From IMG/VR virus record IMGVR_UViG_3300032330_000999, positions 1 through 24,253 of that record: a DNA stretch of 24,253 bases. One strand, given 5' to 3'. The first letter of the stretch is position 1. Every line of letters starts with the position of its first letter. Source of the DNA: a virus. Lineage: Duplodnaviria; Caudoviricetes. Shown here piece by piece: positions 1 through 24,253 of this stretch. The notes beneath the pieces were generated by a model. The model was not told the origin of the DNA, did no database searches, and saw only the letters and a list, made by a program, of their open reading frames with translations. Both the position numbers and the translations under genes were made by a program.

Positions 1-118
1 CAACTTGCGCCACAAGCATTTCCGCAGCAGCAACTGCAGCTTCTTCCGTGTGTGGCTTTGCTTTTTTCAATTTCTTCTTTGCTGCTTCTTTGCGGTCTTC
101 AGATGTAAATGTTGTCAT
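1..118 (-). CDS. Hypothetical protein, runs off the left edge (MTTFTSEDRKEAAKKKLKKAKPHTEE...)
   Basis: Manual translation; GGAG 8 nt upstream of ATG at 118; frame stays open to the window edge; an in-frame ATG at 160 is an alternative start. Confidence 0.55.
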   Translation of the reverse strand, partial: MTTFTSEDRKEAAKKKLKKAKPHTEEAAVAAAEMLVAQV

Positions 119-163
119 TTTTAATTCTCCATAAAAAGGTATATATTCAATTTCTTCCATTGC

Positions 164-277
164 TTATCTCAAATACTGGGTCATGTGATGTTTCCAAATC
201 GGAACCCATTTAGCAGGATCCGAACCAATCAATTGCGCAACACGAGTCGCGTATCTTAAATGAAATCTGCGAGCCAT
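164..277 (-). CDS. Small hypothetical protein (37 aa, MARRFHLRYATRVAQLIGSDPAKWVPIWKHHMTQYLR)
   Basis: Manual translation; AGGAG 4 nt before ATG; overlaps the next upstream ORF by 22 nt. Confidence 0.35.
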   Translation of the reverse strand: MARRFHLRYATRVAQLIGSDPAKWVPIWKHHMTQYLR

Positions 278-399
278 AGCACTCCTAAAACTAAATAGTT
301 GAGACCCCAAATGAGAATCCAAAATGTGAAAATTAATAATGCGAGCCAGCCAACGACTGCATAACCTGAGGGTGGATCAACGTACGGATTGTTTTTCAT
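256..399 (-). CDS. Small membrane protein (47 aa, MKNNPYVDPPSGYAVVGWLALLIFTFWILIWGLNYLVLGVLWLADFI)
   Basis: Manual translation; long hydrophobic run; tiles with neighbouring minus-strand ORFs. Confidence 0.5.
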   Translation of the reverse strand: MKNNPYVDPPSGYAVVGWLALLIFTFWILIWGLNYLVLGVLWLADFI

Positions 400-499
400 C
401 TCTTTTTCCTGTGACAAGACTAGGGATTGAACGGAAATCTTTGATGCGATCTTGCATCGGATGAGGTGCTGGTTTGAGTGGTCTGAAATAATGAATCAT
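377..499 (-). CDS. Small hypothetical protein (40 aa, MIHYFRPLKPAPHPMQDRIKDFRSIPSLVTGKRDEKQSVR)
   Basis: Start overlaps the stop of the 496..1236 gene as ATGA, typical of translational coupling. Confidence 0.45.
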   Translation of the reverse strand: MIHYFRPLKPAPHPMQDRIKDFRSIPSLVTGKRDEKQSVR

Positions 500-1236
500 T
501 TGAGTCTCCTTAATCCTTGTTTAGATGAACCTGCTGGGAAATGTTTGAATTGTATCTCGTGTGGCTTTTTAAATTCAAGACGGTAGTAGAAACTATTTGC
601 GTGGTAAGCACATTCAGCGATTGAGTAGTCATAACGGGAATGAAAAAGTTTTGACAACTCATAGACATAACTCTCGCGAGTGTCGTCAATCTTTGGGTTT
701 ACTTTTGTATAATTTTTCCATTGAAGATGGTAACGACAAGAAGAGCCATCGGTCATGATGATCGCTTTTGGACGTTGCATAGTCATGCGCAGCAACTCTG
801 CTTCCCATCGACGATTATTCATGTAACGCAAAAATGAAAAGAGCGGGAAGTCACATACGAACACATCTGCGTACTGAGTGCCAAGAATCTTGGTCGCGTC
901 TTTGTGGTCAATAGCAACAGAGTATTTCAGAAGAGCGTGTTCAAGCTGGGTCAAACAAGTCTCGTCAATCTCATGAATGATATGGGCGCGAGGCTTGAGT
1001 ATCTCTTGAATGGCAGTCGCAAATATTCCGACACCGCCAAAAGGTTCCCAGACTGAAAGACCTTTCTGTAAGTCGCGCATAAGCCACGCAATACATTGCA
1101 CGTTTTTTCCAGTTTCAGTCGGACGCTTATTGATGTAGTCGTAGTACGAGACTCCACCGCCTTCCATATTGCGTCCTTCTCCAGGAATCAATTCAAAAGG
1201 ATATTTATCGAGGATAATCCAATTAGTGGGTTGCAT
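496..1236 (-). CDS. SAM-dependent methyltransferase-like protein (Dam/D12-like layout, non-canonical catalytic motif)
   Basis: 246 aa; SVWEPFGGVG resembles motif I (FxGxG), HEID resembles motif II, VFVCDFPL sits where DPPY is expected. Confidence 0.55.
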   Translation of the reverse strand: MQPTNWIILDKYPFELIPGEGRNMEGGGVSYYDYINKRPTETGKNVQCIAWLMRDLQKGLSVWEPFGGVGIFATAIQEILKPRAHIIHEIDETCLTQLEHALLKYSVAIDHKDATKILGTQYADVFVCDFPLFSFLRYMNNRRWEAELLRMTMQRPKAIIMTDGSSCRYHLQWKNYTKVNPKIDDTRESYVYELSKLFHSRYDYSIAECAYHANSFYYRLEFKKPHEIQFKHFPAGSSKQGLRRLK

Positions 1237-1387
1237 TTTTCTCTTTCAGTTCAATTAAATATTCTTTGTACTCTTCGTCCATCTGCTCGCGTAGAGCTTT
1301 GAAGAAATGCTGCTTTGCTTCTTTTTGTTCTTTCTTATTTTCAACGTAGACGCGCTCGTGAATACGATTCTTCCATCCGCGATTCAT
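1223..1387 (-). CDS. Small charged helical hypothetical protein (54 aa, MNRGWKNRIHERVYVENKKEQKEAKQHFFKALREQMDEEYKEYLIELKEKNATH)
   Basis: Manual translation; ATGA overlap with the upstream gene's stop; fills the gap between two longer minus-strand genes. Confidence 0.6.
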   Translation of the reverse strand: MNRGWKNRIHERVYVENKKEQKEAKQHFFKALREQMDEEYKEYLIELKEKNATH

Positions 1388-1899
1388 GCTAGCTCCTTTT
1401 GTGCGTGGTTGATTTCATTGACTTTGAGAGTAAACCAGAAAGGAGGCAAATTAGCACCACGATGCCAACGTAGAGTCATCTTATCATTCTTTGATGCATA
1501 GTAACGCTGATAAGACTCAACGAGATCATCAGTCTTGAACTCGTCAGGCATAGCCAGAGGAGGCTCAGTCCACTTACTGGTAGTTAGCCCAGCAGGAGGA
1601 TGACGGAGTTCGCCAGCAATCAATTCTTCTGACTTGTGAGTCTTGCTGAAACGCATGCGGTACTCACGACATAAAGCCATGGCAAGTTCTTGACAAAACT
1701 GATAATGAAGACGAGACTGACGAACCCAAACAGCGCAAGGATGATTGGCATGCGTAGGCTTGTAAGTTACTGGGCTGTCAAAAGAATGATGCGCAGTAGA
1801 AAGCAGTTGAGCGCACTCAAGAATCATTTTTACAACGTGAACGTCTGCATGCATTTGAGCAGCAATGGGAGCAGCGCGATGTAGAAAGAAGATATTCAT
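1384..1899 (-). CDS. Pyrimidine dimer DNA glycosylase / endonuclease V (DenV)-like family protein
   Basis: 171 aa with MNIFFL...HVVKMILECAQLLSTAH...YKPTHANHPCAVWVR...EY..RF.K.H, the pattern of this widespread phage family; AAGGAAATA RBS. Confidence 0.72.
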   Translation of the reverse strand: MNIFFLHRAAPIAAQMHADVHVVKMILECAQLLSTAHHSFDSPVTYKPTHANHPCAVWVRQSRLHYQFCQELAMALCREYRMRFSKTHKSEELIAGELRHPPAGLTTSKWTEPPLAMPDEFKTDDLVESYQRYYASKNDKMTLRWHRGANLPPFWFTLKVNEINHAQKELA

Positions 1900-1931
1900 T
1901 CGTTATTTCCTTTATTTGGTTATTTGAAATA

Positions 1932-1980
1932 ATTATGGGGGAAGCCCAAGAACAAAACAAGGACTTCCCGCAAATATTTT
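1932..1980 (-). promoter_or_regulatory. Early promoter P1 (sigma70-like)
   Basis: Minus strand AAAATATTTGCGGGAAGTCC-TTGTTT-N17-CATAAT; same layout as P2 and P3. Confidence 0.75.
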
Positions 1981-2719
1981 ATAAATATTCTTCAGCTAGT
2001 GACCAGAGCTTTGTATTGGTCTTTACAGTTGCGCCCATCGCCTTGATTCCCAGCGTTCTGATGCGTCTGCCGTTAGGAGATACACCAGTCACCCCACCTC
2101 TGATTACCGCTTCTTGAACGCGGTTAAAAACGCGCCAGAGATCGTTTCCTGAGTCTTCATCGCGACGCACTGCCAACAACTCTTTTGGATCCACTTTCAA
2201 ACCACGGATCTCAGCAGCACGAGTAGCGAGTTCAAGTTGGTCAACAGGAGTCAAAACTTTCTGCATGAACAACTCGATGCGAGAGGCAGACTCTTTTGCT
2301 GCTTGAATTACTTTCATTGACTCATTAACAATCAAGTCTTCGCTCACGTCAATATGACGAGTACGTGAAGAGTAGATATCGCTTGACTTAACAATGAGAC
2401 CATTTGAGCAAACGATACGGAACAAGCCAACGTCCATACGCAAAGAGGTAGAGCCATCGTGAGAGTTAATCAAGACCAACTCAGGGATAGTTCCGTTCTT
2501 CGCATCCATGAAAGATTCATGACGCATACGGAGCGCGTGCTTCACAACACGAGGGTCGCGAACACGAGGACGAAGAGCAAAAGTCTGGGTGACTTTGAAT
2601 CCATTTTCGCGCATGATGTCTAGAACATCTTTGGTGTCGATGAGTTGGTAGTTAGCTGAGAGTTTCTCATACTTGAGACCTTCAATAGCTGAGGTAGGGA
2701 GATCTAAAACTTCGGTCAT
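1979..2719 (-). CDS. DUF932/DUF945 domain protein
   Basis: 246 aa; LINSHDGSTSL...GLFRIVCSNGL and DLWRVFNRVQE are characteristic of the family. Confidence 0.85.
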   Translation of the reverse strand: MTEVLDLPTSAIEGLKYEKLSANYQLIDTKDVLDIMRENGFKVTQTFALRPRVRDPRVVKHALRMRHESFMDAKNGTIPELVLINSHDGSTSLRMDVGLFRIVCSNGLIVKSSDIYSSRTRHIDVSEDLIVNESMKVIQAAKESASRIELFMQKVLTPVDQLELATRAAEIRGLKVDPKELLAVRRDEDSGNDLWRVFNRVQEAVIRGGVTGVSPNGRRIRTLGIKAMGATVKTNTKLWSLAEEYL

Positions 2720-2832
2720 GATAGGGCACTCGCAATCACAAGAAAAAGGGTTGAATAAATAACAACATCTAATACGAAAAACACAGGGTAGTAATGCTTG
2801 GTTATGAAACGACGGATAGTTGATAGAGACAT
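2716..2832 (-). CDS. Small single-pass membrane protein (38 aa, MSLSTIRRFITKHYYPVFFVLDVVIYSTLFLVIASALS)
   Basis: AAGGAG RBS before ATG at 2832, so the start is revised from the track's 2982; stop overlaps the DUF932 start (ATGA); hydrophobic C-terminus. Confidence 0.6.
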   Translation of the reverse strand: MSLSTIRRFITKHYYPVFFVLDVVIYSTLFLVIASALS

Positions 2833-2842
2833 CTTAAACTCC

Positions 2843-3136
2843 TTAAACAGTTTGAGCATCGAGAACTTCAAGAACACGGTCAACAGCTTCTGCGCTACGA
2901 CCACCAATGTGCCAGTCATACTCATAGAAAGGAGTACCCAAGGTCTTCCAATCGTAGATGGTGGCAACAGTGCCATCTTCAAAAACTAAGTGCCACTCGC
3001 AAGTAGTTTTGTCAAGACCGAAGTCGTCAGGACCACAGTCAGGTTGACCGAATACTTCTACTAGCTTTGCGAAAGTTGTGAGAACAGAACCTCTATAAGA
3101 AGTCATGTTTACGTTTGCGTCGTTGGTGAATTTCAT
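2843..3136 (-). CDS. Phage early hypothetical protein (FEDGTVATIYDWK-type family)
   Basis: 97 aa, ATAAAGGAAATA RBS, downstream of promoter P2; motif recalled from phage hypothetical proteins. Confidence 0.8.
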   Translation of the reverse strand: MKFTNDANVNMTSYRGSVLTTFAKLVEVFGQPDCGPDDFGLDKTTCEWHLVFEDGTVATIYDWKTLGTPFYEYDWHIGGRSAEAVDRVLEVLDAQTV

Positions 3137-3183
3137 TTTATTTCCTTTATTAAATTACTACGTTTATCAGTTGCTACGATGAA

Positions 3184-3232
3184 ACTATAAGCCATTAAAA
3201 ACTATAACACAAGGACTTTTCTAAAATATTTT
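3184..3232 (-). promoter_or_regulatory. Early promoter P2 (sigma70-like)
   Basis: Minus strand AAAATATTTTAGAAAAGTCC-TTGTGT-N17-TATAGT. Confidence 0.75.
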
Positions 3233-3272
3233 CCGAACCAAGGGAAATCCCTCAGCTCGGATCCTTCTCGGC

Positions 3273-3623
3273 TTAGTGTACTGCCTCGCCATAAGCCTTT
3301 GCATCGATGTCTGCAACCCACTCAGCGTACTCGCGGTCGCGTTCCCTAGCCAACCATTCAGCTTGCTGCGCGAGCTCTGGATCTTCCTCTTCTACGACCC
3401 AGCCATTCTGACGGAGTTCTTCACGACCAGCGAAAGTCAACTTCATGGAGTCCATGATATCGTGAATCTGCTCGATCTGAGAGATGAGGTAAGCGCGGTC
3501 GCGCCAGAGCGAGTCAGAGATGACATGACGCGGACGGAAGCCATAGAAGTCCTTGTGGAAGTCGCTGAAGTAACCCTGTAACTCGTCAACAGAGAGGGTA
3601 TCGAGATGATTTTGAGTAGCCAT
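3273..3623 (-). CDS. Phage hypothetical protein (SDFHKDFYGFRPR-type family), 116 aa
   Basis: Start revised to ATG at 3623 (MATQNHLD...) because the conserved ATAAAGGAAATA RBS lies directly upstream; the track's longer start overlaps the next gene. Confidence 0.8.
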   Translation of the reverse strand: MATQNHLDTLSVDELQGYFSDFHKDFYGFRPRHVISDSLWRDRAYLISQIEQIHDIMDSMKLTFAGREELRQNGWVVEEEDPELAQQAEWLARERDREYAEWVADIDAKAYGEAVH

Positions 3624-3643
3624 GATTATTTCCTTTATAAAGA

Positions 3644-3659
3644 GTCCCCCGAAGGGGAC
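3644..3659 (-). terminator. cUUCGg tetraloop hairpin between early genes (weak terminator or mRNA-stabilising hairpin)
   Basis: Minus strand GTCCCC-TTCG-GGGGAC followed by TCTTT. Confidence 0.55.
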
Positions 3660-3666
3660 GGAGTTA

Positions 3667-3981
3667 TTAACGAGCGGTAACGCGGATTGCGATTGAGACA
3701 GATTGCTTAGTGTACTTGGCGAGCAACTCGTCAGATACATTCAGGTCAGCGATGAGAGTCTTGTAGTCAACAGTGTTACGTGCAGACATAGAGACAGAGG
3801 CTTTGTAGAGGTCACCTTCATACTTGCCTTCACCAGCGTTTTTGAACGCGTCCTTGATGACTTCAGCTTGCTCAGTCAATTCAGCAATCTGAGCTTGAAG
3901 CAAACCAAGACGGTCTAAGTCCTTCATCTGAGCGGACTGGGATACTGCATCTGAAACGATTTTTGAAGTTACTGAGTTCAT
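3667..3981 (-). CDS. Hypothetical early protein with N-terminal coiled coil, 104 aa
   Basis: ATAAAGGAAATA RBS, first gene after promoter P3, tandem TAA TAA stops. Confidence 0.8.
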   Translation of the reverse strand: MNSVTSKIVSDAVSQSAQMKDLDRLGLLQAQIAELTEQAEVIKDAFKNAGEGKYEGDLYKASVSMSARNTVDYKTLIADLNVSDELLAKYTKQSVSIAIRVTAR

Positions 3982-4037
3982 GATATTTCCTTTATTAAGT
4001 TTATTAAGTAGGTCATGAAACTTAACGACCTGAGTGA

Positions 4038-4086
4038 ATTATGGTCCACTGTGCCACACAAAACAAGGACTTTATTAAAATATTTT
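4038..4086 (-). promoter_or_regulatory. Early promoter P3 (sigma70-like)
   Basis: Minus strand AAAATATTTTAATAAAGTCC-TTGTTT-N17-CATAAT. Confidence 0.78.
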
Positions 4087-4127
4087 AAGAAAAAACACCA
4101 GTGAATACCCTTGGTTCAACAGTATTC

Positions 4128-4156
4128 GGTGTTTTATTTTAGAAATAGGGCATAAT
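4128..4156 (+). promoter_or_regulatory. Putative rightward promoter for the primase-helicase, divergent from P3
   Basis: CATAAT at 4151-4156 followed by TCAC, as in P3 (CATAATTCAC); the -35 match is poor (GGTGTT). Confidence 0.45.
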
Positions 4157-4163
4157 TCACCTC

Positions 4164-4291
4164 GTTCGGTAGCTTCAATCCCTTAGTTCTACCCACTCCT
4201 CCGCAAGAGCTGACCGAACATCATGGGGATTTCGTATTCCTAGAGTGGGTAGACCTAAGGGCATTGAGCTTTTGTTAACTATTTTGCGGAG
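4164..4291 (+). ncRNA. Structured 5' leader / cis-regulatory RNA candidate upstream of the primase-helicase
   Basis: Three complementary pairs: 4164-4174 with 4208-4219, 4171-4198 with 4243-4270, 4199-4206 with 4284-4291 (covers the SD). Confidence 0.6.
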
Positions 4292-4296
4292 AATTG

Positions 4297-6324
4297 ATGA
4301 GTAAAAAGATAAACTGGGACGACAGCCAACCAGCCGTCAAACCCACGGCAGAGCTGGGTCAGAGCGAATTCCTTCATGTGCTTTTTGGTGAAGATGTTAC
4401 ACGAGGTTGTTGTCACCATATTAGTAAGAAACCCAACTGGACTCGCTACACGATTTCAGCCAAAGACATTGAGTTCAATACCGCGTTGGACTGTTACTAT
4501 TCCGTAGGGTCTTTCATCGGGGAAGGCAATGAGAAGCAGGACTCTCCAGCGATGCGAGTGTTGGTCGCGGATGATTACCCAATCGAGAAATTAGACGAGC
4601 AACAAATCACTCCGACGTATATTCTGCAGACCAGTGAGCGCAAGGTGCAGAACGATGGCACAATCAAACCGAGCTATCAAGTAGGCTTCAAGATTACAGA
4701 CGGGAATAACATTGAGCTAGCTGACAAAGTTATGCAATCGCTCTACAAGTCTGGCTACGCGGACAAGTCAGGCAACAATAGAGTTAGATTAGCGCGCTTA
4801 CCAGACAGCACCAACAACAAAGTAACTGATCAACCATTCAAAGTCAGAATGGTCTCTTGGAATCCAGGAGCAACTTTCACTCTGATGAACGTAGCTGCTC
4901 TACTCGAATTGAGTGTGGCCAAGAATGAAATTGATTTTGATCTGAACGAGCACAATAAGTTTGATATCAGTCATGCAATCACAGAGATAACTTCGGGCGC
5001 GTCATTGCACGACAATATCAATCGACTCGCCATGAGCCAGCTGGCAAAAGGCATGCGGGAGTCTGATACCATTGAGATGATTCAAGGTGTGATGCTCGGA
5101 GCCAAAGCCAGTTACGTTGAGCGCGGTGACGGAGACCGATGGCAGGAGCGATTCGAAGACATTGAGCGGTCAGTCCGAACTGCGAATGTTAAGCTCAAGA
5201 ATCGGTCAGACCCAGACGAACCTCTACTCATGCCAGTCAAGCAGTGGATTGACAAGATGATTGCGCCTGATTGGGTCATCGACGACTTTATTGGCGAAGG
5301 TGTTAGAGCGATATCGGGCGCGCAAGGTAAAGGAAAGACATCGATCATCTCTCCCCTCTGCGCGAACGTAGCTCATCTTGTTGATGCGAACTTCCTGACA
5401 CCTCGACACAGACGTGTGGTCTTCTACTTTACTGAAGACACCAATCAGATCAATCGCATGATCTACGGAATGAAGAAGCATCAGTCAAGAAAGTTTGCTA
5501 ATCCGCATGAGGAATGGGAAAAGTATTTCAAAGTCCATATGACCAAGAGATACAAAGCTGGTGACATTGAAGATTTAGCGAATCATATCAAGAACTTTAA
5601 CACATTACAAGATAACAAGTCGGTTCCACCTCTCGTTGTATTTGACACTCAAGCTGCATCTTTTGACATCGAAGACGAGAACAACAATGCCGAGCTCTCA
5701 AAATTGATCAGCCAGCTCAAGATTCATTTCTGGGAGATGAACCGAATACCAGTCTGGGTCGTGACACACATTACCAAGTCTAGCATGTCAAGCGACGACT
5801 ACGAGAAGCTCACAGCGAGGGGAGCTGGTGCCATTGCGGGAGATTCTAACGGAACGATGGGTATCGTGGACGTGGCGAATGTTGAAGGCAGAATCCTAGC
5901 GAACATCAAGGACAGAGACGGAGCGAGGCACAAAGAAGTCCGAGTCACCATCAACCATCACATAGCAGAAGGTCTTACTCCCTACGGAGATGAGACTGAC
6001 ATTGCATACTTCACTACGGATTACTTTGAGTCTTCCCCAGAACAGCGATCAGAGGAGAGAGAAGAGAACTCTGAGGAAAACCTTATTCAAGAGATCTACC
6101 GAGCTATCCACTTCTCTCAAGAGCTCGGAGAGTTTGCCACAGTCAATGGTCTTAAAGGTATGAAGCTGGGTGCTGACAAGCCAAAGATTATACAGATGCT
6201 CTCTACTTTAATCGAGAGAGGTCGTGTTGAGCGAGTAGAGAATACAGAAGAGAATCGGAAGAGATTTAAGATGCACTCTCAGACTCGAGAGATCTATGTA
6301 ATCAAAGGAGTGTTCCTTGGTTAA
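4297..6324 (+). CDS. Primase-helicase fusion (RepB-type AEP primase domain plus RecA-like AAA_25 helicase)
   Basis: N-terminal VLVADD...PTYILQTS...YQVGF...VRLARLP..TNNK fits the RepB DNA-primase pattern; Walker A GAQGKGKT, Walker B LVVFDT, VTHITK, ARGAGAIAGD. ATG 4297 is 5 nt after GGAG (track starts at TTG 4294). Confidence 0.85.
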   Translation: MSKKINWDDSQPAVKPTAELGQSEFLHVLFGEDVTRGCCHHISKKPNWTRYTISAKDIEFNTALDCYYSVGSFIGEGNEKQDSPAMRVLVADDYPIEKLDEQQITPTYILQTSERKVQNDGTIKPSYQVGFKITDGNNIELADKVMQSLYKSGYADKSGNNRVRLARLPDSTNNKVTDQPFKVRMVSWNPGATFTLMNVAALLELSVAKNEIDFDLNEHNKFDISHAITEITSGASLHDNINRLAMSQLAKGMRESDTIEMIQGVMLGAKASYVERGDGDRWQERFEDIERSVRTANVKLKNRSDPDEPLLMPVKQWIDKMIAPDWVIDDFIGEGVRAISGAQGKGKTSIISPLCANVAHLVDANFLTPRHRRVVFYFTEDTNQINRMIYGMKKHQSRKFANPHEEWEKYFKVHMTKRYKAGDIEDLANHIKNFNTLQDNKSVPPLVVFDTQAASFDIEDENNNAELSKLISQLKIHFWEMNRIPVWVVTHITKSSMSSDDYEKLTARGAGAIAGDSNGTMGIVDVANVEGRILANIKDRDGARHKEVRVTINHHIAEGLTPYGDETDIAYFTTDYFESSPEQRSEEREENSEENLIQEIYRAIHFSQELGEFATVNGLKGMKLGADKPKIIQMLSTLIERGRVERVENTEENRKRFKMHSQTREIYVIKGVFLG

Positions 6325-6332
6325 TTTGATGA

Positions 6333-6560
6333 GAAGTTGCTGGGAAGTTGCTGCGGGTCTATATCTGGCATGGGTTTGCAGGGCAGCGACTTCTATGGAA
6401 GTTGCTAAGTTGCTGGAGAAGTCGTTGGGGACAGGACCAAAAACATCCTGTCGTGTAGCATTGGCGCCCTCTGCGCCATGCAGACATTGGTGTTTTCCGT
6501 TTTTTCGGGCAGCAGCAACTTCTACTGTTTTCCTAAGGGAAGTCGCTGGAGAAGTCGCTG
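6333..6560. repeat. Cluster of nine GAAGTYGCTG-like 10-mers in both orientations; candidate replication origin or packaging site
   Basis: Copies at 6333, 6344, 6384(rc), 6398, 6406, 6418, 6513(rc), 6539, 6551, each with 0-1 mismatch, between the helicase stop and the terS promoter. Confidence 0.8.
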
Positions 6561-6574
6561 CTGCTTTTTGGTGG

Positions 6575-6603
6575 TTGCGAAGAGCAGAAATCTACCGCAT
6601 AAT
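6575..6603 (+). promoter_or_regulatory. Promoter for the packaging operon
   Basis: TTGCGA-N17-CATAAT, 30 nt upstream of the terS ATG; same -10 as P1 and P3. Confidence 0.65.
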
Positions 6604-6633
6604 TCCTTGCAGATCAAATTGATAGGAGCGGAT

Positions 6634-6975
6634 ATGGCAGTCCAGAACAAGAAAAGTGCCCTTGCCAACGCAAAGTTCGGTGTAGAGGGAAACAAAAACG
6701 CGCAAGTGCGTGGTCAGTTTGCTGCGATGCTCAGAAGAATCACTACGCAAAACCCGCATCGACTCGAGACAGTTGCTCTGAAACTTCTTGAGGAAGCGGA
6801 AGAAGGAAACATGGTTGCCATCAAGGAACTGTTCGATCGCCTCGATGGTCGCGCGGTGCAAGCGACAGAGCTCTCTGGTCCAGACGGTGGACCGATTGAG
6901 ACGACTGGCACTTCTAACTTCACGAAAGAGTTGCTGAGCGAGATCTTGGCCACAAGACAAAAAGAACAGAAATGA
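6634..6975 (+). CDS. terS: Terminase small subunit (113 aa)
   Basis: Immediately upstream of terL with ATGA overlap; AGGAG RBS before ATG 6634; AIKELFDRLDGR..Q..ELSGPDGGPI is a typical TerS C-terminal pattern. Confidence 0.75.
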   Translation: MAVQNKKSALANAKFGVEGNKNAQVRGQFAAMLRRITTQNPHRLETVALKLLEEAEEGNMVAIKELFDRLDGRAVQATELSGPDGGPIETTGTSNFTKELLSEILATRQKEQK

Positions 6976-8405
6976 TTTCTCCCGAATTCGCTCAGAAGAT
7001 CGCGACCAAGATTCAAGCTGGTCCAGATCTGAGTGTTCTTTCGGAACCAGAGCAAGCAGCGCTACGCGCCCGACTGCGCTGGCTCAGTGTGGCAAACACG
7101 CACCAGATCGAACCAGAGGGAGATTGGTGGACTGTTTGGCTTCTGCTCGCTGGGCGCGGTGCAGGTAAGACGCGCTGTGCTGCAGAATGGATCTGGTGGC
7201 AAGCGTGGAGCAATCCAGGAACGCGCTGGCTAGTCTCCGCGCCCACCTCTGGCGACGTCAGAGACGTCTGCTTCGAGGGGGACTCGGGACTGCTGAACGT
7301 CATCCCGATGGAGATCGCGCCCGACGGATATAACAAATCGCAGCATGAGCTCCGTTTGATCAACGGATCGATCATCAAAGGAATTGCAGCTTCGGAACCT
7401 TCCCGATTCCGCGGACCACAATTCCACGGTGGTTGGTGTGACGAGCTCGCTGCATGGGATTACCTTGATGACGCTTGGGACATGCTTAAGTTCGGCATGC
7501 GTCTTGGTCAACACCCTCAGCTCATCTGTACCACAACACCGAAGCCAAAGCCACTGATCATCGACCTCGTGGCGCGCGATGGTCAAGATGTTATCTACAC
7601 GTCTGCTTCTACCTACGACAACATTGCTAATCTCGCGCCCACCTTCCGCGATCAGATTATGCAATACGAAGGCACGACCATCGGTCGCCAAGAGATCTAC
7701 GCTGAGATCATCGACCCAGAAGAGTCGGGCATCGTCAAGCGCGATTGGTTCAAGCTCTGGTCTGCTGACAAACCTCTGCCACGTTTCGAGTTCGTGCTTC
7801 AGTCGTATGACTGCGCAACGAGCGACAAGACCCACAACGACCCGACCGCATGCACGGTCTGGGGAGTGTTCAAGCCGAACGATGACAAGCCGATGTCCGT
7901 CATGCTCATCGATTGCTGGACCGAGTACATGCAATATCCTGAGCTTCGCCCTCGTGTCGTAGAAGAGTACTCCTCTATCTACGGAGACGAGAACGAGTTC
8001 GGTCAAGGCAAGAAGGTCGACATGGTTCTCATCGAGGACAAGTCGGCAGGCATCTCGCTCATCCAGGATCTACAGCGAGCAGGCTTGCCTGTCCGCTCGT
8101 ACAATCCAGGAAATGCAGATAAGATGATGAGGTTGAATATTATTTCTCCCCTTATTCAGAGAGGGCGCGTATACTTGCCTGAATCAACAACCAAAGCAGG
8201 CTATGCACGTGATTGGGTAGATCCATTGATTAATCAAATCTGCGCCTTCCCCGAAGTTCGGCACGACGACCTCGTCGATTCGACCACACAAGCTCTACGC
8301 ATCCTGCGCGACATTGGCTTCTTGACCATCGATTACATTTCCGATGACAGCGATATGTACGTTGACGAGACCAGACCTAAACGAGTAAACCCATATGCCG
8401 TATGA
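6972..8405 (+). CDS. terL: Terminase large subunit
   Basis: Walker A AGRGAGKT, RGPQF..GWCDE Walker B, TTTPK coupling motif, RNase H-like nuclease residues SYD, IEDK, HDDLVDS. Confidence 0.96.
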   Translation: MISPEFAQKIATKIQAGPDLSVLSEPEQAALRARLRWLSVANTHQIEPEGDWWTVWLLLAGRGAGKTRCAAEWIWWQAWSNPGTRWLVSAPTSGDVRDVCFEGDSGLLNVIPMEIAPDGYNKSQHELRLINGSIIKGIAASEPSRFRGPQFHGGWCDELAAWDYLDDAWDMLKFGMRLGQHPQLICTTTPKPKPLIIDLVARDGQDVIYTSASTYDNIANLAPTFRDQIMQYEGTTIGRQEIYAEIIDPEESGIVKRDWFKLWSADKPLPRFEFVLQSYDCATSDKTHNDPTACTVWGVFKPNDDKPMSVMLIDCWTEYMQYPELRPRVVEEYSSIYGDENEFGQGKKVDMVLIEDKSAGISLIQDLQRAGLPVRSYNPGNADKMMRLNIISPLIQRGRVYLPESTTKAGYARDWVDPLINQICAFPEVRHDDLVDSTTQALRILRDIGFLTIDYISDDSDMYVDETRPKRVNPYAV

Positions 8406-9258
8406 TGAGCAACCTGAAGAGCTAGACACTCCCGCCATGCGCGCAGAGCTGTTAAACCGCTACGGTCCAACCGAGCGACCTGAGGTCTATGACGATGGGG
8501 AATCGCTTCTTGGTCAGAACCCTGATATGTTACCTATCGGATTTAAAGTGCCTAAGCTCTTCGATGTGCCACACAACCCTTCCCGTAGAACGATGGGTCT
8601 TGATTTACCGACCGCGCCCATGACTCCGATGCCGCAACAAACACCCAACCCTCTCGAAGCGATCAAGAATCTACCTATGACACGTCGACAAGTTCTACAA
8701 ACTCCAATCAACGCTGCTGTGTCTCACATCGGTAAAGGTTTAATCGGTGAGGCAGTTGCTCCTGCTGTTGAGTCTGCTTTGACACAAGTCGCGCCCGAAG
8801 TTGCGCAATCAACTTTTGTCAGGAATCCTCTATTTGATGAATACTTTGAAGAGTACGCGGTAGCTGCTTTCAACAATGCTGCTGAAAATATGCCAAACGA
8901 AGCAGGAGTCGCAGGTTATCAAAAACTGCGTGAATATTTGGAAGATAAAATACCTGAAAAAACTTTGAAAAAATATGACAAGCTATCTGATGAAGCGGAC
9001 TACGAAAACGATGACGGGTATCTTGATAGCGCAATTGAAGCGCAAAATAAATTAGAAGATTTTATTTACGATAACTTGAAATATCTAAAACCTGATGAGC
9101 TGCAAGATTTTTCAAATCACATGATCCAGTATGACACAACACCCGAGGAGTTTGCTGATGATGTTATTAGAAATGTTTCAAACTCTGGGAATGAAGATGC
9201 TCAAATAAATCTTGATGAGTTAGTCGAATATCTTGAACGCGCACGGAGTCAAAAATAA
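8395..9258 (+). CDS. Hypothetical protein with Pro-rich N-half and very acidic C-half; possible internal virion protein
   Basis: 287 aa, overlaps the terL stop and is coupled (TAATG) to the next gene; shares MPYD and MRxEL motifs with it. Confidence 0.8.
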   Translation: MPYDEQPEELDTPAMRAELLNRYGPTERPEVYDDGESLLGQNPDMLPIGFKVPKLFDVPHNPSRRTMGLDLPTAPMTPMPQQTPNPLEAIKNLPMTRRQVLQTPINAAVSHIGKGLIGEAVAPAVESALTQVAPEVAQSTFVRNPLFDEYFEEYAVAAFNNAAENMPNEAGVAGYQKLREYLEDKIPEKTLKKYDKLSDEADYENDDGYLDSAIEAQNKLEDFIYDNLKYLKPDELQDFSNHMIQYDTTPEEFADDVIRNVSNSGNEDAQINLDELVEYLERARSQK

Positions 9259-12200
9259 TGCCATATGATGATCTAGGGAACTATATCCCAGGAGACGAAG
9301 CCGAACTCGACAAGATGCGTTACGAGCTCAGTCTGATTGATACCATCAAACAGATGGCTCGCTCTCCCGCTAACGACTTATCGATGCTCACCAAGCCACA
9401 GACCTACAAGGACATCGCCACTGGTTTAGGTTCGGCAGCTGAGTCCATGGTTCGTGGTGCTGGTGCTGCTCCGTTCGGAGTCGCTGGTGATATCATCAAA
9501 CACTTCCAAGACACTCCGCTCATTCCTGGAGTAACCGATAAGCTCTCGATCAACGATATCTTTCCTGGCTATGGCACAGTTCAGGAAGCTGTCGCGCCCA
9601 CTCCGTTTGCTTTACCTCAGCGTCGCGCGCCCAACGCGTCTTACGCGCCCGAAGTCCCGAAGCAAGAGCTGTTCGGCTTGCCGTACGTAACGACTGGCGA
9701 CATCCTCAACACCGCTGAAAAGAGATACACACCGCAGTTCGGTGACAAGGAAGCCAACGACTTTATGGAAAGTCTAGGCATGTTCATGTCTCCGCAGATG
9801 GCTGCTGGGGCGCGAACAGGAATCATCAACATGGTCGAGACCACAGGCAAGATGCCCTCGCTCGGGCGCGAGTCCGTTCAGGCATTCGCTCGCGATTACA
9901 CCAACGCGATGAACGGAGTCTACCCCGAGACACCGACTGCAGGGTCGATGGCTGCCGACTTCGCTCGCACAGGCAAAGCTGCTGGTCGTAAAGCTGGTGA
10001 AGTCGTCGGTGAAACGATTGAAGACCTCGCTCAACGCAGAGCAGCTGGCGAAGGCGCATACGCCAACCCATTCAGTCCGCAATCAGTCATGGCTGACGTC
10101 ATGGCTGGTCCACGCTCCTACGCAGTTCGCCCAGTCAACGCTGGTCAGATGATCAAAGAGACCGACTTACCAAACATCAAGTATGTTGAATCTAACCCGA
10201 AAATTCACACAATGGGCTATAAGTTTGAAGAAGACGTGCTTCCTTACACTGGTGAAGAGTTTCCGAATACGATTCGTCAAGAATATTACCAGAAAATATT
10301 TGAGAAAGATAGCGACATAAGCAGAATCTATCAAGATTGGGCAAATAACAAATTCATGCAGATGTATCCTGACGCGCCAACTCTTGATGCTGCTCGTAGC
10401 AGATACTCAAATCAAGGTAATCTGAAAGACCGCTCTAAAGACCAACTGAGAATGATGTCCGAGTTTGCTGAATCTCCAGAAGTCAATGAGCATTTGAATC
10501 AAGTCTCAAGCGCACGTGATTCAGCTATTGAAGAATACAACGAGGTTAAGAACAAACCTAAAGACGAACTCAAGACTGACGAAGAAAAAGAGTTACACAA
10601 AGCCAAGATTGATGAGCTCGAATTAGAACTCCTCAAGAATGACTTCGCGCCCGAACTCACTTCTGAACAATACCGTAAACGCATTGAGATCCCGACTGCC
10701 GAAGAGTATCTGCGTCGTGCTAATGCTGCCCGCAAATACATCATGGGTGAGTTCCGTAACGATATCGCCAAATACACAGGAACTTCGCAAGGTCCACAGA
10801 TGGAACTCGCTAAGAAGGGTATCACCTTCGTGCCCAAAGAGGATCTGTTAAGGAAGTCCAGAGAGATTACCCAAGGTGGGCAAGATTTCCGCGACTTACA
10901 GAAAAAACGTGAAGAAGCTGGTTTCAAGGCTTTAGGTGAGATGCAACCGCTCATCGATCAGAAAGAAGCTGAGCTCGCTAAGTTACAAGAAGATCTGAAC
11001 GCGATGAATGCGAAGCGTAATGACTTGCGTGATCAACATCGATTAATGATGCCTGACGAACCTGATCCTGCTCGTAACCCGACCGAGATTGGCGCACAGT
11101 ACCGCGCCCTAAAGAACCCAATGAGCTCTCTCATCGATAAGATGGAGAAAACCAAGAAGCAAGTTCAGAACTTCCAACTCGCTAATGCGTATGAAACAAT
11201 CAGTGACTTGGCTTATACTCCATATCCTGCTTCTCATTGGCGCAAAGTAATTCCTTACGAGCAGAAAGACTTTTTCCCTGATCTATTCGCTAAACGTGAG
11301 AATGGTGAATACAAGATTCCTGATGACGCACCGATGTTCAACGTCGATACGAGAAGAGTAAAACAGATAGGCACTGACACCCTCGCTGAACAGTATACCG
11401 ACGCAATCCTAGATGGGCGCGTTCCTATCGATGACAAAGGAAAGCCAGCTGTCTCTATTGATAAGTTCATTGAACAGATCACCAGACCTCGTGTGAAAGA
11501 GGAAGAACTGAAAAACATTGAAGGAGCTCGAGCCAAAATTCGTTTGAACGATTACGCTCAGAACACTCTAGCTTCAATTCCTGCTGATATGAGATTCCAG
11601 AACGCTTCCGCGTTAGAGCTGACTAGTGACAACCCAATGCCTGTCATCCGTCGTCAAGTCAGTTTTGACGGTATGGTGTTAGACAACTGCGTAGCAGGTT
11701 GTTCCGCGCCCCATCCAGGAATAAATCCATTCACTAATCAAAGTTATAATAATTCGTATCCTGTTGACGTAGCTACTGGCGCTAATCGCGGTGACCGTCA
11801 ATTCAACTCAAGTTATATGGAAGCGATTCGTGACGGTGATCAGCGTTACGCTTCCCTTCGTGATAACGACACTGGTATACCTGTCGTCAATATCAATATG
11901 TTAAAAACTTCAGGTAGCGGATCGGCTAATCCTAAGTACAACGTACAGTATGTCTCTGGTTATCAAAACAATCAAATTGATAAAAAGTACACCAACGATG
12001 TTCGTGATTACCTCAACGCTCGTGCTGATATCATTCAAGGTTCAGGTGATGGACTCAACAAGTGGGGTATCTTTGATTTGACTTCCCCTGCAGGTCAAAG
12101 AGCAGCTGGTCGCGCCCTCGGTGTTCCCGAAACTGCACTCAGTTCGTTTGACCTGCCACGCTTCGTTACCGAAAAAGACATCCGTGACTTAGCCAGCAAG

Positions 12201-14741
12201 CAACCTGTTGGTGAAAGCCACGCAGACCTCGTTGCTGCTCGTGACCGCTTGTCTGAAGAGCTCCGACCATTGATAAGAGATTACGGATTTGGTGCACCAG
12301 AGACCCATGACATACAAGATCAACTTACAGATATTGAAGCACGTCTGGCTGCTATATCTAATCAAGTCCGAAACGCACCTTCAACTCAAGGTTTCACTTC
12401 GAACTTGTTCCGTCGTATGAGTACCGAGCCTTTGCGGAATGGGCTGGAACTAGAAGGCGGATTAGATAGAGTCTCGACTATTATTGACAACCTTATTGAT
12501 CAAGACAGTTTTGGATTGAGAGAGCTCTGGTCAGACGATTATGAGTTCTACCCAGTCGCATTGAGAAATTTCATCAATGGTATTCGCAATGGTGAGAACT
12601 TACCTGTAATATTAACAAATAGAACAGATGCATCCGCTTTCGCTACTCAAATGCGTGACCGTCTGGCTAGATTCCAAATTGGGATTGAAGACTTGACTCC
12701 GATGCAAAGAGAGTTATTAGTTCGTGAACTTGACAACTATGCTGAGACAAACATCAATCAGATGGCTGACACTTTAGACGACGATACAGTTGATGGTCTT
12801 CGGTTAATTGAAGACAACCATCCTGGAACAATTCAATATTTGCAAGATATTGAGACCCGTAGACGTGGTCAAGACTTCCAACCAGAGACTCAAGCTAGAC
12901 CAGCTCTTGGAGCGCCAACTAACGTACCTCGTGATATCGCTGAACAACTAGTCCCTACGAATCAAGCATTCAGAGACCAAACTGTTCAAGAAGTAACTGA
13001 AGCGTTAAACAACTCAGTCAGAAATTTACCCACAGATAGAGAAACGATTATTGAAGCTATCGATCAGTACAATCGTGATCCGCTTGATATTCCTGGATCG
13101 ATAGCAATGATATTACCAATTGCTTCTGATCGAACAGTTGTTTCTAATTATCTTGTTCAGCATCTTCAAAGCAGGCTCGGTGAAAGAAACGCTGAACTTC
13201 GAGCACCTGCGACTCCAGTTGGTGAGAACGTATCAAGAGCGATAGATTCAAATAGACAAGCACTAACTCAAACCTATCCGCATCAAACGAATAATTTTGA
13301 ATTGATTCATAACGACGCGCAAAACAATGCGGTTATGGCTGCTAGACAAGGTCGAGATGCAAACAATGCATATCTTGATACTATTCAAACTCATATTGAT
13401 CGCTTAAGAAGAGGTCGCCAAACAACTGAGCGAGTAGAGCTTATGCCTCTTGTTCAAGAATTTTATGACGATGTTGCTAGAGCAACAGCACGTGATGGCA
13501 TTGCACCTGCCCAACTTCCTGTACCTCAAGGCGCTCCTCAGCGTTCAACTGCACAGATGAACGCGGTGACTGATTTAGTTATGCAGTTATTTAGAAGTTT
13601 TGAAGCGCAACAATTTGATCGTGGTGATTTAACCTCTACTCTTCATGCACTTGACGCTCGTAACTTTGATCATCCAAGGTTAAGAACCATGTCCGCGGAG
13701 GTAGGCGCACCAGCAAGCGATCAAGTTCAAGAAGACGTTGCTTCAGCGTTACGCGTATTGCTTCAAGGTCGTAATATCGATGTTCCTCCTGATATTTTTG
13801 CTAACGGAGTTGAAGTTCAAGCAGCACCTCCACGTCCTGCTGTTTTAAACGATGAGACAATTGCAAGTTATCGTGACCATTACACAAATCCTGAAACTAA
13901 TTCAAACCGCGCATTTGACAATGTCATGCTAGCTGAGCGTATGACTCCTGGAGCGATAAATGAAGCTATTCTAAGAACGGATGGTCAAGCGAGGTATGAC
14001 GTAGACATTCAGCGATTTTATAACGTTGACTCTCCTGCTGGAATTAGCCAGCTGAACAACGCGCTTCGTCGATACATGGAAGATAACGGATTTGATGTTC
14101 CTCCTCGTCCACTTGAAAACGCAATTGATGAATTAGAAGCGCGATTCCCTGCTCGTGAAGAAGCGGTAGTCGAACCTGAGGCAGCACTTCAAGGCTCGTT
14201 AGAAGCAGCACGTGAGTTTTATAATGACGCTGTTGTTCAAGAGATGACAGATCTTGTTGACAATATTCAGAATGATGATATTCGTTTTGACAGAGAACCT
14301 GATGAATTCCTTGCTCGTTTGAGAGATGAAGCAAACGAGTATGCTGATCACAATCAAGCGTATTCGAATGCCGTCGATGAAATGGCTAATTTCTTAGAGA
14401 ACTACATGCGTGAACGTGCAGCTAACAGACCTGAAGGTCGTAAGCGTGGAGGTTACATCAAGAAGAAAATGATGAATGGTGGCGGTAAGGTAGAACCTGT
14501 TTCTCCTTCTTCAACTGTCAATGACCAGAGTAAGCCAGTCACACCTCCGAAGAAAATTATCAACCCAGACGCGCCCGAATTCAAAGATATTTATAACCGC
14601 GAGAGAGCGATTCGTGGAGGTGGAGGCGGTAGTGGTTCACCTGCCGATTTGAAACAAATGATGAATCCAAGAAATATAACTTATAATGCTGGTGGTAATG
14701 TCAGCGTTGATCAAATGCGTTACGAACTGCTAAGGAAATAA
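9258..14741 (+). CDS. Giant multidomain protein (1827 aa) with a PcfJ-like domain; probable internal virion / ejected effector protein
   Basis: Uninterrupted 5.5 kb ORF between terL and portal; DGMVLDNCVAG...Y...IRDG..RYASLRD..GIPVVNI...SGYQN resembles PcfJ. The ORF is certain, the function is inferred. Confidence 0.7.
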   Translation: MPYDDLGNYIPGDEAELDKMRYELSLIDTIKQMARSPANDLSMLTKPQTYKDIATGLGSAAESMVRGAGAAPFGVAGDIIKHFQDTPLIPGVTDKLSINDIFPGYGTVQEAVAPTPFALPQRRAPNASYAPEVPKQELFGLPYVTTGDILNTAEKRYTPQFGDKEANDFMESLGMFMSPQMAAGARTGIINMVETTGKMPSLGRESVQAFARDYTNAMNGVYPETPTAGSMAADFARTGKAAGRKAGEVVGETIEDLAQRRAAGEGAYANPFSPQSVMADVMAGPRSYAVRPVNAGQMIKETDLPNIKYVESNPKIHTMGYKFEEDVLPYTGEEFPNTIRQEYYQKIFEKDSDISRIYQDWANNKFMQMYPDAPTLDAARSRYSNQGNLKDRSKDQLRMMSEFAESPEVNEHLNQVSSARDSAIEEYNEVKNKPKDELKTDEEKELHKAKIDELELELLKNDFAPELTSEQYRKRIEIPTAEEYLRRANAARKYIMGEFRNDIAKYTGTSQGPQMELAKKGITFVPKEDLLRKSREITQGGQDFRDLQKKREEAGFKALGEMQPLIDQKEAELAKLQEDLNAMNAKRNDLRDQHRLMMPDEPDPARNPTEIGAQYRALKNPMSSLIDKMEKTKKQVQNFQLANAYETISDLAYTPYPASHWRKVIPYEQKDFFPDLFAKRENGEYKIPDDAPMFNVDTRRVKQIGTDTLAEQYTDAILDGRVPIDDKGKPAVSIDKFIEQITRPRVKEEELKNIEGARAKIRLNDYAQNTLASIPADMRFQNASALELTSDNPMPVIRRQVSFDGMVLDNCVAGCSAPHPGINPFTNQSYNNSYPVDVATGANRGDRQFNSSYMEAIRDGDQRYASLRDNDTGIPVVNINMLKTSGSGSANPKYNVQYVSGYQNNQIDKKYTNDVRDYLNARADIIQGSGDGLNKWGIFDLTSPAGQRAAGRALGVPETALSSFDLPRFVTEKDIRDLASKQPVGESHADLVAARDRLSEELRPLIRDYGFGAPETHDIQDQLTDIEARLAAISNQVRNAPSTQGFTSNLFRRMSTEPLRNGLELEGGLDRVSTIIDNLIDQDSFGLRELWSDDYEFYPVALRNFINGIRNGENLPVILTNRTDASAFATQMRDRLARFQIGIEDLTPMQRELLVRELDNYAETNINQMADTLDDDTVDGLRLIEDNHPGTIQYLQDIETRRRGQDFQPETQARPALGAPTNVPRDIAEQLVPTNQAFRDQTVQEVTEALNNSVRNLPTDRETIIEAIDQYNRDPLDIPGSIAMILPIASDRTVVSNYLVQHLQSRLGERNAELRAPATPVGENVSRAIDSNRQALTQTYPHQTNNFELIHNDAQNNAVMAARQGRDANNAYLDTIQTHIDRLRRGRQTTERVELMPLVQEFYDDVARATARDGIAPAQLPVPQGAPQRSTAQMNAVTDLVMQLFRSFEAQQFDRGDLTSTLHALDARNFDHPRLRTMSAEVGAPASDQVQEDVASALRVLLQGRNIDVPPDIFANGVEVQAAPPRPAVLNDETIASYRDHYTNPETNSNRAFDNVMLAERMTPGAINEAILRTDGQARYDVDIQRFYNVDSPAGISQLNNALRRYMEDNGFDVPPRPLENAIDELEARFPAREEAVVEPEAALQGSLEAAREFYNDAVVQEMTDLVDNIQNDDIRFDREPDEFLARLRDEANEYADHNQAYSNAVDEMANFLENYMRERAANRPEGRKRGGYIKKKMMNGGGKVEPVSPSSTVNDQSKPVTPPKKIINPDAPEFKDIYNRERAIRGGGGGSGSPADLKQMMNPRNITYNAGGNVSVDQMRYELLRK

Positions 14742-14743
14742 TA

Positions 14744-17308
14744 ATGCCAGAGATGCCAATTCCTCAAGAATACAATCGATTCATCGAAGGTCAAGAATCC
14801 GTTGATGAAGAGAACAATCTTGAAGGTGATGACTCCGTTTATGACATGTTTGACCAAGAGTCAGAAGTTGAAGAATTAGAAGATGGCAGTGCTATCGTCC
14901 GTCTTGATGATTTAAAAGGTCCAGAAGACAATCCCAACTTCTACGAAAACCTAGCCGATAAGATCGAAGGTTTTGAACTTGATCAAATCGCACTGAAATA
15001 CCTAGATTTAATAGAAAAAGACAAAGATGCTCGAGAAGAGCGTGATAAACAGTACGAAGAAGGCTTGCGTCGTACTGGTTTAGGTCACGATGCTCCTGGA
15101 GGCGCTCAATTCATGGGTGCTTCTAAGGTAGTTCACCCTGTTATGGCTGAATCCTGCGTAGATTTTGCTGCGAGAGCCATCAAAGAGCTGTTTCCAGCTG
15201 ATGGACCCGTAAAAACCAAGATTATTGGTGAGGTCTCAGAGGAAAAAGTAGAAAAAGCTGAGCGCAAACGTGATTACATGAACTGGCAGCTCACTGAACA
15301 GATTGAAGAGTACCGCGATGAGCAGGAACAGATGCTTACCCAGCTCCCTCTCGGTGGTTCACAGTACCTAAAACTCTGGTATGATGAGCAAAAGAAGCGT
15401 CCATGTGCTGAATTCGTACCTATCGACAACGTATATCTGCCGTTTTCAGCTGGAAACTTCTATACAGCTCAACGAGTTACGGAAGTTCAAGACATTACTC
15501 AAGAAGAATATGAACTCCGCGTTGAATCAGAGCTTTATATTGACGTAGATATTTACAAATCTTCGGAAATGCCCGAAGAGTCCAAGCCAGAAAAGGCTAA
15601 CAACAAGATTGAAGGTCGCTCCAACAAAGCTGAGAACGTAGACGGTATCCGTCGTGTTTATCATATCTGTACTTGGCTTGACCTAGAGAAAGATAACTTC
15701 TCAAAAGGTGAACGCGCTCCGTACATTCTCATGATTGATGAGAACGAGCGTTCCGTAGTTGGTCTTTATAGGAACTGGGAAGATGGAGATGACACCTATT
15801 CTAAGTTGGATTGGATTATTGAATTTAAATTCATTCCTTGGCGTGGGGCTTACGCTATTGGTCTGCCTCATCTCATTGGCGGTCTTTCTGCTGCTCTTAC
15901 TGGCGCATTGCGTGCTCTATTGGATAGCGCGCACATTGCTACAGCGCCTACCATGCTCAAGCTCAAAGGCGCAAAAATCAGTGGACAATCCGTAACGATT
16001 GAACCTACTCAGGTAACTGAGATTGAAGGTGCTCCAGGAGTAGACGATGTTCGTAAGATCGCTATGCCTGTTCCTTTCAATCAACCTTCTCCAGTTCTAT
16101 TCTCGCTCCTTGGGTGGCTCGATCAAGCAGCTAAAGGGGTTGTTACTACTTCTGAAGAAAAAATCGCTGACGCTACGAATAATATGCCTGTCGGTACTGC
16201 TCAAGCGTTGATTGAACAAGGTGCTGCTGTTTACTCCTCGATTCACTCTCGTTTACATGACTCACAAAAGCGCGTATTCAAAGTTCTAGCGCGTTTGAAC
16301 CGCTGGTATTTAGATGAGCAACGCAAAGCAGACCTGCCTGAAGGTTTAGAAGTCAGCACAGAAGATTTCGTAAGCAATACCGATATCGTTCCTGTTTCTG
16401 ATCCACATATCTTTGCTGAATCACAACGCTATGCTCAAATCCAAACGCTGGCTGCTCGCGCAGAAAAGAATCCAGATCTTTACAATCGCTTGGCTGTTGA
16501 AAAGCGGATTCTTAAACAAATCAAACTTCCTGAGATCAATGAAGTGTTACCTGATCCGCAAGATGTTAAAGATATGAACCCTGCGTTAGAAAACGTAGCA
16601 ATGACACTCGGTAAGCCAGTGGGCGCGTTCCCGACTCAAGATCATCTAGCTCACTTCCAAGTGCATTTAGATTATCTGAAAGATCCGCTCTACGGTGGCA
16701 ATCCGATCATGGCTCCAGTGTTTTTGCCAGCCGTATTAGAGCATTTGAAACAACACTTGACACTCTGGTATTTGAATCAGATGGACGGGTATACTTCTGC
16801 TGCGCTGGATAGACCATTCAACGTATTGAAGGTAGAACCGATTATGCGTGAAGCCCAACAGCTACTCGCCGCAGCTGGTCAGCACGTTCATCAAGATAGC
16901 GCTCAAACCTTGCAGGGAATCGGTCCAATGATTCAACAAGCGTTAGGTATGATTCAAAAGATGAAGGCTCAACAGCCTATGCCTCCTGAAGTTCAAGCTC
17001 TGGTTCAAGTTCAACAAGCTGAAACTCAGCGTAAAGCTCAATATGACCAAGCTGATCTTCAGTTACGTGGTCAGAAACAAGCAGATGAGAAAATCACAAA
17101 AGAAGCTCAAATTGTTTCCGATGAACAGATTGAAGCAGCTAAGATTAGTAAAGATATCAATAAGTTAACAATTGAGAAGCAATTTGAAGCTAAGCAAGCT
17201 CAACAACAGATGATGGCTGAGCAACAAATGGCTGAGCAAGAGCAGCAGAAACAATTAGAAGCAGCTGTATTAGCTCAACAGATGTCCCAACAATCAGTCC
17301 AACCATAG
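14744..17308 (+). CDS. Portal protein (large, with Gln-rich helical C-terminal tail)
   Basis: 854 aa between terminase and scaffold/capsid; VVHPVMAE, GLPHLIGGL and PVGTAQALIEQG...IHSRLH match my recollection of portals in uncultured podovirus-like phages; AAGGAAATAATA RBS. Confidence 0.82.
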   Translation: MPEMPIPQEYNRFIEGQESVDEENNLEGDDSVYDMFDQESEVEELEDGSAIVRLDDLKGPEDNPNFYENLADKIEGFELDQIALKYLDLIEKDKDAREERDKQYEEGLRRTGLGHDAPGGAQFMGASKVVHPVMAESCVDFAARAIKELFPADGPVKTKIIGEVSEEKVEKAERKRDYMNWQLTEQIEEYRDEQEQMLTQLPLGGSQYLKLWYDEQKKRPCAEFVPIDNVYLPFSAGNFYTAQRVTEVQDITQEEYELRVESELYIDVDIYKSSEMPEESKPEKANNKIEGRSNKAENVDGIRRVYHICTWLDLEKDNFSKGERAPYILMIDENERSVVGLYRNWEDGDDTYSKLDWIIEFKFIPWRGAYAIGLPHLIGGLSAALTGALRALLDSAHIATAPTMLKLKGAKISGQSVTIEPTQVTEIEGAPGVDDVRKIAMPVPFNQPSPVLFSLLGWLDQAAKGVVTTSEEKIADATNNMPVGTAQALIEQGAAVYSSIHSRLHDSQKRVFKVLARLNRWYLDEQRKADLPEGLEVSTEDFVSNTDIVPVSDPHIFAESQRYAQIQTLAARAEKNPDLYNRLAVEKRILKQIKLPEINEVLPDPQDVKDMNPALENVAMTLGKPVGAFPTQDHLAHFQVHLDYLKDPLYGGNPIMAPVFLPAVLEHLKQHLTLWYLNQMDGYTSAALDRPFNVLKVEPIMREAQQLLAAAGQHVHQDSAQTLQGIGPMIQQALGMIQKMKAQQPMPPEVQALVQVQQAETQRKAQYDQADLQLRGQKQADEKITKEAQIVSDEQIEAAKISKDINKLTIEKQFEAKQAQQQMMAEQQMAEQEQQKQLEAAVLAQQMSQQSVQP

Positions 17309-17317
17309 GAGAATATT

Positions 17318-17593
17318 ATGACTGAAGCAATCAATGCCCACAAAAAGATGGCAATGGGTATCACAGAAGGTAACGTAATGAAAAAAGGTGGCTCCGTTAA
17401 GAAGTATAAAAATGGTGGCGCTATTTCTGAGTCAAAAGTAGCTAATTTACCAGCAAAAGGTTCGCCATTAAAAGCGGATTTCAATGCAGGTAAAGCTAAA
17501 GTAGCAACCATGAAGAAGGGTGGAATGACTAAAAAACCTGGAATCATGATCGCAGTAGCAATCCCAAAGAGAGCTGCTGGAAGAGGTCGTTAA
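17318..17593 (+). CDS. Small basic K/G/M-rich protein with three KxGG motifs
   Basis: 91 aa, AGGAG RBS; MKKGG, YKNGG, MKKGG. Confidence 0.8.
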   Translation: MTEAINAHKKMAMGITEGNVMKKGGSVKKYKNGGAISESKVANLPAKGSPLKADFNAGKAKVATMKKGGMTKKPGIMIAVAIPKRAAGRGR

Positions 17594-17782
17594 TTGAACA
17601 TCGTTAACGAGCTCATAACTAGGATCAAACAAAAGCAACAGGAGATTTCTGAGGCAATGCTTAACGGCAATTGCATCAATTTTGAAAGTTACCAGCGTTT
17701 GGTCGGTCAGAACTTAGGTTTGGAAGAAACCTTGAATATTCTGAACAACATGATAGAGGAGCAAAATAAAGATGTTGAATGA
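17594..17782 (+). CDS. Small helical hypothetical protein upstream of GroES
   Basis: 62 aa, TTG start abutting the previous stop, GAGG upstream; YQRLVG...GL pattern recalled from genes in this position. Confidence 0.7.
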   Translation: MNIVNELITRIKQKQQEISEAMLNGNCINFESYQRLVGQNLGLEETLNILNNMIEEQNKDVE

Positions 17783-18191
17783 TGCAGAACAAACTCTGGA
17801 AGAAGCGTTTCCCGTAGTAGATCCTTTGATGGCACCTTATGGCGCGAGAGTGCTAGTGCAATTACGAGCTGTCAAAGAGCGAGTAACTCAGGCAGGTTTA
17901 TTGCTTCCAGAAGAAGTAAAGGAGACTGAGAAGTGGAACACCATGATCGGTAAGGTCATCGCAATTGGACCACTCGCATTTTGTAATCGTGATACGCAGC
18001 AACCTTGGCCAGAAGGCTCTTGGGCGCAAGTAGGCGATTTCGTGCGTGTGCCTAAGTGGGGTGGCGATCGATGGGAAATTGATTTTGAAGATAAAGGTTT
18101 AAAGGGCAAAGCATTGTTTACGTTCTTTAATGACCATGAATTAATCGGAAAAGTTACTGGTGACCCACGCTCAATTAAAGCGTTCATCTAA
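17772..18191 (+). CDS. groES: Phage co-chaperonin GroES (Cpn10)
   Basis: PYGARVLVQ, mobile loop TQAGLLLPE, GKVIAIGP, VGDFV..PKWGG. Confidence 0.88.
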   Translation: MLNDAEQTLEEAFPVVDPLMAPYGARVLVQLRAVKERVTQAGLLLPEEVKETEKWNTMIGKVIAIGPLAFCNRDTQQPWPEGSWAQVGDFVRVPKWGGDRWEIDFEDKGLKGKALFTFFNDHELIGKVTGDPRSIKAFI

Positions 18192-18210
18192 GTTTTGAAA
18201 GGAAAACTGT

Positions 18211-19182
18211 ATGAATCCAACTGATAAGTTAGAAATGCAAGTAGAAGAGTTACAAGATGGTGGGGCAAGCGTTGCTCTACCTGAAGGTGAAGATAATCCA
18301 CAAACTGAAGAACAAGAGTTAAGCGCGGATTCAAATGAGAATTCAAACGATAACGATGATTCAGGTGATGATGAAGATCATCAAAACGAGAATGCTGAAA
18401 CTAAGCGGTCTCGAACCGAAGAGCGCAGGCTCCAACGACAAGCACGTCAAAATAAGAAGAAAGAGTCTTATTCTCTTATTAATTCGTTAAAACGTCAAAA
18501 TACTGAATTAGCCAACCGATTAGCTGCAGTAGAGAAAAAAACCTCTGGTGCTGAATTGGCTCGTGTTGATAAAGCTATTGAAGACGCTGGGGTTCAAGTC
18601 GAATACGCTAAGATGAAAATGAAAGACGCTGTCAGTATTAGTGACGGTGAAGGTCTAGCGAAAGCACAAGAGCTCTGGTATGAATCTAAACGGAAACTTG
18701 AATCACTTGAGAACCTGAAACAAAATGCTTCTAAGCATATGTCTCAGCCAAATCAAAATATTCAGGTTCCAGACCCAGATGTTCAGCGTTTAGCTGCTGA
18801 TTGGATGGAGGATAACCCTTGGTATGACCCCAATGGTCGCAATGAGGAGTCTCAAATCGCTCAATTAGTTGATAAACGACTTACAGAGGAAGGCTATGAC
18901 CCAACTTCTGAAGATTATTGGGAAGAGTTAGATAGCCGACTTGAGAAATATTTACCTAAACAAAAGGTTACAGGCGCTAATATAAAGGCTAACCGACCCA
19001 AGTCTGTAATGACGAGCTCAGGTAGAAACACTACTGCAACAACTAAATCTAATGAATTTAGACTTAGTCCTGATCGCGTTAATGCAATCAAAGAAGCTGG
19101 TTTGTGGGATAACCCTCAAGCTCGTCAAAACGCCATTCGTAAGTATGCTGAATGGGATCGTAACAACAAGAATAGAGGTTAA
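18211..19182 (+). CDS. Putative capsid scaffolding protein
   Basis: 323 aa, acidic disordered N-terminus, long coiled coils, W...NPWY motif, position between portal and capsid. Confidence 0.65.
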   Translation: MNPTDKLEMQVEELQDGGASVALPEGEDNPQTEEQELSADSNENSNDNDDSGDDEDHQNENAETKRSRTEERRLQRQARQNKKKESYSLINSLKRQNTELANRLAAVEKKTSGAELARVDKAIEDAGVQVEYAKMKMKDAVSISDGEGLAKAQELWYESKRKLESLENLKQNASKHMSQPNQNIQVPDPDVQRLAADWMEDNPWYDPNGRNEESQIAQLVDKRLTEEGYDPTSEDYWEELDSRLEKYLPKQKVTGANIKANRPKSVMTSSGRNTTATTKSNEFRLSPDRVNAIKEAGLWDNPQARQNAIRKYAEWDRNNKNRG

Positions 19183-19184
19183 TC

Positions 19185-19721
19185 ATGGAAAATCGTTTGA
19201 AAAGAAATGCTGGTGCGAATCGTGAGAATCGCGGTTCCACAGCTGATAAATCACGTGCAGCGCCAGAAGATGGATTTGTTTCCTCTGAAGAGCGTCGTCG
19301 TATGTTCCGTTCTGAGTGGGTTCAAGAGGCATTACCGACTCCTCCAGAGATTCCTGGATTTCACCTTTGCTGGTTGTCCTCTACGAATCAATACGACCCG
19401 ATTCACAAGCGTTTACGTATGGGTTACACCCCAGTCAAGGCTGAAGAGCTTCCTGGCTTTGAAAACTATCACGTGAAAGCTGGTGAGCATGAAGGTTTTG
19501 TTGCTTGTAACGAAATGATTCTTTACAAAATGCCTGAAGAGATCTATCAAGAGATCATGGCTGAGATGCATCACTACGCTCCAATGGACGAGCAAGAGAA
19601 GATCAAGGTTCAACAAGATCAACTCTTGAACGCTAAGGACAGTAATGGTAAGCGTCTAGGTCAGATCGAAGGTGACGGTATGGAGTTCGATCAAAGTAGA
19701 AAAGCACCTCAATTTAATTAA
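19185..19721 (+). CDS. Head-module hypothetical protein
   Basis: 178 aa, GAGGT RBS; LPTPPEIPGFHLCW...RLRMGYTPV pattern recalled from genes between scaffold and capsid. Confidence 0.8.
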   Translation: MENRLKRNAGANRENRGSTADKSRAAPEDGFVSSEERRRMFRSEWVQEALPTPPEIPGFHLCWLSSTNQYDPIHKRLRMGYTPVKAEELPGFENYHVKAGEHEGFVACNEMILYKMPEEIYQEIMAEMHHYAPMDEQEKIKVQQDQLLNAKDSNGKRLGQIEGDGMEFDQSRKAPQFN

Positions 19722-19724
19722 ATT

Positions 19725-19870
19725 TTCTGCCCCACTTGTTTTTCTGAAATAAGTGGGGTTAGAATTAGATCACATTTCAAGTGAAGTAGTCGTTCGCTGA
19801 GCCAAATTTAGAAGTAGTCTTTAAAATTGCGTTAATAGCAATTTTGCTCGTAGCTTTGTATGAAAGCTGC
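19725..19870 (+). promoter_or_regulatory. Capsid-operon control region: promoter within an inverted repeat, followed by a structured leader
   Basis: Stem 19730-19741/19747-19758 overlapping TTGTTT-N18-TAGAAT (19736-19765); hairpins 19823-19845 and 19850-19870; GAAGTAGTC at 19783 and 19811. Confidence 0.55.
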
Positions 19871-19913
19871 CTAAAATTCCAAGTTTTTAATTAACCTTTT
19901 TAAGGAGCAACTT

Positions 19914-20480
19914 ATGTCTGCAACATCTGCACCATTTGGCATGCGCCCTGTGTACCATCCAACTGGTTTGGATCGTGCTTTCGTGCTTGCAAATGGTATT
20001 ACCTCAGGTTATGCTTATGACCTGCTAAAAGGACAAGCTGTTAAACTTTCTGGCGGTGTTATTGTCCGCTCAGACGGTACAGATACTATTCAAGGCGCAT
20101 TTGATGGCGTTGAGTGGACTGATACAACAGGTCGTCGTCGCGTAAGTAACTATTGGCCAGCTAGTACTTCTGGCACTAATATCGTTGCTTATTTCTATCA
20201 AGATCAGCAAATCGTGTATGAGATTCAATCTGATGCTACTTTGGCACAAACCGCTATCGGTAGCCAATTTGACATCAGCAGCCCATACGCTGGTTCGACA
20301 ACCACTGGTCTATCAGCAGCAACGCTGAGCGCAAGTTCTGGTACAACAAGCGGTAACAATACACTCCGTGTTATTGATATTGCTCCGTATCCAGATAATA
20401 ATTGGGGCGATGCTTATGTCATCGTACGTGTTCAAATCTCGCAACAGCAGTTTACTGCTAACGTTGCAGCTATCAGTTAA
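19914..20480 (+). CDS. Putative capsid decoration/cement protein
   Basis: 188 aa, beta/S/T/G-rich, TAAGGAG RBS, directly upstream of the major capsid gene. Confidence 0.6.
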   Translation: MSATSAPFGMRPVYHPTGLDRAFVLANGITSGYAYDLLKGQAVKLSGGVIVRSDGTDTIQGAFDGVEWTDTTGRRRVSNYWPASTSGTNIVAYFYQDQQIVYEIQSDATLAQTAIGSQFDISSPYAGSTTTGLSAATLSASSGTTSGNNTLRVIDIAPYPDNNWGDAYVIVRVQISQQQFTANVAAIS

Positions 20481-20492
20481 GGAGAGTAGAAC

Positions 20493-21407
20493 ATGGCTGC
20501 TCCAATGAGAAGTACGGATTTCCGTTCAATTGTAGAACCGATCCTAAATGAAGCTTTTGATGGTGTATATGACCAACGTGCAGACGAATGGTCCACTGTA
20601 TTCCGTGAACAAGCTGGTATTCCACGCAACTACCATGAAGAACCTGTATTGTATGGTTTCGGTGCTGCTCCTCAGTTACCTGACGGATCACCTGTAACCT
20701 ATCAACAAGGTGGTGTGCTGTTCTTACAACGCTACGTTTACCAAGTATTCGGATTGGCATTTGCTTTGACCAAAGTTTTGGTTGAAGACGGTGATCATAT
20801 CCGTATCGGTCAAGTGTATGCGAAGCACTTAGCTCAATCTTTGGTTGAAACCAAAGAATTACTCTGCGCTAACGTATTGAACCGTGCATTTAACTCTTCA
20901 TACGCAGGTGGCGATGGTGTTCAATTGAACTCCAATGCACACCCAATTGTTAGCGGTACTGCAAGCAACTTGCTCGCAACTGCTGCTAACCTGTCCCAGA
21001 CTTCTTTGGAACAAATGTTAATCCAGATTCGTCAAGCTGTTGACAACAACGGCAAGAAGATTCGTCTGCAACCATTGAAATTGGTTGTAGCTCCTGGTAA
21101 CGTGTTCCAAGCTGAAGTTCTGTTGAAGTCTGTATTGCGTACTGGTACTGCCAACAACGACATCAACCCAATCAAATCGATTGGTTTGTTGCCAGAAGGC
21201 GCATCAGTAATCTCTCGTTTGACTTCAGCCACTAACTGGTGGGTAGAGACAGATGCTCCAGAAGGTATGAAACTCTTGATGCGTCGTGCGCTTGAGAAAA
21301 CCATGGAAGGCGATTTCGAAACCGACTCCATGCGTTACAAAGCAACCGAGCGTTATCAGGTGGGTTGGACCGACTGGCGTGCTATGTACGGAACTCCAGG
21401 AGTTTAA
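20493..21407 (+). CDS. Major capsid protein (HK97 fold, Mu gpT-like)
   Basis: 304 aa, TAAGGAG RBS, followed by a terminator; GFGAAP...DG...Y, DGVQL.S.AHP, LVVAP and GDFETDSMRYKATERY..GWTDWR..YG.PG are typical of this capsid family. Confidence 0.88.
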   Translation: MAAPMRSTDFRSIVEPILNEAFDGVYDQRADEWSTVFREQAGIPRNYHEEPVLYGFGAAPQLPDGSPVTYQQGGVLFLQRYVYQVFGLAFALTKVLVEDGDHIRIGQVYAKHLAQSLVETKELLCANVLNRAFNSSYAGGDGVQLNSNAHPIVSGTASNLLATAANLSQTSLEQMLIQIRQAVDNNGKKIRLQPLKLVVAPGNVFQAEVLLKSVLRTGTANNDINPIKSIGLLPEGASVISRLTSATNWWVETDAPEGMKLLMRRALEKTMEGDFETDSMRYKATERYQVGWTDWRAMYGTPGV

Positions 21408-21417
21408 TGTAGTAAAT

Positions 21418-21452
21418 GGGGATCAGGTCAAAAGCCTGATTCCCCCTCTTTT
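21418..21452 (+). terminator. Rho-independent terminator after the major capsid gene
   Basis: GGGGATCAGGT-CAAAA-GCCTGATTCCC stem-loop followed by TCTTTT. Confidence 0.75.
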
Positions 21453-21486
21453 AATGTAATGTCTAAGCTTTTCAAGGAGAAAGACA

Positions 21487-22467
21487 ATGCCTCAATATTC
21501 AGACGACCTATTCCTAGGTCCAGCAGTAACTTACATGGGTACAGGTATTCGCCCGTATTCAACAACCTTCACTGGTACTATTGCCACTACTACATTAACT
21601 GTTACTGCTTTGCTTCAAGGTGCACCTATCGTTTTAGGTATGTACGTTGACGGAACAAGCGTAACAGACGGAAGCTATATTACTGCTTTCGGTACAGGAA
21701 CTGGCGGCACAGGCACTTACACTTTAAGTGCTTCTTCTACAGTTTCTAGCGCTACAACAATGACCGCGCATACAAATATTCCATTTGACAATCCAGCTCC
21801 AATGAGCTTAGGTGTTGGTCCTTTGGGTCGCGTTTATGTTTGGGATATCGTTCCACAAGCTAAAGGTAATGCTAATATCGTAGCTGCTGCAATTACAACA
21901 GCTGCAAACTTAACATTAGCTGCAGGAACATCTGTTAAGTCAGTAACATTAACTAACGGAACAACTGGTTTGCAACTAGATGTGCCTCGCGCAGTTAGCG
22001 TAACTACTGGTGCAGGTTCATCAACTTCTGTAAACATTACTGTTTCAGGCTATGACTATTACGGTCAAGCAATGAGCGAAGTGATTGCTACAGGCGCTGT
22101 TGCTTCTACTACAACCAATGGTTTAAAAGCATTCTATGTCATTACTAGCGTAGCTGCTTCTGGTGGTAGCGTAGTAACTGTTTCAGTTGGAACTGCTGAC
22201 GTATTTGGTTGCCCAGTACGCTTCATTGACAAGTCTTATGTAATTCGTTACGGTTGGAACAACGCTACTACTGATGATACTTCTGGTACTTTAACTGTTG
22301 CTGCAACAGCTACTGCAACCACAGGCACTGGTGACGTACGTGGAACCTTTGCTCCTAGCACAGCTGCTGACGGTATCAAGCGTGCTGTTGTCACATTAGC
22401 TTTACCTGCGATCGCTGTTGGACCAAACGCTACTCGCGTTGGTGCACTTGGCGTAACCCAAGCCTAA
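21487..22467 (+). CDS. T/G/A-rich virion structural protein (possible head fibre or decoration)
   Basis: 326 aa, AAGGAG RBS, beta-rich low-charge composition, position after the capsid gene. Confidence 0.7.
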
Positions 22468-22479
22468 TAGGAGAGCGAA

Positions 22480-23256
22480 ATGGGACAATACAAACCAATG
22501 CCAAAAATGAAAACAACTGAGCCATCTGTTGAGTTAAAACTCAAAAAAGGTGGTAAGGTTAAAAAGATGATGGATGGTGGTGAACCAATGATGGCATCTG
22601 CTGCTCGTCGTCGCATGCCTATGGCAATGGCACCACGTGGCGCTAACCCTATGGTTCGTGCTGGTATGCCAATGCGTAAAAATGGCGGCAAAATGGAAAG
22701 CATGCGTGAAGTTGAAGCTCATGAGCGCAATGAAGAAGACGAAATCGGTCGTGTGAAAAAAGAATTGAAAATGCACGAGAAGATGAAAGCTAGCAAAGCG
22801 CACAAAGGCTTGAAAGCAGGTGGTATGGCTCCTAAAGCTGGTCCGAATGTCATGGGTGGTCTAGCTGGTGGTTTGAATGCTACTCGCACTGACAAGAAAA
22901 AATCTACTGGTAATATTGAACTTTCTAAGTTCAAAAAAGGTGGACTCGCTGCTCAAGGTATGGCTACTGCTCGCAAATATGAAACCAAAATTAACGATGC
23001 GTCAAATTTGAAACCTGTTAAGGGTGGCACTGGCGGTATTGAAGGTTCTAAGTTCAAAAAAGGCGGTTTGGCTGCAAAAGGTATGGCTCTTGCCAATAAG
23101 TACCAAACTAAAATCAACGATGCATCTAAGATCAAAACTGTAAAAGGTGGGTCTGGTGGCATTGAAGGTTCTAAGTTTAAATCTGGTGGTCACGTTGCTA
23201 TGACTTGCAAAAGTGATGGTGGCTTTACCGCTATGAAGAAAATGCAGAAGTGCTAA
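22480..23256 (+). CDS. Highly basic K/G/M-rich protein with multiple KxGG motifs and an internal 41-aa repeat
   Basis: 258 aa, AGGAG RBS, terminator downstream. Confidence 0.82.
   Translation: MGQYKPMPKMKTTEPSVELKLKKGGKVKKMMDGGEPMMASAARRRMPMAMAPRGANPMVRAGMPMRKNGGKMESMREVEAHERNEEDEIGRVKKELKMHEKMKASKAHKGLKAGGMAPKAGPNVMGGLAGGLNATRTDKKKSTGNIELSKFKKGGLAAQGMATARKYETKINDASNLKPVKGGTGGIEGSKFKKGGLAAKGMALANKYQTKINDASKIKTVKGGSGGIEGSKFKSGGHVAMTCKSDGGFTAMKKMQKC
22924..23190 (+). repeat. In-frame 123-bp (41-aa) tandem repeat, two full units plus a partial third
   Basis: TCTAAGTTYAAA (SKFK) starts at 22924, 23047 and 23170, exactly 123 nt apart. Confidence 0.92.
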
Positions 23257-23260
23257 GATT

Positions 23261-23288
23261 GGTCGGGAGCTTCGGCTCCCACCTTTTT
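23261..23288 (+). terminator. Rho-independent terminator with UUCG tetraloop
   Basis: GGT(C)GGGAGC-TTCG-GCTCCCACC-TTTTT. Confidence 0.88.
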
Positions 23289-23300
23289 AAAGGATAGATT

Positions 23301-24080
23301 ATGAGTAATAATATTGTTGCTTCAGTTACAAGAGCTGGGGCATATGAGCCTTTCGATTTGCAAGTGTCTCGTAATCAAATTTTAGGTCATAGCACCTTAA
23401 GTTTGTTTGGTTATCAAACATCAGTTACTACAACGTCGATTCCAGTTTGGGAAAACGCATCAACCTATACTTACCCAACATCAGCATCAACGCTGACTGT
23501 TGTAAGCACTTCGGCAACGGATGTGTCTCCTGCTAAAGTTTTGATTAGCGGTCTTGATGCAAACTTTGATCCGATCTCTGAAACTGTTACTTTAACAGGA
23601 ACATCTGGCGTCACAACTACAAACAGTTACCTTAGAGTTAATAGTTTGTTGATGACTGGTGTTGCATCAGGTCAAACTTCAAATGTAGGCGTAATTACTG
23701 CAAAACAATCAAGCAATACATTGGCTCAAATCAATGCGGGTGTTGGAAAATCGCAAAGTACGGTTTATACAGTACCAAACGGATACCAATTTTATTTATC
23801 TTTGGTTGAAGTAAACACCACAAATTCATATGGCTCAGGAACTCTCATTACTTATAAAGTTGTTACAAAAAATAATACAACTGGTGTGACATTGACTGTA
23901 TTGCAACAACCATTTATCGCTACATACAGTGTTGATAGGTCAAATACCCCATTTGTGTACGATCAAAAAACTGACATTCAATGGCAATTAGGCACAAACA
24001 CAGGAACTATTGCCGCTGGAATTATTATTGCAGGCACATTAATTCAAGCCAATAATAACACAACTGGTTCAGGCACTTAA
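23301..24080 (+). CDS. T/S-rich beta-structured putative virion protein
   Basis: 259 aa, AAGGA RBS, late-gene context and composition. Confidence 0.75.
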
Positions 24081-24082
24081 CC

Positions 24083-24253
24083 ATGCCATTGATCAAATCA
24101 AAATCTGATAAAGCATTTAGCAAAAATATTTCTGCTGAAATTAAAGCTGGAAAACCTCAGAAACAAGCGGTAGCGATTGCTTATGCAGTTAAGCGTGCTG
24201 CTAAAAAATCTGGAGGATCTGCTAAGAAAAGCGCTAAAGCTAGTTATGGTGGA
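24083..24253 (+). CDS. Small basic phage protein, runs off the right edge ([34 protein letters not shown]...)
   Basis: Manual translation, 57 open codons; [15 protein letters not shown] is a motif I recall from many phage head regions. Confidence 0.75.

Follow-up and report, generated by a model that had tools for sequence, protein, structure and literature searches.

A conserved leader RNA with competing helices and a predicted RNase III site upstream of a phage primase-helicase gene

The window analysed here is a 24,253-nt stretch of DNA from a virus of the Caudoviricetes (positions 1 to 24,253 of IMG/VR record IMGVR_UViG_3300032330_000999). It holds a 133-nt leader between a leftward gene that ends at position 3981 and a rightward gene that starts at 4297 and encodes a 675-aa protein. 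The protein has an AAA_25 helicase domain (E = 4e-16), and its N-terminus matches the RepB_primase region of P0024 in a profile comparison (probability 99.7%). It is reasonable to regard it as a primase-helicase, the primase part being a putative RepB'-type primase-like N-terminus. Among GenBank phages the protein had one distant match (27.5% over 43%), a sequence search of the PDB returned no significant match, and its AlphaFold model had a mean pLDDT of 50.5. Gene order is conserved: the rightward arm opens with the leader, and the terminase and virion genes come later. The leader and its flanks consist of the following parts.

4152..4157, + strand: -10-like hexamer of a predicted promoter; its A, A and T positions are invariant in 23 of 23 aligned leaders
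4164..4175, + strand: 5' strand of helix A; overlaps the base of helix B
4171..4198, + strand: 5' strand of helix B; 4171-4186 is its outer part, then come a conserved mismatch at 4187 and 11 inner pairs at 4188-4198
4188..4255, + strand: predicted 68-nt inner RNA between putative RNase III cuts 4187^4188 and 4255^4256, from the register scan
4199..4206, + strand: 5' strand of helix C (anti-Shine-Dalgarno), with the 3' strand of A directly after it
4207..4219, + strand: 3' strand of helix A
4224..4242, + strand: hairpin D, whose sequence varies, with two-sided changes at 5 of its 7 pairs in alignment A5
4243..4270, + strand: 3' strand of helix B; conserved mismatch partner at 4254
4271..4283, + strand: U/A-rich spacer after B with a weak U tract; no terminator called
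4284..4291, + strand: 3' strand of helix C with the Shine-Dalgarno at 4288-4291
4297..6324, + strand: gene for the 675-aa probable primase-helicase, the first of the rightward arm (AAA_25 match, profile alignment, gene order)

Re-checking every stretch placed helices A, B and C and the small hairpin D (4224-4242) where the preliminary description of this DNA had them. Helix A (4164-4174 with 4208-4219) has 11 pairs and one bulge, and is lengthened by a U-G pair, 4175/4207. Helix B (4171-4198 with 4243-4270) has 26 pairs in the MFE structure and shares 4171-4174 with A. The short T run reported after B is also present, as 5 T among the 8 bases downstream. In helix C, 4199-4206 matches the reverse complement of 4284-4291 exactly; the latter strand ends in GGAG 5 nt upstream of the ATG at 4297, and an exact 8-mer complement over the GGAG arises in 0.9% of shuffles. 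The fold of 4150-4310 has z = -3.89, with 0 of 200 shuffles equally good, and its MFE structure consists of B and D.

To collect homologues, we scanned viral and metagenome contigs on the basis of the protein, which gave 23 distinct leaders including that of the window. Where 24 leaders are counted below, one is a duplicate of these 23. The full layout is found in 23/23 distinct leaders, each directly upstream of a related AAA_25 primase-helicase gene, and the other loci of the AAA_25 clade with upstream DNA gave the same leader sequences again. The proteins encoded downstream are of both the RepB' type and the PriCT_2 type, which share the helicase clade. With DNA patterns for the B core we retrieved 10 and 9 stretches, of which 9 and 9, respectively, precede a primase-helicase gene; L009, the one exception, lacks this gene and was set aside as a chance match. 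A further search gave ten matches, eight of them known contigs, with L099 and L101 lacking a match to R1, a model built from 15 close leaders. R1 missed the divergent copies L022, L029, L034 and L039, so that its blanks are weak evidence of absence; this applies also to the distant AAA_25 relatives, none of which matched R1. Seven distant relatives came from a genome-contig search and none carries the leader element. We also fetched 80 loci by their terminase. Those relatives among them that encode a Toprim+DUF5906 protein in the primase-helicase slot carry another leader there, as judged with R1 and by inspection of 17 leaders.

The Toprim (DUF3854)+DUF5906 relatives L128, L137, L152, L143-L145, L148, L150, L151, L154 and L158 carry a 10-14 bp hairpin shortly upstream of the RBS, directly before a gene for 690-710 aa. 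L128, L137 and L152 have in common an additional paired region upstream of this hairpin. This is possibly a different regulatory leader.

Leader and gene form a mosaic, with a Spearman correlation of 0.26 overall. The leaders of the window and L028 are 86% identical, while their helicases are 47% identical and their N-terminal domains have no BLAST similarity. Conversely, L029 and L027 have helicases that are 91% identical and leaders that are 55% identical. The leader moves as a module between unrelated primase genes. When the window (4297-6324) is set beside L028, L073, L024, L027 and L029, primase domain, helicase domain and leader are seen to reassort independently.

The preliminary description had proposed covariation in homologous leaders as a check on its helices. 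Eleven of the 23 leaders were chosen to represent separate lineages, and each strand was paired with its cognate partner and with those of the ten other lineages. Helices A, B and C each covary (permutation p = 1e-5 each). Cognate partners pair better than swapped ones, with duplex energies of -16.9 against -11.1 kcal/mol for A, -39.7 against -19.5 kcal/mol for B, and -12.3 against -8.2 kcal/mol for C. In A5, a sequence-only alignment of 15 closer leaders, 12 of 33 pairs in B and D are changed on both sides (0/500 shuffles as high). The same alignment has 9 of 27 pairs in A, C and D changed on both sides (1/500 shuffles), five of the nine lying in D. Column by column helix C is weak there, with 65.6% and 46.7% of cells paired, because its register shifts. 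Shuffles of individual leaders gave p ≤ 0.05 for helix A in 21/24 and for helix C in 15/24. The core of C is only 6-10 bp, and its 3' strand ends 2-11 nt upstream of the start codon in all 24 leaders. In helix B, G-U pairs are far commoner than A-C across the leaders (21 versus 1; 13 versus 1 in the 11 lineages), so that it is the + strand that folds, as a single strand. Most lineages show high conservation in the inner arm of B.

A -10-like box stands upstream of helix A in all copies, 0-7 nt from the A duplex. The -35 of the predicted promoter is weak, and a consensus promoter scan of the window did not call the box at 4152..4157. The conserved box puts the likely start of transcription near 4164, where helix A begins. 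Covariation, the G-U excess, the -10-like box and the position of helix C together make it very likely that the stretch is a 5' leader RNA. The preliminary description had suggested a switch-like leader able to hide the primase-helicase RBS; the element is conserved and helix C does cover the Shine-Dalgarno, from which we infer a block on translation. That helix C represses translation in some state is probable.

A conserved 10-nt motif lies at 4101-4110 (+), upstream of the -10-like box. It is found 175-212 nt before the start codon in 19/23 leaders (18 on the + strand, 1 reversed), and the motif has one copy in the window and 0-2 in each of three related genomes. Possibly it is a binding site for an activator of the leader promoter or of a divergent promoter. 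Around it is a second imperfect inverted repeat, 4085-4142 (-16.2 kcal/mol), with A/T runs on its flanks; the corresponding repeat is degraded in L001 and L002.

We then asked which of the helices could coexist. A and B overlap by 1-5 nt in 21/24 leaders, the exceptions being L001, L002 and L075. When the transcript ends before the 3' strand of B, helix A is in the MFE structure in 11/11 lineages. Once this strand is present, B is more stable than the A state by about 19-32 kcal/mol. Three separately covarying, competing helices are uncommon evidence for a real switch. As to helix C, the preliminary description had combined it with B in a pseudoknot over the RBS, a prediction that the geometry favours less than pairing of C alongside A. 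The 5' strand of C running straight into the 3' strand of A is the geometry of an H-type pseudoknot, and the gap between the two strands is 0 in 8/11 lineages (-3, -2 and +6 in the others). Hairpin D is weak or missing in some lineages, three of which have another hairpin, inserted between B and C and never between C and A. In a rough A-form calculation for B with C, stacked helices are beyond the reach of the linker in 9/11 lineages, and a folded-back form is within reach in 11/11. The abutting strands, the placement of the extra hairpins and the reach of the linkers favour A with C over B with C, and in this modelling C more likely pairs alongside A.

Helix B looks like an RNase III processing site. 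The preliminary description had rightly seen an imperfect inverted repeat here and had missed the features that recall this enzyme. The whole helix has about 24-30 pairs across leaders. In 23/23 there is a mismatch after 11-13 inner pairs, pyrimidine-pyrimidine in 22 of them. An idealised RNase III substrate is 22 bp (PMC3867540), and B has the inner 11-13 pairs that a helix of about 22 bp, with 11 on each side of the cut, would call for. We scored the proximal-box rules of PMC1540722 (A-U or U-A at positions 2 and 4, A-U at 3 and G-C at 1) along 12 registers. The register centred on the mismatch was the best of the 12, with 55/88 matches versus 17-47 elsewhere (column-shuffle p = 0.009 for the fixed register, p = 0.096 when the best of 12 is allowed). 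In this register, 8/11 lineages have A-U or U-A (or U.C at 4) at positions 2 and 4 in both halves, compared to at most 2 in other registers. The stringent position 2 is invariant in the outer half (23/23), and the inner half fits only two of the four positions, the other two matching in 1/11 and 0/11. The distal box is U-A in 7/11 (outer) and 9/11 (inner) lineages and U-G in 2/11 and 1/11.

The two central positions of the site are less typical. One is mismatched in 23/23 leaders and the other is G-C in 18/23, so that in none of the 23 are both paired. Both are paired in about 90% of E. coli targets in vivo, usually with G-C, though in vitro work, as noted in the same source, found them mostly unpaired (PMC6212723). 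A mismatch may restrict RNase III to cutting one strand (PMC3867540). The predicted cuts, 4187^4188 and 4255^4256, would release a 68-nt RNA (67-80 nt in homologues) that includes the anti-Shine-Dalgarno strand of C together with the 3' strand of A. This inner piece keeps a narrow size though its internal hairpins differ. From the predicted cut to the start codon is 39-51 nt in 23/23 leaders, about 41 nt in the window, and after such a cut the Shine-Dalgarno region is computed to be 33-71% unpaired.

These features suggest a mechanism to which we assign a probability of about 0.45: the leader would lock the RBS until it refolds into a long stem that host RNase III cuts. Transcription would start near 4164 and helix A, the computed first fold, would form. 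Helix C would then pair the loop of A with the Shine-Dalgarno, the resulting H-type pseudoknot of A and C blocking translation. Since B is favoured over the A state by about 19-32 kcal/mol and the two cannot fully coexist, delayed refolding to B is predicted. Host RNase III would cut B and remove the 68-nt piece with the anti-Shine-Dalgarno, leaving an mRNA that starts about 41 nt before the AUG. The expected effect is delayed, limited and host RNase III-dependent synthesis of the replication protein. In a variant, C would form on a folded-back B with the same result, off until cut. The mechanism is weakest in its kinetics: in a nested model, going from A to B meets a barrier of 15.5-24.4 kcal/mol, too high for the RNA to refold spontaneously unless B nucleates inside the loop of A or a helper acts. 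B might also form at once rather than after a delay in A.

If this mechanism holds, the phage delays or meters its replication protein by RNA folding and one host nuclease, using a compact 133-nt device with exact predicted cut sites and natural compensatory variants. A bolder version, which we consider doubtful, would make it an RNA timer that works without a protein. A metastable A and C pseudoknot would lock the Shine-Dalgarno, refolding would make the RNase III site, and a single cut would both turn the mRNA on and release a 67-80-nt small RNA with seeds against the 5' end and the Shine-Dalgarno of later transcripts. The leader would then do with RNase III what CI does for P4 immunity, having arisen independently in phages without repressor or integrase.

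RNase III frees an occluded RBS in E. coli adhE and in lambda cIII (PMC5371410). As in those leaders, leader structure here would occlude the RBS until RNase III makes its predicted cut. Lambda cIII also has alternative mRNA structures (PMC6524683), comparable to the alternative folds of our leader. No sequence relation to either was found. What sets the present leader apart from adhE and cIII is that the loop of the predicted RNase III stem holds the anti-Shine-Dalgarno strand, and that this stem has a competitor in a third helix, formed by the 5' end. The preliminary description had not recognised the family, and against Rfam 15 we found no match at the gathering score in the window or in nine related loci. 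The best weak match (E = 5.4) is to another stretch. Blastn of the leader against annotated phages and plasmids gave no match, and we found no description of the element in the literature. The table of cis-candidates in PMC10690425 holds no PriCT_2+AAA_25 or RepB_primase context; this covers the table only, and an earlier computational listing is possible. An HDV-like ribozyme was also considered. In such ribozymes, guanines of P1.1 come after P1, and J4/2 holds a conserved catalytic C. No G directly follows A in 11/11 lineages, there is no conserved C before the 3' strand of B and no Rfam match, and the candidate was rejected. The leader is a real RNA without an Rfam family; by analogy, it likely works like the RNase III-activated and alternative-fold leaders while being a member of none of their families.

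An attenuator is an unlikely alternative to the RNase III-dependent lock. B and its U tract would be a terminator and A the antiterminator, gating the rightward arm with the primase-helicase, terminase and virion genes, while C silences the read-through RNA. The position of the leader at the head of this arm fits, as do the overlap of A with the base of B in 21/24 leaders and a U-rich tract after B in 23/23, with 3-6 T in the first 8 bases. The tract, however, is short and interrupted (3/8 T in two leaders), the loop is 40-54 nt, a terminator scan of the window calls no site, and A does not overlap B in L001, L002 and L075. An attenuator also leaves the inner arm of 11-13 bp and the central mismatch unexplained. 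In attenuators of the pT181/pIP501 type, too, the leader of a rep gene has two folds that exclude each other (PMC8383071). Our leader differs from these in its weak U tract, its 40-54-nt loop and the lack of a supported countertranscript.

Control in trans as by CI and C4 RNAs is unlikely. The excised 67-80-nt RNA would accumulate and pair with the helix A 5' end and the Shine-Dalgarno of new transcripts, giving feedback or superinfection exclusion. CI and C4 RNAs are processed by RNase P and have a tRNA-like end, whereas helix B has the look of an RNase III site. ACC follows the inner helix in 22/23 leaders and is paired within B; L039 lacks it, so that an RNase P or tRNA-like end is not universal. 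The upstream and downstream targets of C4 are repeats. Here the two targets are not repeats of each other, their longest shared word being 3-6 nt in the 11 lineages. The likeness in layout raised in the preliminary description does stand. Like P4 CI, P1/P7 C4 and Gifsy-1 IsrK, the leader of a replication gene here has a closed inner RNA between complementary targets up- and downstream (PMC4825925), and the covariation of A and C supports the complementarity to both sides. The arrangement is that of P4 seqA-CI-seqC, where the targets flank a processed RNA that controls replication genes (PMC4825925). The narrow size of the inner piece despite differing internal hairpins, and a hairpin D that varies between close relatives, would also suit a small RNA.

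Membership in this group fails, as there is no Rfam match (C4, c4-2 or IsrK), no repeated target and no lysogeny gene. None of five related genomes, four of them at least 90% complete, has a match to a tyrosine integrase, resolvase, ParA or HTH_3, so there is no sign of a lysogenic state to maintain. The phages are uncultured, no repressor was found in them, and the leader heads the arm that holds their primase-helicase and virion genes. The short core of helix C also argues against action in trans. Cofolding for pairing in trans gave 0 to -2.1 kcal/mol, from a nested model that cannot represent loop pairing.

Antisense control as in plasmid rep leaders is improbable. A countertranscript from a promoter over the start codon would block B and trap the off state of A and C. 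The promoter-like score of the - strand does have its peak 20-22 nt upstream of the AUG, the highest among 340 positions (6.4 vs 4.7 ± 0.4). This signal, though, equals the composition controls (observed 69.0, null 69.4-70.0, p = 0.57-0.68; synonymous-codon control p = 0.22) and is missing at that position in L022 and L029, and no ParA or other plasmid-state gene was found in the related genomes. An IncI-type pseudoknot, to which the preliminary description had likened the leader, is not supported. IncI rep leaders have a coupled leader peptide, and here no ORF is conserved in position across the 11 lineages. The rep pseudoknot of I-complex plasmids (ColIb-P9 repZ) forms upstream of the RBS; translation depends on it, and the Inc antisense RNA blocks it (PMC8383071). 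Both are pseudoknots from a loop to the RBS region in the leader of a replication gene. There, however, the Shine-Dalgarno is free and translation is activated, while here the 3' strand of C includes the purine tract before the start codon.

There is likewise a slim chance of autoregulation, with the primase-helicase binding its own leader and stabilising the off fold. The confinement of the element to one AAA_25 clade, and its absence from the Toprim+DUF5906 relatives in the same slot, would be expected of such a pair, but the mosaic of leader and gene described above for the window with L028 and for L029 with L027 argues against it. A DNA element, either a replication origin or a single-strand priming hairpin for the primase, is highly improbable. 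In its favour, the stretch adjoins a replication gene, the inner arm of B is conserved, and RepB'-type primases recognise DNA hairpins. Against it, the G-U excess rules out a symmetric cruciform (a hairpin of + strand ssDNA would still fit), the position of helix C follows the Shine-Dalgarno and that of the 5' end the -10-like box, and one and the same leader is found before two primase domains that are unrelated.

Further along the rightward arm, a gene for a GroES-like (Cpn10) protein lies among the head genes (window 17772-18191, +) and is present in the related genome G002 too. Between the terminase and the gene in the portal position, the window encodes an 1827-aa protein without a Pfam match (9258-14741, +), and the length of the gene in this slot varies widely across relatives.
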